A stretch of 64,000 nucleotides of DNA from an uncultured cyanobacterium (lineage in GTDB: Bacteria > Cyanobacteriota > Cyanobacteriia > Phormidesmidales > Phormidesmidaceae). Location of the stretch: the NCBI GenBank assembly GCA_963793265.1, contig CAWBZI010000001.1:992001-1056000 (forward strand). The letters are read 5' to 3'. A model generated the notes under the pieces. It searched no databases. It saw only the letters and a program-made list of their open reading frames with translations, and was not told the DNA's origin. The translations under genes and the position numbers were made by a program. Below are positions 1 through 64,000 of the stretch, one piece after another. The stretch's first letter is position 1. Every line of letters starts with the position of its first letter.

Positions 1-81
1 CGCAAAATGGGGTACAAATCGGGGGCGGCTAGGGTACAGTGACCTCAGCTTGTCCGAACTGCTTGTTTCAGTTTGGGGAAG

Positions 82-125
82 TTAGCCATCGGTTAGATGC
101 GGGAACATCTGATCGATGGTGCTAA
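82..125. other. Long intergenic stem-loop
   Basis: TTAGC-CATCGGTTAGATG-cgggaa-CATCTGATCGATG-GTGCTAA; the 13-bp core is fully paired on the + strand with G-U pairs. Confidence 0.55.
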
Positions 126-341
126 GTCAATCGAGTTCTGAAGTAATACTGTGATAAAAATCACAGGCTTGACTACTGACGATAGGGCCATTGTCGCGCT
201 GAGTCAAGTGTGAAAAGTTTGCATATCCTCACAACAAAAGCTTGAGTCAAGCGTCCCTAAAATTACTGTCAGCCGCAGGTACACCGAATTGCAGTTAGCG
301 GTTAGCATGGGGAGTGCTTTTGGTGAGGGGATGGGGCACTT

Positions 342-2216
342 ATGCTAATTAATAACCGATATCATGTGATTCGCGCGCTGGGAGAAGGCGGCTTTGGCCA
401 TGCCTATTTAGCCACTGACCAGCAAATGCCGTCGCAAAGAAAGTGCGCTATTAAGCAGCTTAAGCCGATGAATGATAGCCCGAAAACCTATGAGGTTGTG
501 AAGGCACGGTTTCAGCGAGAGGCCGCTATTTTAGAAAAGCTGGGAGAGGATCATCCACAAATTCCCAGGTTGTATGCCTACTTCAGCGAGAATCATCAGT
601 TCTATCTGGTGCAGGAGTGGGTGGATGGCATTACGCTAAACGCACTCGTCGCCCAGCAAGGCCCCCAGCCTGAAGCCGCAGTCCGTTCGATCTTAGCCGC
701 GCTGCTGCCCGTGCTGACGTTTGTGCACAGTCAGGGCATTATTCACCGAGATATCAAGCCCGACAACATTATTTTAAGGGCCGGTTCACAGCAGCCCGTG
801 CTGATCGATTTTGGCGCAGTCCGAGAGACGATGGCGACGATCATTGACAGTCAAAATAGCCCTCAAAGCTCAGTGGCTATTGGCACACCCGGCTTTATGC
901 CACCAGAACAGGCCGCAGGACGACCGATTCCCTCTAGCGATTTGTATAGTCTTGGGCTGGTGGCTATTTTCTTACTGACGGGCCGGTTGCCTCACTCATT
1001 TGGCACTGACACGCAGACAGGTGAGATTATCTGGCAGTCGGCGGTGCAGCACGTGAGTTCTGGATTTGTGGCGGTGTTAGATAAGGCGGTGAGGTCGCAT
1101 CCACGCGATCGCTTCACCAGTGCCCAAGCCATGCTCAGTGCCCTATCCTCACTTCCCGAAGCCACCGAAGCGCCTGTATCACCCGTCATCCCAGCCAACA
1201 TTCATCCACCCAGCAACCATCTGGCCGTACCACAGCAGTACCATCCGCTTGCCGCCGATAGCACCCTGAAAACAGTTGCTGTTGCACCTGAGCGGAAAGA
1301 ACAGGTTGGCAACGGTTCTACTTCAACACTGCCAAAGGAGAATCTCGAAAAGACTGACATTGGCAATGTTCATACCGATAGCGCCTCAACCCATAATGAC
1401 AATAGCGAAACGCCTCGTAAACGGTTCTCTCCTTTAGTGATTGGGCTAGGCGTTTTGGTGATTGCAGGTGGTGCGATCGCTAGCGGACTCTCCCTAAACC
1501 AATCTCAAAACAGCCCGCCAGCGCCACAAGCAATAGAATCAGCGCCCATCAAAGAAAAGAAAGCGAAGAAACCTAACACAAAAGAGCCAAAGGAAGCCAA
1601 GGTCGCAACCGAAACACAACCCACACTTGATGAACTGCCAGCAGAAACAACAGAACCAGAAGCAACAGAATCCATTGCTGAGAACGCGCCTCAAGCAGCC
1701 GGAGGACAGTTGACGCTCGGCAGCTCCTCAGGCCAAATCCCGATATACAACAATCCTTCTTTCGCAGCCCAGTCGCCTCAATCTGGGGCAAGCGGCGATC
1801 GCGTCACCATATTGCAACAGTCTCAAGGCGCTGACGGCACCTGGTATCGGGTTCGCTTCCCTTCTGGCGCTGAAGGCTGGGTATCCGGGGCCTACGCTGA
1901 TTCATCCAGCTACTCAGCTACCGCTGCACCCACGCCCGCCGTTTCACCCTCAGCGCCCGCACCCGCGCCCAGTCCTGAAGCCTCGCCGCCGCCTGCTGAC
2001 ACCTCATCGGCGCAAATCGTCGGTGCAAATGGCGCTCAGGTAAATGTGTATTCGGCTCCGTCTAGTGATTCGGGGTCGCCTCATTATGGGGTGGCGGGCG
2101 ATCGCATCGACATCATCAACAGCGCACAAGGCGAAGATGGCCGCACCTGGTATGAGGTACAGTTCGACTCAGGCGCAAGCGGCTGGGTCAGCGGTGACTC
2201 GGTAAAAGCGCCTTAG
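342..2216 (+). CDS. Hanks-type Ser/Thr protein kinase with TM helix and two C-terminal SH3b-like domains
   Basis: GEGGFG, AIK, HRDIKPDN, DFG and GTPGFMPPE motifs; TM LVIGLGVLVIAGGAIA; two repeats ending WYxVxFxSGAxGWVSG. Confidence 0.92.
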   Translation: MLINNRYHVIRALGEGGFGHAYLATDQQMPSQRKCAIKQLKPMNDSPKTYEVVKARFQREAAILEKLGEDHPQIPRLYAYFSENHQFYLVQEWVDGITLNALVAQQGPQPEAAVRSILAALLPVLTFVHSQGIIHRDIKPDNIILRAGSQQPVLIDFGAVRETMATIIDSQNSPQSSVAIGTPGFMPPEQAAGRPIPSSDLYSLGLVAIFLLTGRLPHSFGTDTQTGEIIWQSAVQHVSSGFVAVLDKAVRSHPRDRFTSAQAMLSALSSLPEATEAPVSPVIPANIHPPSNHLAVPQQYHPLAADSTLKTVAVAPERKEQVGNGSTSTLPKENLEKTDIGNVHTDSASTHNDNSETPRKRFSPLVIGLGVLVIAGGAIASGLSLNQSQNSPPAPQAIESAPIKEKKAKKPNTKEPKEAKVATETQPTLDELPAETTEPEATESIAENAPQAAGGQLTLGSSSGQIPIYNNPSFAAQSPQSGASGDRVTILQQSQGADGTWYRVRFPSGAEGWVSGAYADSSSYSATAAPTPAVSPSAPAPAPSPEASPPPADTSSAQIVGANGAQVNVYSAPSSDSGSPHYGVAGDRIDIINSAQGEDGRTWYEVQFDSGASGWVSGDSVKAP

Positions 2217-2723
2217 CTCAGGCGGGCATTCACCACCGCCAGATCAAACGCCTCTGGATCAAAATCGCCGTACTTATCCAACAGCTCCAAATAGTCAGGG
2301 TCGTCCGTGTCCTCCAACCGGCCCATCAGCTCATCAAAGCCCCATACGCCGCCTGTATTCTCTGGAGGACAGGCCGCAGCGCCATCTATGCAGATAGGTA
2401 GGGTTGCGGCCTCAGTTTCTGGAGTTTCTGGCTTAATTCGGTGTAGCCAGCCGCTTGCAAAGTCGTAGGTGTAGTAGAGTGGCTGGGATTTTAAGTGGGC
2501 GATCGCCTCGCCCAATCCAGTCTCAGACTCCATCATCTCACCGGTCACCGAAGCAAGCGCTAAACCGATAGTCGTGCAAATTCTCCCAGCCCATCACCTG
2601 CTGCACCACCGTATGCAACTGCGCCAAAGAAATCTGCATCGGGACTAAAACCCGTCGCCATACCTCCGGCTCACTGTCTACCAGCGTAATCTTTAGCTGA
2701 CACATCTCAGGTCGCTGCGCCAT
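2213..2723 (-). CDS. Plasmid pRiA4b ORF-3 family protein (frameshift near 2560)
   Basis: N-part QLKITLVDSEPEVWRRVLVP..LHTVVQQVMGWENLH; C-part YTYDFASGWLH..CIDGAAACPPENTGG; one-base deletion joins the ORFs. Confidence 0.8.
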
Positions 2724-2776
2724 CTAAAAGTCCTTTTTGTATGTTTGGATTTGCTATGGCTACAGCTTAGAGCAGC

Positions 2777-4174
2777 CTACAGCTCTTCGCCGTGCTCATT
2801 TAGCCAATCTTGACCAAGCTGAATCGTAATATCTGAGTCCAAATTGCCCGTGCTCTCTACGCGCACCTCGCCAATACCTAAAAACTGTTGAATAGAAGCC
2901 GCACTTTCTAAATCGCCACGCTGCGCCACAATTCGCGTGTCGTATAGCTCTCGTTCTATGCTACGACCGACCTGCACGTTGTAATAGCCCGTATCGTAGA
3001 GGCTGTTAAGCAAAGACTGAACCGCGACATCATCGTAAGTGCTGTCTTGAATAACCACTCGCAAATTAGAGGGATCGGTGCGCTCAGAAATATTAAAGAT
3101 ATTGCCCGAGCCAAAGTACTGCTCAGCAAGTATGTCAATCTCTGAGTAGTTAGGAATCCAGTAGCTCAGATCGTAGTCTTCGTAGCTGCTAAATTCGCCG
3201 GGCAGCATCAGCATTTGTACGTCAGAGCGATTAGACTGAGCGCCGTAGCCCACTAACGCCACTAGCTCTTCAACCGAAAGATTAGTGTCTACGTTTGACT
3301 GAATTACCGAAAGAATCTTAGGCAAGCGAGCAATTGTTGCCGGGTTTAGCGCCTGCTCTACCAGCGCGCTCATAAACATCTGCTGACGCTGCACCCGGCC
3401 GATATCGCCATTATCGTCGTAGCGAAAGCGCAGAAACTGAAGCGCCTTATCGCCGTCTAGCCGCTGCTCGCCTGCCTTGAGGTTGATATAAAGATGCTGG
3501 CTGTCGTCCTGGTACTTCATGTCCTTAGGCACATTCACCTTCACACCACCAATCGCGTCGATCAGCTTCTCCACGCCCTGAACGTTAATCCGAATGTAGC
3601 GATCAACGCCCACGCCGCCCATTAGCTCACTCACAGCTTTAGCACTCGAAGCAGGCCCGCCGTCTCGATTGGCCTCATTAATTTTGGTGACTTCACCATC
3701 AACATTGGTACGCGTGTCGCGAGGAATAGACATCACGGCAATTCGCTCATTGCGCGGATCGAAGCGCATCATCAGCATCGTGTCTGAAAGGCCCTCAAAG
3801 GAGTTGACGGTAGCGTCATAGCCCTGGCGGTCGATGGCGTCGTAGTCTTGAATGTCTGAGCTGAGGACTTTGACGCCGAGCAGCAGTACGTTGACGGGGC
3901 GTGTGAGGCGTGGCAGTTGGAGGCTGTTAGCGGTAGCGATCGCATCTTCGCTAAAGACAGCGGCTTCTGAAGCTGAGAGGCTGCTTTGCTGTAAAGGCTT
4001 AGCGCCTAGCGAAAGGGCAACAAAGGCTCCCGCTATGGCCGAGATACTCGCTACACCAGCGAGCAAAACGCTAACGCCGACCCATCTAGGGATGCGTGGC
4101 TTTGGCTTAGAGTAGTAGGGTTTGGGCACGGCGGATGTAGAACGTTTTTGGGGAGCACGATTGACAAACGACAC
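2777..4174 (-). CDS. LCP (LytR-CpsA-Psr) family protein with LytR C-terminal domain
   Basis: N-terminal TM; SDTMLM, SIPRDT, LRFRYD..GDIGRVQRQQ; C-terminal SDITIQLGQDW. Confidence 0.92.
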   Translation of the reverse strand: MSFVNRAPQKRSTSAVPKPYYSKPKPRIPRWVGVSVLLAGVASISAIAGAFVALSLGAKPLQQSSLSASEAAVFSEDAIATANSLQLPRLTRPVNVLLLGVKVLSSDIQDYDAIDRQGYDATVNSFEGLSDTMLMMRFDPRNERIAVMSIPRDTRTNVDGEVTKINEANRDGGPASSAKAVSELMGGVGVDRYIRINVQGVEKLIDAIGGVKVNVPKDMKYQDDSQHLYINLKAGEQRLDGDKALQFLRFRYDDNGDIGRVQRQQMFMSALVEQALNPATIARLPKILSVIQSNVDTNLSVEELVALVGYGAQSNRSDVQMLMLPGEFSSYEDYDLSYWIPNYSEIDILAEQYFGSGNIFNISERTDPSNLRVVIQDSTYDDVAVQSLLNSLYDTGYYNVQVGRSIERELYDTRIVAQRGDLESAASIQQFLGIGEVRVESTGNLDSDITIQLGQDWLNEHGEEL

Positions 4175-4311
4175 AGATAATCTCAGGTTATGTGGGCGTG
4201 TTGAACTCGGTTAAACAAGTAAACTGAAATCCTTGCGGAGACACCCTTTCGCCAGATTCCATTTTGTTTTATCAGATGTTGGTGTCTTTTTTTATGAAGA
4301 GTGTGGCACTT

Positions 4312-4707
4312 TTACGGCAAGCGACGGCCAAGTTGACTGACGCCAGGGAGGCGAATCGACTGACCTTTGGCAACGCGGAACATCAGGCCGATGCTCAGCA
4401 AGAAGTAGCCTGAGCCGACGAAGCTACTGGCCAGCAAAAATCGCAGGCTGGCAACTTGAGAGGCTTGGGTAGTCGCTCCGGCCCCGAGCAGGGCGATCGC
4501 GCTGATACAGCCCAACCCAATCACCACCGACAACCGGCTTGCCGATCTCACCTGGGCTCCTTCTATATCTTCAGCACTAGCCTCCCCCTCTCCGTACAAA
4601 GTCCAAAGTGAAGGCAACATGCCAAACACAGGAATCAGGTGAAGATACAGGCGCATTCGCTGAAAGGACGATTGCTGAGAAGTTGGTGAAGCCATAGATT
4701 GCGGCAC
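4312..4707 (-). CDS. Hypothetical membrane protein
   Basis: Three hydrophobic segments; co-oriented upstream of the LCP gene. Confidence 0.65.
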   Translation of the reverse strand: MPQSMASPTSQQSSFQRMRLYLHLIPVFGMLPSLWTLYGEGEASAEDIEGAQVRSASRLSVVIGLGCISAIALLGAGATTQASQVASLRFLLASSFVGSGYFLLSIGLMFRVAKGQSIRLPGVSQLGRRLP

Positions 4708-4833
4708 TTTAAGGGCATTCCAAAGCAGCCTCAGCAGCCTTGTTGACTCATCAGCTTTTGGATTAGACCGAACCCCGACGTATCAAAAAAAATTAATACC
4801 GTAGGGATGGATTCATAAATCCCAAAAAAGTTA

Positions 4834-4874
4834 GCCCGATAACACGGCCCGATAACACAGCCCGTAACATAGCC
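4834..4874. repeat. Short tandem repeat, about 13 bp x3
   Basis: GCCCGATAACACG GCCCGATAACACA GCCCGTAACATA GCC in the divergent intergenic region before acnB. Confidence 0.75.
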
Positions 4875-5030
4875 GCTGGCTCGGTCATTAATCACTGGGT
4901 AGCAGCGCAGATTAATTCACATATTTCTCAGCGTTTAGTCAGCCTCGCTACGGGCAAGTTGCGTAAATTCGGTAGACTGGATAACTGAAAGATCCGCTAG
5001 TCGATTTTGTCTTTTCTAGAGAGTGACCCG

Positions 5031-7628
5031 ATGCTTGAGTCCTATCGCAAACACGTTGAAGAACGCGCAGCTTTGAATGTGCCTCCCCTGCCTTTAGATG
5101 CTGAGCAGGCGGCTGCCCTTTGCGATTTGCTCAAAAACCCTCCGGCGGGTGAGGAAGACTTTTTGATGTCGCTGCTGTGCGATCGCATTCCCCCCGGTGT
5201 TGACCCGGCTTCGTATGTAAAAGCTTCGTTTTTGAGTGCGATCGCCCAAGGTGAAACCCACAGCCCGCTGATCTCACCCAAAAAAGCCGTCGAACTCCTC
5301 GGTACTATGATGGGCGGCTACAACGTGGCTTCCCTAATCGCCCTGCTCAAAGACGAACGCCCCGAAATCGCTCAGCTTGCCGCAGATGCCCTGAAGAAAA
5401 CCCTCCTCATATACGACGCCTTTAATGACGTAATGGATCTGTCCGAGTCCAACGACTACGCTAAGCAAGTTGTAGACGCTTGGGCTGAGGCCGAATGGTT
5501 TACCAGCAAGCCAGAAGTGCCCGAAACCATTACCGTCACCGTCTTTAAGGTGCCCGGCGAAACGAACACCGACGATCTTTCACCCGCCCCCCACGCCACC
5601 ACTCGCCCCGATATTCCACTTCACGCTCAGGTGATGCTAGAGTCCACGATGGAAAAGCCGCTAGAGACGCTAGCTGAGCTGAAGCAAAAAGGACATCCGG
5701 TGGCCTACGTGGGCGATGTGGTCGGCACGGGCTCCTCGCGTAAGTCAGCGATGAACTCGGTGATTTGGCACATTGGTTCGGACATTCCCTTTGTGCCGAA
5801 TAAGCGGACGGGTGGGGTGATTTTGGGGGGTGCGATCGCGCCCATTTTCTTCAACACCGCCGAAGACTCCGGCGCACTGCCCATCGAGTGCGATGTCACC
5901 AAAATGAACACAGGTGACATCATTACCATCCATCCCTACCAGGGAAACATCACCAACGAAGCAGGCGAAGTCATTTCCACCTTCACCCTCACCCCCGAAA
6001 CCCTGCTTGACGAAGTACGCGCAGGCGGTCGCATCCCGCTCATCATCGGTCGCGCCCTCACCGACAAAACCCGCATCGCCCTCGGCCTCGAACCCTCCGA
6101 CATTTTCGTGCGCCCTTCTGCCCCCACCGACACTGGCAAAGGCTTCACCCTCGCCCAAAAAATGGTCGGCAAAGCCTGCGGCCTCACGGGCGTCCGTCCC
6201 GGCACCTCTTGCGAACCGCTTATGACCACCGTCGGCTCGCAAGACACAACCGGCCCTATGACCCGCGACGAAATGAAAGAACTCGCCTGCCTCGGCTTCA
6301 GCGCGGGCCTCGTCCTCCAGACCTTCTGCCACACCGCCGCCTACCCCAAACCCGTAGACGTACAAACCCACGCCACCCTCCCCGACTTCTTCGCCTCCCG
6401 TGGCGGCGTCGCCCTCGAACCCGGCGACGGCATCATCCACTCCTGGCTCAACCGAATGCTATTGCCCGACACCGTAGGCACTGGCGGCGACTCACACACC
6501 CGCTTCCCTCTCGGAATCTCCTTCCCCGCAGGCTCGGGCCTAGTTGCCTTTGCAGCCGCTATCGGCGCGATGCCACTAGACATGCCCGAATCTGTTCTCG
6601 TGCGCTTTAAAGGAGAACTTCAGCCCGGCATCACCCTTCGCGACGTGGTGAACGTCATCCCTTACGTCGCCATCCAAAAAGGTCTTCTCACCGTCGCCAA
6701 AGAGAACAAAAAGAACGTCTTCTCAGGCCGCATTCTCGAAATAGAAGGACTCCCCGACCTCAAGCTCGAACAAGCCTTTGAACTCACCGACGCCTCAGCC
6801 GAACGCTCCTGCGCAGGCTGCACCATCAAGCTCAGCGAAGAAACCACCGCCGAATACCTCCGCTCCAACGTCGCCCTGCTCAAAAACATGATCGCTCGCG
6901 GCTACCACGACGAACGTACCCTCGCCCGTCGCATCGCTGAAATGGAAAAGTGGCTAGAGAACCCCTCACTCATGAGCGCCGACGCCGACGCCGAGTACGC
7001 CGAAGTCCTTGAAATTGACCTCAACAACCTCAAAGAGCCCATCGTCGCCGCCCCCAACGACCCCGACAACGTAAAAACCCTCTCAGACGTAGTAGGCGAC
7101 AAAATCGATGAAGTCTTCATCGGCTCCTGCATGACCAACATCGGCCACTACCGCGCCGCCGCCAAAGTGTTAGAAAACGAAGGCGTCGTCAACGGTCGCC
7201 TCTGGATTTGCCCACCCACCCGCATGGACGAAAAACAGCTCCGCGCGGAAGGCTACTACGGCACCTTTGCCGCCGCAGGCGCTCGCACCGAAATGCCCGG
7301 CTGCTCTCTGTGCATGGGCAACCAGGCCCGCGTAGAAGATGGCGTCACCGTCTTCTCCACCTCCACCCGCAACTTCAACAACAGAATGGGCAAAGGTGCT
7401 CAGGTGTATTTAGGCTCTGCCGAACTCGCAGCAGCTTGTGCCTTATTGGGCCGCATTCCGGCAATGGATGAATATTTGGAGGTTGTTGCCAACAAAATTG
7501 ATCCATTTGCAGATGAGCTATACCGCTACCTCAACTTTAACGAGATTAAGGGCTTTGAAGATGAGGGTCGAGTTGTACCGAAAGAAGACGAAGAGAAAAT
7601 TGAGAAAGAGGCGGTGGCTGCTGGCTAA
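5031..7628 (+). CDS. acnB: Aconitate hydratase B
   Basis: [56 protein letters not shown]. Confidence 0.98.
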
Positions 7629-7677
7629 ATAGAACAAACATAATTGTTCTCTGCGGAATTATTTCGCGAGGAAATGG

Positions 7678-7716
7678 AGTGGTAAGTAGCATTGTTTTTT
7701 GTTACTTACCACTTTT
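7678..7716 (+). terminator. Hairpin/terminator after acnB
   Basis: AGTGGTAAGTAGC...GTTACTTACCACT followed by TTT. Confidence 0.55.
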
Positions 7717-8172
7717 ATGAAACTACGTGATATCAAACGCCGTGACCAAGTTCTGCGTACCTATTTTCATGGGCGCGATTGGAATGAGAATAGTGAATAC
7801 GGTCTAAAGCGTCAGCTTATTCAGAATAGCCAAGAGCTATTGCCTGACTATAAGTACGTTGTTGAAGATGAATGGGAAGTTGTTTCTAACCGGCCACAGC
7901 ATGGAAAAGGCGATCTAGTCTTTACCGATGGCAATGGTTGTTTTGCTGTTATTGAGGTGAAGTGGATTGATTTGATTGACTCAACTCGTAAAGGTACGAC
8001 AAGGAGAAATAGCAATACAAAGAAGCGACGGAAGGTTGAATCACAGGCTATAGAGTACGCAGAATGCTATGCGAATTCTGCTGGATTAGATGCAGACAGC
8101 AAAGTTGAGGCTTTCGTATTTACTAATGAGTACCCTTACCTCCGTAAAATAGACGCCTTAAACCAGATATAA
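7717..8172 (+). CDS. Hypothetical protein with PD-(D/E)XK nuclease-like motif
   Basis: EWEV..GKGDLVF..AVIEVK..QAIEYA pattern; AT-richer than acnB by eye. Confidence 0.6.
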   Translation: MKLRDIKRRDQVLRTYFHGRDWNENSEYGLKRQLIQNSQELLPDYKYVVEDEWEVVSNRPQHGKGDLVFTDGNGCFAVIEVKWIDLIDSTRKGTTRRNSNTKKRRKVESQAIEYAECYANSAGLDADSKVEAFVFTNEYPYLRKIDALNQI

Positions 8173-8205
8173 GTCGCCTTTGCTTAGAATTTGTGCAGAT
8201 AAAGT

Positions 8206-8250
8206 ATAAAGTATAACGTACATCGTTAAACGCGGTACGTTATACTTTAT
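8206..8250. promoter_or_regulatory. Perfect 16-bp inverted repeat, probable HigA operator
   Basis: ATAAAGTATAACGTAC-N13-GTACGTTATACTTTAT, 30 bp upstream of higB. Confidence 0.7.
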
Positions 8251-8280
8251 CTGCTGATATGAGATGGTTCTATTTAGGGT

Positions 8281-8562
8281 GTGATTCGGAGCTTTAAGGA
8301 TAAGGAAACTCAAAAAATATTTGAGCGAGTGCGATCGCGCAAGATTCCTTCGGATATTCAGCAAGTCGCCTTAAGGAAGCTAAGAATGCTCAACCGTGCA
8401 GAGACACTTCAAGACCTTCGTGTACCACCAGCTAATCGTCTAGAGCGTCTTGTTGGCAATCGAAAAGATCAATACAGCATCCGAATTAATAATCAATGGC
8501 GAGTCTGCTTTGAGTGGCAAGACGGTGATGCCTTTGATGTAGGGATAGTTGACTACCACTGA
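8281..8562 (+). CDS. higB: HigB (RelE/ParE family) toxin
   Basis: MIRSFKDKET..RKLRML..DLRVPPANRLERL..YSIRINNQWRVCF..IVDYH. Confidence 0.93.
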   Translation: MIRSFKDKETQKIFERVRSRKIPSDIQQVALRKLRMLNRAETLQDLRVPPANRLERLVGNRKDQYSIRINNQWRVCFEWQDGDAFDVGIVDYH

Positions 8563-8572
8563 GGTTTTAACA

Positions 8573-8881
8573 ATGAGTGTAGATAAGTTGAGTCCTATTC
8601 ATCCTGGCGAAGTGCTTCTCGAAGAGTTCTTAAAGCCTATGAACCTTAGTCAAAACCAGATGGCGTTGGCTTTGCGGGTGCCAGCGCGGCGCATCAATGA
8701 GATTGTTCATGGAAAGCGTAGAGTCACAGCAGATACAGCGCTTCGATTAGCACGCTATTTTAATATGTCGCCTCGCTTTTGGTTAGGGTTGCAGATGGAC
8801 TACGATTTAGATATTACTGAAGATGCCGTAGGCGAACAGTTAGATAAAGAAGTTGCTGTTTTGACACCTGATGAGCGATAG
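8573..8881 (+). CDS. higA: HigA antitoxin (HTH)
   Basis: IHPGEVLLEEFL..RINEIVHGKRRVTADTALRLARYF..FWLGLQ; toxin-first gene order. Confidence 0.93.
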   Translation: MSVDKLSPIHPGEVLLEEFLKPMNLSQNQMALALRVPARRINEIVHGKRRVTADTALRLARYFNMSPRFWLGLQMDYDLDITEDAVGEQLDKEVAVLTPDER

Positions 8882-8942
8882 AAGTGGATTGACTAGGGTC
8901 TTTTCTGCAACGCTGATTTGATTTTCGTATTAGGCAAATCCG

Positions 8943-9422
8943 ATGACTGCAAAACTATCCACAGATAGCCTGACAGAATTGTATGATTGCGATGTCGCCC
9001 TCTGGTCGGAGCGGACGGTGGAGCTGTTGCGGCAGGGAAGGTTTGATGAACTGGATTTGGAGAATTTGATTGATGAGGTGGGTGACTTGGGTAGACGAGA
9101 GCGCGATCGCCTAATAAGCTCTATTCGCCTAATCATGCACCACCTCTTAAAGTGGGAACACCAGCCAGAAAAACGTTCTCGTAGCTGGATCAAGACCATT
9201 CAGCGCGAACGAATAAACGTTCAAAGCTATTTAGAGGATACGCCTAGCTTAGTAAGAATATTTGATGCTGAGTGGATGGATAAAGCCTATCGAACGGCTC
9301 GAAAGCAGGCTGCGGTTGAGACAGATTTGCCACTTGAGACGTTTCCACAGCAGTGCCCTTACCAGTGGGCGCAAGTGTTGGAAGACGGTTTTCCAGAAGA
9401 TTTGACTGATGAGCAAAGTTAA
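8943..9422 (+). CDS. DUF29 family protein
   Basis: LYDCDVALW..LDLENLIDEV..HLLKW..RSRSW..FPQQCPY. Confidence 0.9.
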   Translation: MTAKLSTDSLTELYDCDVALWSERTVELLRQGRFDELDLENLIDEVGDLGRRERDRLISSIRLIMHHLLKWEHQPEKRSRSWIKTIQRERINVQSYLEDTPSLVRIFDAEWMDKAYRTARKQAAVETDLPLETFPQQCPYQWAQVLEDGFPEDLTDEQS

Positions 9423-9429
9423 AATTCAG

Positions 9430-10864
9430 CTACAGACTTTCAATCGCACTTCCTAGCTTTGCATGTTTGATGTCACCCCAACGTTGCCCGGACTTGCATT
9501 TTTTAGAGGCAAGTTGCTCAGCGATATCGGCTGAAATTACGACGCGAGCAGGGGCTAGCTGGTTGAGAGATCTGGCGAGTTGGTAGTGATGCGACTGGCA
9601 GAGTAGATTTTCGAGCCGTTGAGCGATTCTTCTTTGGATAGGCTTCGCCAGCTCACACCCCTCAGCCTTATCCAATAGCAAAACATAATGCGCCTTCGGC
9701 TTCATCACGGGCGTCAAGCTCTGAAACCCTGATGCAGGTAGATTCAAGCGATCTATCACATCGCTAACGAACTGAATGTGGAGCTTTTCACCGACCAAAT
9801 CACTGACATCTTTGCCACGTCCGACAAATTTGAGGCAGGGTGTTTTGAGAAAATAGTGCGTGACTTGTACGCGATCGCCCATCCGATACCGGTAGAGCCC
9901 ACCCATTTGAGAAACAATCATCTCATAAGTGTCTCTTTCATTAAGCTGGTGCAGCTCATAAATATCACCCTTTCTATCTTCAAACTCAAAGAAAATCTCG
10001 TCTAGTAAAGGCACCTGGCCCTTAGCGGCAATCAGTGGAACGGTCATCGGCGCTTCGGTAGCAAGAAGTCCCTTCCCTTGAATTAAAACATCGGGAAAGT
10101 GCTGTCGTAGGCTACCGGCACCATCGGCGGCGGTGGCACTGTCCCAACAGGAAATGAGCTTTAGGTGGGGCCATTGCTCGGCGTAGGGAATTTTGGATTG
10201 AATGTAGTCTAGCTGGGCGGTTAGAAAGCTAGGGCTCCAAACGGAGATGATTTCTAAGTCTTTGGTTTGTAGGAGGGTTTTGGCCAGATTTTCTTTGAAG
10301 GCTTTGGGCGATCGCGCAGTCGGCGCAATGACTAAAAACGGTTTTAGCAGCCAGCGTAACCAAGGATCAAGATAGTCAGCATCATCTGTTGTACCTGTAG
10401 AATTTGATTTACTAAAGCTGGGCGAAATAGAGAAATAGAGCTTACCTTTTGAAAACTTAGGGCCGTGCCTAATCAAATCGTGTGCCCATACGCAAAATAG
10501 ATGGTTGAATGAGCGGCGTAGGGAGCGAGTGTATGGAATTTGTTTTACAGGGCCGCTGCTGCCTGATGTGGGTTCGTAGAACAAAATGCGTTCCGGCGTA
10601 AGCGGGCTGGTGTGTGCCGTAGAGCGCTCGATCCAAGGTTGCAGGTCTTCATAGCTCACAATCGGTAGCCGGTGCCAGTCTTCGAGGCTACGCATGTTAA
10701 ACTGTTGGCCATATTCACAAGCTTTAAGCTGCTTGATTAAGCGCTGTTGTACCTTTTGCTGAGCCTGTTGAGGATTCGCTAGTGCTTTGTGAAATCGTTT
10801 GGAAGCAGGGGCTAGCAGGTAGGCGAAAGACTTTTATCCAGCTACGGATGAGGATGTTTCGCAT
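9430..10864 (-). CDS. GH3-family acyl-adenylate/amide ligase (frameshift near 10825)
   Basis: EPTSGSSG, GLLATEA, GGLYRYRMGD, FVGRG..DLVGEKL; the frame stays open upstream (YLLAPASKRFHKALANPQQAQ) and joins ATG 10864 with a one-base deletion. Confidence 0.85.
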
Positions 10865-11511
10865 GGGGTTTCGCTTGCTTGAGGAGAGGGCTGAGGATTC
10901 TGTTGATTGGGGAATAGGTCGCTGGTGACGGGTACCCAGTCGCCTGCTGCGATGACAACGCCGGGGCCGAGGCGAGAGGCTGAGCCGATGAAAGCGCCTG
11001 CACCAATTTTGATGGGATTGATGTAGAGCATCAGGTCTTGGCGTTTGGGTTTGATGACGTGGGCGTATAGGCCGACCTGATGACCGATGATGGCGTGATC
11101 GCCCACCTCCAAAAGCCCCCGATCTGCAATCTCCAATCCCGGTGCCCAGTACACCTGCTGCCCTACTTTCGCGCCCCATAGCCGTAACCACGCTGAAAAT
11201 GCGCCCGGTATAAGCCGCAGGATCGTTTCAAGCATTGGGAAAGCAATATAAACGAGCTGAATTTGATGAGCGCCCCACCACGGAGAATAATCATCGCCCT
11301 GTAAATAGCTAATGCCTTTGATAACGGGATAGAACCGATTGTGTAGTCGATAGACAAACAGCGGAAAGCCGTAGAGAGAAAATAATAGGAGACTTAACCA
11401 TAATATAATTTCTAATACGCTATTAGCGAGGCACAACCGTAGTAAGGAAAGTCCTGTCAGTGTGATCGCGACTGTGGGAAATAGCGAGAGTAATCGGCTA
11501 AGTAGTGTCAT
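10834..11511 (-). CDS. Membrane-anchored hexapeptide-repeat acyltransferase
   Basis: Two N-terminal TM segments; LRLWGAKVG, EVGDHAIIG, KIGAGAFIG..LGPGVVI left-handed beta-helix repeats. Confidence 0.8.
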   Translation of the reverse strand: MTLLSRLLSLFPTVAITLTGLSLLRLCLANSVLEIILWLSLLLFSLYGFPLFVYRLHNRFYPVIKGISYLQGDDYSPWWGAHQIQLVYIAFPMLETILRLIPGAFSAWLRLWGAKVGQQVYWAPGLEIADRGLLEVGDHAIIGHQVGLYAHVIKPKRQDLMLYINPIKIGAGAFIGSASRLGPGVVIAAGDWVPVTSDLFPNQQNPQPSPQASETPCETSSSVAG

Positions 11512-12254
11512 GACAATTTAAAAGGGTAGAACAGCTTTTGCCACAAAGTCAGCGATGTTTTTATCCCTAGAACGGCTGGTAGACTAATAGTGTTTTGTGC
11601 CGTACCGTGCAGCCGATCCCACAGTTTGAGATTAGCGCCAAAATTGCAGTTGTGGTTTTGTTGTCCGTGGTGACCGGCATGGTCTTGAGGCAGTATGAGC
11701 CAGGGTGAGAGTAGGAAATAGAGAAAGCTGTTAGGATTTGGCCCTAACTGAGAGTGTCGCCACAGGTCAAGTACGGCGGTTAGAGTGATGCCCCATAGAT
11801 AGCCGCTTGGATCTTGGAGTAAGTACAGCATGAGCGCGTGAATCCATAGGTACAGGATAAAAAAGCTGCTCCACAGGCTGTTTCGAGAGGTGCCTAATAC
11901 GTCTAGCTGCGTTACGGTGTGGTGCACCTGATGGAGGGGCCAGCCTTTTGTGTGTAGCCAGCGGTGATTCCAGTAGTAGGCATAGTCTACGACAACAACG
12001 CAGAATAAAAAGCTGAATAGTGGCGGCAGCGTGAGGCGGTGAGCAACGTGAGGAAATAGAAAATGCAAAGTGGTGGACAACAATCCAATTTGTAGCGCTG
12101 GAATCAGTACACCTTGAATGATCAAGCCGCTAACGTCTAGAATCCATTCGGCTTTAGGCTTATGGCGTAGCCGTTGCCAGTTGCCAGATCGCTTTATGCT
12201 AAGACCTATTAATAGCCAAAAGGTGATGAATATAGGCAGATCGAAGGGTGTCAT
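11508..12254 (-). CDS. Sterol desaturase / fatty-acid hydroxylase family protein
   Basis: His boxes YYWNHRWLH, HQVHH, HAGHH; NFGANLKLWDRLHGT. Confidence 0.88.
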   Translation of the reverse strand: MTPFDLPIFITFWLLIGLSIKRSGNWQRLRHKPKAEWILDVSGLIIQGVLIPALQIGLLSTTLHFLFPHVAHRLTLPPLFSFLFCVVVVDYAYYWNHRWLHTKGWPLHQVHHTVTQLDVLGTSRNSLWSSFFILYLWIHALMLYLLQDPSGYLWGITLTAVLDLWRHSQLGPNPNSFLYFLLSPWLILPQDHAGHHGQQNHNCNFGANLKLWDRLHGTAQNTISLPAVLGIKTSLTLWQKLFYPFKLS

Positions 12255-12257
12255 AGC

Positions 12258-13284
12258 TTATACCCAGAAGGTGATTTTGGCTGATTGGTTGGGAAGTTCG
12301 CGAGGGTCTTTGCCTTGAGCGATCGCATCTCGAATCGACTCCACAAACACGTGAATAGTGTCAGCAGGCGTATGCGTAAACCGTTCGCCATATTTGTTGA
12401 TTGTTTCACTTTGCAGCTTCAAAGCTGCGATGTCTTGGCTAATAATTTTTTGAGCCGTCCAGCGCACAAACGGGCGGGCCAACTGGTTCCAAATGCCGTA
12501 GTTGAAAGTTACGTCTGTGTAAACGAGGGTAGTAGTATCGCTTTCAGGAACGGATTGACTGGTGATGAAGCAGCGGCGCGGTTGTCCCAAAGTTTGGCCC
12601 ATGTCGTACTCTACGCTGGTGATGTTCGGCATTAGAAAACGGTCTACATGAACAATCTCTTTGCCCTGCGGATTTAAGAACCAGCCGAACCAACCAAGAT
12701 TGTCTGTCTCTTGGTGATAGGTAGCGGTGACGGTGCCATGACTTCTCTCTACGCTCATCTGTAGCGGCTGCTGCTTTGTCTGGCGAAAGATGCCGGGATG
12801 AACAGAGACAGTGTGAGGAATGTCGATGAAAGTTTTCAGCGCAGTTGGTGACCGTGTTTTGAAAGCGGTTAATGACGCGGACAGTTGACCAGTCTGGGGA
12901 CTGGTAGTGAGGCATGATGAAAGGGTCTGATGATGGTTGGGAGAGGCAAACGTAGATGTAGCCGTCTTGTTCTTTGGTGGCGTAGGCGATCGCCCCGCGA
13001 GATACTTTCGCACATGGGTTTTCCCCTTCAGCAGGAACCGCCACCACTTTGCCAGCGCGATCATATTGCCAGCCATGATAAGGGCACTGAACTTTACCCG
13101 CTTTGACTTTGCCAGCAGAAAGACGGCTGTTGCGATGAATGCAGCGATCTTGCAAGGCAACTGGTTTGTTGTTCTCATCACGAAAGATAACGAGCCACTC
13201 GTCTAAGATGGTTCGCGCTAAGGCTGTTTTTTCGGTGAGCTGTTCGCTTTGGGCCACGACATACCAAAAGTTTGAGAAGTTCAT
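12258..13284 (-). CDS. Rieske non-heme iron oxygenase (frameshift near 12830)
   Basis: CIHR..CPYH Rieske motif; ENFIDIPHTVSVH iron-site motif is restored by removing one T. Confidence 0.85.
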
Positions 13285-13565
13285 GTCTTTAGCGGCGAAA
13301 GGGAAAGGTCGCCAGTCGCGTGAATTTGGCAGGCTAGACGGACAGCAGGATTTTGAGGTGCGAGAATGCTGAGGACTTCTTTTTCTTCGGAAGTCGGTGG
13401 CAGGAGTTCACCTGTAGCGGATACGAGACAAGTGCCACAGATACCAGTGCGACAGCCGAAAAGAATAGGTGAGTTTTGAAGCGTGAGCGCGATTGAAAGG
13501 GGCTGATTATTAATAGTGACGGCGGGATATTGGCTGTCAGGGAAGTGAACGATGTGAGAGTTCAT
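13281..13565 (-). CDS. 2Fe-2S ferredoxin
   Basis: GCRTGICGTC...RLACQ; ATGA overlaps with both neighbours. Confidence 0.88.
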   Translation of the reverse strand: MNSHIVHFPDSQYPAVTINNQPLSIALTLQNSPILFGCRTGICGTCLVSATGELLPPTSEEKEVLSILAPQNPAVRLACQIHATGDLSLSPLKT

Positions 13566-14554
13566 GCTTGCTTTGACCATTGAGAGGGAATTAAGTCGTT
13601 TACGTATCTGATGTATTCCGTTAAGGGGCGGTCGATAGGCAACAGGTTTTGTGGATTGAACTGAATGTTGTCGTATATTTGGCCATCTTCACCACGTAGA
13701 GCGTAGTAACAGAGTTGAGTGAGGAGCAATAGCATTGTGTTTATCAGCCAGCCAATCGGGCCTTTGCGCTTACGGGTGACGTAGATCGGCTGTATGCGTG
13801 TGCCGCCTGAAGCGAGGGGAACGTAGGCATATAACAAATGGAGCGGCGGTAGGAAGCGCACGTTTTTCATCATGGTTAGCAGCCCTACGCAGCCATGTGA
13901 ATAGCGCATGGAATAGGTATAGGTGTGGCCCAGTATTTTTTGACCGATGCCTGTGGGTAAGTCTCCGGTGAGGGTGAAGTCAATCTGGCCCTTTTCATCT
14001 TCCCGATCTAAAGAGAGTGACATATCGACAGGCAGATTATGCACAGTCTGTAAATGCTGCACGTCGATGCCGTTCATCATACAGATGTGGTGATGGCATT
14101 TACGTTCCAGGGTTTTATCGGCGCGGGTGATGATTTCGTGGCCTTTGAGTTCGTCAAATTCGGGGAGGCTTGAGGGGGCGATCGCATCAGGATAAACCCA
14201 AACAAACCCATACTTCTCTTCGGTCGCATAAGCCTGAAGCCTCGCGTTCGCGGGTATGTGCGACTGACAGGGAATCTGTTGACAAACGCCCGACTCGTCA
14301 AAAGCCCAATGGTGAAAAAAGCAGCGGGCTTGATTACCCACCACGTCGCCAATGCCTAAATCTGTGCCCATGTGCGGACAGTAGGCGTCGAGCGATCGCA
14401 CCCTTCCATCCTCACCTCTAAACACCGCAATCCGCTGGCCGCACACATCGAAAGACTGAATGCTTTTAACAGGCAAAGCATCACTAGCACAAACGATATA
14501 CCAGCCTTTTACAACAACATCAGGATTATTGAAAATAGTCAGCCCCATAGTCAT
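13562..14554 (-). CDS. Rieske non-heme iron oxygenase
   Basis: CPHMG..CFFH; NGIDVQHLQTVH; C-terminal EDGQIY. Confidence 0.9.
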   Translation of the reverse strand: MTMGLTIFNNPDVVVKGWYIVCASDALPVKSIQSFDVCGQRIAVFRGEDGRVRSLDAYCPHMGTDLGIGDVVGNQARCFFHHWAFDESGVCQQIPCQSHIPANARLQAYATEEKYGFVWVYPDAIAPSSLPEFDELKGHEIITRADKTLERKCHHHICMMNGIDVQHLQTVHNLPVDMSLSLDREDEKGQIDFTLTGDLPTGIGQKILGHTYTYSMRYSHGCVGLLTMMKNVRFLPPLHLLYAYVPLASGGTRIQPIYVTRKRKGPIGWLINTMLLLLTQLCYYALRGEDGQIYDNIQFNPQNLLPIDRPLTEYIRYVNDLIPSQWSKQA

Positions 14555-15720
14555 TCTCCTTTTGCTTTCAAAAATCTGGGCAAAGCTCGCCGTTGCACTG
14601 CTAGATAGCTTTCTACTGATGCTTTAGCCATAACAGCCATTTGTTGATTGCTCGGCCAAATGTAGGTAAGCGGTGCGATATACGCCCGGTAGGCGCTCAT
14701 TGCTTCGTAGTGAGTCTGATAGCTTTGATGCAGTCCTTCCGACTCTTGGGTAAAGCACTGCTGCATCATCTCCTTAGTTTGTTGTATGTCGAGTGCAAAA
14801 AGAGGCGATCGCAATAATCTATAAACCGTTTCATACAGGCCAGGATCGTGCCAAAAAATGCCGTTAATAACCACAGAAAACGTAGAATGGTCGCGCTGAC
14901 AACCACGAATGCCTAAGTTTGCAATCTGTCGCTCAAGCTTAGTTGGTGCATCCAAACAGTTAATGACCTCTTGAGAAATGAGCGTAGAGCTATTGAAGTG
15001 AAAGCTTTCGTCTAAGAAATGATAGTGAGAAACCTGGCTAGGAATCGGCGCAGAGTCAGCGTCATTAGCACAATATTGGCTGAGCTGATGCTGTACGAGC
15101 TTACCGTTTAGCGTACGCAGGCCGCGCACCGTAAAATACTGACAGGCGAGAAACGTGTTGCTTGCCGATACAAGTCCAAAAACCTGTAGCTGTAGCTGCT
15201 TCCATTTCTTTTTTAGCTCGCTAGTATCAGCAAATAGCATCGTTTCAGTAAACGGGCCGCGCATCGGATAGCTGAATAAAGGCGAATCAAACAGGGCGGC
15301 TTCTGTGCGACGGGCAATCGTTTGAAAGGCTTCAATATGCGTACGTTCCTGAACAGATTCGAGGTCTAACATATTGCAGATATCGCTAAAACCTGCATGG
15401 GCGTAGAGCCCGGTGGCACTGGTTTGATTGAAGTAGATAGTCGCAATTTCAGCGGAGATAATTTGGGAGTAGTAGGCAACCCAGTAAAGATGATTGAGGG
15501 TTCGGCGCTGGTCTTCGGTGGCTTGCTCCCATAGCGGCGTACCGTAGAGAAGAGAGAACTTTTCAGACTGCCAGTATTGATCTTTGCAGTCTTCATAGCA
15601 GAAGTCTCGTGCTGTTTCCTTCAGCTTTTCGGTTTGATCTTGCTGCTGGTTTCGTCGGTAGTTGAGCTGAATTTTTCGGTTTAATAAATCTGTTGTAGGA
15701 CGTGCTGCGGTGGCAATCAT
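14551..15720 (-). CDS. AurF/CylC-like dimetal-carboxylate enzyme (possible halogenase or N-oxygenase)
   Basis: SAEIAT, QERTH and HFLDESFH ferritin-like ligand motifs; N-terminal SLLYGTPLWEQAT..LNHLYW. Confidence 0.75.
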   Translation of the reverse strand: MIATAARPTTDLLNRKIQLNYRRNQQQDQTEKLKETARDFCYEDCKDQYWQSEKFSLLYGTPLWEQATEDQRRTLNHLYWVAYYSQIISAEIATIYFNQTSATGLYAHAGFSDICNMLDLESVQERTHIEAFQTIARRTEAALFDSPLFSYPMRGPFTETMLFADTSELKKKWKQLQLQVFGLVSASNTFLACQYFTVRGLRTLNGKLVQHQLSQYCANDADSAPIPSQVSHYHFLDESFHFNSSTLISQEVINCLDAPTKLERQIANLGIRGCQRDHSTFSVVINGIFWHDPGLYETVYRLLRSPLFALDIQQTKEMMQQCFTQESEGLHQSYQTHYEAMSAYRAYIAPLTYIWPSNQQMAVMAKASVESYLAVQRRALPRFLKAKGE

Positions 15721-15721
15721 T

Positions 15722-16636
15722 TTATAAAGTGCCTTCGACTAGGCACTGAGAAGGGGGCAGTGGGGAAAATAAGCTTTTGCTGTCTAAGATTTCTGCGATA
15801 CTGGGGGCGGTTGGGGCGATGAGCGATCGCAACAAACTCAACCTTCGCCCACTATGCCTTTCTGTCTCTAACTCTGATAGCGTCGTGACAGCTTGAGTGC
15901 GAGAAAGTCCGCCTTTTGTAAGAGCGATCGCGCCCAAAACCCGCTGCGGCCCAACTCTCACCATCTGTAAAAAGGCCGCTAGCGTATCCACAATTGCATT
16001 CTGGCTAGCAGCAGTCAGCCTATCACTATCAAACAGCGTCACACCTGCGCTATGGTGCTTTGCCTCAGCCTGTAAAAAGCTATGGAACATTTTAGACAGC
16101 TCAGGATTGCAACAGCTTTTACTTAGCGAGCGGTAGTGGCTGAGTCCCCAGCCTTCTAATACGACTTGAATGACGAATATTAGAACTGTGCGATCGCTCT
16201 TTTCTAAAAGAGACTCTAGAATCTGTAAAAAAGGATCGTAGGTGCTTAAGTGATCGCGAATCAGCGGCTTTAACTGCGCCAAATGCATTGCCTCATCGGC
16301 GCTAAATAACGCATATAGCATTCTCTCCTCAGTCGTCTCAGCCATCAGCGTCATTTTCGACATGTAGCCAACGCCCGCCTTTTCAATAAAGCATGACTCA
16401 GACAAGAGCCCTTGACTGGCAATCTGCAAAATTTGGGTTTGTTCTTCAGCAGAAGACTCTTGAAAAAGAGACACTGAATTCAAACCAAAAGATTCCGCAT
16501 TCCAAGGCGGCTCGCATAGCGGATCTATTGCCTTCGTCTGCCTGTCTCTCAGCGCGGCATCTAGAATCTTATTAAGCTTGTGATTAGGTGTGATCGCCGG
16601 TAGATCTAATCCTGCAATAGAAGACATATTTTTCAT
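15722..16636 (-). CDS. Ferritin-like diiron protein
   Basis: IEKAG, DEAMH, LEGWG, AEAKH (E..ExxH..E..ExxH pattern). Confidence 0.8.
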   Translation of the reverse strand: MKNMSSIAGLDLPAITPNHKLNKILDAALRDRQTKAIDPLCEPPWNAESFGLNSVSLFQESSAEEQTQILQIASQGLLSESCFIEKAGVGYMSKMTLMAETTEERMLYALFSADEAMHLAQLKPLIRDHLSTYDPFLQILESLLEKSDRTVLIFVIQVVLEGWGLSHYRSLSKSCCNPELSKMFHSFLQAEAKHHSAGVTLFDSDRLTAASQNAIVDTLAAFLQMVRVGPQRVLGAIALTKGGLSRTQAVTTLSELETERHSGRRLSLLRSLIAPTAPSIAEILDSKSLFSPLPPSQCLVEGTL

Positions 16637-17635
16637 GTGACTCGGCTCCAGGTTTTCCAATTCAACGCAGGCTGTTGTTCTACGTGTTTTACAAACTCTA
16701 GAATGGACGCATCCGCTTGAATGGGCGCTTTGAAGTCAAACTTGATGCTATCGAAAACTTCGCGATCACCCTTCGCAAAATAACTCGCCACCCCTTTCGT
16801 AATCGCCAGCCGCACCCGATTAAACAACCAGCCACCGACTCCTCGACCGCTTAGGCGTCAACAATACCACCCATCCCTCAGTCATACCGCCTGCCGCCGG
16901 ACGCAGCGCAAACATCAAATAAAAGTTAAGGAAGTCTGGCCCCACCGTCACCGTGCCCGTACTGCCATACCAATAACAAAGCCGGTACGTCACCGCCTCA
17001 GGATACAGAGGCCGAATGAGTTTTACAAACTTAGAAGCCTCACCGCCCCGCGTCGTATTACGAAAGGTCAGTGCGCTTTCATTTAGCGCCTTTGTTTCAA
17101 ACCGAATCTCTAAGGGTAAATCGTGCACCGAATTAAAATGATGCGCGTCAATCGCGTTAATCAGCACGACATTAGGATGACAGTTGCGCTTAAAAAATCC
17201 GCTTAAAGCCGAATCGCACTCGCAGTTCTCAAGTTCAGGTACATACGGCAAAGGTAACTTCTCACTTTCTCCTACCCATACCCAAACCAAACCATAGCGC
17301 TCAGCAGTCGGCCAAGATTTCACCGTTCTATCCGGCAGTGAAGAGAACCCCGGCGCTGCCACACACTCACCACATTCATCGAATTTCCAACAGTGCAGCG
17401 GACAGCGAATCTGCCCCTTTTCTACCGTTCCTTGAGCCAGCGGCGCGCCTAAATGAGGACAGTAGGCATCCAGCGCAACCGGCTCATCTGTTTGGTTACG
17501 ATAGAGAACTAAATCCCTTCCCAACAAAGTTACAGCCTGCGGACGAGACTTTAACTCTTTTGAAGGAATTGCCCAATACCAGCCCTGAGCAAACCGTTCA
17601 GCCTGATTAAAAATCTTAGCTGATACCGTTTTCAT
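16633..17635 (-). CDS. Rieske non-heme iron oxygenase (frameshift near 16848)
   Basis: CPHLG..CPLH; NAIDAHHFNSVH; C-terminus GWLFNRVRLAITKGVASYFAKGD continues in the neighbouring frame. Confidence 0.85.
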
Positions 17636-17638
17636 AGG

Positions 17639-18391
17639 TCACGTCCTCGGGGTAGCTCGCAGAGGCAAAGCGGCCTCAGACGATTGCGACGAATCACCAA
17701 ACCACATTCGTCGCCCGGCCCGCGTCAAGTTATCTTCCGAAATCTCTGTCAAACACACCAACTCATCTCCCCGATCTGCCCCCGGATTCTGTTGTGCAAA
17801 AAATCGAACATGTGGATTACGCAATCGCTCGGGCGGAATGCCTTCCAAATGGCCTCTAAGCTGCTGAGGGGCGGGCAAGCGAACAACACCCGCCGCTTCG
17901 TCATACCATTCGCCAAACTGACGGCGACAGAGAAACTGCATAAGGCGGCGAGACTTTGATGGGATAGGCCGATCATGGCGAGGGTAAAAGGTTTGCCAAA
18001 ACGTCGGCATAAATCGGTAGGTGCGAAAGCCCGATGAAATCAAGAGCCAGTAGAGTTTGGCACCTTCGTATTGTTCTTTTAGCTGATTGACGGCGGCTAT
18101 CCAGGCTACAGACAGCGCTGAGCTTGACCACACGCTCGGATCAACAATCGTATCACCCGAATACACAACGGTAATCAGCTCGCCTTCAAAGGTGATGTCA
18201 TACATCAGTAACGTTGAGAATCCTTTTAGCGCCCGGCTTTCATCTTTTAGCAGCAGCACCCAATTTTTTAGGCCGAGATCGGTTTCAAACACCTCTGGCG
18301 TCGCCCCAGCAAAGTGAGCGTTCAACAAACCATACATAGCCGCTTTGTCTGTGGCTGTGAGCGCGGTGGTTTTGATCAGTTCGGTTTGCAT
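17639..18391 (-). CDS. Hypothetical protein, probable GNAT-like acyltransferase; first gene of the operon
   Basis: LKGFST..VVYSGDTIVDP..YWLLISSGFRTYRF; the fold assignment is inference. Confidence 0.6.
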   Translation of the reverse strand: MQTELIKTTALTATDKAAMYGLLNAHFAGATPEVFETDLGLKNWVLLLKDESRALKGFSTLLMYDITFEGELITVVYSGDTIVDPSVWSSSALSVAWIAAVNQLKEQYEGAKLYWLLISSGFRTYRFMPTFWQTFYPRHDRPIPSKSRRLMQFLCRRQFGEWYDEAAGVVRLPAPQQLRGHLEGIPPERLRNPHVRFFAQQNPGADRGDELVCLTEISEDNLTRAGRRMWFGDSSQSSEAALPLRATPRT

Positions 18392-18546
18392 AACGTGCGA
18401 TCGCCTCATTGCGTTGACCCCATTATGCAAGCCCAAGTCGTGAAGCCAAAAGGTTTAAACCGCAGGCCACTTTCTTAGCCTGAAACAGGGTGAAGTGCTA
18501 TGAATCAATCTTTCCCGTTTTGAGCCAGTCGCCTTTAGATGCTGCC

Positions 18547-18909
18547 CTAAATGTAATAAGACTGCTGCGCGACTACCCAGATTATCAGCGCCGCGATCGC
18601 CCCACCCAAACACAGAACCAAAGCCCAGATTAGCCAGCCCTCACGGCCAGTCGATTGCGCCTCAGCTTCAGCCGTTTCATTCTCAAGATGCTGCTTTACC
18701 AAGCCCGGCACCAAATGCGGCTGCACATGCAGACACCACGTTTTCTCAGGCACCATCAAAACCGTTGGCCCGCTACCGCACTGACCCAAACACCCAGAGG
18801 CTTCCACCTCAGTTCCTTCAGGCACAGTCTTCTCAAACGCCTTCAGCACCTTTTTAGCGCCCTGCTTTGTACAAGTTGTATTTTGGCAAACAAGTACCTT
18901 GTGATCCAT
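18547..18909 (-). CDS. Thioredoxin-like (2Fe-2S) ferredoxin with C-terminal TM
   Basis: VCQNTTC..SGCLGQCGSGP; hydrophobic tail. Confidence 0.85.
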   Translation of the reverse strand: MDHKVLVCQNTTCTKQGAKKVLKAFEKTVPEGTEVEASGCLGQCGSGPTVLMVPEKTWCLHVQPHLVPGLVKQHLENETAEAEAQSTGREGWLIWALVLCLGGAIAALIIWVVAQQSYYI

Positions 18910-18949
18910 TTAACCCGTCCGTTTAAGCAGTTTTGCAAAAGACAGCTCT

Positions 18950-19855
18950 CTAAGCGTCTGCCAATAGCTCCAAAAAGCCTTTGAGCGTCGCTGAGTTATA
19001 GTCTGCTCGCCAAACTGCCAGCATTTTTCGAGTTAAGTCTAGCCCAGAAATCTCTCGATAAACGACACCCTTACGATGCAAATTTAAAACGTTGCTGGGC
19101 AAAATAGCCAGCCCCACGCCCGCCGCCACCAGGCTCAAAATCGTCAGCATCCAGGTAGCATCTACAAGCTGAGGCTGAAATCCCGCCGTCTCACAAGCTT
19201 CTACAAACGCCTGATAAAAAGGGAATGCCTGAACGTTTGGCACAATCAAAGGCTCCTCTGCTAGCGCAACCAGTTCAACAGCGTTTTGACTAGCGAGCGG
19301 ATGATCCTCAGGGAGGGCTAAAACCAAAGTTTCTTCAGCGACCACCTGCCAGTGCAGTCCTCGATTGTCTAGCTGTAAGGGTGAAATTACCTCGAAGCCA
19401 ATGTCTAGCTGGCCCGTTGCGATCGCTTCAATTTGCGCCTCGGCAGTGAGTTCATTAAACGTAAAAGTGACTTGAGGATAGCGATCGCGAAACCGTCGCA
19501 ACAAATCAGGAAAAACACTATTCGCCGCCGAACTCGCTAGCCCTATCGTCAAATGCCCAATATCGCCCTGAGCCGCGCGTTTAGCCTGTGCCAGCGCCTG
19601 CTCAATCTGTTCCATCGCCCGCGTAGCCTCTGTCAAAAAGACTTTTCCCGCTGGCGTCAAATGCACCGGACGCTTACGCCGATCGAACAGTGTCACCTTC
19701 AGCTTTTTCTCCAAAGCCTTAATCCGCTGACTCAACGGCGGCTGTTCAATATGTAGCCGCTCCGCCGCCTGACTAAAGCTATTGTCACACTCTACCACCA
19801 TCAAAAAATAACAGATTTGCCGAATTTCTAGGCTGCTTAACTTTAGTAAGTCCAT
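18950..19855 (-). CDS. LysR-family transcriptional regulator
   Basis: SFSQAAERLHIEQPPLSQRIKALE HTH; LVAAGVGLAILP. Confidence 0.95.
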   Translation of the reverse strand: MDLLKLSSLEIRQICYFLMVVECDNSFSQAAERLHIEQPPLSQRIKALEKKLKVTLFDRRKRPVHLTPAGKVFLTEATRAMEQIEQALAQAKRAAQGDIGHLTIGLASSAANSVFPDLLRRFRDRYPQVTFTFNELTAEAQIEAIATGQLDIGFEVISPLQLDNRGLHWQVVAEETLVLALPEDHPLASQNAVELVALAEEPLIVPNVQAFPFYQAFVEACETAGFQPQLVDATWMLTILSLVAAGVGLAILPSNVLNLHRKGVVYREISGLDLTRKMLAVWRADYNSATLKGFLELLADA

Positions 19856-19971
19856 AGTGTAAAACTAACTACAATATTTCAGATAGTATCTTAGATTGAG
19901 TAAATGACTATAGGCAGTATTCAAATAGCTTTGTAAGTTGAGATAGATTCACGAGTTCAAAGGAACATTCA

Positions 19972-22900
19972 ATGCCTAACACTTCTACTTCCAATGCCCA
20001 AACCGTAGGCCAGTGGCAGTTTTGGATCGACCGTGGCGGCACCTTTACCGATATTGTTGCGCAGCGCCCAGACGGATCTACCGTCGTTCACAAGCTGCTA
20101 TCTGAGAATCCTGAGCACTATGATGATGCACCGATTCAAGGAATTCGTGAGCTGTTAGAAGTAGAAGAAGGCGCGCCGATTCCTGCTGAGAAGATTTCGG
20201 TGGTGAAGATGGGAACAACGGTGGCGACAAATGCTTTGTTGGAGCGGAAGGGCGATCGCACCCTATTCATCACCACTAAAGGCTTCCGCGATGGTCTGCG
20301 CATTGGCTATCAAAACCGTCCTGATATCTTCGCTAGAGAGATTGTTCTACCTGAGATGCTTTATGAAAAAGTGATTGAGGTAGATGAGCGTGTGACCTCA
20401 GAAGGGGAAGTGCTTCAGGCGATTACGGCTGACGTTGAAAAGCAGGTTCGAGGAGATTTACAGGCTGCTTATGATGAAGGGATTCGGGCTTGTGCGATCG
20501 CCTTCATTCACGGCTACCGCTACCCCACTCACGAGCAACAGATCGCTGCCATAGCCCAGCAAATCGGCTTCACCCAAATCTCCGTATCCCACAAAGTTAG
20601 CCCGCTCATCAAATGGGTCAGTCGAGGCGACACAACCGTAGTAGACGCCTATCTTTCTCCCTTACTGCGGCGCTATGTTAATCGAATTGAACAGTCGCTC
20701 GGCGCAAACACAGCCCAGCCTCAGCTATTATTTATGCAGTCCAATGGCGGCCTTACCCCGGCTCAGTTTTTCCAGGGCAAAGATAGCATTCTTTCAGGCC
20801 CGGCAGGCGGTATTGTCGGCGCGGTTCAAACCAGCCGCATTGCAGGCTACAACAAAATTATCACCTTCGATATGGGCGGCACGTCTACCGATGTTGCTCA
20901 CTTCAATGGAGAGAATGATGGGACGTATGAGCGCGTTTTTGAAACAGAAGTTGCGGGCGTGCGGATGCGGGCTCCGATGATGGCGATTCATACGGTGGCG
21001 GCAGGTGGCGGTTCTGTATTGGGTTTTGATGGCGATCGCTTGCAAGTCGGCCCCGAATCAGCAGGCGCACACCCCGGCCCTACCTGCTATCGCAACAATG
21101 GCCCGCTCACGGTCACAGACTGCAACGTAATGGTCGGTAAAATTCAGCCGCAGTTTTTCCCTCAAGTGTTTGGGGCTCAAGGCGATCAGGCTTTAGATCG
21201 TGAAGGTGTGCAGATTAAGTTTACTGAACTAGCTGAGCAAATTAAGGCTTCGACAGGGGTGGAGAATTCGCCAGAGCAGGTGGCTGAGGGATTTTTAGCG
21301 ATCGCTATCGACAACATGGCAAACGCCATCAAAAAAATCTCCGTTCAAAAGGGCTATGACGTAGGCGACTATACACTTTGTTGCTTCGGTGCAGCGGGCG
21401 GACAACACGCCTGCCGTTTAGCTGAGAGTTTGGGTATGAAAACAATTCTCATTCATCCCTACGCAGGCGTACTGTCTGCGTATGGCATGGGCTTAGCAGA
21501 TAGACGTGTGCTCAAAGAGAGATCGATAGAAGCTGATATTGAAACGGATTTAACAAAACCGCTAGATGGCTTAGTAAGCGAGGCCACCGCAGAACTAGAA
21601 AAGCAAGGGAATCGTGATATTGATGCTATAGGGGTTTTGCGGCAGGTACATTTACGCTATCAGGGAACAGATTCTACTTTGGCAGTAGAGTTTGCTTCTC
21701 CAGCAACAATGCGGCAGCAGTTTGAGCAGCGCTATCAGCAGCAGTATGGCATCACGTTAGCTGATAAGGGTCTAGTGGTCGCAACAATTACAGCAGAAGT
21801 TGTGGGTAAAACAAAAGCGCCTGATGAGACTGTTCTAGCGACCAGTGAAATCAATTCAAAAGCCCCAACAGAGATTGCTCACGTACCGCTATTCTCAGCA
21901 AATGAATGGCACAATACACCCGTATTTCAGCGGCAGGCGTTACAGGCCGGACAGAAGATTGTTGGCCCTGCAATTGTGTTAGAGGCGACCGGGACTAATA
22001 TCGTTGAGCCAGGGTGGGAAGTAGCGGTAACCGAGCGCGGCGATTTGGTTTTGACTCAGATTTCTCAAGTGTCGTATGAGGCGCAACAGATTTCTGATGA
22101 GGGCAAGCCCGATCCAGTGCGGCTAGAGATTTTCAATAATTTGTTTCAGGCGATCGCAGAACAAATGGGCTTCACGCTCCAAAACACCAGCTCATCCGTC
22201 AACATCAAAGAACGCCTGGACTTCTCCTGCGCCATCTTTAACGGTCAAGGTCAGCTCGTCGCCAATGCACCCCACATTCCTGTCCATCTCGGCTCCATGG
22301 GCGAAAGCGTTCAAGCGCTGATTGCCGATCAGCAAAAGCCTTTCCAGCCAGGAGACGTGTTTATCTCCAACAATCCATACAACGGTGGCACACACCTACC
22401 AGATATTACAGCGATCACGCCTGTGTTCTCCGATAGCGACAAGCCACTGTTCTTTGTCGCTTCGCGAGGTCACCATGCCGATATTGGCGGTATTACGCCA
22501 GGGTCTATGCCGCCAAATAGTACGACGTTGGAGCAGGAAGGGGTTTTGTTGGATAACTTTTTGCTGGTAGAGCGCGGCGTGTTAGATGAGGATGGGTTGC
22601 GCGATTGTCTCACCACTGCCACCTATCCCGCCCGTAATCCTGACCAAAACCTGGCCGACCTCCAGGCCCAAATCGCTGCCAACAACAAAGGCGCTCAAGA
22701 ACTTCAGCGCATGGTCGCTCAATACGGTCTGCAAACCGTACAAGCCTACATGCAGCACGTACAAAACAACGCCGAACAAGCCGTCCGCAATGTCATCAGC
22801 CAGCTAGTCATCAGCCAGCTAGCCGCCCAGCACACACACACCACACACCTCACCGTCCCCATGGACTGCGGCGCACAAATAAAAGTCTCCATCACCCTAA

Positions 22901-23715
22901 ATCCCACCGACAACAGCGCTCTCATCGACTTCACCGGCACCTCACCCCAACAGTCCAACAACTTCAACGCCCCCCTCGCCGTCTGCAAAGCCGCCGTCCT
23001 CTATGTCTTCCGCACCCTCGTAGACGCCCCCATCCCCCTCAACGCCGGATGCCTCAAACCGCTAGACATCCGCGTCCCCACCCGCTCCATGCTCAACCCC
23101 ACCTATCCCGCCGCTGTCGTCGCGGGCAATGTCGAAACCTCCCAAGCCGTCACCGACGCTCTCTACGGAGCCCTCGGCATCCTCGCCGCCTCCCAAGGCA
23201 CCATGAACAACTTCACCTTCGGCAACGGCCAGTATCAATACTACGAAACCATCTGCGGCGGCTCGGGCGCTGGCAATGGCTTCCATGGTACGGATGCTGT
23301 GCAAACCCATATGACCAACTCTCGGCTCACCGATCCTGAGGTACTAGAGTTACGTTTTCCGGTATTGCTAAAAGAGTTTTCAATCCGACCAAACAGCGGC
23401 GGTAGTGGTCAATATCACGGCGGGAACGGTGTCGTTCGGCACCTTGTCTTCCACGAGACGATGACGGCTAATCTGCTATCAGGGCGGCGTAGCACTGAGC
23501 CCTTTGGTTTGTCAGGTGGAAAAGCTGGAAGACCAGGCAAAGCGGACGTTTGCCGTAAAGATGGCTCTGTTATGAAACTCTCAGCAACGGCCACCGTTGA
23601 GATGCAGCCGGGCGATGAGATTGTGATTGAAACGCCCGGCGGGGGTGGTTACGAATCCTTCAAGAATGCTTCAACATCGGCGGCAGTAGGCATCGAAGAC
23701 TGTGCGCCTGATTGA
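19972..23715 (+). CDS. 5-oxoprolinase (fused hydantoinase A/B type)
   Basis: IDRGGTFTD, FDMGGTSTDV, NIKERLDFSCA, HIPVHLGSM, TPGGGGY. Confidence 0.95.
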   Translation: MPNTSTSNAQTVGQWQFWIDRGGTFTDIVAQRPDGSTVVHKLLSENPEHYDDAPIQGIRELLEVEEGAPIPAEKISVVKMGTTVATNALLERKGDRTLFITTKGFRDGLRIGYQNRPDIFAREIVLPEMLYEKVIEVDERVTSEGEVLQAITADVEKQVRGDLQAAYDEGIRACAIAFIHGYRYPTHEQQIAAIAQQIGFTQISVSHKVSPLIKWVSRGDTTVVDAYLSPLLRRYVNRIEQSLGANTAQPQLLFMQSNGGLTPAQFFQGKDSILSGPAGGIVGAVQTSRIAGYNKIITFDMGGTSTDVAHFNGENDGTYERVFETEVAGVRMRAPMMAIHTVAAGGGSVLGFDGDRLQVGPESAGAHPGPTCYRNNGPLTVTDCNVMVGKIQPQFFPQVFGAQGDQALDREGVQIKFTELAEQIKASTGVENSPEQVAEGFLAIAIDNMANAIKKISVQKGYDVGDYTLCCFGAAGGQHACRLAESLGMKTILIHPYAGVLSAYGMGLADRRVLKERSIEADIETDLTKPLDGLVSEATAELEKQGNRDIDAIGVLRQVHLRYQGTDSTLAVEFASPATMRQQFEQRYQQQYGITLADKGLVVATITAEVVGKTKAPDETVLATSEINSKAPTEIAHVPLFSANEWHNTPVFQRQALQAGQKIVGPAIVLEATGTNIVEPGWEVAVTERGDLVLTQISQVSYEAQQISDEGKPDPVRLEIFNNLFQAIAEQMGFTLQNTSSSVNIKERLDFSCAIFNGQGQLVANAPHIPVHLGSMGESVQALIADQQKPFQPGDVFISNNPYNGGTHLPDITAITPVFSDSDKPLFFVASRGHHADIGGITPGSMPPNSTTLEQEGVLLDNFLLVERGVLDEDGLRDCLTTATYPARNPDQNLADLQAQIAANNKGAQELQRMVAQYGLQTVQAYMQHVQNNAEQAVRNVISQLVISQLAAQHTHTTHLTVPMDCGAQIKVSITLNPTDNSALIDFTGTSPQQSNNFNAPLAVCKAAVLYVFRTLVDAPIPLNAGCLKPLDIRVPTRSMLNPTYPAAVVAGNVETSQAVTDALYGALGILAASQGTMNNFTFGNGQYQYYETICGGSGAGNGFHGTDAVQTHMTNSRLTDPEVLELRFPVLLKEFSIRPNSGGSGQYHGGNGVVRHLVFHETMTANLLSGRRSTEPFGLSGGKAGRPGKADVCRKDGSVMKLSATATVEMQPGDEIVIETPGGGGYESFKNASTSAAVGIEDCAPD

Positions 23716-24626
23716 GTGACGGCTAGGGCCGCAACGGCGCTAGCGTAGTCAACAATAGGTCTGAGGAAGTCGTGACTAGACAGGTTAAGGGCGATATCAG
23801 CACGAGAAAAGCCGGTTTGGCAGAGGGCAGCGGCTAGGCCCCCATTAAAGGCGTCACCGGCTGCGATGGTGTCGGTGACTTCGACGGGAAAGGCTTGAGT
23901 GGCGAAGGTGCCGTTCTCTGTGGCGCAGATGCAGCCGAGTTCGCCCATTTTTACGATCACCACGGCTATGCCCCGGCGCTGAAGGGTTTCGGCAGCAGCG
24001 ATCGCACCCTTCACATCCAGCACATCCATCCCCGTAAGCTTCGCAGCCTCCGTCTGATTCGGCGTTAAAATCGAAATATACTCACAAAAATCTGCCGACA
24101 GCGATTCTTCCCAAGCGGGCACAGGAGCCGGATCAACAATCACCGTGAGGCCCGCTAAAGACGCTAGGGCGGCGGCTTTTTCAACAGTCGGCAGCGGAAT
24201 TTCAAACTGAAGTAGAAGCACCTGCGCCTGATTGAAATAGGGCGTGAGCCGGTCTAAATCTAGCTCGCTAATTTCGGCATTCGCGCCTGAGACAACAATA
24301 ATTTGATTATTCAGCGGTGAAAGGGTGATCAGGGCAGTGCCAGAAGGCGCTGTTTTGCTGGTGCCAAGTGCCGAGATAGTAATGTTTTCAGACTGGAGGC
24401 GATCGCGCAAAATCTTCCCAAAGCCATCATCCCCCACCCGGCCTACCATCGCCGTTTTCGCGCCCAAGCGAGCCGCCGCCACCGCCTGATTAGCACCCTT
24501 GCCGCCTGGCACCGTCGCAAAGCCTCTACCCGTCAGCGTTTCGCCCGGCTTTGGCAACCGATCTACCTGCGCCACCAAATCCATATTGACGCTGCCCAAC
24601 ACCACCACATCCACCGCATTCGCCAT
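23649..24626 (-). CDS. rbsK: Ribokinase (PfkB family)
   Basis: GSVNMD, PGGKGANQAVAAARLG, TPNQTEA, DTIAAGDAFNG. Confidence 0.9.
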   Translation of the reverse strand: MANAVDVVVLGSVNMDLVAQVDRLPKPGETLTGRGFATVPGGKGANQAVAAARLGAKTAMVGRVGDDGFGKILRDRLQSENITISALGTSKTAPSGTALITLSPLNNQIIVVSGANAEISELDLDRLTPYFNQAQVLLLQFEIPLPTVEKAAALASLAGLTVIVDPAPVPAWEESLSADFCEYISILTPNQTEAAKLTGMDVLDVKGAIAAAETLQRRGIAVVIVKMGELGCICATENGTFATQAFPVEVTDTIAAGDAFNGGLAAALCQTGFSRADIALNLSSHDFLRPIVDYASAVAALAVTQSGAQSSMPTAADVEAFLKDS

Positions 24627-24633
24627 CGGATCT

Positions 24634-24894
24634 TTAGTCCTCGCCTTCTTCTGACTTCTTATCCCAATCTACCGGCGGCCTATCCGAACTCCAGCCCCAC
24701 CACACCGTATTGCACTCACACTGATAGAACTCTTGCCACTTACGCTTACGCCCTTCACCAAACACAGGCGCGCGGCGGTTGAGCCATACGGCTTTGGCCT
24801 CCCGGCTACCTTCGCCACACTTAGGACAGCTAAACGGCTGAGCGTGTACGGCATCTTTTGTCCAGTCGGGCGGAAACTGTGCGAATGCATCCAT
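24634..24894 (-). CDS. Small Cys-rich hypothetical protein (CxxC...CxC)
   Basis: MDAFAQFPPDW..CPKC..WLNRRAPV..WQEFYQCEC; lies 7 bp upstream of rbsK. Confidence 0.75.
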   Translation of the reverse strand: MDAFAQFPPDWTKDAVHAQPFSCPKCGEGSREAKAVWLNRRAPVFGEGRKRKWQEFYQCECNTVWWGWSSDRPPVDWDKKSEEGED

Positions 24895-25045
24895 CGGGGC
24901 GATCGCTCCAGAAATAGCAGGAGGGTATAAACAGCTAGGCTCTATTATGGCGCGTCCTTGCTTGCCTGAACGAATGCGCCATCGGCTTACTATATAGTTA
25001 GGAATGGCGAAAGCCAAAGAAAACATTACGGATGGTATCTTTCCT

Positions 25046-26218
25046 GTGAAAGCCATAACCTTGCTCGGTTCTACGGGTTCTATCGGCACCCAAACACTCG
25101 ATATTGTCGAGTCGAATCCCGATAAGTTTAGGCTGGTCGGCATCGCGGCGGGCAGTAACGTCACGCTGCTGGCTGAGCAGGTGATGCAGTTTAAGCCTGA
25201 GATTGTCGCTATTTGCGATAAGAGCAAGGTAGATGAGCTGAAAAGTGCGATCGCTGCTCTCGATCCTCAGCCAGTCATCCTAGCAGGCGAAGAAGGCGTG
25301 GTAGAAGTGGCCCGCTATGGCGACGCTGAAGCCGTGGTCACTGGCATTGTCGGCTGCGCAGGTCTATTACCTACGCTCGCGGCCATTGAAGCCGGTAAGG
25401 ATATTGCCCTAGCTAATAAAGAAACGCTAATTGCAGGTGGCCCGGTCGTGCTGCCTTTAGCCGAAAAGCATGGCGTTAAGCTGCTGCCAGCCGACTCTGA
25501 GCACTCCGCTATTTTCCAATGTTTGCAGGGTGTCCCTAAAGCAGGGCTACGCCGCATTTTACTTACTGCTTCAGGTGGCGCTTTCCGCGATTGGCCGGTA
25601 GAAGACTTGCCCAAGGTCACCATGGCCGATGCGATTAAGCATCCTAACTGGTCAATGGGTCGCAAGATTACCGTGGACTCTGCGACTCTGATGAACAAGG
25701 GGCTAGAGGTGATTGAAGCGCACTATCTCTTTGGCATGGACTACGACAATATTGATATTGTCATTCACCCGCAGAGCATTATTCATTCGCTCATTGAGCT
25801 ACAAGACACCTCAATGCTCGCGCAGCTAGGCTGGCCCGACATGCGTTTGCCGTTGCTCTATGCCCTCTCCTGGCCCGAGCGAATTTACACCGACTGGGAG
25901 CCGTTAGATTTAGTAAAATCAGGCGATCTGACGTTCCGAGAGCCCAATCATAAAAAGTATCCCTGTATGGATTTGGCCTACGCGGCAGGCAGGGCGGGCG
26001 GCACGATGACGGCGGTGCTGAATGCGGCCAATGAGCAGGCGGTGGCTTTGTTTTTAGAAGAGAAGATTCATTATCTGGATATTCCCAAGGTGATCGAGAA
26101 GGTGTGCGATCGCCACAGAAATGATCTCAACACAGCGCCTGGCCTGGAAGATATCCTCGCGGTAGACCAGTGGGCGCGCACGGCCATTCTCGAACTCGGT
26201 GCCGCTGTTGCCTCCTAA
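25046..26218 (+). CDS. dxr: 1-deoxy-D-xylulose-5-phosphate reductoisomerase
   Basis: [47 protein letters not shown]. Confidence 0.98.
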
Positions 26219-26362
26219 AATTGGTTGCGCCTAGTCGGTAATACTGAAGTTCAGGCAGTCAGGAACCGGCGATCGCGATGCTGATGTAAACTACATGCGC
26301 CTAGTTCATTCTCTATGTAGCCTGGGCGTGTGCTTAAGATTAAGGAGCTAGAGGAAAATAAA

Positions 26363-26575
26363 ATGGAGATAGCCCTAACGTTAGGAGCGGTAGCGATCGC
26401 TGCCATGATATTTTTCTGGCTAGTCGGCGTGGTCAAAACCACCCTCAAAACCGCCTTCTTAGTCATGTTCTTTTTGCTCGGCCTGTGGCTCGCCTTCGGC
26501 ATTGGCCCGACTGACGTATGGGAAACCATTCGCAACTGGCTCCCCGACTTTTTCTTTCCAAACAATAATGGTTGA
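26363..26575 (+). CDS. Small two-TM hypothetical protein
   Basis: Two hydrophobic segments; GAGGA RBS-like sequence upstream. Confidence 0.7.
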   Translation: MEIALTLGAVAIAAMIFFWLVGVVKTTLKTAFLVMFFLLGLWLAFGIGPTDVWETIRNWLPDFFFPNNNG

Positions 26576-26584
26576 TGGGATTAG

Positions 26585-28012
26585 ATGTCTGCTCGTAGCA
26601 CTGCCAAAGCTTCTGTAGAAGGGCTTGAAAAAGTTAAGCGGGCGATCGCACAAAAAGGCTGGCGCAAAACCAGTCCCGTCCTCTTAGACGCAGCCTGCGT
26701 TAGCGCAGCGACCATCAAACGCTTTTGGCGCGGTATTCCCGTCAGCCAAGAAAGCTTTCAATCTATCTGCCGAGCGGTGAACCTTAGCATCGCTGAGGTA
26801 ATCGAAGTCGAAGAAGCTGAGCTTGAAGAGACAAATGCTAACGCTTATAGCGGTCTTTGGGTGGGGCGCGAGGCATTGGTTAACAAACTCAGCGCTCAGC
26901 TTAGGGGCGACACCCGGTTACTGTCGATTGTGGGCATTGCTGGAATCGGTAAAACTGAACTGGCCCGCTACCTCGCAGGCAGCTTGACCGCAGAGGGCTA
27001 CAACTGCATACATCTCAACTGCGACTCAACCACGCCACCAACGCTGGCTTCTATTGCCCACGCCTTATTAAAGCAGAGCAATCAGCCAGGTCTTAATCTC
27101 AGCATTCCTCGCCTTATTGAGCACTTACAGCAGCACAAGTATCTGTTCATTATTGATGCTTTAGAGAGTTTGCTTTTAGACGATGTAGTCACAGGCTACA
27201 GTCGCTTCAAGAATCCTCTGTGGCGAGTATTTTTTCAGTCTATATTGGCCGCCGATAGCTGCTCCAGTCGGTTTATATTCACCTCTCAGAGTATTCCTAA
27301 TGAGTTAGAGACTTTAGGAGAAAGTTGGCTCGGGCGATCGCACACCCAAGTCATCACCGGTCTATCCCCTACCGCACAGCTCGATCTCTTTGCTCAGCTA
27401 GGGCTTTTCCCACTGCCTAACTCAGCAGAGCACGGCTACCTCACTCAAATTGGGCTCGCCTATGACGGACACCCTCTGGCACTAAAGGCGATCGCTCAAG
27501 ATATTACAACAGACTTTGGCAACAATATCGCCGCCTACTGGAACGAATGCCAGTCGCACATTGACTCGCAACGCACTGAACAAATCACGACGTTGCACAG
27601 TCATAGTCGCGCGCTCCGACGACGCCTCCAGCCAAAGCTCGAACGCAGCTTGCTTAGACTCTCAACCCATATCCCACTGGCCTACCGGCTACTCTATGCA
27701 GGCTGCGTAGTCGGTGAAAGCTCAAAGCTCAGCCATCAGTGGGTGCAAATAGCTCAACAGGTTTGTGCTGAGTATAAAACAGGTCTTTTGAAAACAGAGT
27801 CGCCAGCATTATTAGCAGAAGCAGGCGCTTTGATAGATGTGCTGAGCGATCGCGCCCTCCTCACGCCTACCGTCATAGACAATCGCCTCTATTTCAGTAC
27901 CCACCCGCTCATACGCAGTCTGCTGTTGTCTCGTAAGGCCATGGCTCAAGACGGCTCAGATAGCTCAGATCTCCGTATTCTCTCTGGCATTTCTGCTCCA
28001 CCTAAAGACTGA
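26585..28012 (+). CDS. HTH-fused NB-ARC/STAND ATPase without C-terminal repeats
   Basis: N-terminal VSAATIKRFWRG HTH; WVGRE; Walker A GIAGIGKT; Walker B LFIIDALE; GHPLAL; HPLIR. Confidence 0.85.
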   Translation: MSARSTAKASVEGLEKVKRAIAQKGWRKTSPVLLDAACVSAATIKRFWRGIPVSQESFQSICRAVNLSIAEVIEVEEAELEETNANAYSGLWVGREALVNKLSAQLRGDTRLLSIVGIAGIGKTELARYLAGSLTAEGYNCIHLNCDSTTPPTLASIAHALLKQSNQPGLNLSIPRLIEHLQQHKYLFIIDALESLLLDDVVTGYSRFKNPLWRVFFQSILAADSCSSRFIFTSQSIPNELETLGESWLGRSHTQVITGLSPTAQLDLFAQLGLFPLPNSAEHGYLTQIGLAYDGHPLALKAIAQDITTDFGNNIAAYWNECQSHIDSQRTEQITTLHSHSRALRRRLQPKLERSLLRLSTHIPLAYRLLYAGCVVGESSKLSHQWVQIAQQVCAEYKTGLLKTESPALLAEAGALIDVLSDRALLTPTVIDNRLYFSTHPLIRSLLLSRKAMAQDGSDSSDLRILSGISAPPKD

Positions 28013-28259
28013 GAAAAGGCTTACCTTCACAGACAAAAGAATCGCCAAAAGCCTTTTGCGAAGAGGGCTGAACCAAAGCCTATTGTCTTCCATTTTCTCC
28101 TTTATGAATATCTTCTTAACCGGCTCTTCAAGGCGCTTCTAAGGAGCCTTACTGAGATACGTACGGAGTGTAAAAACGAACATAAAATGAGCCAATTCGA
28201 GCGGTTCGTTGCGCCACATTAATAAGCGTAGACCCTACTCGATTTGCCAAAATACTTTT

Positions 28260-29048
28260 ATGAAAAAGCTAGTCACTAACCTAAGCATCGCCGCCCTGTC
28301 CACCGCCTCTTTTCTTGCGATCGCACCTAACGCACAAGCCGCAGAACTCAACCTCAGAGGCGACCTACTCAGCCGATTCTCTAGCTATGTTCAAACTGAA
28401 GGTGTAGCCTTCGACGATCCATCGCTCAATAGGCTAGACACGACTGACCTTTACTGGGACGGCGTAGACCCCGTAGAAGTCTTCTTTGTTGATGAGGGTG
28501 CTGGATTTCAGAACCAGCTTCTTTTCCGCACTAACGACAATCCGATGGAGATGATTTTTGATAACGTCTCTGGCAGCGGCAGCATTATGGATCAAGGCAA
28601 CGCTGCACTGGCGCTTGGCGAAGGTAGAGGGCTCGGTACATTTGATGGGCCAACTCAGCTTTCTTTCTTTATCAACGCTGACGGCAATCGCGGCGGCACC
28701 AACCTCTTCGGTGCTGATGAACTGACTGGCACCATGGTTGATGGCAGAGAAGTCAACAGCGATGGACTCTCTCACATGATTGCCTACAACTACTTTGACG
28801 AAGTAGAGCAAGAGAACTACACCATCATCGGGTTTGAAGATCTTTGGGGTGAGCAAGGTACACGCAACAGCGCCATGAATAATGGCTACAACTACAAAGT
28901 TGATAGCGACTACAACGACGTTGTATTTGCCGTGAAAGGTCTTTCTCAAAGCCCAGCGGCGGAGGTGCCTGAGCCTTCTATGCTCCTCGGCTTGATAGGC
29001 GTCGCTGCGCTGGGTGCTAAAGGCGCTAAGCGTAAGCTCGCTGTCTAG
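28260..29048 (+). CDS. PEP-CTERM exported protein (DUF4114-like domain)
   Basis: Signal peptide; IGFEDL..DSDYNDVVFAV; VPEPSMLLGLIGVAALGAKGAKRK. Confidence 0.9.
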   Translation: MKKLVTNLSIAALSTASFLAIAPNAQAAELNLRGDLLSRFSSYVQTEGVAFDDPSLNRLDTTDLYWDGVDPVEVFFVDEGAGFQNQLLFRTNDNPMEMIFDNVSGSGSIMDQGNAALALGEGRGLGTFDGPTQLSFFINADGNRGGTNLFGADELTGTMVDGREVNSDGLSHMIAYNYFDEVEQENYTIIGFEDLWGEQGTRNSAMNNGYNYKVDSDYNDVVFAVKGLSQSPAAEVPEPSMLLGLIGVAALGAKGAKRKLAV

Positions 29049-29061
29049 CTTTGGTCATACG

Positions 29062-29186
29062 TATCTGGCCAGGGTGCACTTGGCCAGATAGCGCTTGATG
29101 AGATTGTGTCTGCTCCTTTATGTGAATTCTTATCTTTTCGGCATTACTTGATTCGCCTTTCACGGCTATTAAGTAATGCCTTTTTT
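29062..29186 (+). terminator. Two hairpins after the PEP-CTERM gene; the second has a U-tract
   Basis: TATCTGGCCA..TGGCCAGATA; GGCATTACTT..AAGTAATGCC-TTTTTT. Confidence 0.65.
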
Positions 29187-29203
29187 ACTTTTTAAAGCCA
29201 TCT

Positions 29204-29920
29204 TCAACAGCGACCCGTTGGCTGATAGCTTTCCATTACCCGACCAAAGCAGCGCAGCAGCGCGTGGTAGCTAGCACTCACCGGATGATCCAAATCATCA
29301 AGAGAGTCGATCCCAATCCCGTTGCGTCCCTTGTCTTTTCCTGAGCTGTGGATGTAGCGCCCTCCGCCAAGGTAGAGGGCTACGTGAGTAGTGCGCTCTG
29401 GGGTGCCAAAGAAAACAAGATCGCCGGGCTGTAGGTCAGCTCTTTCAATGCGCTGGGTGAAGTCTTCTTGCTGGTATGAGTCGCGGGGAAGCTGGATGCC
29501 TGCGGAGGCGAAGGCCGACTGTACTAAACCTGAGCAGTCGTAGTTGGGTGCGCTGGTGCCGCCCCATAAGTATTCGTTGGGTACGGCCATGGCGGCTTTG
29601 GCAAATTCGATCACCTGCGGTAGGCGCGACTGAATATCTTGAGCGGTGAGTTTGGGCGCTTTGTATCGGGTTTCGGCGGCGGTAAGATAGTGGGTGCTGG
29701 TAGCGGGAATCCAGCCTAAGTAATCGTCTTTGCAGATACAGACGCGGATGGCGTGCTGATTCTTGGCGATTTCTAAGACGTGTAGATAGTGGTGGGTGTC
29801 GGCCTGGGTAACAAGGCCCTGGCAGGTAGGTGAGCTGTATAGGTTGATGGGGCGATCGCACTGATAAAACTGGGCTCTGCCCCGGTAAATATCGTCTTGC
29901 AAAGTTTCTAGCGTCACCAT
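29204..29920 (-). CDS. NlpC/P60 (C40) peptidase
   Basis: YLWGG..DCSGL..LPRDSYQQ..PGDLVFF..HVALY..IHSSG. Confidence 0.93.
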   Translation of the reverse strand: MVTLETLQDDIYRGRAQFYQCDRPINLYSSPTCQGLVTQADTHHYLHVLEIAKNQHAIRVCICKDDYLGWIPATSTHYLTAAETRYKAPKLTAQDIQSRLPQVIEFAKAAMAVPNEYLWGGTSAPNYDCSGLVQSAFASAGIQLPRDSYQQEDFTQRIERADLQPGDLVFFGTPERTTHVALYLGGGRYIHSSGKDKGRNGIGIDSLDDLDHPVSASYHALLRCFGRVMESYQPTGRC

Positions 29921-30104
29921 TTTTCCACGTCCTAATGCCCAATAGATGACCAACAGATACGTCACCATACCGCAAGAGCTTACGTGAACCAAGCCTTCAA
30001 AAATTAATTTTTCATAGCAATTTTGAGAGAAATTCTATTAAGTGCCCTATGAACGCACCCATAGAAACGGTAGGCTAATATACAGATTTTCTACTGTTTT
30101 CTTT

Positions 30105-31265
30105 ATGACGACTACGCTTTCAACCAACACCTACGGCATCGATAATACGCACCGCAAGTCACTTAATAAGCTCGACATTCCCTCTCGGCTGCTGCTTGGC
30201 CCTGGCCCTTCTAATGCCGATCCCGCTGTGCTCGCGGCGATGGATCGTCAGCCGATTGGCCACCTGGATAAGGCTTATTTGGGCCTGATGGATGAGGTGC
30301 AGGAGCTGATGCGCTATGCCTGGCAAACGGATAACCGGATGACGCTACCAATTAGTGGTACGGGCTCTGCGGCGATGGAGGCGACGCTGGCGAATACGGT
30401 GGAGCCGGGGGATAAGGTGCTGGTTTGTGTGAATGGCTATTTTGGTCATCGGCTGATGGATATGGCGGGTCGCTATGGCGCAGAGGTGGTTAATATTAAT
30501 CGCCCTTGGGGTGAGGTGTTTACGACGGCTGAGATACGCGCCGCATTGGAGACGCATCGTCCGGCGATTATGGCGATTGTTCACGCTGAAACATCTACGG
30601 GTGTGTGTCAGCCGATGGAGGGGATTGGCGATTTGTGCCGTGAATATGATTGTTTGTTGATATTGGATACGGTGACTAGCCTGGGTGGGGTGCCTCTGTT
30701 TTTAGATAAGTGGGGGGTGGATTTGGCCTATAGCTGTAGTCAAAAGGGGTTGAGCTGCCCGCCTGGTAGTTCACCGTTTACGATGAGCGATCGCGCGCTC
30801 GAAAAGCTTAATAATCGTAAGGGGAAGGTGGCTAACTGGTATCTTGATATGTCTTTGTTGGCTAACTACTGGGGTAAGGGCCGCACTTATCACCACACTG
30901 CGCCTGTGAATATGACTTACGCTATTCGCGAGGCGTTGCGTTTGCTTGCTGAAGAAGGGTTGGAGGCTAGGTGGGCGCGTCATCAGAATGCGGCTGAGCG
31001 GTTGTATGCAGGGCTTGCTGAGATGGGGCTTGAGTGTCATGTTCCTCGTGAGTACCGTTTGCATACGCTGACGACGGTTCGCATTCCTGAGGGTGTGGAT
31101 GGGAAGGCGGTTACGGCTAGGCTGATTGATGAGCACAATATGGAGCTGGGCGGAGGCTTGGGTGATTTGGCTGGGAAGGTTTGGCGTGTGGGGCTGATGG
31201 GCTACAACGCGACGCCTGAGAATGTGGATACGTTTTTAGCCGCGCTAAAGCAGGTGCTTGCATAG
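30105..31265 (+). CDS. Alanine-glyoxylate / serine-pyruvate aminotransferase (class V PLP)
   Basis: LLGPGPS, SGTGSAAME, VHAETSTG, DTVTSLGG, SCSQKGLS, WRVGLMG. Confidence 0.93.
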   Translation: MTTTLSTNTYGIDNTHRKSLNKLDIPSRLLLGPGPSNADPAVLAAMDRQPIGHLDKAYLGLMDEVQELMRYAWQTDNRMTLPISGTGSAAMEATLANTVEPGDKVLVCVNGYFGHRLMDMAGRYGAEVVNINRPWGEVFTTAEIRAALETHRPAIMAIVHAETSTGVCQPMEGIGDLCREYDCLLILDTVTSLGGVPLFLDKWGVDLAYSCSQKGLSCPPGSSPFTMSDRALEKLNNRKGKVANWYLDMSLLANYWGKGRTYHHTAPVNMTYAIREALRLLAEEGLEARWARHQNAAERLYAGLAEMGLECHVPREYRLHTLTTVRIPEGVDGKAVTARLIDEHNMELGGGLGDLAGKVWRVGLMGYNATPENVDTFLAALKQVLA

Positions 31266-31281
31266 CCCAATTCGGGAACTG

Positions 31282-31310
31282 GTAGGGGCGTCACGGCTGT
31301 GCGCCCTCCG
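31282..31310 (+). repeat. GTAG-type REP-like palindrome, copy 1
   Basis: GTAGGGGCG-tcacggctgtg-CGCCCTCCG; shares its arms with 41355-41382. Confidence 0.7.
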
Positions 31311-31380
31311 GCAAAATATCCTCTAACAGGTTCAATCTCTAAATCAATAAGAGAAGAGGCAAAACGCAAAGCCACAAGAT

Positions 31381-31462
31381 TAGGGGATTGCCTCCCCTAG
31401 ACCCCTCTTTTGCTTATTTCTTTAAACACTGCCTGGGGGCCGAACCCTCCCCCAGACCCCCC
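31381..31462. repeat. Two copies of a GGGG..CCCC-AGACCCC hairpin motif
   Basis: TAGGGGATTGCCTCCCCTAGACCCC and TGGGGGCCGAACCCTCCCCCAGACCCC. Confidence 0.55.
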
Positions 31463-31505
31463 GAATGGTTTTCTAGCAGGGTATCGAGCAGTCCCTTTTT
31501 TAATG

Positions 31506-32180
31506 CTACTGATCTGTTGAAGGCGAGTTCTGATACAACATTCCAACAATTCCAATACCCGAAAGAATTGAAATTGCACCCCACGCCACCATCAGCCCCA
31601 CCACCTCACTTACAAACAAGTTGCTCGCCGCTCGTAATCCTCCTCCAATTAGCCAGCCAAAGGCGATCGCAACGCCCCAAATCCCAGTACTCAACGGAAC
31701 CCAGCGCCACGCCCGCACTACATCACGCCGCATAATCCACCACTGACCCACACCTAATATCACGCCGACATAGCCGCCATAAAACAAACCAAGTATGCCG
31801 CGCACCAACAGGTTAGGCGTATCGGGAGCCATCCAGCCAATCGCGCCAATATGCAACAGCGCTAACCCACCCCAGCTCAGAGCACTTACAACAATCCAAC
31901 GATAGGCTCTCTGCAAATGAGGCCGCAGCATTAGCCACTGCGCAAATCCAACAAAACAGCCACCAATCACGCCGTCTAACAGAGAAATATCGTTTCTTTC
32001 CCCAACTTCAACAATCAGCAGACTCCCCAAAAATGCCAGCCACGTAAGCCCAGCCCAGCCCATCAACAACGTCGCCCCTTCAATCAGCGGGATTAGCTTA
32101 AGGCCACGCTTTTCACAAAAGGCGAGCAGGCGATCGCTAATCACATCTACAATCGGCGCTGAAGAATTAGAAAAGGCCAT
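31506..32180 (-). CDS. Hypothetical multi-pass membrane protein
   Basis: About six Gly/Trp-rich TM segments with repeated G.AQW / G.GQW motif. Confidence 0.75.
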   Translation of the reverse strand: MAFSNSSAPIVDVISDRLLAFCEKRGLKLIPLIEGATLLMGWAGLTWLAFLGSLLIVEVGERNDISLLDGVIGGCFVGFAQWLMLRPHLQRAYRWIVVSALSWGGLALLHIGAIGWMAPDTPNLLVRGILGLFYGGYVGVILGVGQWWIMRRDVVRAWRWVPLSTGIWGVAIAFGWLIGGGLRAASNLFVSEVVGLMVAWGAISILSGIGIVGMLYQNSPSTDQ

Positions 32181-32181
32181 A

Positions 32182-33606
32182 TCAATCGTCCATTAACTGC
32201 CGAAAGTTTTGTCTGCGCTGCTGCGGAGCCTCGGGCGTAAAGTAGCTCCAAAGCGTGTCCCAATAAAAGAACGAAACGCCTGCATACTGCCGATCGCGAC
32301 TGCCCTCTACCTGCTGCCGAATTTGCTCGAACGATATCGGACGACGCCAGGTGCCGGTCAAAATGCCGACGCTGACTGGAATGTGATCGCGCGCCTCCTG
32401 CAAAGGTGCTTTATCTAACTCACTCTCAAACTGCCCGTAGTCATCCCGGTACACCTGCACCACCAGCTCGTCCAGCCAGCCTTTACGCACCCAAGTCCGC
32501 CAGTCTTGCAAATAAAACCGGTAGGCAAACTTAGCCGGATTGGGCGAAAGCGACACTGCACAGGTCGGGCACTTGGCCTTCACCCGCGCGTGCAAAATAT
32601 CCACGAACCTACTTAGCTTCCCAGCTCGCCACCGAATCCAATCTGCATCAGCCGGATTGCTCGGTGGCGACTGCCCCTGATGCTCAGCTTGGTAGAGCGC
32701 CACGGTGTAGGGGTCGTAGCCAAACTCCACTGGCAAACTAAAGTGATCGTCAAACTGGATACCATCTACGCCATAACCACTTACCACCTCTTCAACTAAC
32801 CCCAGTAAAAGCCCCTGCACACTAGGGTGCATAGGGTTTAGCCAGCCCAACTGACTCGGAGCAGCACTGGCGAGAAGCTGAGAGAAAAAGCCCTGCGGTT
32901 CATCAGAGGGTTCAATATCGCTCACCTCAAAGGCATCTTCAGTGAGCTGTCGTGACCCATTTTGCCGAGAGGTAAGCCAGTCGGGATGCTGTCGCGCCAG
33001 CGTTGAGTTCAGCGGAATCATAAAGCCATATTCAAACCACGGCAGCACTCGCATTCCTTTGCTGTGGCCTACTCGCACCATTTCGGCCAGCGGATCTTCA
33101 TAGGGGTGCATCAGCGCGATAAAGGGCTCAATGGTCTGCCCGGTTAAGGCTTTGAATGAGTCACTGCGGTAAAAGGTTTGGCCGCGGTTCCACACCACCG
33201 GATACACCGTATTAAAGCGCATGTCGGCAAGCTGATTGAGCGCTTTGGGAATGCCCCAGGGTGCAAACAAAATGCTGCTGGCAACGTTGGTAATCCAGAC
33301 ACCACGGATCTCGTCGGCTTGGGATGAAGGCTCAGGCGAAGAGCTAGGGGCTAAAGCGGTGTAGGGCTCTAGGTGGGCAGGCGGGGGAGACTGAAGGCTG
33401 ACGGGTGGTGTGATGTGGTGGGCGCTGAAGGCGAGGAAGGCGATCGCTAAAAAAAGCGCCAGCGAAGGTAGCACCACTCTTCGAGAAAGTAGCACCGTAG
33501 GAAGACAACGAATTTGAGTAAAGAAGGCGAGCAGTCTCGTCAGCGCTGACCTGTCAGATCGCATGAAATACGGAGGCTCCCCCAAAAAATAAACCTTGAA
33601 AGTCAA
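32182..33606 (-). CDS. Glycoside hydrolase family 10-like (GHL10/DUF187) protein
   Basis: EIRGVWIT, FNTVYPVVW, PWFEYG, VDGIQFDDHF, QDW; start uncertain. Confidence 0.88.
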   Translation of the reverse strand: MTFKVYFLGEPPYFMRSDRSALTRLLAFFTQIRCLPTVLLSRRVVLPSLALFLAIAFLAFSAHHITPPVSLQSPPPAHLEPYTALAPSSSPEPSSQADEIRGVWITNVASSILFAPWGIPKALNQLADMRFNTVYPVVWNRGQTFYRSDSFKALTGQTIEPFIALMHPYEDPLAEMVRVGHSKGMRVLPWFEYGFMIPLNSTLARQHPDWLTSRQNGSRQLTEDAFEVSDIEPSDEPQGFFSQLLASAAPSQLGWLNPMHPSVQGLLLGLVEEVVSGYGVDGIQFDDHFSLPVEFGYDPYTVALYQAEHQGQSPPSNPADADWIRWRAGKLSRFVDILHARVKAKCPTCAVSLSPNPAKFAYRFYLQDWRTWVRKGWLDELVVQVYRDDYGQFESELDKAPLQEARDHIPVSVGILTGTWRRPISFEQIRQQVEGSRDRQYAGVSFFYWDTLWSYFTPEAPQQRRQNFRQLMDD

Positions 33607-33666
33607 TCTTGACAGTATTGATAATACGGTTCAAATCAACTTTTATGGGTAGGTGCGCCCAACAAT

Positions 33667-34746
33667 TTACGGTTTCGACTTAATCACAGCATCTGCCATC
33701 GCTAGTCCAGAACGATAGGCGCAGTCAATGCCCTGAAAGTCGGGTAGCTGCTCTGAAGCATCGCCGGAAGGAATGCACCAGTCGCCGCCACATACCAGGC
33801 TCTCACTCACTGGTAAAGCGGTAGCGGCATAGGGCGTTTTGACGTGAGCATAGCGCCAGCGATGAATTTGAAACCATTCGGGCTGCGCAATCCAGTCAAT
33901 ATACTTACGCGCGTTGGCCCTGAGCAGCACGGAGGCAGCAGGTTGCAAGTCACCCGAGTCAATATATTGCTGAGCAAAGTCAGGTTTGCTATGAATCACA
34001 ATCGCAGGCCGGTCGGCTTGCTTACGTTTGCTGCTGTCTAACCCGATCCAGTCAGTAGAGGTGCCGACCAAATCAGTAATCATCCAGCCTTTGGGATCTA
34101 GCTCGCCCATCAGGTTGTTGTAGCGCTTGTGGTAGCCCGCCAAAACGCTCAGGCAAGGAAAATAGGCGACTGACTTTAAGCTATCGACCGCCTGGGACAA
34201 ATCGTCAGGTGAACTGTCTGCGGTCTTCAACAGCTCGGCAGCTTGGGGGGCAGGAATCGCGATCGCACACTTTTTAGCCAGCACCACCTCCCCCCCAGTC
34301 CGCTCAATCTTCCAATGCCCGCCCTCATAGCTCAATCCCACCACCTTGCGGCCCATCAGCAAATTTTGGTCAACGGTGAAAGGGCGCGTCAGGTATTTAG
34401 CGATCGCACTCATCCCCTTGGCCGTCACATACCGAGGCCCCAAATCATCCGTCACTGGCACAATCACCTCACGCTGCCGCATCTCGTAGGCACTGGCCTC
34501 CCAGGGCTTCAGCACACCTGCACTCAGCATTTCTGCCGTCAAAGCCTTGAGCCCGTCGCTCGTCGGTTGCCAGTAGCGCAGGCCATGATCGACCGATAGC
34601 CCACTCACCCGCCGAGTCGCCATCCGCCCGCCCAAACCGCGAGACTTATCAAGTATGCACACCCGCTGCCCCGCTGCCTTGAGCTGACGCGCACAAGTCA
34701 CGCCGCTTAGCCCTGCGCCAATAATGGCTACATCCCACATAATCAA
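33667..34746 (-). CDS. Renalase-like NAD(P)/FAD-dependent oxidoreductase
   Basis: IIGAGLSG, DKSRGLGGRMATRR, DHG, HRWRYA, GGDW. Confidence 0.9.
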   Translation of the reverse strand: MIMWDVAIIGAGLSGVTCARQLKAAGQRVCILDKSRGLGGRMATRRVSGLSVDHGLRYWQPTSDGLKALTAEMLSAGVLKPWEASAYEMRQREVIVPVTDDLGPRYVTAKGMSAIAKYLTRPFTVDQNLLMGRKVVGLSYEGGHWKIERTGGEVVLAKKCAIAIPAPQAAELLKTADSSPDDLSQAVDSLKSVAYFPCLSVLAGYHKRYNNLMGELDPKGWMITDLVGTSTDWIGLDSSKRKQADRPAIVIHSKPDFAQQYIDSGDLQPAASVLLRANARKYIDWIAQPEWFQIHRWRYAHVKTPYAATALPVSESLVCGGDWCIPSGDASEQLPDFQGIDCAYRSGLAMADAVIKSKP

Positions 34747-34795
34747 CCTGCCTGCTCTTATACTTATTATTTATAAAGCAATTAGATAGCCAGTA

Positions 34796-35659
34796 TTGAA
34801 TCGGTGGGTACCAACGGTGGATGAATTGAGGAGCGGCTTGGCGTTAGCGACTGATGAAGAGTTGTCAATGATGACGCAGTTGCTATTTCAGCCAAAATTC
34901 AACCCGTTAGACTACATTTACACGCCACAGCCCGTAGATGTCAGCAAATACGAACGCAGTCGCCAAATAGAGCTGCTAGACCAGCGCTTTCGCTACTTAG
35001 CCGCAGATGGTCTGACCGTATTGCAAAAGCGAACGCATCAGGTGAGCTATCACCAAGCGCTGCTGCAAATATGCCGCCATCTTAAGATTCAGCAGTACGA
35101 AGGGTTGAGCGTCACTGAGCTGGAGTCTGAAGTGTTTTTGGTGCTGCTTGAAAAAACCTGGACGCAGCTCCCAAAAGCCCAGAAAAAAGCTGTAGAGCGC
35201 CAGCTACACAGCGCGATTTCAAGCACCGAAGAATTTGAACAGCTCCCAAGACTGCTTCAAAAAAAGCCGCTCTCTCTGCTGGCAAAAGGCGGTAGTGCTC
35301 TGGCCCTAAGCGCTGTGATTCGGCCCTGGCTGCTCAGACAAATCTCTCAGCAAATTGCATTGCACGTCGCCCAGTATCAAGTAGCGCGGCAAACGCTCAT
35401 AAAAGGTGGGCTTTCTGTCGCCGCTCGGGTACAGTCGCAGGCGGCGGCAAATATAGCAACTCAGAGTGTGGCAAAAGCCTCTGCTCGATATGGCGCAACT
35501 AGAGGGTTGCTCTCTTGCTTGGGGCCTGCGCTATGGACTTGGTTTGTTGCAGACTTAGGCTGGCGGGCGATCGCAACTAACTACGCCCGCGTCATCCCTG
35601 TGGTGTTTGCGATCGCCCAAATTAGACTAACCCGCGAACCCACCTGGAACCCAGCCTAG
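34796..35659 (+). CDS. YaaW-like conserved protein
   Basis: DELRSGLALATDEEL..RFRYLAADG..NYARVIPVVFAIAQIR. Confidence 0.75.
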   Translation: MNRWVPTVDELRSGLALATDEELSMMTQLLFQPKFNPLDYIYTPQPVDVSKYERSRQIELLDQRFRYLAADGLTVLQKRTHQVSYHQALLQICRHLKIQQYEGLSVTELESEVFLVLLEKTWTQLPKAQKKAVERQLHSAISSTEEFEQLPRLLQKKPLSLLAKGGSALALSAVIRPWLLRQISQQIALHVAQYQVARQTLIKGGLSVAARVQSQAAANIATQSVAKASARYGATRGLLSCLGPALWTWFVADLGWRAIATNYARVIPVVFAIAQIRLTREPTWNPA

Positions 35660-35733
35660 CGAAGGTGTTAAATTAACAGCTCACACGGTATGGCTCACAC
35701 TACGGACATCAGAAGGAGGCGCGTAATCAATCC

Positions 35734-36357
35734 ATGACAGACAAAGCAACCGGCGAACCTTCTAGGTTCACCACTCGCCCCTCAACCCAACCAAGTTTCT
35801 ACGATCTCTTAGGACTGCGACCCAATGCTTCCGTGCAAGACATTCGCCGGGCCTACCGAGATTTGAGCAAGCTCTACCACCCCGATACAACAGAGCTAGA
35901 AAGCGCGATCGCCATCCCCAAGTTCCAGGCCCTCAACGAAGCCTACGCCACCCTCAGCAGCCCCGAAAAGCGCCTCACCTACGACTACAAAACCGGCTTC
36001 TCCCGCATCTCCGTCATCCAGCCACTAATGGAAGACATCAAGGCCACCAAAGACACCCCGGCTGAAAAATACTCTTCTAACGCCTACATTGACCCTACGG
36101 ATCGACCCCTCTCAGCCGGAGAATTCTTCGCGCTGTTCATTCTAGGCGTCACCTTCATCGGCTGCCTATTACTCGTCGTCGCTCTCAGCCTCACCAAAGG
36201 CGACATCATGAACACCGATCTCGATATCTTAATTCCCAAGGAACCGACTGCGATTGAATCAACACCCACCGACCCCGCATCTTTCAAGCCCGAGCTACCC
36301 GAACAGCCCTGGCTAGTTCCACAGACATCAGCAGCACCAACGCTGCCGACTCATTAA
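35734..36357 (+). CDS. J-domain protein with TM
   Basis: FYDLLGL..IRRAYRDLSKLYHPD..LNEAYATLS; TM segment. Confidence 0.9.
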   Translation: MTDKATGEPSRFTTRPSTQPSFYDLLGLRPNASVQDIRRAYRDLSKLYHPDTTELESAIAIPKFQALNEAYATLSSPEKRLTYDYKTGFSRISVIQPLMEDIKATKDTPAEKYSSNAYIDPTDRPLSAGEFFALFILGVTFIGCLLLVVALSLTKGDIMNTDLDILIPKEPTAIESTPTDPASFKPELPEQPWLVPQTSAAPTLPTH

Positions 36358-36382
36358 TCTTTCAAGCCTACATTCTTAAACT

Positions 36383-36643
36383 ATGCCGCCTTCAAACACA
36401 CCGCTTTACAGCCATCCCCTACCAGAAATTGAAGCCTGGCTCAGGGAACAAGGGTGCGATCGCGACACCGAAAACATCAGCAAATGGACAACCACCCGCG
36501 ATCGCTGGTCAGCCGACATCGTGCTAGACGTTGACTCCATTGTCGTCAGCTACACCAGCAGCAACGGCTCAACCGTGCAGCGCGTTTTCAAATACTCGCT
36601 TAGCCGAGGCGATTTGGAAGAGGTTATTTTTGCTGGGCCTTAG
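36383..36643 (+). CDS. DUF3143-like conserved cyanobacterial protein
   Basis: TPLYSHPLPEIEAWL..FKYSLSRGDLE..FAGP. Confidence 0.8.
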   Translation: MPPSNTPLYSHPLPEIEAWLREQGCDRDTENISKWTTTRDRWSADIVLDVDSIVVSYTSSNGSTVQRVFKYSLSRGDLEEVIFAGP

Positions 36644-36651
36644 CAAAGGCC

Positions 36652-37068
36652 TTACACCCCACAGCGCCCGTCTGCGCAGGGATACGCAGGCTGATACACC
36701 TCGTCGCGCTTACCAAAAAGCTTGTAGCGGTTATCACGCACAAACTCGTATGCTTTATCACCCGTTGGCTTCATCCCCGGCATCGCTCGATATGCCTGCA
36801 CAAACGCCCCGCCCATCGGTAGCAGATGGCCGATCTCCTCAGCCGCATCACTGCCTTGCCAGCGGCGATCGCTCCCATTCCCCGCCTCATCTAGCTCAAT
36901 CAAGAGCATTCCTAGCTCGCAGTCAGCAGGCGTCACCTCAAAACGGGCCAGCGTTTGCGCGTCTTGCATCGGCACATAGCTGAATTGCTTGCCTTGATCC
37001 ATTTTTTCTAAAAGCTGAACCAGCGTCACACACAGGTTGCAGCTACCGTCGTAAATTACAGCGTACAT
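36652..37068 (-). CDS. DCC-family thiol-disulfide oxidoreductase
   Basis: VIYDGSCNLC; YEFVRDNRYKLFG. Confidence 0.88.
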   Translation of the reverse strand: MYAVIYDGSCNLCVTLVQLLEKMDQGKQFSYVPMQDAQTLARFEVTPADCELGMLLIELDEAGNGSDRRWQGSDAAEEIGHLLPMGGAFVQAYRAMPGMKPTGDKAYEFVRDNRYKLFGKRDEVYQPAYPCADGRCGV

Positions 37069-37181
37069 ACAGAATTTTTTGGGGCTATCAGGACGTTTTT
37101 AGAGTGTATTGAGCGATACTAAACAATTGTCGCCTGCCATACAGCCAGCCGATCCATAAAGTGCATGTGAAGCTGCAATAC

Positions 37182-37200
37182 CTTAACCTGACCTTTACTT
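37182..37200 (+). promoter_or_regulatory. Pho box (SphR/PhoB site)
   Basis: CTTAACCT-gac-CTTTACTT matches the cyanobacterial PyTTAAPyPy(T/A) repeat with 3-nt spacer; about 105 bp upstream of pstS. Confidence 0.7.
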
Positions 37201-37304
37201 ATGAGCGGTAGGTTTCAGTCAGAATGCGACTGTGCGTAAACACCGAATACGCGCGTCAAAAGACAACGTGAAGACAAAAGTATTTTCAAGGAGTAACAGA
37301 TTCC

Positions 37305-38315
37305 ATGCAATTTAAGGCTCGACCAGCTCGTCTGGCGTACTCTGCTTCTATTTTAGCGCTGGTTGCTAGCCTGGCAGCTTGCGGCGGCGATACCACTGCT
37401 GTCGATGGCGTCGATGGCGATGAGCTAGCCGCTGGTGCTGGCGTCTCCGGCGACATTCAAATTGACGGTTCTAGTACCGTATTCCCCATCTCTGAAGCCA
37501 TGGCTGAAGAGTTCATGGCTGCTAACCCCGACAGCCGCGTTACCGTGGGTGTCTCTGGGTCTGGTGGCGGCTTCGAGAAGTTTTGCGGCGGCGAAACTGA
37601 CATCTCTAACGCGTCTCGTCAAATCAAAGACGAAGAGATTGCTAACTGTGAGGCCGCAGGCATCGAGTTTATCGAAGTGCCCATCGCCTACGACGGCATC
37701 ACGCTAGTCACTAACCCCGAAAACGACTTCGCTCAATGCCTCACCGTTGAACAGCTCAACACCATGTGGTCGCCCGAAGCAGAAGGCACCATTGAGAACT
37801 GGAGTCAAGTTGATCCTTCCTTCCCTGACCAGCCGCTGGAGCTGTATGGCCCCGGTACCGACTCAGGTACGTTTGACTACTTCACCGATGAAGTTAACGG
37901 CGAAGAAGGCGCTAGCCGTGGTGACTACACTGCCAGCGAAGATGACAACGTAATTGTGACTGGCGTTGAGTCTTCATCAGGCGGCTTAGGCTACTTTGGC
38001 TACGCCTACTACGAAGAAAACCAGGGCTCGCTGAAGGCATTAGAAATTGAAAACGAAGACGGCGAATGCGTTGCCCCTTCTACTGAAACTATCGCCGATG
38101 GCTCTTACAACCCAATGTCTCGGCCTTTGTTCTTCTATGTGAAGAAAGAGGCTTACGACACCAAGCCTCAGGTTAAAGCGTTTGTTGACTACAATCTAAA
38201 TCCCGACAACGGCGAGCTGGTTCAAGAAGTCGGCTACATTACGCTGCCCAATGAAGATTTGGCGGCTTCTAAGGCGCGTATTGACGAAGCTAAGTTGGGC
38301 AAAGATCCTATCTAG
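37305..38315 (+). CDS. pstS: Phosphate ABC transporter substrate-binding lipoprotein
   Basis: Lipobox [38 protein letters not shown]. Confidence 0.96.
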
Positions 38316-38357
38316 ACCACTCCAGGTTCTACTTAAAGACTAGGTTCTAAAGCAGTG

Positions 38358-38379
38358 GAGAGGGAGGTGTCTCCCTCTC
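38358..38379 (+). other. Intercistronic hairpin between pstS and pstC
   Basis: GAGAGGGAG-gtgt-CTCCCTCTC. Confidence 0.55.
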
Positions 38380-38435
38380 TTCCCCGCATCCTCCTAATTC
38401 AATCTCATTGCGTAACCTCAAAGAGGCTCTCTAGA

Positions 38436-39371
38436 ATGACTGCTGATGCTCCCTTCGACATCGCCACTGGCCAGTGGAAGCCGAATCGTGATCGCGCCAG
38501 GCTAATCCAAACGGTGATCAAATACATCTGCGGTGCGTTTGCCGCAATTTCTGTTTTTACAACGCTAGGCATTGTGGCCACGCTGGCTTTTGAGGCGATC
38601 GCCTTCCTCCAAGAAATCCCCTTATCTCAGTTCCTCACCGATACCCGATGGACACCGCTGTTTGCCAGTAAGCAGTTCGGCATATTCGTGCTGGTGAGCG
38701 CCACGATCATGATCTCAGTGATCTCCTTACTGGTCGCTGCACCTTTGGGCCTGCTGGCAGCCATTTGCCTGAGCGAATACGCATCGCCCAACACCCGCAG
38801 AATTCTCAAGCCCATTCTGGAAATCCTGGCAGGCGTACCGACGGTTGTTTATGGCTACTTTGCTCTACTTACTGTCACCCCCTTTCTACAAACTTTTATC
38901 CCTGGATTGCAGGGCTTCAACGCGCTGAGTGCAGGTTTAGTCCTCGGCGTTATGGTCACGCCCATGGTGGCCTCTCTCAGCGAAGACGCCCTCTACTCAG
39001 TGCCCCGCAGCCTCAAAGACGGTGCTTATGCCCTCGGCGCAACCAAGCGTGAAACCGTCACTTCAGTCGTGCTGCCCGCCGCCCTCTCAGGAATTGTCTC
39101 CTCTTTAATTTTGGCAGTTTCGCGCGCCATCGGTGAAACCATGATCGTCACCCTCGCTGCTGGAGCTAACCCCACCTTAGGCTTCAATCCGTTCGTGCCG
39201 GTCATGACTATGACCGCATACATCGTGCAGATCACCGCCGGAGACGCACCCCACGGCACCATTGAATACAAAACTATTTATGCGGTGGGTACGACACTCT
39301 TCTTAATTACCCTGGCGCTCAACATTTTCAGCTTTTGGTTTGTTCGCCGCTTCCGCGAGAAGTACGAGTAA
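38436..39371 (+). CDS. pstC: Phosphate ABC permease
   Basis: LAGVPTVVYG, GAYALGATKRE, SRAIGETM. Confidence 0.96.
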   Translation: MTADAPFDIATGQWKPNRDRARLIQTVIKYICGAFAAISVFTTLGIVATLAFEAIAFLQEIPLSQFLTDTRWTPLFASKQFGIFVLVSATIMISVISLLVAAPLGLLAAICLSEYASPNTRRILKPILEILAGVPTVVYGYFALLTVTPFLQTFIPGLQGFNALSAGLVLGVMVTPMVASLSEDALYSVPRSLKDGAYALGATKRETVTSVVLPAALSGIVSSLILAVSRAIGETMIVTLAAGANPTLGFNPFVPVMTMTAYIVQITAGDAPHGTIEYKTIYAVGTTLFLITLALNIFSFWFVRRFREKYE

Positions 39372-39453
39372 GCCTTTCACAAGCCGCCCTTAACTCCGTC
39401 TTTTAGTCCCGCCTTTAAGGTCAAGCAACAGAACGCAGCACACAGGTTTCTCA

Positions 39454-40377
39454 ATGGACTCAAACATCTCTTCTCGTCCCACAGAAGTCAAGGATTTTTC
39501 TTCAGGAAGCGATTTTAAGCCAAACATCTCCGGTCGCTACAATGCCGACCGCTTATTTGCCGCCGCCGCCTGGTTAGCGACGGGTATCGCCGTCGCGGTT
39601 TTAGCCTGGCTACTACTGACTATCCTCATAGATGGCCTCGGCACCCTCAACCTAAACTTCATTCAAAGCTTACCTTCTCGCCGAGCTGAAAGAGCCGGTA
39701 TTTTTCCAGCGCTAATCGGCACCATTTGGGTGATGGCAGTCGTCGCTGCTGTCTCCTTTCCCATCGGCGTCGGCGCTGGCATCTTTCTCGAAGAATTTGC
39801 TTCAGACAACTGGTTTACTCGCTTAGTCGAAATCAACATTGGTAACTTAGCGGGCGTTCCCTCAATTATCTATGGCCTGCTAGGACTCGCTATTTTTGTT
39901 CGTGTGTTTGAGCCAATTACGGGCGGACGTAGCGTACTTTCTGGCGGGCTAACGCTTTCGCTGCTAATTTTGCCGGTGATTATTGTGGCCACGCGCGAAG
40001 CCCTACGAGCAGTGCCTAGCAGCATGAGGCTAGCGGGCTATGCCTTAGGCGCGAACCGCTGGCAGGTGATCTGGAGCCACGTATTACCAGCGGCGTTTCC
40101 GGGTATCCTCACAGGCGTTATCTTGGCACTATCGCGCGCTATTGGTGAAACAGCCCCGCTGATTGCAGTTGGCGCAGCCGTCTTTATTTCCTTTACGCCC
40201 GAAGGGTTGCAGAGCCAGTTTACGGCCATGCCCATTCAAATCTATAACTGGGTCGGTCGCCCGCAAGAAGAGTTTCACTACATTGCAGCCTCGGGCATCA
40301 TTGTGCTAATGACCGTGCTGCTGTTGATGAACGCGATCGCTATCTACTTGCGCAACAAGTTCCAAAGCCAGCAGTAG
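39454..40377 (+). CDS. pstA: Phosphate ABC permease
   Basis: NLAGVPSIIYGLLG, SRAIGETAP, MPIQIYNW. Confidence 0.96.
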   Translation: MDSNISSRPTEVKDFSSGSDFKPNISGRYNADRLFAAAAWLATGIAVAVLAWLLLTILIDGLGTLNLNFIQSLPSRRAERAGIFPALIGTIWVMAVVAAVSFPIGVGAGIFLEEFASDNWFTRLVEINIGNLAGVPSIIYGLLGLAIFVRVFEPITGGRSVLSGGLTLSLLILPVIIVATREALRAVPSSMRLAGYALGANRWQVIWSHVLPAAFPGILTGVILALSRAIGETAPLIAVGAAVFISFTPEGLQSQFTAMPIQIYNWVGRPQEEFHYIAASGIIVLMTVLLLMNAIAIYLRNKFQSQQ

Positions 40378-40513
40378 CTCGCTGAGGCGTACAAAAGCAA
40401 ATTCACAGCTTTCAATTTTTGCAATTCTACAACGCTATATTTCCACGCTGCTATTTCCACGCTGATTAAGTTATCAGATAAGTTACCCGCAAATCACTTA
40501 CAGGTTTTGTACA

Positions 40514-41332
40514 ATGCCTACCCCTATCCCTTCTTCAACGGTCACCGAAGTTAGCTCTAAGCTCGCGCTTAAGGCCGAAAAAGTCTCTGTTTACTACGGC
40601 AGTAATCTCGCAGTTAAAGACGTTTATCTCGATATCCCTGAGAACCAGGTTGTTGCTTTTATCGGCCCCTCTGGCTGTGGTAAGAGCACCATCTTGCGCT
40701 GCTTTAACCGCATGAACGATCTTATTCCTAGCGCCCGCGTAGAAGGCAGCATTACCTTCGATGGCGAAGACATTCAGGGCAAAAAGGTAGACCCCGTAGA
40801 GCTGCGTCGCCGGGTCGGCATGGTGTTTCAAAAGCCCAACCCCTTTCCTAAGTCCATTTACGACAACATTGCCTTTGGCGCTAAAATCAATGGCTACCAG
40901 GGCAATATGGACGAGCTGGTTGAAAGTTCTCTTAGAGGCGCTGCCCTTTGGGATGAGGTAAAAGACAAGCTTAAAGAGAGCGGTCTGGGCCTATCGGGTG
41001 GTCAGCAGCAGCGACTTTGCATTGCTAGAGCGATCGCTATCGAGCCCGAAGTTATCCTCATGGACGAACCCTGTTCGGCGCTTGATCCGATTTCTACGAT
41101 TAAAGTAGAAGACTTAATGAACGAGCTGAAAAAGCGCTACACCATTGTGATTGTGACGCACAACATGCAGCAGGCTTCTCGAGTGAGCGATCGCACCGCC
41201 TTCTTCAACGCGGTTGCCACTGAAAAGGGCGGCAAAATGGGCTACCTTGTTGAATACGACAAAACCCAAAACATCTTCAGCAACCCCAAAGAAGAATACA
41301 CCCGCGACTACGTTTCGGGCCGCTTCGGCTAG
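40514..41332 (+). CDS. pstB: Phosphate ABC ATPase
   Basis: [38 protein letters not shown]. Confidence 0.97.
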
Positions 41333-41354
41333 CCCCGACACCATCGGCAAAACC

Positions 41355-41382
41355 GTAGGGGCGTAAGGTCTTACGCCCTCCG
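41355..41382 (+). repeat. GTAG-type REP-like palindrome, copy 2
   Basis: GTAGGGGCGTAAG-gt-CTTACGCCCTCCG, just after the pstB stop. Confidence 0.7.
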
Positions 41383-41402
41383 ACACAGCAAGTCATTCCA
41401 AC

Positions 41403-41448
41403 AAAACAGCTATGAGAGGATTGCAAAACCCCTTTCATCGCTGTTTTT
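41403..41448. terminator. Probable bidirectional terminator
   Basis: AAAACAGC.ATGAGAGG...CCTTTCAT.GCTGTTTTT between convergent genes. Confidence 0.6.
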
Positions 41449-41747
41449 CATTGCAATCGCCTAAGCAAGCTGATAGCCGCACCTTGATCCGGGGTGATAA
41501 CAACGCGATCGCCCACCGCCGCCACCGGGCTCCACAGCGAAGACTCCGCATAGTTCAACACATGTAGCTGGTGAATCGCCCGATGAATCGCCTCAGGAGA
41601 ACCCACTAAAATATGCCGCAGTTCCTCCTGAGCACAGCGCCCACCAGAGGTGCGATCGCCTCGACTACGTTCAGTTCTTAAACAATTCTGAGCAGCAGAC
41701 TCTACCGCCAATGACAGCGGGAAGACAGTTAAATCAAGCATTCTCAC
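41448..41747 (-). CDS. Small hypothetical protein
   Basis: LRHILVGSPEAIHRAIHQLHVLNYAE..WSP resembles a recurrent cyanobacterial family; start uncertain. Confidence 0.65.
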   Translation of the reverse strand: MRMLDLTVFPLSLAVESAAQNCLRTERSRGDRTSGGRCAQEELRHILVGSPEAIHRAIHQLHVLNYAESSLWSPVAAVGDRVVITPDQGAAISLLRRLQ

Positions 41748-42167
41748 GATTTCTCCGATAGCAGTTTAGAAGAAAGCGCGAAAACTTAGCCGCCCCAACT
41801 TGTCAAAAGTCAGGGCGGCTATGGCATCATAGGCCATAACCACTCGACTGGTAGTTGCAGTTGAGGGGCGAGCGGGCGGTGATTGGGCTCAATCAATCAT
41901 CGTCTGCGGCTGCTAAATTTTCGGGCGGTATAGTGTTGCATTAGCCTTTAACAAGCAAACAACAGCTATAAGAAATAGCGTATCAGTATTTTTCAAAACG
42001 CGCCAACTATTTTTGACAGGGTTTGATGACGAATGCGGAAGGGCGATCGCCTTCCGTCACCAAAGCAGCCTACAATTAAACAGCATCTACCTTCAAAAAC
42101 GGCAGCGAACTCGACACATGTGAGTAAGTAGCAAAACTGACTGAAACATCAAAGAAGGAATAGGCAT

Positions 42168-42818
42168 ATGGCGGCGTTTCAAATATCGCAGCTTGATATT
42201 AAGCCCGGCCACAGGGTATGCCTCAATAACGTGAACTGGGGGCAGTTCAAAGACGTTTTAGGGGATCTGTGCGATCGCCGCGCCACAAAAATTGCCTACA
42301 GCAACGGAAATCTAGAAATTATGGTTTCGCAGCCCGAGCACGAAGAAAACAAAGAGATTATCAGCGACTTACTCAAAGCCCTACTCGAAGAACTCAACCT
42401 AGAATTTAGAGCCCTCGGCTCAACCACCTTCGAGCAACAAGCCACCCTCAAAGCCATCCAGCCCGACCAGTGCTTCTACATCCAAAACGAGGCCACCATT
42501 AGAGGCAAACGCCGCCTCAGCCTTAATGTAGACCCGCCCCCTGACCTTGCCATAGAAATTGATGTGGCCTCTCGCACTCATCTTGAAATTTATCAGGCCT
42601 TGGGCGTGTCGGAGGTGTGGCAGTTTAAGCGCGATCGCCTCACAATGCATAAGCTGTGGCAAGGCAAATACGTGGAAGTAAAAGAAAGCCCCATCTTTCC
42701 AAATCTTCCTCTCAAAGAGCTAATTCCCTATTGTTTAGAACAAAGCCGAACGCTAGGTAGAAACGTTGTGATACGAGACTTTCGGCTATGGGTTAAAGAC
42801 AAAATTAAGGCGCAATAG
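42168..42818 (+). CDS. Uma2-family endonuclease
   Basis: LEIMV..HE..LGSTTF..QPDQCFY..PPPDLAIEID..LGVSEVW. Confidence 0.92.
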   Translation: MAAFQISQLDIKPGHRVCLNNVNWGQFKDVLGDLCDRRATKIAYSNGNLEIMVSQPEHEENKEIISDLLKALLEELNLEFRALGSTTFEQQATLKAIQPDQCFYIQNEATIRGKRRLSLNVDPPPDLAIEIDVASRTHLEIYQALGVSEVWQFKRDRLTMHKLWQGKYVEVKESPIFPNLPLKELIPYCLEQSRTLGRNVVIRDFRLWVKDKIKAQ

Positions 42819-42854
42819 CGATTTCTCTTCAAGAGCATCGATCAGCTTCTTAAG

Positions 42855-43238
42855 TCAACTTGATGTTTCGGACGAATCGATAGGTAAATGACGTAATCTA
42901 TATCGACCATCTTCAATTGTCACCAATGCACCAGATCTTAGAGCTTGATCGCATTCAGCAATGACCGATATCACTCTAGAGGTAACAAAGTTTGGAGTCG
43001 TATTCTTAAGTCGTAAGATTATTGTACTAGGAAGTGAAGTTGCTGTTGCCGCTAACAAATCTGCAAAATCTAGATCGAACGTTATGATAATTCGCTCTTC
43101 TCTTAGAGCTTTCTGCACAATCTCAGAATCTCTCATCCGAAACAAGCCCTGCTCGGACAGGTGAACTGCATCATATTCGCGCTTGCATAAGGACTCTACT
43201 GTTCTAGGCGAAACTCCCATATCTGCTAAGAACTTCAT
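42855..43238 (-). CDS. DUF5615 PIN-like toxin
   Basis: MKFLADMGVS..DAVH..D.EI..A..EERIIITFDLDF. Confidence 0.88.
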   Translation of the reverse strand: MKFLADMGVSPRTVESLCKREYDAVHLSEQGLFRMRDSEIVQKALREERIIITFDLDFADLLAATATSLPSTIILRLKNTTPNFVTSRVISVIAECDQALRSGALVTIEDGRYRLRHLPIDSSETSS

Positions 43239-43462
43239 GCAGCACTACCGAGCGGATGTACTTCTTCACTCGCTAAAAACACCGCATATTGCAAGCAAGC
43301 TGAGATATCTTCTTTTTCTAGATAAGGATAGTCTTGCAGTATCTCTTCAACAGACATTTGATTCGCTAGCAAGCTGAGCACTAAGGAAACGGTAACGCGC
43401 ATCCCTCTTACACAGGCCCGGCCGCCCATCACATTAGAATCAAAAGTAATTCGATCAAACAT
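43235..43462 (-). CDS. DUF433 antitoxin
   Basis: RITFDSNVMGGRACVRGMRVTV..ILQDYPYLEKEDISACLQYA; ATGA overlap with the toxin gene. Confidence 0.92.
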   Translation of the reverse strand: MFDRITFDSNVMGGRACVRGMRVTVSLVLSLLANQMSVEEILQDYPYLEKEDISACLQYAVFLASEEVHPLGSAA

Positions 43463-43560
43463 AGCTACCTTTTGTAGTTGCAGTTACACACATAACGCAC
43501 TCAGCACTCTCAGCTAAGCCACTCTAGCGTTCATTTTTGGGCTATCTATCACAAACACTA

Positions 43561-44058
43561 TTAATCTGATACGCCTGCGATCGCACCCAAAGCCTCCGCA
43601 TACTTCTCCAAACCAGACCTCAACGCATCTAACTCACCGCGCACCACCATTTCCTTATCCCAAGCCTTCTCGTGCACTTGAGGACTTACCCCTGCATCCC
43701 GCGTCTCTTCCCATTCTTGCAATAGGGGATGCCACTTTGCTAAAAAAGGACGTAGGCCGTTATTAAGAACCGCGATCGCAATTCCCCCCACCGAATCATG
43801 CGAAGCGCCCACCCCTGGCCCCGCCTTCCGCAAAATCTCCCGCGTTGAGCCAAACAAGCTATACAGCGAATTCATCGCCTCGCGCACCAGCCCTTCTTGT
43901 GGATGCAAACTCTGCACCGCCACCCGCGTTACCAGCTCCACATACAGCTCCCAAGCCGCATTCCGCTCAGTCGGATCAGCCTTCCAAGTCGCTCCGCCAA
44001 TGCCAAATGGCAAATTCACAGTCACTTCTTTGAGCACAGCGGGATCGCGTTTCGGCAT
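43561..44058 (-). CDS. Hypothetical protein
   Basis: Clean 165-aa ORF (LPFGIG..AAWELYVELVTR..LRPFLAKWHP); function not recognised. Confidence 0.75.
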   Translation of the reverse strand: MPKRDPAVLKEVTVNLPFGIGGATWKADPTERNAAWELYVELVTRVAVQSLHPQEGLVREAMNSLYSLFGSTREILRKAGPGVGASHDSVGGIAIAVLNNGLRPFLAKWHPLLQEWEETRDAGVSPQVHEKAWDKEMVVRGELDALRSGLEKYAEALGAIAGVSD

Positions 44059-44173
44059 ATTAGTGAGGGAGTAGTCAATTTGCTCCGATTATAGAATGAT
44101 TAGCCACCACTGCAGGGTTCATTATGTGTGGTAACTGGCTGAACTAGCACCGTTGGTGTGGAGTCGTGTTCCA

Positions 44174-44263
44174 TTCCACTCCCTCGACTCCGATGAGCTT
44201 AGGCAAAAAATTGAAGACTTTATTGAATCCATCGAACTTAATTCGACAGAAGATACAAAATGA
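44174..44263 (+). pseudogene. Probable 3' remnant of a gene translationally coupled to ORF 44260
   Basis: Reads ..FHSLDSDELRQKIEDFIESIELNSTEDTK* with its TGA overlapping the next ATG (ATGA); no full-length ORF upstream. Confidence 0.4.
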
Positions 44264-44544
44264 ACCTTAATGAGCTGCCTGGCGCAGAGTTTATTCTTCC
44301 TGGACTAGAAGATCTTAGGCAGGGAGAAAATAATACAATTGGAGCGTTACTAATTGCGATCGCCCCCACCCGCCTCACCAAAGCAGGTCTTGCCATCCCT
44401 CAAACGCCTTTAGCACCTGAACCCGAACTAACCCTATACGCCCACCTTAAAAAAGAGCACACCGACGCCTATCCTTACTACAACGCCTTACTCACACGCC
44501 TCAACAGCTTTTGCAATGCGCTCGAACTACTGAATAGACAATAG
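44260..44544 (+). CDS. Hypothetical protein
   Basis: MNLNELPGAEFILPGLEDL..DAYPYYNALLTRLNSFCNALE. Confidence 0.75.
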   Translation: MNLNELPGAEFILPGLEDLRQGENNTIGALLIAIAPTRLTKAGLAIPQTPLAPEPELTLYAHLKKEHTDAYPYYNALLTRLNSFCNALELLNRQ

Positions 44545-44548
44545 AAGT

Positions 44549-45361
44549 ATGGACTGCCCTAAAATTCCGATGTCTTACGACGAATTCGACACGATGGAGC
44601 ATCTTTTGGGATGGAAGACAGAATACTGGGATGGCTGTGCGCATCTGAGCCCTCGCGAAATGGGCATAGAAACTCGCTTAGCTCTACCAGCTTCCTCATC
44701 GGTAGAGCCAAGTCTCGAAGCATTCATATCTATCACCCCAGACTCTAGCTACAGCCAACAGATAATAGACGGCTACATTGCATCTTTTATCAACTCCGTT
44801 GAGTTCTGTGGCTGGCCAACTGACAGAATCTTTGAAGAAGCACATGACGATATCGCGCTGTACTTTGGAAACAAGCGAGGAAAACCACTCTCGGCTTCTG
44901 TAATTCTGCTAGAACCAGAAACCCAATGGGTTATTGCCACCGCTTTGGTAACCGACAAATCAAAGCAGGGCGCTTGTTTAGAACTCTTGTATGTTCGTCC
45001 GCCCTATCAAAGGCAGGGCATAGGTAGCCATATTATTCGTCACATTACGCATACGCTCAGCAAGCAAGGCTACTCACAGCTTGCAAGCCGTTATCATATC
45101 TGCAATTTTCAGAGCCGTCAGTTCTATCACAAGCTTGGGTTTCAGGATGTGCGCGATCGCTACACCCTACCCACCTACATCGCTTGGCTCAGAAACGAAA
45201 TCCATAGAAAAGAAAGTCTCAAAATGCTCGACGGCATAGAAGAAATGAAACAAGAACAGAAACAGCTACGAAATAAGCTCGACAGATTAGAAGAAGAATT
45301 TGCACAAAGTATTCGCGAAGCCCTCGAAGAGGCCAAATCTTTAAAACCAGAAGTTCATTAG
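44549..45361 (+). CDS. GNAT N-acetyltransferase with coiled-coil tail
   Basis: LYVRPPYQRQGIGS, N..SRQFYHKLGF. Confidence 0.88.
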   Translation: MDCPKIPMSYDEFDTMEHLLGWKTEYWDGCAHLSPREMGIETRLALPASSSVEPSLEAFISITPDSSYSQQIIDGYIASFINSVEFCGWPTDRIFEEAHDDIALYFGNKRGKPLSASVILLEPETQWVIATALVTDKSKQGACLELLYVRPPYQRQGIGSHIIRHITHTLSKQGYSQLASRYHICNFQSRQFYHKLGFQDVRDRYTLPTYIAWLRNEIHRKESLKMLDGIEEMKQEQKQLRNKLDRLEEEFAQSIREALEEAKSLKPEVH

Positions 45362-45505
45362 TAATGATTAGCTTTGACAGGATAATAGAGCACTTGATGC
45401 TGAGTTCTGCCCTATGATGCTCCCACTCAATGACAATCGGTTTGCATTTCAGTTTACCTATGCTCTGATGTACTACTATTTACACAACTCAACGAGCTAT
45501 TTTGG

Positions 45506-45742
45506 ATGCCTACGCTTCTTACAGTCGGGCCGTATCGCTTCTTTTGCTACGCAGGCAATCGCGACGAACCGCCTCATGTACATATTGAGCGAGATAATGA
45601 TGAAGCAAAATATTGGCTCGATCCAGTTCGCCTTCAACGAAACAAAGGATTCAGCCGCCCCGAACTGAACCGCATCCAGAAGCTTGTAGAAGATAACAAA
45701 GATAAATTACTAGAGGGTTGGAATGAATTCTTCAACGATTGA
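45506..45742 (+). CDS. DUF4160 family protein
   Basis: MPTL..GPYRFF..EPPHVHI..EAKYWL..WNEFF. Confidence 0.88.
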   Translation: MPTLLTVGPYRFFCYAGNRDEPPHVHIERDNDEAKYWLDPVRLQRNKGFSRPELNRIQKLVEDNKDKLLEGWNEFFND

Positions 45743-46022
45743 ACTTCTCGAAGTCCCAACGATTCAAAAGCTTTGTCTTGATGACGAAACACTTACCGTA
45801 GATTTATCTGACGGTCGTACTATTTCTGTCCCACTTTCTTGGTATCCGAGGCTAGTGCATGGTTCAGACGCAGAACGTAATAACTACAGGTTCATAGGTG
45901 GCGGCAGCGGCATTCACTGGAATGAGCTGGATGAAGATATCAGCATACAAAATCTCATCATTGGACAGCCTTCTGGAGAAAGCCAAAAGTCGTTTCGACG
46001 GTGGTTAGATATGAGAAGCTGA
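45723..46022 (+). CDS. DUF2442 family protein
   Basis: LTVDLSDGRTISVPLSWYPRL..GIHWNELDEDISI; overlaps the DUF4160 gene. Confidence 0.9.
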   Translation: MNSSTIELLEVPTIQKLCLDDETLTVDLSDGRTISVPLSWYPRLVHGSDAERNNYRFIGGGSGIHWNELDEDISIQNLIIGQPSGESQKSFRRWLDMRS

Positions 46023-46071
46023 GAGGGATATTGCCTTTACGCCATAGATATTTGAGACAACGCGCATATAG

Positions 46072-46335
46072 CTATGACAGTAAATTGTCTAATGTAGCGC
46101 GATCACTCTCCAAGTCAGCCATATCAAAAGGCGGCTCAGCATCTTCCTGTGAAAGAAAATCATAAGTCTCCCATCTCGAAGTAAACCCCAGCATTTGACG
46201 CACCCCACCAGCCCCAACAAGTCCCTTTCGATAAGCTTCTACAGCTAACAATTCTAGGGATCGACGAGTCAGCGTTTCATAGCTTTCAGAAATCTGCGAC
46301 GCAATACCATCAGGAATCTCAATTGTTATCTGCAT
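46072..46335 (-). CDS. UPF0175 family protein
   Basis: MQITIEIPD..LAVEAYRKG..LGFTSRWETYDFL..DLESD. Confidence 0.85.
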   Translation of the reverse strand: MQITIEIPDGIASQISESYETLTRRSLELLAVEAYRKGLVGAGGVRQMLGFTSRWETYDFLSQEDAEPPFDMADLESDRATLDNLLS

Positions 46336-46419
46336 ACCTGTTAAGCCTACAACATCTGCCTTTTACATCATAGATGCGATCCTCTTCAGTACGCAATTTG
46401 CGAAGACCTAACCATCAAC

Positions 46420-47922
46420 TTAGTTTGAAATATCAAATTTACTATACAAAAATTCCAATGTCTCTTCGTCTCTAAGCCTACAGATCGTCCCTACATGCGC
46501 AAATAAGCCCGTAGCCCAGAGAGCCTGCTCCTTCGGCAGCGTCTTCAGCCAATCCACACGCGCCACCCATTCCGACAGTTCTAAATTGTTGCTGTTTTGC
46601 GCGAGTCCTTCCGCCTCTAAATCCATATCAAGCAGCGGCGTATTTTCCGAACCCACCGTAAATGATTTAATAGGCACCGCTGCCTCGACAACCCTGCCAT
46701 AGCCGACATAGCCTCTACCACCCACATAAGCAAAAAAGGTGCTGCCTACCTCCAGTTTTCGCATAGCAGCCGCAAGCTTTGCGCTCTGCCCCGCACTAAT
46801 AAATCCATACTTCTGACAGTCCGCCCAAGACCTTTGGTTTTTACCCACTCCTACATTAATAAACCAATCGCCAATCCACTCTATTTTAAGTTCTTCACTC
46901 TCTCCACCGTTTTCAGCACCTATTGAATTTTCGCTGCTAAACTCTTTGCGCAAGAAATCTAGAGTTCTCTTATGCCTGAGCTTGCATACCACGTTCGGGT
47001 TTGCAAACGCGCCAACAAACCGGTGGGCTTCCTGCTTCGGAAAAGTTTTGAGCCACTTTACACCAACAACCCATTCTGAGAGTTCTAAGTTATCACTGTT
47101 TTCGGCAGGCTTCTCCGCTCTCAATTTCACATTCAGCAGAGGTGTATTTTCTTGTCCTACAGTAAACTCTTTAATAGGAACGGCTTGCTTGATAACTTCG
47201 CCCTGACCAACGTACCCTAAGCCTGAGATGTAGGCATAGATCGTACTACCAACATTCAAATTTTTAAGAGCATTAGAATAGACTGAGCCCTGTCCTGCGC
47301 TAATGAATCCATATTTTACGCAGTCCTCCCAAGTTCGGTAGTCGCCCTCGCCTACGTTAACAAACCAGTCTCCTGCCCATACTAAGTTTTCCACAGGAGG
47401 GCGCTCACGCTCTTTTACCGAGATCTCAAACTCGTTTTCTTCCGAATCTTCGCTATCTTCAATAGAAGGAGAGGCTATCTCATCATCGTTTGAAGAAGAC
47501 AATGAGGTAGCGTTGTCCGCTGTTATATGCAAATTAGATAGATACAAATTGACTTCTTCAAAGAAAGATTCTGGGGGTAGCAAGCCGTCTCTTGCATCAA
47601 AATGCTGAATATTGGCAACATTGAACCACCGCTCATCTTCCAAAAGAATAGGAAATATTTTCTTCTTCTGCTCTAGCGCAATAATTAATTCGCAATCTAC
47701 CCAGTGAGACTCAAGAGAACGAGGCGTCATAACAACTACAAAAACATGACACGCTTTTAGGTGCTTCCAAATCTCTTTTGCCCAAGACCTAGTACCTGGG
47801 GAGATCTGATCGTCCATCCAAACAGACAAACCTTTCACCCTAAAGGCCTCGGCTATTTGTTTTGCATATTTTTGATCCTGGCGGCTATAGCTAACAAAAA
47901 TAAATGGTGATGCTTTAGACAT
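46420..47922 (-). CDS. TIR domain protein with two tandem EVE/PUA-like domains
   Basis: IFVSYSRQD, VWMD, SHWVDCE TIR motifs; acidic linker; two repeats of about 147 aa (approx. 47379-46939 and 46878-46432). Confidence 0.8.
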   Translation of the reverse strand: MSKASPFIFVSYSRQDQKYAKQIAEAFRVKGLSVWMDDQISPGTRSWAKEIWKHLKACHVFVVVMTPRSLESHWVDCELIIALEQKKKIFPILLEDERWFNVANIQHFDARDGLLPPESFFEEVNLYLSNLHITADNATSLSSSNDDEIASPSIEDSEDSEENEFEISVKERERPPVENLVWAGDWFVNVGEGDYRTWEDCVKYGFISAGQGSVYSNALKNLNVGSTIYAYISGLGYVGQGEVIKQAVPIKEFTVGQENTPLLNVKLRAEKPAENSDNLELSEWVVGVKWLKTFPKQEAHRFVGAFANPNVVCKLRHKRTLDFLRKEFSSENSIGAENGGESEELKIEWIGDWFINVGVGKNQRSWADCQKYGFISAGQSAKLAAAMRKLEVGSTFFAYVGGRGYVGYGRVVEAAVPIKSFTVGSENTPLLDMDLEAEGLAQNSNNLELSEWVARVDWLKTLPKEQALWATGLFAHVGTICRLRDEETLEFLYSKFDISN

Positions 47923-48110
47923 TTTCCTTCGTTTCTTTATCCTGTAAACACGACGATCGCAATCGAATCGAGAGCAATACTCATAAAGGCTTTCAAAGTC
48001 TCTACTAGCATCTCCGTATGGAATTAAACATGCTCAATTAACTTTCCTCTATATTTTAGAGTAATCGCCTAATAGACTGTATCTGTGAATATCAAAGCTA
48101 TATTCAGTTT

Positions 48111-48360
48111 TTATACACAAAAGCGCTTACTGCGCCTAAACGGTCGCAAGGGCCTCAAGTCTTCCTTCATCGCAAAAAACCACTCAGCACCCTGGTACAA
48201 AGAGGAAAGCTCGCGGCTAAACCCAATACTCACAAGCTCAACAACTTCATCAGCTTTGTAAGCTTCCGTAACCCACAAGTTATCTTTTCTCATGTATCGC
48301 TCAACTGATAGCTGCCTCTGATGCATTAGTATATACTCTTCCAGATCTGGAATCGACAGC
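48111..48360 (-). pseudogene. C-terminal remnant of a Uma2-family endonuclease
   Basis: SIPDLEEYILMHQ..VERY..W..VELVSIGF..LSSLY; the N-terminal catalytic half is absent and the fragment begins at the psaB terminator. Confidence 0.7.
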
Positions 48361-48361
48361 A

Positions 48362-48396
48362 CAAAAACAAAGCCCCCCAGCAATGCTGAGAGGCTT
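48362..48396 (-). terminator. Rho-independent terminator of psaAB
   Basis: Minus strand AAGCCTCTCAGC-att-GCTGGGGGGCTT-TGTTTTTG. Confidence 0.75.
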
Positions 48397-48427
48397 CATC
48401 TTATCTATCTAACTGCGCTTTATAACC

Positions 48428-50632
48428 CTAGCCGAATCGACTAGACGTTGACGCAATCAAGAAGGCGGCGTAGGTCAGAATGTATCCCACCGTAAAGTGA
48501 GCCAGACCGATCAAGCGACCTTGAACAATAGACATTGCAACCGGCTTGTCCTTCCAACGAACCAGGTTAGCCAAAGGCGTACGCTCATGAGCCCAAACGA
48601 GGGTTTCAATAAGCTCTTGCCAATAACCACGCCAGGAGATGAGGAACATAAATCCAGTCGCCCAAACCAGGTGTCCAAAGAGGAACATCCAAGCCCAAAC
48701 AGCCAAATTATTCATCCCGTAGGGGTTATAGCCGTTGATTAGCTGAGAAGAGTTCAGCCAGAGATAGTCTCGCAGCCAGCCCATGAGGTAGTTAGAACTC
48801 TCATTGAACTGAGCGACGTTACCACTCCAAATCGACAGATGCTTCCAGTGCCAGTAAAAGGTCACCCAGCCAATGGTGTTGAGCATCCAGAACATCGCCA
48901 GGTAGAACGAATCCCACGCTGAGATGTCACAGGTGCCGCCACGACCAGGGCCGTCGCAAGGGAAGCTAAAGCCGAAGTCCTTTTTGTCGGGCATGAGCTT
49001 AGAGCCACGGCCATCCAACGCACCTTTGACCAAGATCAAAGTGGTGGTGTGCAGGCCGAGAGCGATCGCATGGTGAACCAAGAAGTCACCAGGCCCAATT
49101 GCCAAGAACAAAGAGTTGCTACCGCTGTTAATCGCATCCATCCAACCAGGGAGCCAAACGCCACTAGCAGCAGCATTGGCAACACTATCAGGGTTAGAAA
49201 GTAGCGTATCAAAGCCGTAAAGCGCTTTACCAGAAGCCGCCTGTACAAACTGTGCGAACACAGGCTCTACGAGGATTTGCTTCTCAGGGGTACCAAAGGC
49301 AACCACAACGTCGTTATGGACGTAGAGTCCGAGCGTGTGGAAACCGAGGAACAAAGAAACCCAGCTCAGGTGAGAGATGATTGCTTCTTTGTGGTCGAGC
49401 ACTCGTGCGAGCACGTTGTTCTCATTCGCCGCAGGATCGTAGTCCCGAATCAAGAAGATTGCACCGTGAGCAAATGCCCCCACCATGATGAAGCCAGCAA
49501 TGTACTGGTGGTGAGTGTATAGCGCAGCCTGAGTAGTGAAGTCCTGAGCCATGAAGGCATAAGGAGGCAGCGCATACATGTGCTGAGCAACCAGAGACGT
49601 GATAACGCCCAAAGAAGCCAGCGCCAAAGCAAGCTGGAAGTGCAGCGAGTTGTTCAACGTGTCGTAAAGACCGGTGTGACCTGCACCCAAACCGCCATTA
49701 GGAGGACGGTGAGTGTTCAGAATCTCTTTGATGCTGTGACCAATACCGAAGTTCGTCCGGTACATGTGGCCAGCAATGATGAAGATGACCGCGATCGCCA
49801 GATGGTGATGCGCCATATCCGTCAGCCACAAAGATTGCGTCTGAGGATGGAAGCCACCCAAGAAGGTCAAAATCGCGTCGCCAGAACCCGTAGAAGTACC
49901 AAAGAGATGGCCAGCCGTATCAGGGTTTTGGGCGTAAGCGCCCCAATTGCCTGTAAAGAACGGTCTTAGACCCTCGGGGTGAGGCTTCATCGTCAGGAAG
50001 TTATCCCAGCCGACATGCACACCGCGAGACTCAGGAATCGCTACGTGAACAAGGTGGCCCGTCCAAGCCAAAGAGCTGACGCCGAACAAACCAGCCAGGT
50101 GGTGGTTGAGGCGAGATTCAGCATTCTTAAACCAGGACAAGCTAGGGCGAAACTTGGGCTGAAGGTGTAGCCAACCTGCAAACAGCATCACTGCTGCGAG
50201 GCCAAGCAGACCGACTGCGCCAGTATACAAATCGCCGTTCGTGCGCATCCCGATGGTGTACCACCAGTGATAAACGCCCGAGTAAGCAATGTTCACAGGC
50301 GTGCTAGAGCCAGCTTGGCTAAAAGCATCGACTGCGGCCTGACCAAAGTGAGGATCCCAAATCGCGTGGGCGATGGGCTTCACATTGAGCGGGTCTTGAA
50401 TCCACTGAGGAAAGTTGCCTTGCCAAGCGACGTGGAACAGGTTGCCAGAAGTCCACAGGAAGATGATCGCCAGGTGACCGAAGTGAGAAGCAAAAATCTT
50501 TTGGTAAAGATTCTCTTCTGTCATCCCGTCATGGGTTTCAAAGTCGTGAGCTGTCGCAATCCCGTACCAGATCCGACGAGTTGTCGGATCTTGTGCCAGG
50601 CTTTGGCTAAATTTTGGAAATTTAGTTGCCAT
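48428..50632 (-). CDS. psaB: Photosystem I core protein PsaB
   Basis: [37 protein letters not shown]. Confidence 0.99.
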
Positions 50633-50657
50633 ACGTTTTTAGAGTCCTCCGCGCTCC

Positions 50658-52932
50658 TTAACCTACTGATATCATTCGAGCCAGGAAGAACGCCCATGTG
50701 GTGGCAATTCCGCCTAAGAGGTAGTGAGCTACACCGACTGCACGGCCTTGAGTAATACTCAACGCGCGTGGCTGAATCGCCGGAGCTACTTTCAGCTTGT
50801 TGTGAGCCCAAACAATAGACTCAATAAGCTCCTGCCAGTAGCCGCGACCGCTGAACAAGAACATGAGGCTGAAGGCCCAGATGAAGTGGGCACCTAAGAA
50901 CATCAAACCGTAGGCCGACAAAGCCGAGCCGTAGGTGTTGATGACCTGCGTGGCTTGCGCCCACAGGTAGTCGCGCAGCCAACCGTTGATGGTGATTGCA
51001 CTTGCGGCAAAGTTGCCGCCGGTAATATGAGAAACCGTGCCGTTATCAGAGACGGTGCCCCACACGTCTGACTGCATCTTCCAACTGAAGTGGAAAATTA
51101 CAATCGAGATGGAGTTGTACATCCAGAACAAGCCAAGGAACACGTGATCCCAAGCTGATACTTGGCAGGTGCCGCCACGACCGGGGCCGTCGCAAGGGAA
51201 TCGGAAGCCCAGTTCAGCCTTATCAGGAATAAGGCGAGAGCTACGCGAATACAGCACACCCTTAAGCAGGATGAGTACGGTCACGTGAATGGTGAACGCG
51301 TGAATGTGGTGAACCATGAAGTCAGCGGTGCCAAGCGTGATTGGCATCATCGCAACCTTGCCGCCCACAGCTACCACGTCGCCGCCAAAGGCATAGCTCG
51401 CAGGAGCAAGTGCGTTAGGCGCGGTGCCAGCAGCAGCGGTTGCAGCAGTGTGCAATCCCTGAATCCACTGGGCGAAGATGGGCTGAAGCTGAATCGCCGT
51501 GTCTGAGAACATGTCTTGGGGGCGACCCAATGCCTGCATGGTGTCGTTGTGAATGTATAGGCCAAAGCTGTGGAAGCCAAGGAAAATACAGACCCAGTTG
51601 AGGTGAGAGATGATCGCATCGCGGACTCTAAGCGTACGGTCGAGCACGTTGTTGACATGCTTGGCCGGGTCGTAGTCGCGAATCAGGGCGATCGCTCCGT
51701 GAGCCCCAGCACCGACGATGATAAATCCACCAATCCACATGTGATGAGTGAACAGCGACACTTGAGTCGCGTAGTCAGTCGCCAGGTAAGGATACGGCGG
51801 CATCGCATACATATGCTGAGCCACGATGATAGTGAGCGAGCCGAGCAAAGCGAGGTTAATCGCAAGCTGAGCGTGCCAGGAAGTCGTCAAGAAGTCGTAT
51901 AGACCCTTGTGACCTTCACCACCAAACAAAAGCGGATCGCCTTTGTGGTTGTCTAAAATCTGCTTGATATTGTGACCAATGCCCCAGTTAGTGCGGTACA
52001 TATGGCCCGCAACTAAAAATAGAACAGCGATCGCCAGGTGATGGTGAGCCGAATCAGTCAGCCACAGACCGCCCGTCACCGGGTTCAATCCACCTTTGAA
52101 GGTAAGAAAGTCTGAGTAGACCGCCCAGTTCAGCGTAAAGAAGGGCTTCAAGCCTTCTGCAAAACCAGGATAAAGCTCAGCCATAAAGGCTTTGTCAAAC
52201 AAGAATTCGTGAGGCAGCGGAATGTCCGCAGGCGCCACGCCCGCATCCAACAGTTTGTTGATGGGCGCGGCTACGTGAATCTGGTGGCCTGCCCAAGACA
52301 GTGAACCCAAGCCCAGCAGTACAGCCAGGTGGTGGTTCAGCATGGATTCCACGTTTTGGAACCACTCCAGCTTCGGAGCTGCCTTGTGGTAATGGAACCA
52401 GCCAGCAAACAGCATCAAAGCCGCCATTACCAAGCCGCCAATTGCGGTGGCGTAGAGCTGAGTTGTGTTTGTAAAGCCAGAGGCGCGCCAGAGCTGAAAC
52501 AGACCAGACGTGATCTGAATGCCGTGGAAGCCGCCGCCGACATCAGCGTTCAAGATCTCTTGGCCAACGATGGGCCAAACGACCTGAGCACTAGGCTTAA
52601 CAGCCAACGGGTTGGCCATCCAACCTTCAAAGTTTGAAAAGCGAGCGCCATGGAAGTACATGCCACTCAGCCAGATGAACACAACGGCCAGGTGACCGAA
52701 GTGAGCGCTAAAGATTTTCCGAGAAATGTCTTCGAGGTCACTGGTGTGGGTATCGAAGTCGTGAGCGTCGGCGTGAAGGTTCCAAATCCAAGTGGTAGTT
52801 TTGGGTGCCCCGAGCCAGTGTCCGGTCAAAATGACCTGGCTTGGCCCACTTCTCAAACGAAGTGGGGGTCGGGTTCTTATCAACCACTACCTTGGCTTTT
52901 TTTGCCTCCCGCTCGCGCGGGGTAGTTGTCAT
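50658..52932 (-). CDS. psaA: Photosystem I core protein PsaA (frameshift near 52807)
   Basis: [28 protein letters not shown] joins [18 protein letters not shown] after deleting one base; [18 protein letters not shown]. Confidence 0.97.
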
Positions 52933-53242
52933 GGAGACTCTCCTCTCTAGACAGAGAAAGAACGGTGTCATTTACAAGCGTTGGGCCAAAGCGTTAGGCG
53001 ATCCAGCCAGTAGGCGCATAGCGTTAGCTGATGATGCGCTCCAGCAAGCTTTTAAGGAAAAGCTTGAAAAGAGAGCATTGCTTCGCGACAGCCTCTGCAA
53101 AGAGGAATCTACCAGACCGGATCTCTTTTAAAAGACCGCATGTGCATGAAAGTAACGTTTCTAAAAAAACCGGAAACCCGGATCAATCGAAGGCTATTTT
53201 CATCGGCCTAAACCCAAGCAAAGTAAAGGAATGTTCTCACGT

Positions 53243-53248
53243 ATTATA
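53243..53248 (-). promoter_or_regulatory. Candidate -10 box of psaA
   Basis: TATAAT on the minus strand about 310 bp upstream of the psaA ATG. Confidence 0.35.
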
Positions 53249-53650
53249 GTCACGCTTTTGGCACCCGCTGACGCTAAGTTAACAAACCTTCAACCAGCGA
53301 AAATGCCGAGCCCAAAAGGTTTTCGCGCTTACCCGTACAGTTATTCGCAGGCAACTTACAGCCCTTTTAACAAAACGACATAAATTTCTCTGGCCAACGC
53401 TTTTTGCTGGCTTTTTTGCCCTCAATTGCCGGTTCACGAGAGAAATTTGACGACTAGGTATAGAGAGAGACAGAAAAGCTGTAAAGTTTTGCTCTTTTTG
53501 AAGAACTTTTATGAACTATGAGTGCAATTAGAGGATAGACGATTGCCTCATCAAACCGCCAAACAAACCTAAAGCCAACAGAAATTTAAGCTCAGTGAGA
53601 ATGAGCACCAACCGTCCCATATGATCGGTCTATAACTTTTAGGAGCGGGC

Positions 53651-55523
53651 ATGGGTTTCGCGAAGCAGATCAAACGGTGGGCATTGCAGCAGGCAGAACG
53701 ATTAGCGAGCAGTCTCAGGCGCACCACACTTAATGGACTAATCGGCAGCTTAATTGCCCTACTGCTACTAGGTTGCGCCAATCGTTCGCAGTCTGTTCGG
53801 CTCCTAGAGCTACCTGATATTCCCGACATAGGCGAAGAAAGACGGCTAGGCGGCGGCATGAGTGAAGTAGCGCCCCCAGCAATTTTCTTGGATCTAAACG
53901 AGCTAGTAGCAGACATGCGTCCACAGGTGGCGATCGCCTCTCCAAAGCCTGACCAAACCCTAACCACCACGACCATCACCCCGCAGCTAACCCTACGCGG
54001 CCTCTCTATATATAAGGACAAAGATCTAAACCTCGGCCCCCATCTCCAGATCATTCTCGACAACCAGCCTGCCCAGTCGGTCTACAGCCTAGACGAGCCA
54101 ATTGAATTCTCTGAGCTAGCCCCCGGCAGTCATACCCTGCGCGTACTTGCCGTAAAACCCTGGGGCGAAAGCTTCAAAAACGAAGAAGCCTACGCCCAAA
54201 CCACCTTTCACGTTTTCGCCAAAACCAACGAGAACACCCCCACAGCAAGAGCAGCCGCAGCTAGTCTACAGCGAGCCGCAAGGCACCTATGGCGCGCAGC
54301 CCGTTCTTCTCGACTTCTACCTCAATAATGCACCGCTACATTTTCTGGCCGAGAGCGATCCCGAGATCACAGACTGGCGGATACGCTGCAATGTCAACGG
54401 TCAAAGCTTTGTGTTTGACCAGTGGCAGCCGGTTTATCTCAAAGGCTTCAAGCCAGGACAGAACTGGGTGCAGCTCACCTTGATAGATCAGCAGGGCAGA
54501 ACCATTGACAATGAATTTAATAGCACCGTCCGCCTCGTCAACTACGATCCTGAGCTGAAAGATACGCTATCAAGGCTCACCCGAGGCGAGCTACCGCTTA
54601 ATGAAGCCGGGCAACTGGTAGATCCTAACTACGAGCCGCCAGCAGAAGCGATCGCCCCCACAGCACCAATAGCCCCTGTTGTCCCTATCGAACCCGCCGT
54701 TGAGGACAAAACTGAGCCAAACGCTATCGAAAGCGAAAAGCCTACTGAGCCTGATGCAAAAATCGTACTGCCCAAAGAAAGCTTGCCAGGGTCACTAGAA
54801 GAACCTGCCAAAGAACCAAGCGGCATTCTAGAAGAAGCAACTGACGCTGCGCCTATCGATTTTAGTGACAGTGAATTTAGTGACTTTGATAAGTTCGTTG
54901 AGGATAGAGTTATCGAGGAAGAAGCGACTGAGGAAAGTGATGGGCCCGCCTTTGAAGAAGCCGCTGAGGATGCTGCTATTAAAGACGCTATTGAGAGCGA
55001 GCCATCACCAGACTTTGGGGAAGCTTCCGAAGCTTTAGAAGCAGTTGACAGGGAAGAAGCTGCTAGCGAAGAAGCGCTTATGGAAGAGATAGACGAAACT
55101 GAGAATGATAGCGAAGAAATTTTTGAGGAAAGTGGCTCACCTATCGACGAGGAATTATTCACCGAAGATGAGCCACCTACTGAAGACGAACCATCTCTAA
55201 CAGGTGAAGTAGAATCAGACATTCAAGTAGACGATCCGCCGCCTGCTAGCGCTAGCTTTTTTGATCGGATTCAATCGTCTTGGCGATCGCTAAACACTCC
55301 CAAGCCAACCCAGACAAATGAATCTACCCCTAACATTCCTGAACCGCCCACAATACTTGAGCCACCCGCAGACGATTTCCCTATAGAAAATCCACTGCTC
55401 ATCCCCGAACTACAGCTATCAGATCTCGACGAGTTGAGTACAGAAACGACCATCCCCGACACCTTACAAAGCCCAGAAACGCCTACCGCAGTCCCAGAAC
55501 TCGCGCTTGACGCTATCGATTGA
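53651..55523 (+). CDS. Putative lipoprotein with long acidic Pro/Glu-rich tail (frameshift near 54240)
   Basis: LLLLGC lipobox; LGPHLQIILDN..GSHTLRV..PWGESFKN; continues EQPQLVYSEPQGTYGAQPVLLDFYL after removing one C from a C5 run. Confidence 0.75.
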
Positions 55524-55625
55524 CCAAGATCACATCAAACATCAGCCCAAATGGTTTGAAACAATTCATCTGGGCAAAATATGACTAAACAACTGATAGA
55601 ACAGTCATATAGATGAGGTGCTGAA

Positions 55626-56810
55626 TTGTTTAAAGCAGCAGTGGGCCATGGGATTGATCCAGACTCTATCGGTGCTATCGAAGAAGCCTTAGAGCAGTGC
55701 GCTGAAGCGTTAGCGGACGATATTCCGCAGGCAGGCATCGTCATCGGTGCCATTGATTTTGAGTACGAAGAGATCCTTGAATATATTCGAGAGCGCTATC
55801 CAAACGTCGTACTGATAGGCGGCACTAGCATCGGTGAAATGTCTTCGGCAATGGCTTTTCAGGAAGACTCGCTGACGCTGATGCTGTTTTGCTCTGATGA
55901 AGTGAGCTTTGGAGTCGGCGTAGGGTATGAGGCCAGCGAAGATACGATTGCCTCTGCAAAATCAGCGATCGCCCAAGCCACAGCCGGAAAAGACCTTTCA
56001 GAGGTAAAGCTCTGCTACAGCTTAGGCGACGGACTCAGCCTTGATGGCGTCGCCATGGTCGCAGGACTTAAGGAAGCCGTAGGTTGCGGCATACCCATAG
56101 TCGGCGGACTTACAGCCGAAGATTGGCAGTTCGAGCACACCTATCAGCTCATCAGCACGCCTGATAAAACCGAAGTTTTACAAAACGCCATTGTGGCGCT
56201 AACGTTCGCGGGCAACCTCAATGTTTCTTACGGAACAGCTACAGGTCAGCGGCCCATCGGCCTCAAAGGCAAAGTCACTAAGTCTATCAGCAACATTCTC
56301 TACGAAATTGACGAGAAACCCGCTAAGAATTTCTACGTGCATACCCTCGGAGAAGGCGACGTAGCGGTAGTCAGGAGTGGTTCTTGGGGAAGTGCGATCG
56401 CGGTGTACGAACCCGAAGAAACAGACTTTTATGTGCGATCGCCTAACCTAGATGGAAACCCTGATGGCAGCATTGCTTTCTTTGGACACGTAGCCGAACA
56501 GGCCATCGTTCAGCTCACAGAATCTGATAGTGAAAGCTTGTTATCCTCTGCCCAAGAAGCGTTTCAAAAAGCACAGGCAGCCTATCCTGGCACTGAGCCA
56601 GCAGCGGCTTTGATGGTATCTTGCGCATCGCGGATGAAGGCTTTGGGGACTCGCGTGGGTGAAGAGTATAAGCTGACCGAAGATTTTTTGGGCAAGCAGC
56701 TACCTAGCATCGGTTTCTATGCCTATGGAGAAATCAGCCCGTTTACCGGCAAAACAGATGCTCATTTTCACAACGAAACCTTTACAGCTCTCCTCATCGG
56801 AACGCGATAA
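55626..56810 (+). CDS. FIST-domain (NosP-like) sensor protein
   Basis: LIGGTSIGEM, PIVGGLTA, LYEIDEKPA, VSCASR, GFYAYGEI, FHNET. Confidence 0.9.
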   Translation: MFKAAVGHGIDPDSIGAIEEALEQCAEALADDIPQAGIVIGAIDFEYEEILEYIRERYPNVVLIGGTSIGEMSSAMAFQEDSLTLMLFCSDEVSFGVGVGYEASEDTIASAKSAIAQATAGKDLSEVKLCYSLGDGLSLDGVAMVAGLKEAVGCGIPIVGGLTAEDWQFEHTYQLISTPDKTEVLQNAIVALTFAGNLNVSYGTATGQRPIGLKGKVTKSISNILYEIDEKPAKNFYVHTLGEGDVAVVRSGSWGSAIAVYEPEETDFYVRSPNLDGNPDGSIAFFGHVAEQAIVQLTESDSESLLSSAQEAFQKAQAAYPGTEPAAALMVSCASRMKALGTRVGEEYKLTEDFLGKQLPSIGFYAYGEISPFTGKTDAHFHNETFTALLIGTR

Positions 56811-57989
56811 GTGACCTCTTCAACCTCAGCAGCACCTCAGGGCCAAAGTGATAGGCCAAACGACGACAGTCAGGCAGGCGATATTCAAAAAGAAATAAAA
56901 GCTCTGACAAAGGCCAACCGAATTTTACAAAAGCGGTTGACGAGATCAGAAAAAACACGGGCCGAAATGGAAGCGGTGACAGAGCAGCGTGAGCAAGGAC
57001 TGAAGGCAGCTTTGCAAAAGGCTGAAAGCGATCGCGCCCAGATTACCGAAGCCAAAGCACAGCTCACAGTACTCAACCAAAAGCTCGCTGAGCGCATCGA
57101 AGCTGAAACGGCTGCTTTGAATGAGGCAACTGATAGCCTGCAGCAGGCTAAGGTGCAGGTCGTAAAGAGTGAGAAGTTTTCGACGTTAGGAGAGTTGGTT
57201 GCAGGCGTCGCTCACGAAATCAACAATCCCATCGGCTGCATCACCAGCAACATTAGATTCGTTGAAGAATATGGTGAGATGCTATTGAAGCATGTGGCTA
57301 TTCAGCAACAGGTGATAGAAGCACATGCACAGCATATCGCTCCGGCAGATCTCGAAAAGATAGAAGATCATGCTGAAGATATTGACCTGGAATATATCGC
57401 AGAAGATTTACCGAAGCTGATTACGTCAATGGCGACCAGTGGCGATCGCATCAAAGCCATCAGCCGATCACTGCGCACATTCGCCCGCTCAGACATTGCT
57501 GAAAAGCAGCCCTACGACATCCATCAAGGTATCGATGGCACCCTGCTTATTTTGCGGCATCGAATGAAAGCATTTGGCGATCGCCCTGCTATCACCGTCA
57601 TCCAAAACTACGGTTCCATTCCAGCAATTCACTGCTATCCCGGCCAGATTAATCAGGTGTTTATGAACATCATTGCCAACGCTATTGATGCGATGGACGA
57701 GGGCGAAAAGCCTTCTGGCCCCCGAGAAATTTCTATCACCACGCTTACTGAACAGCCTGACGCGCAGCGGATTATCGTCGAAATTAGCGACAATGCCGGA
57801 GGAATGTCCGAGGATGTGCGATCACGCATCTTCGAGAGCCAGTTCACCACCAAAGCCGCCGAAAAAGGCACTGGCCTCGGCCTTTCCATTGCCCGCCAGA
57901 TTGTGATCGACACCCATCAGGGCGAAATTGAGTGCAGCTCGACGCTGGGTCAAGGTACCACATTCAAAATTACGCTGCCGGTTAGCTAG
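56811..57989 (+). CDS. Soluble sensor histidine kinase (coiled coil, HisKA, HATPase)
   Basis: GVAHEINNP, QVFMNIIANAIDA, DNAGGM, FTTK..GTGLGL. Confidence 0.95.
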   Translation: MTSSTSAAPQGQSDRPNDDSQAGDIQKEIKALTKANRILQKRLTRSEKTRAEMEAVTEQREQGLKAALQKAESDRAQITEAKAQLTVLNQKLAERIEAETAALNEATDSLQQAKVQVVKSEKFSTLGELVAGVAHEINNPIGCITSNIRFVEEYGEMLLKHVAIQQQVIEAHAQHIAPADLEKIEDHAEDIDLEYIAEDLPKLITSMATSGDRIKAISRSLRTFARSDIAEKQPYDIHQGIDGTLLILRHRMKAFGDRPAITVIQNYGSIPAIHCYPGQINQVFMNIIANAIDAMDEGEKPSGPREISITTLTEQPDAQRIIVEISDNAGGMSEDVRSRIFESQFTTKAAEKGTGLGLSIARQIVIDTHQGEIECSSTLGQGTTFKITLPVS

Positions 57990-57992
57990 CGC

Positions 57993-58982
57993 CTACAGAT
58001 CACAAGATTCGGGTTTAAGTTCGCGCTCCATCAGGGCTCCTAGCGCCTCTTGTGGCGTAATTCGGCCCTTGAGCAAGCGATCAACCTGGCGCGAGATGGG
58101 GACGGGAATGCCTTCGCGGTTTGCGATCGCAATCAAAACATCCGCCGTATTCACACCCTCAGCCGTTCCGCCCAGCTCTTCTAAAATCTGCTCTAACGTC
58201 TTACCCTGCGCCAAGCCGTAGCCGACCCGATAGTTACGGCTCAAGCTACTGCTACAGGTCGCGAGCATATCGCCCAGGCCGCTAAGCCCATAAAAAGTCT
58301 CAACTTCCGCCGCGCCCAAGTGCATCCCAATCCGAATCACTTCCGGTAGCGCCCGCGTCATCAGCGCGCATTTTGCGTTCGTTCCTAAGTCCAAGCCATC
58401 GCAAACGCCCACCGCGATCGCCATCACATTTTTCAGCGTTCCGCCCAGCTCAGCGCCCAGCGGATCAGGGCTCGTATACACCCGAAACTGATCGGAAGAA
58501 AACATAGTCTGCACCGTTTCAGCCGCTGCCAAGTCCGCGCTCGCAATCACTGTCGCCGCAGGCAGTCCCTTATCAATTTCCTTAGAAAGATTAGGGCCAG
58601 ATAGCACCGCTACCGGATTATTTGGAAACGTCTGCTGAAAAATCTGTGACGGCGTTCGCGTCGTTTCAGGGTCTAGCCCTTTAGTCGCCGTCAATAAAAT
58701 GACGTGCTCTGGTAGCGACAAAGCCTCTAGCTGACGCGCAATCGACGCCACCCCTTTCATCGAAATCGCTGACAGAATAATGTCAGCCCCCTCAACGACC
58801 TCACCCAAATCGCGACCGTTACGACGCGACCAAACCCGTACGGTATGGCCGTTGTACTTAGCGAGCTGGGCTAGCGCCGACCCCCAAGCTCCCGACCCTA
58901 ACACCGCTAGTTGAAAAACCTGACTCGCCTGCGTTTGACTAGAGGCTGAGGGTGTTGAAGTAATCGTGGCAGAGGCCGACAT
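57993..58982 (-). CDS. gpsA: NAD(P)H-dependent glycerol-3-phosphate dehydrogenase
   Basis: GSGAWG, ATKGL, SGPNLSKEI, GGTLKNV, GLGDMLATC..SRNY. Confidence 0.95.
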   Translation of the reverse strand: MSASATITSTPSASSQTQASQVFQLAVLGSGAWGSALAQLAKYNGHTVRVWSRRNGRDLGEVVEGADIILSAISMKGVASIARQLEALSLPEHVILLTATKGLDPETTRTPSQIFQQTFPNNPVAVLSGPNLSKEIDKGLPAATVIASADLAAAETVQTMFSSDQFRVYTSPDPLGAELGGTLKNVMAIAVGVCDGLDLGTNAKCALMTRALPEVIRIGMHLGAAEVETFYGLSGLGDMLATCSSSLSRNYRVGYGLAQGKTLEQILEELGGTAEGVNTADVLIAIANREGIPVPISRQVDRLLKGRITPQEALGALMERELKPESCDL

Positions 58983-59048
58983 AAAAGGGATCTCCTAAAG
59001 AGCAAAAGCAAAAAAAGCAAATGCAAGATCAATAATAAGCACTTCGCC

Positions 59049-60815
59049 CTAGCCTACCGCAAGCTGAGGTTCTAGCTCACCAGAACGGGCCGCCGGTTCA
59101 CTAGAATATTCGCTGCCCAACACATCGCTAATAGCATAGTCAGGAATACAGTTTTCAGCCATCAGCCGCTTGTATCGGTCAACAGAATCAGCACATTTCT
59201 GCTCGCTCCAACCACAGTGATCCTTCAAAGTTTGCACAATCACATCCAAACCGCTGAGCCCATAGGCCGACTGCAAAGACATCATCGTTCGCCGCCGACA
59301 GATGTCCGAAATTGTACAGGCCATCTCCGAGTTCACCGCGTACACAACCTGCGCTTTAATATCTGGCAAACCATCCGCAATGGGCTCAGCTAGCTCTGGC
59401 GCGTCGTCAATAAGCTGCAACAGGCCAAAAGTGCGTGCGCCGTAGAGCGTGAATAGGTGGTCAAGAGTAGGGAGTGAAAGGCGATCGCAATACGCCTCAG
59501 TCGCCTCTGCAATCCGAGGATCGGTAGGCAAAATCGCCCCCGGCAGCGTCTGCACGCGCGTTTGGCAAGCCGTCTTACTCGCGCCCTGCCGCTTATAGGC
59601 CCAGTCCACCATCTCCTCACCTACCCGCCGATGGGTCGTGAGCTTACCGCCAATTAAAGACACCATATTCACCACGCCTTCGCGGCTATGGTCATACAAA
59701 ATATGATTACGCGTCACTGCGCCCGGCTTTTTACCTTTCTCATAAGGCAAAGGCCGTACGCCTGAGTAGGTAAACTTCACCGACTCCCGGCTCAGCCGTG
59801 CCGATGGAAATACCTTATTCGTTTCGGTGATCAAGTAGTCAATCTCATCGTTACTCGCCTTCACTCGATCCAAATCGCCCTCGAACCGTAGATCCGTTGT
59901 GCCGATGAGGTACTGGCCTAAAAATGGCAGGATGAAAAAAGGTCGGTTGTCGCTGAGCGCTTCTACGTAAAAGGCCGCTTCTGGGGCACCAGGGAAAGCA
60001 TCCACTACGATGTGGCTCCCTTTGGTGCCGCCAATTCTGTGACTATCGCCCAAGGGCGCATTGCGATCGCCCTCCACCACCTCATCACACACCTCATCAA
60101 CCCAAGGCCCAGAGGTATTCACCACAATCGTTTTATCGTGAGTAGCGATCGCAAACGTCTGCTCAGACAGCTCATCTTTACAGCTCAACGCCGTAATCCG
60201 ATTGCCTTGACGCACCAGCTCGGTCACCTTGACATAGTTCAGCACGTCCGCACCCGCCGCCTGCGCCGACAGCACAATCTCCAAACACAATCGCTCGGCA
60301 TACTCCACCTGCCCGTCATAATATTGCGCCGCGCCCTGCACCCCTTCAGGATTCACCTCCCGAAATAGCTGCTTCAGCTTTCCTTTAGGCAGCATTCGAT
60401 GGTTCAGCAGCGTCTTATCAAAGCTCAGCAGGTCGTACAGCACCATCCCTGCCCAAATTTCCCAGTAGCTCCGTGTACCCTGCGCGTAAATGGGAATCGT
60501 CAGTTGCAATGGATGCACTAAATGAGGCGCGCTTCGCAGCAAGATCTCGCGCTCAGCTAGCGACTCACGCACCAAATTAAACTCAAAATATTCCAGATAG
60601 CGCAGCCCGCCATGCACCAGCCGCGACGACCAGCTCGTTGTGCCACAGGCAAAGTCACCCTTATCAATCAATACAGTCTTCAGCCCTCTCAGCGCAGCGT
60701 CTCTAGCCGTTGCAGCGCCGTTGATACCTCCTCCAATCACGATCAGGTCGTACGCCTGGCTATCAATTGAGGAAAAATCACGTTCAGCTACAGACGATTT
60801 CAAAGGCATCTTCAA
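59049..60815 (-). CDS. glpD: FAD-dependent glycerol-3-phosphate dehydrogenase
   Basis: IGGGINGA, GTTSWSSRLVHGGLRYLE, GTTD, SGVRPL, GGKLTTHR. Confidence 0.93.
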   Translation of the reverse strand: MKMPLKSSVAERDFSSIDSQAYDLIVIGGGINGAATARDAALRGLKTVLIDKGDFACGTTSWSSRLVHGGLRYLEYFEFNLVRESLAEREILLRSAPHLVHPLQLTIPIYAQGTRSYWEIWAGMVLYDLLSFDKTLLNHRMLPKGKLKQLFREVNPEGVQGAAQYYDGQVEYAERLCLEIVLSAQAAGADVLNYVKVTELVRQGNRITALSCKDELSEQTFAIATHDKTIVVNTSGPWVDEVCDEVVEGDRNAPLGDSHRIGGTKGSHIVVDAFPGAPEAAFYVEALSDNRPFFILPFLGQYLIGTTDLRFEGDLDRVKASNDEIDYLITETNKVFPSARLSRESVKFTYSGVRPLPYEKGKKPGAVTRNHILYDHSREGVVNMVSLIGGKLTTHRRVGEEMVDWAYKRQGASKTACQTRVQTLPGAILPTDPRIAEATEAYCDRLSLPTLDHLFTLYGARTFGLLQLIDDAPELAEPIADGLPDIKAQVVYAVNSEMACTISDICRRRTMMSLQSAYGLSGLDVIVQTLKDHCGWSEQKCADSVDRYKRLMAENCIPDYAISDVLGSEYSSEPAARSGELEPQLAVG

Positions 60816-61221
60816 AAAGGATGAGTTACGCAGTTATCCTACCGAATACACCTTAGAAAGACATGTGCATAAAGGACATTTTTAAGGAGGCTGATATCTG
60901 CATGTCTTCAGCTCATAACATGTTTTACCGCGCCAGCAGGGCACAGAACCCTTGTTTTTACATCAATTTTCTTCTGACTATTATTTTTCCAAGGTTGAAA
61001 ATCCATAACCCATGGGGAACACTGGGTCAATCGGGTTCAAGTTCAAGATTTATTAGATTCTTTTAATAATCATGTTACGAATCTCGATACAAAACTTCTC
61101 ACAGTGCTAAAATTCTTAAATGATTTAAGATAATTGAGTAGGAAATACATCGTTAGACAGATGTTACCTTTTCTAACTTAGTGCTTTGAATTTCGTAATT
61201 TCTAGTTGGGGCTTGGGACAG

Positions 61222-61536
61222 ATGGAAGGCAAACTCAAGGAATTAGTTGGCAAGCCCGGTGTTTGGCTTTACATCCAAAGCAGCCAGGGCTGGTTTAAGA
61301 ATGTTGAAATCTTAGAAGTTGGCGACAACGTTCTGACCTTTCGATACGAGTCCGAGTCTGACACTGAGCGCAAAGTGTGGGAAAAAACCACGCGGATCGA
61401 TAACGTTTCAGAGATTGAAGTGCGCTTGGTAGTAGTGCCTAAAATGAACAATCCCCAGCTCGCCGATATTCGCGGGCAGCTCTCAAAGCTCTTGCAAAAA
61501 GACAGTGGCCCTGAGGCTGATAACCGCATCGTATAA
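61222..61536 (+). CDS. Hypothetical protein (DUF6679-like)
   Basis: W..NVEILEVGDNVLTFRYE..VWE..RID; has its own terminator. Confidence 0.65.
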   Translation: MEGKLKELVGKPGVWLYIQSSQGWFKNVEILEVGDNVLTFRYESESDTERKVWEKTTRIDNVSEIEVRLVVVPKMNNPQLADIRGQLSKLLQKDSGPEADNRIV

Positions 61537-61573
61537 GGGCCTGTCTAGCTTTTTTATACGTATCTATTTACTG

Positions 61574-61610
61574 AAAGTAGGCTGTCTCTAAAAGGCAGCC
61601 TGCTTTTTTT
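61574..61610 (+). terminator. Rho-independent terminator
   Basis: AAAGTAGGCTGTCT..AGGCAGCCTGCTTTTTTT. Confidence 0.8.
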
Positions 61611-61683
61611 GCGCTGAAAGTTAATGTCTATTAGGCTAATGATTAGCCTGTAGAATGATGGCTCCGACTCTGTAGTCAAATAA

Positions 61684-61753
61684 GGCCAGAATCAAATAGG
61701 GCCAGAATCAAATAGGGCCAGAATCAAATAGGGCCAGAATCAAATAGGGCCAG
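61684..61753. repeat. Perfect 16-bp tandem repeat, four full copies plus a partial
   Basis: (GGCCAGAATCAAATAG)x4 + GGCCAG; no spacers. Confidence 0.95.
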
Positions 61754-61792
61754 GTAGAGAGGCCACCTAGTAGGAGCCACAGCGAACGTCGA

Positions 61793-62833
61793 ATGGGAAA
61801 AAGTGGCGGATTCTTTTTTGCAATAGCAGCCATCGTCATGTCGGTTGTTATTTGGGGCAATCCTATCGCCCCGCTGATAGAGGTCTTTTCTCCGGCTGAG
61901 ATCGTCCCGCTTCCGGCTAGCACGTTAGCCAGCACCGGGCTAAACCTCAATGTTGAAGAAGCTCGGCTCATGGCTCATGTTGAAGCGATCGCCCAGCCCC
62001 GCGCAACGCCTGCTCAAAAAAAAGTCGCTCGTCGTTACATTATCGAGCAGCTTTCGGCCTACGGACTTACACCAAGGCAACAGCAATACGGTTCTGGGCA
62101 AAGCGTTTCTAGCGGCGTTAATATCATTGCCGAGATTCCAGGTAGTAATCCAGCGGCGGGCACGATCGTTTTAGGCGCACACTACGATACCACCGCAGAT
62201 TCGCCGGGTGCAGATGATAACGGGAGTGCGATCGCCGCCCTTCTAGAAACAGCCCGCATTTTCTCCACACAGCAAGCCGCGAGCACCACCCCAAAAGGCT
62301 TGAAGATTGTTTTCTTTGATCAAGAAGAACGCCAGCTCGACGGCAGCGGCTTATTAGGGAGCCTGGCGTTTACAGAAGTTGCAGAGAATATTGCAAACGT
62401 AAAAGGCGCGGTCATTCTCGATATGATCGGCTACGCATGCCGCACACCGGGCTGTCAGAACTACCCACAGAATCTACCGATTCCAAACGTACCGGATACC
62501 GGTGAGTTTTTAGCCGTATTGGGCCTCGAAAACCACACCAATCTCATCGGCGCATTCATGCTTTCGGGCCAAACAACCCTACCTATAGTGCTGAGCCTAC
62601 CCATCCCAAAACTTACGCTCAATCTCTTCCCAGACCTGCTCCGCAGCGATCATGCTCCCTTTTGGGAGAAAGGCATCCCTGCCGTATTTGTTAACGACAC
62701 CGCCAACTTTCGCAACCCCAACTATCACACAGTCACCGACACGCCCAATACATTAGATAGGTCATTTTTCAGAGGCAGTTCGCAGCATGTCGTGAATGCG
62801 ATCGCCGCCCTCTTAAGTCAAACAGATGCCTAA
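61793..62833 (+). CDS. M28 family peptidase
   Basis: GAHYD, PGADDNGS, FDQEE, LDMIG, RSDHAPFW, YHT. Confidence 0.92.
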   Translation: MGKSGGFFFAIAAIVMSVVIWGNPIAPLIEVFSPAEIVPLPASTLASTGLNLNVEEARLMAHVEAIAQPRATPAQKKVARRYIIEQLSAYGLTPRQQQYGSGQSVSSGVNIIAEIPGSNPAAGTIVLGAHYDTTADSPGADDNGSAIAALLETARIFSTQQAASTTPKGLKIVFFDQEERQLDGSGLLGSLAFTEVAENIANVKGAVILDMIGYACRTPGCQNYPQNLPIPNVPDTGEFLAVLGLENHTNLIGAFMLSGQTTLPIVLSLPIPKLTLNLFPDLLRSDHAPFWEKGIPAVFVNDTANFRNPNYHTVTDTPNTLDRSFFRGSSQHVVNAIAALLSQTDA

Positions 62834-62861
62834 ACATTGTTTATAAAATTGGCGATTACTT

Positions 62862-63494
62862 ATGTTCGGCGCAGACCCTAAAAGCAAACACCCCATGGCG
62901 GGATTCCCACAGATTTGCTTCATTCAAAACACCGTGACAAACCCTAATATCATCATCGGAGACTACACCTATTACGACGATTCAGAAGATTCAGAGAACT
63001 TCGAGCGCAACGTTCTCTACCACTTTCCATTCGTAGGTGACAAGCTTATTATTGGGAAGTTTTGCGCGATCGCCCAAGGCACAAAGTTCATTATGAACGG
63101 CGCGAATCATCCGCTGACCGGCTTTTCAACCTATCCGTTTTACATCTTTGGCAACGGTTGGGAAACGGCAACGCCTCAGGCAAACGAGCTGCCTTGCAAA
63201 GGAGATACCGTTATCGGTAACGATGTATGGATTGGGTATGAAGCGATGATCATGCCGGGCGTACAGATTGGAGACGGCGCTATTATTGCTGCCAAATCTG
63301 TTGTAGTTACCGATGTTGACCCTTACAGCATTGTCGGCGGCAATCCAGCAAAACGTATACGGCAGAGATTTGAGGATAGTGTTGTGCGATCGCTCATCGA
63401 AATTGCCTGGTGGAACTGGGACATCGAGAAAATTACGCGCAACCTCAAGCAGATCACCTCAGCCGACATCAAAACGTTGAAAACATGTGATTGA
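62862..63494 (+). CDS. Vat/CatB-type xenobiotic O-acetyltransferase
   Basis: IIGDYTYYDD, LIIGKFCAIA, GANH, STYPF, IGNDVWIG, GGNPAK, WWNW. Confidence 0.9.
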   Translation: MFGADPKSKHPMAGFPQICFIQNTVTNPNIIIGDYTYYDDSEDSENFERNVLYHFPFVGDKLIIGKFCAIAQGTKFIMNGANHPLTGFSTYPFYIFGNGWETATPQANELPCKGDTVIGNDVWIGYEAMIMPGVQIGDGAIIAAKSVVVTDVDPYSIVGGNPAKRIRQRFEDSVVRSLIEIAWWNWDIEKITRNLKQITSADIKTLKTCD

Positions 63495-63529
63495 GCGTTT
63501 AAGGCCCGTATTAGCCCAAAGCTGTTTTG

Positions 63530-64000
63530 CTACGCCTTTGCCATCCGCTCTTTCTCCAAATACTCAAAAACGCTTTTATCACCAATATCCGGTGGAATAG
63601 GCTGAATTGCTTTGCGTACGGCAAACACCGCAAATAAAACAGCCCAAACTGCGAGCATTCCCCGCTCTGTACTTACCGAAAGCACGCCTGCCATATGGCC
63701 TAGCAAAAGTCCTGGCACAATAAATACTAAAAACTTAGTTTCTAGCCGGTTGAAGCAAAAAGCCTCTTTCACAAAAATGCCGGTCAGTGCGGCAAAGGTA
63801 AAGCCGATGCCAAAAATCGTCAGCGGCTGCGCGTAGGCAGTGAGTGCTAAAGGGGTGGAATAGAGTAAGGCGATCGCTAAACTCGCCACACCGCCAATCG
63901 CCCAAAACACCTTAAGGGCCTGATGCAAAGGCCGCAGGTAGATGTGAATCTTGAAAAAGCTCACGCCCAAAGCACACCACATCACGGCATAACAGACAGT
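63530..64000 (-). CDS. DUF2301-like membrane protein (5' end outside the window)
   Basis: IHIYLRPLH..KEAFCFNRLE..PDIGDKSVF. Confidence 0.85.
   Translation of the reverse strand, partial: TVCYAVMWCALGVSFFKIHIYLRPLHQALKVFWAIGGVASLAIALLYSTPLALTAYAQPLTIFGIGFTFAALTGIFVKEAFCFNRLETKFLVFIVPGLLLGHMAGVLSVSTERGMLAVWAVLFAVFAVRKAIQPIPPDIGDKSVFEYLEKERMAKA

Follow-up and report, generated by a model that had tools for sequence, protein, structure and literature searches.

Operon layout and gene content

The DNA analysed here, referred to as the window, is a stretch of 64,000 nt from an uncultured cyanobacterium of the Phormidesmidaceae (GCA_963793265.1, contig CAWBZI010000001.1, positions 992,001-1,056,000 of the forward strand). 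Annotation of open reading frames and Pfam domains in the window places ten genes, numbered g1 to g10 in the direction of transcription, on the minus strand at 9430..18391:

g1, 17639..18391, minus strand: GNAT-fold acyltransferase, 250 aa (predicted fold; outside any Pfam family)
g2, 16633..17635, minus strand: Rieske oxygenase 1, 334 aa across the frameshift (Pfam Rieske, E 1.6e-22)
g3, 15722..16636, minus strand: ferritin-like diiron enzyme, 304 aa (Ferritin_2, E 0.008, below cut-off; complete 4-Glu/2-His site)
g4, 14551..15720, minus strand: dimetal-carboxylate enzyme resembling CylC, from the Rieske-cluster clade, 389 aa (Pfam AurF, E 1.4e-8)
g5, 13562..14554, minus strand: Rieske oxygenase 2, 330 aa (Pfam Rieske, E 3.2e-20)
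g6, 13281..13565, minus strand: [2Fe-2S] ferredoxin, 94 aa (Pfam Fer2)
g7, 12258..13284, minus strand: Rieske oxygenase 3, its catalytic domain of the VanA type, 341 aa across the frameshift (Rieske and VanA_C matches split over two frames)
g8, 11508..12254, minus strand: membrane enzyme of the fatty-acid-hydroxylase / sterol-desaturase family, 248 aa (Pfam FA_hydroxylase, E 9e-24)
g9, 10834..11511, minus strand: membrane-anchored hexapeptide-repeat acyltransferase, 225 aa (Hexapep, below cut-off)
g10, 9430..10864, minus strand: acyl-adenylating ligase of the GH3 family, 477 aa across the frameshift (Pfam GH3, GH3_M, GH3_C)

The coordinates, junctions, and Pfam assignments, together with the fold of g1, bear out the preliminary description of ten tightly packed, co-oriented genes in this order. 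The junctions from g1/g2 to g9/g10 measure +3, -4, +1, -4, -4, -4, +3, -4, and -31 bp, with ATGA coupling at five of the nine. Six iron-dependent oxidative enzymes are encoded, as had been described: three Rieske oxygenases, two ferritin-like diiron enzymes, and one membrane His-box enzyme. The lack of FAAL, PKS, ACP, and NRPS genes reported earlier was also found by tblastn with one query per class (four queries taken from the FAAL-PKS cluster of the same genome), a search that is weak for short ACPs and returned 0 matches in the window and 160 related loci. Promoter and terminator scans stayed at chance level (10 vs 9.1 and 15 vs 11.0, respectively). Upstream genes for a thioredoxin-like ferredoxin and a LysR protein, considered as operon members, were rejected, as they are matched in 0/80 loci.

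Integrity of this copy

Three of the genes, g2, g7, and g10, each carry one extra base, at about 16840, 12830 (12828/12832), and 10825, respectively. The extra base in g2 is missing from near-identical contigs of two runs from two studies (X1 and X3), that in g7 from those of three runs from two studies (X1, X2, and X3), and that in g10 from the near-identical contig of one run (X1). Because such contigs lack the extra bases, the three frameshifts are probably assembly errors. That this copy is instead a decaying pseudo-operon, regardless of what its intact relatives make, appears unlikely. Decay would fit the frequency of broken genes (3/10 here vs 7/210 among the other orthologues examined; P about 0.004 assuming independence), the nearest relative (G020), in which g6-g10 were not found within 60 kb around g1-g5, and a further genome (G151) retaining only a GH3 fragment next to the same flanking genes. 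However, every break is a single extra base missing from near-identical contigs, there are no in-frame stops, the catalytic motifs are intact, and background breaks cluster too, with four of the seven lying within one 8-kb stretch.

Conservation and published cluster classes

Conservation of gene order in other genomes, proposed as a check in the preliminary description, was found: the exact ten-gene order is kept in 29 of the 80 nearest loci, and distant metagenome loci contain the operon core in rearranged form. The position of g5 is mobile, the gene lying upstream of g1 in 10 full-length loci among the 80. Within 151 cyanobacterial genomes, the Rieske-clade g4 occurs in 18 and a close g10 in the same 18; g1 occurs in 20, namely these 18 and two with a more distant GH3, and a GH3 gene is present in 20/20 g1-bearing genomes. 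An amidohydrolase and/or Mpo1-like gene, in some cases fused, accompanies 13/80 genome loci and 10/23 distant metagenome loci. Mpo1-like proteins constitute a family of 2-hydroxy-fatty-acid dioxygenases, and these partners fit the turnover of an N-(2-hydroxyacyl) amide. A sphingolipid pathway, a reading prompted by a GNAT ceramide synthase, was rejected, as a serine-palmitoyltransferase-like gene is not among the conserved neighbours.

The operon belongs to the "Rieske-containing" CylC-homologue clusters (n = 36, product not known; Eusebio et al. 2021, PMC8406957), a class to which the preliminary description had correctly pointed. With 36/95, it is the commonest class of CylC-homologue clusters in cyanobacteria (PMC8406957). 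Its members encode two to four Rieske proteins (three here) along with a single CylC homologue and a sterol-desaturase-family gene (here g4 and g8); class and operon alike possess acyltransferases, lack a carrier protein, and have non-cyanobacterial members. There is no essential difference between the two, and GH3 has 0 occurrences in the main text of PMC8406957, where fatty-acid-derived substrates were proposed for the class. The same genes appear in the fed6 "cluster f" of Cassier-Chauvat and Chauvat (2014, PMC4284462), whose order (hypothetical, Rieske, hypothetical, hypothetical, fed6, pobA-type Rieske, sterol desaturase, hypothetical) corresponds to g1, g2, g3, g4, g6, g7, g8, g9; this core omits g5 and g10, and no function was proposed for it there. 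Since the operon is a member of a published class (PMC8406957; PMC4284462), its architecture is not new. A literature search on the product of the class found nothing; added here are the GNAT fold of g1, its linkage to GH3, the reading of GH3 as the activator, and a candidate metabolite. The last two make the class directly testable in tractable strains.

The CylC-like enzyme g4

The motifs of g4 (E91, Q124-E125xxH128, and H234xxD237-E238xxH241) are those of the dimetal halogenases CylC and NocO (PMC12101540), with which it shares the QExxH and HxxDExxH motifs, the first-helix Glu, and a 3 His/3 Glu set with an open site. In contrast to these enzymes, whose substrates are ACP thioesters, g4 occurs without ACP or FAAL, is shorter than CylC and lacks its central insertion, falls into a separate long-branch clade, and carries Gln in place of CylC E283. 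This residue, Q210, occupies the column of CylC E283 and AurF E196 in 80/80 genome loci and 80/80 metagenome loci (160/160 orthologues), whereas FAAL/PKS-type homologues carry Glu. In a tree of 28 rows, from which long branches were removed and in which the sequences of PMC8406957 are not included, the g4 clade (14/28 rows) stands apart from PKS/FAAL-type homologues on a branch that has 100/100 support and measures about 1.9 changes per column. A Gln-type g4 relative outside the cyanobacteria is labelled Bdellovibrionia. A recent duplication giving rise to g3 and g4 was rejected, the two profiles failing to align (probability 0.3%).

AurF-type N-oxygenation by g4 is unlikely on sequence grounds because the ligand set differs: AurF D135 (of its DExxH motif) and the seventh ligand E196 are Gln124 and Gln210 in g4. 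As for the suggestion that the product is halogenated, the retained CylC motifs leave chlorination by g4 possible, and the long-branch clade with Gln at the E283 position speaks against it. The contrary reading, that the Gln-for-Glu clade hydroxylates or desaturates and that the product is halogen-free, has a probability somewhat short of even. It is favoured by the invariant Gln, the depth and support of the clade, the absence here of the carrier system on which CylC and NocO depend, and halide depletion of Nostoc punctiforme, which gave no N-containing chlorinated feature in the portion of that work available. It is opposed by retention of the complete CylC-type metal site and by Wang et al., who place the Glu of the E283 column outside the first sphere and report Gln in a subset of not-yet-assayed homologues. 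This reading bears on a single step and does not conflict with the amino-lipid pathway set out below. Chlorination of a free or membrane substrate by g4 would make it the carrier-independent aliphatic halogenase still missing from biocatalysis; should g4 not chlorinate, the Glu/Gln switch would mark a boundary between halogenation and oxygenation in the family.

Other oxidative and membrane enzymes

In g2, the CxH..CxxH and DxxHxxxxH motifs and the region of the distal Asp290 are present, and an intact orthologue is nearest to KshA (E 1.4e-22). Its paralogue g5 (about 30% identity) also possesses the Rieske motifs and, in its N-terminal half only, is nearest among solved structures to SxtDIOX/SxtT and KshA; an intact g7 orthologue is nearest to SxtDIOX and DdmC. 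The diiron site of g3 (E85, E115xxH118, E161, and E191xxH194) is invariant in 60/60 aligned rows, and Atlas places the protein at 0.97 to a Ferritin_2 cluster and at 0.93-0.94 to AurF and FA_desaturase_2 clusters. With cysteines C38, C43, C46, and C79, g6 is likely of the fed6/Fdx6 type, as judged by its position in the gene order, and is the likely, putative electron donor of the iron enzymes. The membrane protein g8 has three His boxes (at 97, 108, and 192) and four hydrophobic segments, its match to the OlsE model (E 4.6e-13) lying far below the cut-off. Matches of g9 to WcaF (E 3.9e-10) and to the terminal domain of Pls/PosA (E 2.4e-10) are both below cut-off as well; its residues 10-54 are hydrophobic.

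The g1-g10 pair

No Pfam or NCBIfam entry matches g1, and in profile searches neither g1 nor g3 had a significant match among solved structures. An AlphaFold2 model of g1 reached a pLDDT of 90.6 from a 57-row alignment (41 from the single sequence), and on this model the fold is that of a GNAT: all Foldseek matches listed are GNATs (best E 3.8e-6), Atlas places it at 0.98 to a GNAT-named cluster, and VIA-align Z scores reach 11.8, with LasI at 11.0, RpaI at 10.8, FeeM at 10.6, and other GNATs within about 1. The match to FeeM and LasI (Z 10.6-11.0) is thus level with that to acetyltransferases.

The sole GH3 of the genome, g10, has N, M, and C domains and three nucleotide-binding motifs that at least 97% of 48 rows share. 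According to the available part of PMC12493201, OlsH, a bacterial GH3 from Singulisphaera acidiphila, uses ATP to couple free fatty acid to ornithine, giving N-acyl-ornithine without a carrier, and is killed by loss of the motif-1 Ser. All three OlsH motifs, including this Ser, are retained in g10, a likeness at motif level. In the same source, OlsH is paired with the O-acyltransferase OlsI, an alpha/beta hydrolase; here GH3 is accompanied by a GNAT and a hexapeptide enzyme, an OlsI-type hydrolase is found neither among the ten genes nor among their conserved neighbours, and six iron enzymes are additional.

Homologues of g1 adjoin a GH3 gene or lie within 5 kb of one in Citrobacter, Acinetobacter, and Burkholderia records. 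Matches to the Rieske and diiron genes are missing from all three records, two of which have fatty-acid desaturase and PAP2 genes. On the Citrobacter plasmid NZ_CP134684, the g1 homologue (36%) overlaps the g10 homologue (31%), with PAP2, NTF2/SnoaL, and desaturase genes alongside; in this cluster, which is an orphan too, the place of the Rieske/diiron enzymes is taken by five B12 radical-SAM enzymes together with another GNAT. Homologues of its NTF2/SnoaL and PAP2 genes lie beside g4 in 7/23 and 6/23 distant metagenome loci, respectively. The Acinetobacter module lies in an efflux operon near EmrA/EmrB/TolC-type genes, suggesting an exported small molecule, and in a fourth context, that of an Azospirillum g1 homologue (26-27% identity), no GH3 was found within 9 kb.

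Proposed pathway and alternatives

From what was observed above (gene content, intact motifs for metals and nucleotides, folds, conservation, co-occurrence), there is about an even chance that the operon directs carrier-free synthesis of an amino-lipid with heavy O2-dependent tailoring. By analogy with acyl-AMP chemistry of GH3 enzymes on free fatty acids, g10 would activate a free fatty acid by adenylation and couple the acyl group to an amino acid or another amine; a GH3 acting in the manner of OlsH would also explain the missing carrier protein. Further acyl groups would be attached by g1 and the membrane enzyme g9, and the six iron enzymes, likely fed by g6 as ferredoxins supply known Rieske and diiron enzymes, would introduce hydroxyl groups, double bonds, and possibly chlorine into the product. 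We infer that a single molecule is shared by all steps, as well as its lipid nature, the order of the steps, the identity of the amine, and any chlorination.

The preliminary description had proposed that an acyl-amide or lipid is made from a free substrate and oxidised; the OlsH precedent (PMC12493201, as far as available), the co-occurrence of g1 with GH3, and the PAP2, NTF2/SnoaL, desaturase, amidohydrolase, and Mpo1-like partners in relatives support this proposal, with halogenation as a possible addition. Several observations weigh against an amino-lipid. The GH3 and GNAT folds accept many substrates, the likeness to OlsH is confined to motifs, steroid, saxitoxin, and aromatic oxygenases, not lipid-chain enzymes, come nearest to the Rieske enzymes, and the Azospirillum and Acinetobacter contexts depart from a lipid-forming pair. 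Moreover, no core membrane pathway is at hand because the cluster is patchy (18/151) and fed6 deletable; an essential housekeeping role is rejected on the same grounds, fed6 having been called "essential" (PMC4284462) and fx6 later fully deleted (PMC8887894).

A diffusible acyl-amide signal or antibiotic, resembling plant-hormone conjugates or N-acyl amino acids, is an improbable product. GH3 enzymes conjugate jasmonate, auxin, and benzoates, the fold of g1 is common to LasI, RpaI, and FeeM, and the patchy distribution and the efflux genes in Acinetobacter would suit such a molecule; however, the conserved neighbours in the 80 cyanobacterial loci include no transporter, g8 and g9 are membrane enzymes, and lipids are suggested by the PAP2, desaturase, and Mpo1-like partners. 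Somewhat less probable still is a chlorinated ester devoid of nitrogen, for instance C31H59O2Cl, in whose synthesis GH3 would only activate the acid, g3 or a Rieske enzyme would shorten C16 to C15, g4 would chlorinate, and g1 or g9 would esterify. Nostoc punctiforme ATCC 29133, listed with fed6 cluster f' (PMC4284462), makes this compound chloride-dependently, also in an ngl deletion, and the available part of that report (PMC10849952) describes it as the sole unassigned chlorolipid of a carrier species, its lack of nitrogen counting against an amino-lipid. By our own arithmetic, its two double-bond equivalents fit a C16 acyl plus a C15 unit, and Mpo1-like chain-shortening genes accompany the cluster. 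Two oxygens are nevertheless few for six oxidases, and GH3 enzymes of known reaction make amides. A catabolic role, in which an aromatic or steroid-like acid from outside the cell would be activated and oxidised, is very improbable: despite the resemblance of the Rieske enzymes to KshA, DdmC, and demethylases and the amidohydrolase and SDR partners, the operon encodes two acyltransferases and an amide ligase, ring-cleavage and uptake genes are absent among the conserved neighbours, and the hosts are mostly photoautotrophs.

Within the amino-lipid reading, a broader and unlikely proposal is that g1 and g10 build the scaffold of a so far undescribed cross-phylum family of GH3-made amino-lipids with swappable tailoring (O2-dependent iron enzymes here, B12 radical-SAM enzymes in Citrobacter), that g4 is the first carrier-independent dimetal halogenase, and that C31H59O2Cl of N. 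punctiforme is the product or a shunt product. An amino-lipid pathway, if true, would give Fdx6 a client; ssl2559 (fed6) is induced by phosphate limitation, as expected for phosphorus-free lipids, which is a weak hint at such a pathway.

Organization and Conservation of the Operon

The ten genes constitute a real, conserved operon that is a further member of a known orphan cluster class.

18391 to 9430, minus strand: ten-gene operon g1–g10 (gene calls on the window)

Consecutive junctions from g1/g2 to g9/g10 measure +3, −4, +1, −4, −4, −4, +3, −4, and −31 bp. The GC content of the operon (0.49) is close to the genome-wide value (0.50–0.51). Carrying psaA/psaB, the window is of cyanobacterial origin, and the named relatives nearest to its source belong to Phormidesmis. 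The gene family labels of the preliminary description agree with the calls made here. The first gene, g1, lacks a family match, yet its predicted structure adopts a confident GNAT fold. Ligands of both the Rieske cluster and the mononuclear iron are retained in g2, g5, and g7, which are similar to KshA, SxtT, DdmC, and other single-subunit oxygenases. The ferritin-like g3 features an invariant 4-Glu/2-His site, and the sterol-desaturase family member g8 three His boxes. The ferredoxin g6 and the hexapeptide acyltransferase g9 are accompanied by g10, the sole GH3 enzyme of the genome, in which all GH3 motifs are kept.

A search with the CylC-like g4 over 185,579 species genomes yielded 377 relatives. 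Among the best 80 of these, the exact ten-gene order occurs at 29 loci, bearing out the earlier proposal of an operon, and at 10 more with g5 relocated upstream. With many loci ending at a contig edge, individual genes were counted as follows: g3 76, g2 71, g1 67, g5 66, g6 64, g7 62, g8 57, g9 53, and g10 50. The metagenome search gave 221 relatives, of which 80 were kept; the 44 loci over 9 kb entered the neighborhood analysis. The 23 most distant (g4 below 57% identity, GC 0.32–0.68) all contain g6 and g7; g8, g9, and g10 are present at 21 each, g2 at 18, g3 at 17, and g1 at 14, in rearranged order. Among 151 evenly drawn cyanobacterial genomes—kin rather than independent samples—Rieske-clade g4 occurs in 18, and the identical 18 hold a close g10. 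These and two further genomes carry g1; both extra genomes keep g1, g3, and, elsewhere, a more distant GH3, and in five others, which lack g1, the GH3 matches are weak or partial.

Homologues of g4 also occur without the rest of the cluster: at 63% identity in the metagenomic loci L141, L143, and L144, and at 35% next to a g6-like ferredoxin in genome G143 (L212:9879–11380). Directly after g4, 9 of the 80 loci encode a 150-aa hydrophobic protein without a Pfam match, which was not found in the analyzed genome.

L025:11205–11651, L089:3994–4452, and L215:14075–14524: examples of the 150-aa hydrophobic protein

Earlier Catalogues

The preliminary description mentioned Rieske-containing CylC-homolog clusters without a known product, which match the "Rieske-containing" clusters (n = 36) of Eusebio et al. 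2021. These comprise two to four Rieske proteins, one CylC homologue, and mostly a sterol desaturase, without a carrier or known product; fatty-acid metabolism intermediates are proposed as possible targets (PMC8406957). Cassier-Chauvat and Chauvat 2014 drew a "cluster f" around fed6, termed essential, in the same gene order as the operon (PMC4284462). In a later study, fed6 was fully deleted (PMC8887894), and a preprint calls Fdx6 non-essential and its function unconfirmed (10.64898/2026.04.08.717189). Phosphate limitation induces ssl2559 (PMC11126600). The class had been catalogued before, but no product emerged from the open-licence literature searched, a non-exhaustive coverage with subscription papers outside its scope. 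The architecture itself is not new; the value of the analysis lies in a sharper hypothesis and its tests.

Frame Breaks in g2, g7, and g10

One surplus base interrupts each of g2, g7, and g10. Contigs at least 95–99% alike were compared from four of the eight listed public sequencing runs, representing two studies. The base at 16840 (g2) is absent from runs X1 and X3, that at 12828/12832 (g7) from X1, X2, and X3, and that at 10825 (g10) from X1, the sole run spanning the site. Across 20 stretches of the nearest relative genome, G020, 8 of 211 orthologues, g2 among them, show a frame change in the analyzed genome, four of the eight within a single 8-kb stretch, and seven more contain an internal stop. 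Three broken genes in ten exceed this background (P about 0.004 if independent), yet breaks cluster. Six frame changes over four adjacent genes (G000:C6:49373–57223) suggest a locally error-rich assembly stretch. Assembly error is the likely cause of the three breaks. Decay of this operon copy, a less likely explanation, would fit the loss of the cluster under way in the genus: a close g4 occurs in 6 of 36 other genomes, G020 has only g1–g5 within 60 kb, and a GH3 fragment is left at the same site in the relative G151.

Possible Halogenation by g4

The g4 protein contains the QExxH and HxxDExxH motifs, a signature of dimetal halogenases according to Wang et al. 2025 (PMC12101540); as judged from sequence, this argues against AurF chemistry. 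The column of CylC E283 is occupied by Gln in g4 at 80/80 genome loci (the best 80 of 377 relatives) and 80/80 metagenome loci (80 kept of 221), whereas Glu is found in FAAL/PKS-type CylC homologues, among them the paralogue that this genome encodes on contig C6. In a 28-row tree with midpoint root only, the Gln-type group forms one side of a long branch with 100/100 support. The paralogue (G000:C6:687666–696295, outside the window; 29% identity to g4) seems to belong to a FAAL-CylC-PKS-ACP-NRPS cluster, after which come ORFs of glycosyltransferase-like, SDR, and oxidoreductase type, all labels being read from translations.

The sole chemical hint of chlorination by the g4 clade is C31H59O2Cl, the one chlorinated feature unrelated to the ngl cluster that came to light when N. 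punctiforme ATCC 29133 was depleted of halide; the ngl deletion strain still produces it (PMC10849952). N. punctiforme is listed with fed6 cluster f' (PMC4284462). Esterifying a C15 chloro-chain with a C16 acyl group and adding one further unsaturation would give this formula, whose lack of nitrogen counts against a chlorinated amide as main product. That this compound is linked to the cluster seems improbable.

A Putative GH3-GNAT Scaffold Module

The GH3 enzyme OlsH of Singulisphaera converts free fatty acid, ornithine, and ATP to N-acyl-ornithine, and an O-acyltransferase finishes the lipid (PMC12493201). By analogy, g10 may activate the acid, rendering a carrier protein dispensable, which would explain the missing carrier. 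Homologues of g1 occur in 12 plasmid-collection records, four of which were examined; a g10-type GH3 adjoins g1 or lies within 5 kb in three (Citrobacter, Burkholderia, Acinetobacter), and the Azospirillum record has none within 9 kb. On the Citrobacter plasmid NZ_CP134684 (L203/L206, 51417–63512), both genes share a cluster with five genes for B12 radical-SAM enzymes, one for a second GNAT, and PAP2, NTF2/SnoaL, and desaturase genes; the Burkholderia record has desaturases, PAP2, and the second GNAT. In Acinetobacter baumannii NZ_CP064203 (L204:6102–14876), they lie among HlyD, MFS, and outer-membrane efflux genes, with a second GNAT and SurE. Rieske-type clusters also contain PAP2 and SnoaL homologues, an SDR gene (12 of the 23 distant metagenome loci), and an amidohydrolase/Mpo1-like pair.

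L077:15003–17174 and L136:5919–8066: fusions of an amidohydrolase with an Mpo1-like domain, found next to the cluster both at cyanobacterial and at distant loci

A common g1-GH3 scaffold with swappable tailoring, yielding an acyl amide, probably a lipid, stands at roughly even chances. A bolder view, in which GH3 enzymes make a new family of amino-lipids and the halogenase works without a carrier, is unlikely. A Streptomyces GH3 (L207:11836–13506, NZ_CP027299) lies within a PKS-P450-aminotransferase-thrS cluster and resembles the borrelidin cluster and BorL.

Flanking Genes

A thioredoxin-like [2Fe-2S] ferredoxin with a hydrophobic C-terminal tail and a LysR regulator lie upstream on the same strand (18547–19855); both are retained in G020 and G151 and neighbor g4 at 0 of 80 loci. 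A HigB-like toxin/HTH antitoxin pair (8281–8881) is followed by a DUF29 gene (8943–9422) converging on g10. Elsewhere in the window, a 500-aa TIR-domain protein (46420–47922) adjoins psaA/psaB (48428–52883) in a low-GC region (0.44–0.46).

Follow-up and report, generated by a model that had tools for sequence, protein, structure and literature searches.

The window that we analysed, a stretch of 64,000 nucleotides from an uncultured cyanobacterium, carries a gene for a 500-aa protein in which a TIR domain is followed by two repeats with a predicted EVE-like fold. We give about an even chance to the reading that this is a one-protein abortive-infection system, in which the repeats would recognise modified DNA of a phage and the TIRs, once clustered, would cleave NAD+. 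Besides the architecture itself we observed a conserved glutamate (Glu78) in the TIR, purifying selection on the gene and swappable effector partners of the repeat-type domain.

Gene and protein layout

The gene is an open reading frame without an internal stop on the minus strand. It consists of the following parts:

46420..47922, minus strand: gene of the TIR-(EVE-like)2 protein (P0001), one of 20 TIR-plus-two-repeat proteins
47518..47922, minus strand: TIR_2 domain, residues 1-135, with the predicted catalytic Glu78 at 47689-47691 (Pfam, Glu conservation, fold search)
47380..47517, minus strand: acidic linker, predicted to be disordered, residues 136-181, varying in length among homologs (composition, alignment, pLDDT)
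46933..47379, minus strand: repeat 1, residues 182-330, predicted EVE-like, with the nuclease-fused consensus kept (FAN.NVVC motif; model, fold searches, PADLOC)
46879..46932, minus strand: short acidic spacer, residues 331-348, missing in many homologs, where the repeats abut (alignment, model)
46432..46878, minus strand: repeat 2, residues 349-497, diverged and EVE-like by prediction (FAH.GT.C motif; self-alignment, tree, model)

The preliminary description of this DNA had listed a TIR with a Glu in the motif SHWVDCE, an acidic linker and two clear repeats 167 codons apart, and we recovered all three. The motif begins at residue 72, which makes its Glu E78, and residues 131-180 contain 15 D/E vs 3 K/R. 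The self-alignment of the repeats scored 461 vs 56 for the best of 500 shuffles, with 86 of 152 columns identical. The offset is 167 for the first motif (WFVNVG at 186, WFINVG at 353) and 168 for the others: KYGFISAGQ at 203/371, AVPIK at 247/415, ENTPLL at 258/426, NLELSEWV at 278/446 and WLKT at 290/458. In the full-length AF2 model the individual domains were confident and the pLDDT fell below 50 across residues 134-183. As the full-length pTM was 0.36, we assume no fixed arrangement of the domains.

Metagenome contigs from independent runs cover the gene in pieces. Contig X1 matched 46288-47064 with 5 differences and 47078-47733 with none, contig X2 matched 47194-48504 with 5 differences, and no single piece spanned the whole gene. 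We rejected the start at residue 29 that is given in the database (P0002), since homologs align from Met1. No curated full-length NCBIfam family matched the protein above its cut-off and a promoter and terminator scan stayed at chance level.

Fold of the repeats

The AlphaFold2 model of repeat 1 (94-row alignment) reached a pLDDT of 89.6 and a pTM of 0.84. Searching with this model, Foldseek gave 9 matches at E<=0.001 and ranked THYN1/EVE first (E 1.4e-4), followed by MJECL36, a YTH domain, PSPTO5229 and VcaM4I. VIA-align, run against 48,161 chains, aligned 117 residues with PH1033 (Z 11.1, rmsd 2.7) and 125 with the EVE-HNH enzyme VcaM4I (Z 10.0, rmsd 3.9). Its top 22 rows are EVE, YTH, ASCH or McrB-N-type entries plus DrmAB. 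In the full-length model repeat 2 shows the same predicted order of elements as repeat 1. The repeat is predicted to adopt an EVE/YTH-like pseudobarrel fold of the PUA superfamily; the resemblance to EVE/PUA domains that had been proposed from the repeat pattern is borne out, at the level of a model, by AlphaFold and Foldseek on repeat 1.

Repeat 1 had no Pfam match at E<=1, EVE (PF01878) included, and the whole protein had no EVE match. Of 19 members of the domain family 3 scored weakly against Pfam EVE (best E 0.0019), and relatives in general came no further than E 0.002-0.2. Because the repeat of the window does not score with Pfam EVE, we treat it as a family separate from EVE. A PDB sequence search with the domain profile also gave no significant match. 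Residues W198, W284, F306 and N308 are invariant in our homolog alignment A1 and are pocket candidates only (compare P24, W82 and Y130 of VcaM4I). In the portions of the two sources available to us, the EVE domain of VcaM4I is described as flipping 5mC and 5hmC out of DNA (PMC7897488), and EVE, YTH and ASCH folds as binding RNA too (PMC6765204).

Fusion partners of the domain

At E<=0.001, a domain profile built from 19 copies matched 1,668 cluster representatives, a number that fell to 1,024 at E<=1e-10. Two copies of the domain occurred in 4 of the best 150 cluster representatives, all of them already known from this lineage. Across the 144 new representatives, most of which had no Pfam match, many being fragments, we counted the following Pfam partners: NucS_C (16), TIR_2 (5), GmrSD_C (4), PLDc_2 (4), Schlafen (3), GIY-YIG (2), kinase (2) and HEPN (1). 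Further fusions involve GmrSD (P0122-P0124, L098), PLD, HsdR_N, helicase and Schlafen, and the domain was also found with GUN4 and in kinase-containing proteins. Relatives lie on 45 plasmids; the phage collection that we searched gave no match. As far as the sequences tell, such a range of partners is what one would expect of a sensor module that is portable. A DNA ligand fits, since most of the named fusion partners are DNases. In line with the expectation that homologs would be associated with defence, the PADLOC/Pfam scan shows defence-type fusion partners of the same domain. We also noted a ZacC-like helicase (L039:4485-8489; PADLOC E 2.5e-231) that ends in a C-terminal copy of this EVE-like domain.

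Both repeats match the C-terminal half of the PADLOC PDC-S11 models PDLC04916 and PDLC04915 (E 8e-102 and 3e-68), where the value of 8e-102 was obtained for PDLC04916 with the whole protein and only profile positions 185-356 were matched. Repeat 1 is ~50-65% identical to the domain in proteins of these two types. However, those proteins combine a NucS-like nuclease with a single domain, whereas the protein of the window combines a TIR with a doubled one. It gave no NucS_C match in Pfam and has no N-terminal PD-(D/E)XK nuclease of the PDC-S11 kind.

One member of PDC-S11 has been characterised. According to the accessible part of the preprint (bioRxiv 10.64898/2026.09.05.749240), Madara is the PDC-S11 of E. 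coli ECOR34, stops glucosyl-hmC T4 and not unmodified T4, needs Asp63, is placed divergently from brxA and has a C-terminus that its authors call distantly EVE-like. Madara shares the PADLOC system name and a modification-dependent defence is likewise proposed here, but its effector is a nuclease and not a TIR. We dropped Madara as direct evidence for the repeat because the brxA-divergent E. coli gene, which served as a stand-in (WP_001240363.1, 332 aa, PDLC04909 type, with Asp63), has an unrelated C-terminus: hhalign gave a probability of 0.2% against the repeat and the domain profile had no match to that ORF. Asp63 itself is not discriminating, as L036 has Asp63 plus the repeat-type domain. 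A blastn search of 5,426 E. coli genomes gave no match for a Klebsiella gene that combines the nuclease with the repeat-type domain. Judging from these comparisons Madara most likely carries a C-terminal domain other than the repeat, and since the C-terminus of the stand-in is unrelated, the T4 glucosyl-hmC phenotype is not transferable to the repeat. Madara shows only that the nuclease chassis usual for the domain can act in modification-dependent defence.

PDC-S11 comprises at least 8 PADLOC models with different C-termini. Under this one label, NucS-like nucleases are joined to C-termini of at least three unrelated kinds: the EVE-like domain, DUF4268 and that of the brxA-linked E. coli type. 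Examples of differing C-termini are:

L107:9090-10088
L104:3001-4164

Phenotypes should not be copied across a label that pools unrelated C-terminal sensors.

TIR domain

Pfam TIR_2 (PF13676) covers residues 8-113 (E 3.1e-24; 86.2 bits vs a cut-off of 28). The Glu78 position in helix alphaC, which we take to be catalytic from the alignment to Cat1, is kept in 18 of 18 aligned homologs and in 22 of 22 fused TIRs from three TIR clades. The same Glu is kept in all 14 GUN4-fused TIRs of these clades and its retention is thus not specific to defence. Among solved sequences, the TIR of the NAD-degrading Cat1 comes closest (E 1.6e-5); the fold search placed TIR structures on top, with SPARTA as the best match.

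A four-copy model of the TIR scored 0.69 vs 0.02 for the best control; as assemblies of this kind have been solved, this score may stem from structures that the predictor already knew. Of 30 solved pairs 20 attained the mark that we used, as did 1 of 23 single chains. Contact agreement between the runs was at least 96% and the pLDDT at least 85. Residues 40-48 contacted 88-91/104-108, and residues 46-55/73-84 contacted 100-104, contacts that resemble the two-stranded assemblies of active TIR enzymes. The TIR is predicted to self-assemble via its BB-loop/beta-D-E and alphaB-alphaC/alphaD surfaces. The role of effector that had been assigned to the TIR is in part supported, by the conserved Glu and by the predicted self-assembly; the depletion of NAD+ is putative.

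We detected a TIR in 20 of the 25 two-repeat proteins; each of the remaining five is either a truncated protein or the broken copy of genome G020. In a quick tree the fused TIRs form three clades, each of which is shared with TIR-GUN4 proteins encoded at these loci, and the starred branches force at least 3 partner changes. A TIR with one domain copy was found in other clusters with different TIR types (P0182, P0183, P0205, P0287 and P0311, the last called from its sequence and Pfam count and not by the TIR profile), which suggests that the fusion arose more than once.

Divergence of the two repeats

In a quick tree of the domain, in which every fifth NucS-type protein was kept and most were left out, the repeat 1 copies cluster together (support 91) beside nuclease-fused copies. 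In the same tree 24 of 25 repeat 2 copies fall into another group (support 85) with single-domain proteins that have a hydrophobic N-terminus. Two labels of this tree need correction: L010 is marked TM in error and resembles the PLD fusions, and P0025 duplicates repeat 1 of L001. At profile column 130 an Asn is present in 99% of 144 nuclease-type copies and in 96% of repeat 1, and a His in 20 of 24 repeat 2 copies. Mean identity is 71% among repeat 1 copies and 61% among repeat 2 copies. With a mean net charge of +2.2 (repeat 1) and -0.9 (repeat 2), the repeats are not strongly basic.

The TIR-tandem gene is under purifying selection. In 4 unsaturated comparisons within one domain lineage dN/dS ranged from 0.07 to 0.16, and it was well below 1 in all three domains. 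From the separate groups and the low dN/dS we infer that the duplication is old and that both repeats are maintained. The two repeats possibly have different specificities; repeat 1 retains the consensus of the nuclease-fused copies and repeat 2 departs from it, so that the tandem may provide a second specificity or avidity.

The hydrophobic single-domain proteins have ~205 aa, with a hydrophobic N-terminal segment and one domain of the repeat 2 lineage, and are encoded directly after psaB in several genomes. Loci of such proteins are:

L005:7462-8076
L043:2449-3057
L045:7474-8121
L046:7490-7927

The Kyte-Doolittle maxima over 19 residues were 2.5-2.6 in 3 of 5 tested proteins and 1.4-1.6 in the other 2. 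It is possible, going by these sequence features, that they are a membrane-effector version. At L004 the version with hydrophobic segment and EVE-like domain adds a C-terminal GUN4.

Distribution and the slot downstream of psaB

Outside this cyanobacterial genus we found no tandem TIR form, and within the genus its presence is patchy. The domain occurs in 12 of 46 genomes of the genus (11 strong matches, 1 weak) and in 9 of 401 genomes of the class, where two intact copies were seen only in this genus. The 4 matches outside the genus within the class are single copies, 3 of them on NucS-like proteins. The full architecture is present at named loci of Phormidesmis priestleyi and Leptolyngbya sp. 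BC1307. The copy in G020 is broken by frameshifts and an inserted element.

The TIR gene lies just downstream of psaB (psaA and psaB were recognised from their translations), in a patch with a GC content of 46.1% vs 51.6% in the rest of the window:

41448..48427, no strand assigned: hypervariable slot downstream of psaB with Uma2, DUF5615/DUF433, the 165-aa gene, GNAT, DUF4160/DUF2442, UPF0175 and the TIR gene (context, not counted as part of the system)
43561-44058, minus strand: 165-aa protein, without Pfam, PADLOC or NCBIfam match

The DUF5615/DUF433, DUF4160/DUF2442, UPF0175 and Uma2 genes around the TIR gene agree with the TA-rich patch described before. No classical R-M, CRISPR or other named system was identified beside the gene. 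Of the 11 strong genomes, 7 have the domain within ~3 kb of their main psaB and 2 have it elsewhere; in the remaining 2 psaB was not found. We compared 40 stretches downstream of psaB, 9 of which carry the domain, 8 having been picked for that reason. The slot is highly variable and draws on a pool of Uma2, TA pairs, TIR-GUN4, NACHT-type and small genes. A pool gene is present in 28 of the 37 stretches of at least 2 kb, with 29 distinct patterns counting the empty one; these counts are descriptive, as the pool was defined after the fact. Across the genus (L065-L096, L042-L046) the gene order changes, and NACHT-GUN4 and EVE-like genes are included. We found no integrase, flanking repeats or cassette-flanking sites in the slot, and the repeat search gave only chance pairs and HIP1-like 8-mers. 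Contigs in two runs skip 272 bases at 45372-45645, most of the DUF4160 gene, and thus point to cassette loss among close strains. The slot is a candidate site for mining defence genes.

The 165-aa gene is present in 24 of 46 genus genomes and in 11 of 40 psaB slots, mostly near TIR genes, and directly follows the TIR gene in L001 and L042. We rejected it as an obligate partner, because it was not found in G018, whose TIR-tandem gene is intact. Its Atlas look-alikes are unnamed, with DUF6650 as a weak lead. The genome of the window has a further psaB-like copy, which is divergent (G000:C7:98884-99327; 83% identity over the query), as do many relatives; it may be a far-red-light or stress paralog.

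Proposed mechanism and alternative explanations

In the abortive-infection reading, to which we assign an even chance, the repeats would bind modified bases on invading phage DNA. The flexible linker would allow TIR polymerisation, so that the TIRs cluster and assemble. The assembled TIRs would cleave NAD+, the infected cell would arrest and neighbouring cells would be protected. The tandem repeats could add avidity or a second specificity. We expect the ligand to be a base modification that phage DNA carries at high density, as opposed to an ordinary methyl mark of the host. The host genome has 8 matches to PF00145 (C5-cytosine methylase) and 1 to PF02086 (Dam-like), and with these methylases a reader of plain 5mC or 6mA would risk self-activation, which makes a hypermodified base the more likely ligand. 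Cyanophages with modified bases exist, among them S-2L with 2-aminoadenine and S-B43 with carboxymethylcytosine (PMC12783734 and PMC8065100), so a natural target is plausible. The literature search found no experiment on this EVE-like domain family. Against the abortive reading weigh the RNA binding of EVE, YTH and ASCH folds, the binding of free nucleotides by PUA-like domains, the low basicity of the repeats, the Glu kept in GUN4-fused TIRs, the unrelated C-terminus of the Madara stand-in, and the lack of a curated family above its cut-off or of an identified named system beside the gene.

A more specific version is tentative and in our judgement rather doubtful. Here the TIR NADase would be switched on directly by hypermodified phage DNA, the density of the modification would scaffold TIR polymerisation, the two repeats would read two modifications, and filamentous cyanobacteria would have re-wired the reader onto NADase, membrane and GUN4 outputs in the psaB slot. 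If true, the density-scaffold reading would expose ~1,000 clusters of EVE-like readers.

In the main alternative, which we nevertheless consider unlikely, the same abortive NADase would be triggered by a free modified nucleotide that stems from phage-driven breakdown of the heavily methylated host chromosome (the logic of Metis and PUA-Cal-HAD), or by modified RNA. The PUA-like domains of those systems bind m6dAMP, which leads to NAD or dNTP depletion or to a membrane effector, as far as the accessible text of the sources goes, and our hydrophobic-N-terminus repeat 2 proteins echo the pairing of NADase and membrane effector in Metis; the many host methylases would fit as well. Against this explanation stand the DNases that make up most named partners of the domain, a different family motif in PUA-Cal (VWWGWW, in the same partial source) and the lack of a HAD phosphatase, the enzyme that clears the background signal in Metis, among the scanned neighbours in the window.

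The three TIR clades raise the question of a role outside defence, since all of them are common to TIR-GUN4 or TIR-NACHT-GUN4 neighbours. The protein could act in stress signalling within a cyanobacterial TIR-GUN4 network, either reading a host RNA or DNA modification or serving as a TIR-TIR adaptor. GUN4 fusions have been proposed as photosynthetic-status sensors (PMC7159879, available in part), the domain itself occurs with GUN4 and in kinase-containing proteins, and the gene adjoins psaB. However, presence is patchy with one broken copy, most relatives are nuclease fusions, some of them on plasmids, and the slot behind psaB is variable and full of TA-type genes. Non-defence signalling fits this patchiness less well than the abortive reading does, and we regard it as quite improbable.

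Some bacterial TIRs with this type of assembly make 2'/3'cADPR. A Thoeris-like arrangement, in which the TIR makes a cyclic ADP-ribose isomer that signals to a separate effector and does not drain NAD+ itself, would agree with the weak matches to ThsB/ThcB4 profiles (E 1e-10; for ThcB4 39.5 bits vs a cut-off of 220) and with the 165-aa gene that follows the TIR gene at two loci. But no ThsA-like, SLOG or Macro effector was present among the scanned neighbours in the window and the 165-aa gene was not found in G018, whose TIR-tandem gene is intact; we rate this arrangement as improbable too. That the gene is a non-functional by-product of domain shuffling, as the broken G020 copy might suggest, is hardly credible given 20 intact TIR-plus-two-repeat proteins, a dN/dS well below 1 and the invariant Glu.

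Comparison with known systems

The EVE-nuclease type IV enzymes VcaM4I and TspA15I share the predicted EVE-type fold (Z 10.0 to VcaM4I), whereas the effector here is a TIR. Bell et al. 2020 (PMC7641849) report EVE fusions to PD-(D/E)XK, PLD, GIY-YIG and GmrSD, the same nuclease partner set as that of the repeat-type domain, and in the part of that source open to us no TIR fusion is among the EVE fusions. Metis type I/II and PUA-Cal-HAD (bioRxiv 10.1101/2025.11.05.686725 and 10.64898/2026.01.15.699771, both available in part) likewise join a PUA-superfamily sensor to an effector that destroys NAD or nucleotides or acts on the membrane. Their sensor family differs by motif, the protein of the window has two sensor copies, and neither a calcineurin-like phosphoesterase nor a HAD partner was found in it or its scanned neighbours. 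The second of these preprints, in its accessible part, lists PUA-like-TIR fusions of another family computationally. Cat1, TIR-SAVED, TIR-STING and the TIR-APAZ of SPARTA, TIR NADase effectors that clustering activates, resemble the protein in combining a TIR that has a Glu at the catalytic position with a ligand-binding module. However, their triggers are cyclic nucleotides or guide-target duplexes from partner genes, none of which was identified here, and the sensor here is EVE-like.

Our search, mostly of literature outside subscription journals, turned up no paper that describes this domain together with a TIR, whether as one copy or in tandem. PUA-superfamily readers fused to effectors are known; a TIR with tandem EVE-like repeats appears to be new (see also PMC12191111 and PMC12839542). 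The modification-dependent defences known so far are for the most part nucleases cutting modified DNA, and TIR NADases have mostly been described as second-messenger effectors; a modified-base reader coupled directly to a TIR would join both kinds. Loss of NAD+ would also offer a simple read-out in the search for the ligand of this large, uncharacterised family of EVE-like domains (1,024 clusters).

The TIR-GUN4 proteins have the same three TIR clades and occupy the same genomic slot, with two EVE-like domains in place of GUN4 in the protein of the window. In a neighbouring TIR-GUN4 protein (L001:12260-13348) the GUN4 part matches PADLOC PD-T4-6 (E 9.8e-32), hinting that cyanobacterial GUN4 fusions may be related to defence.
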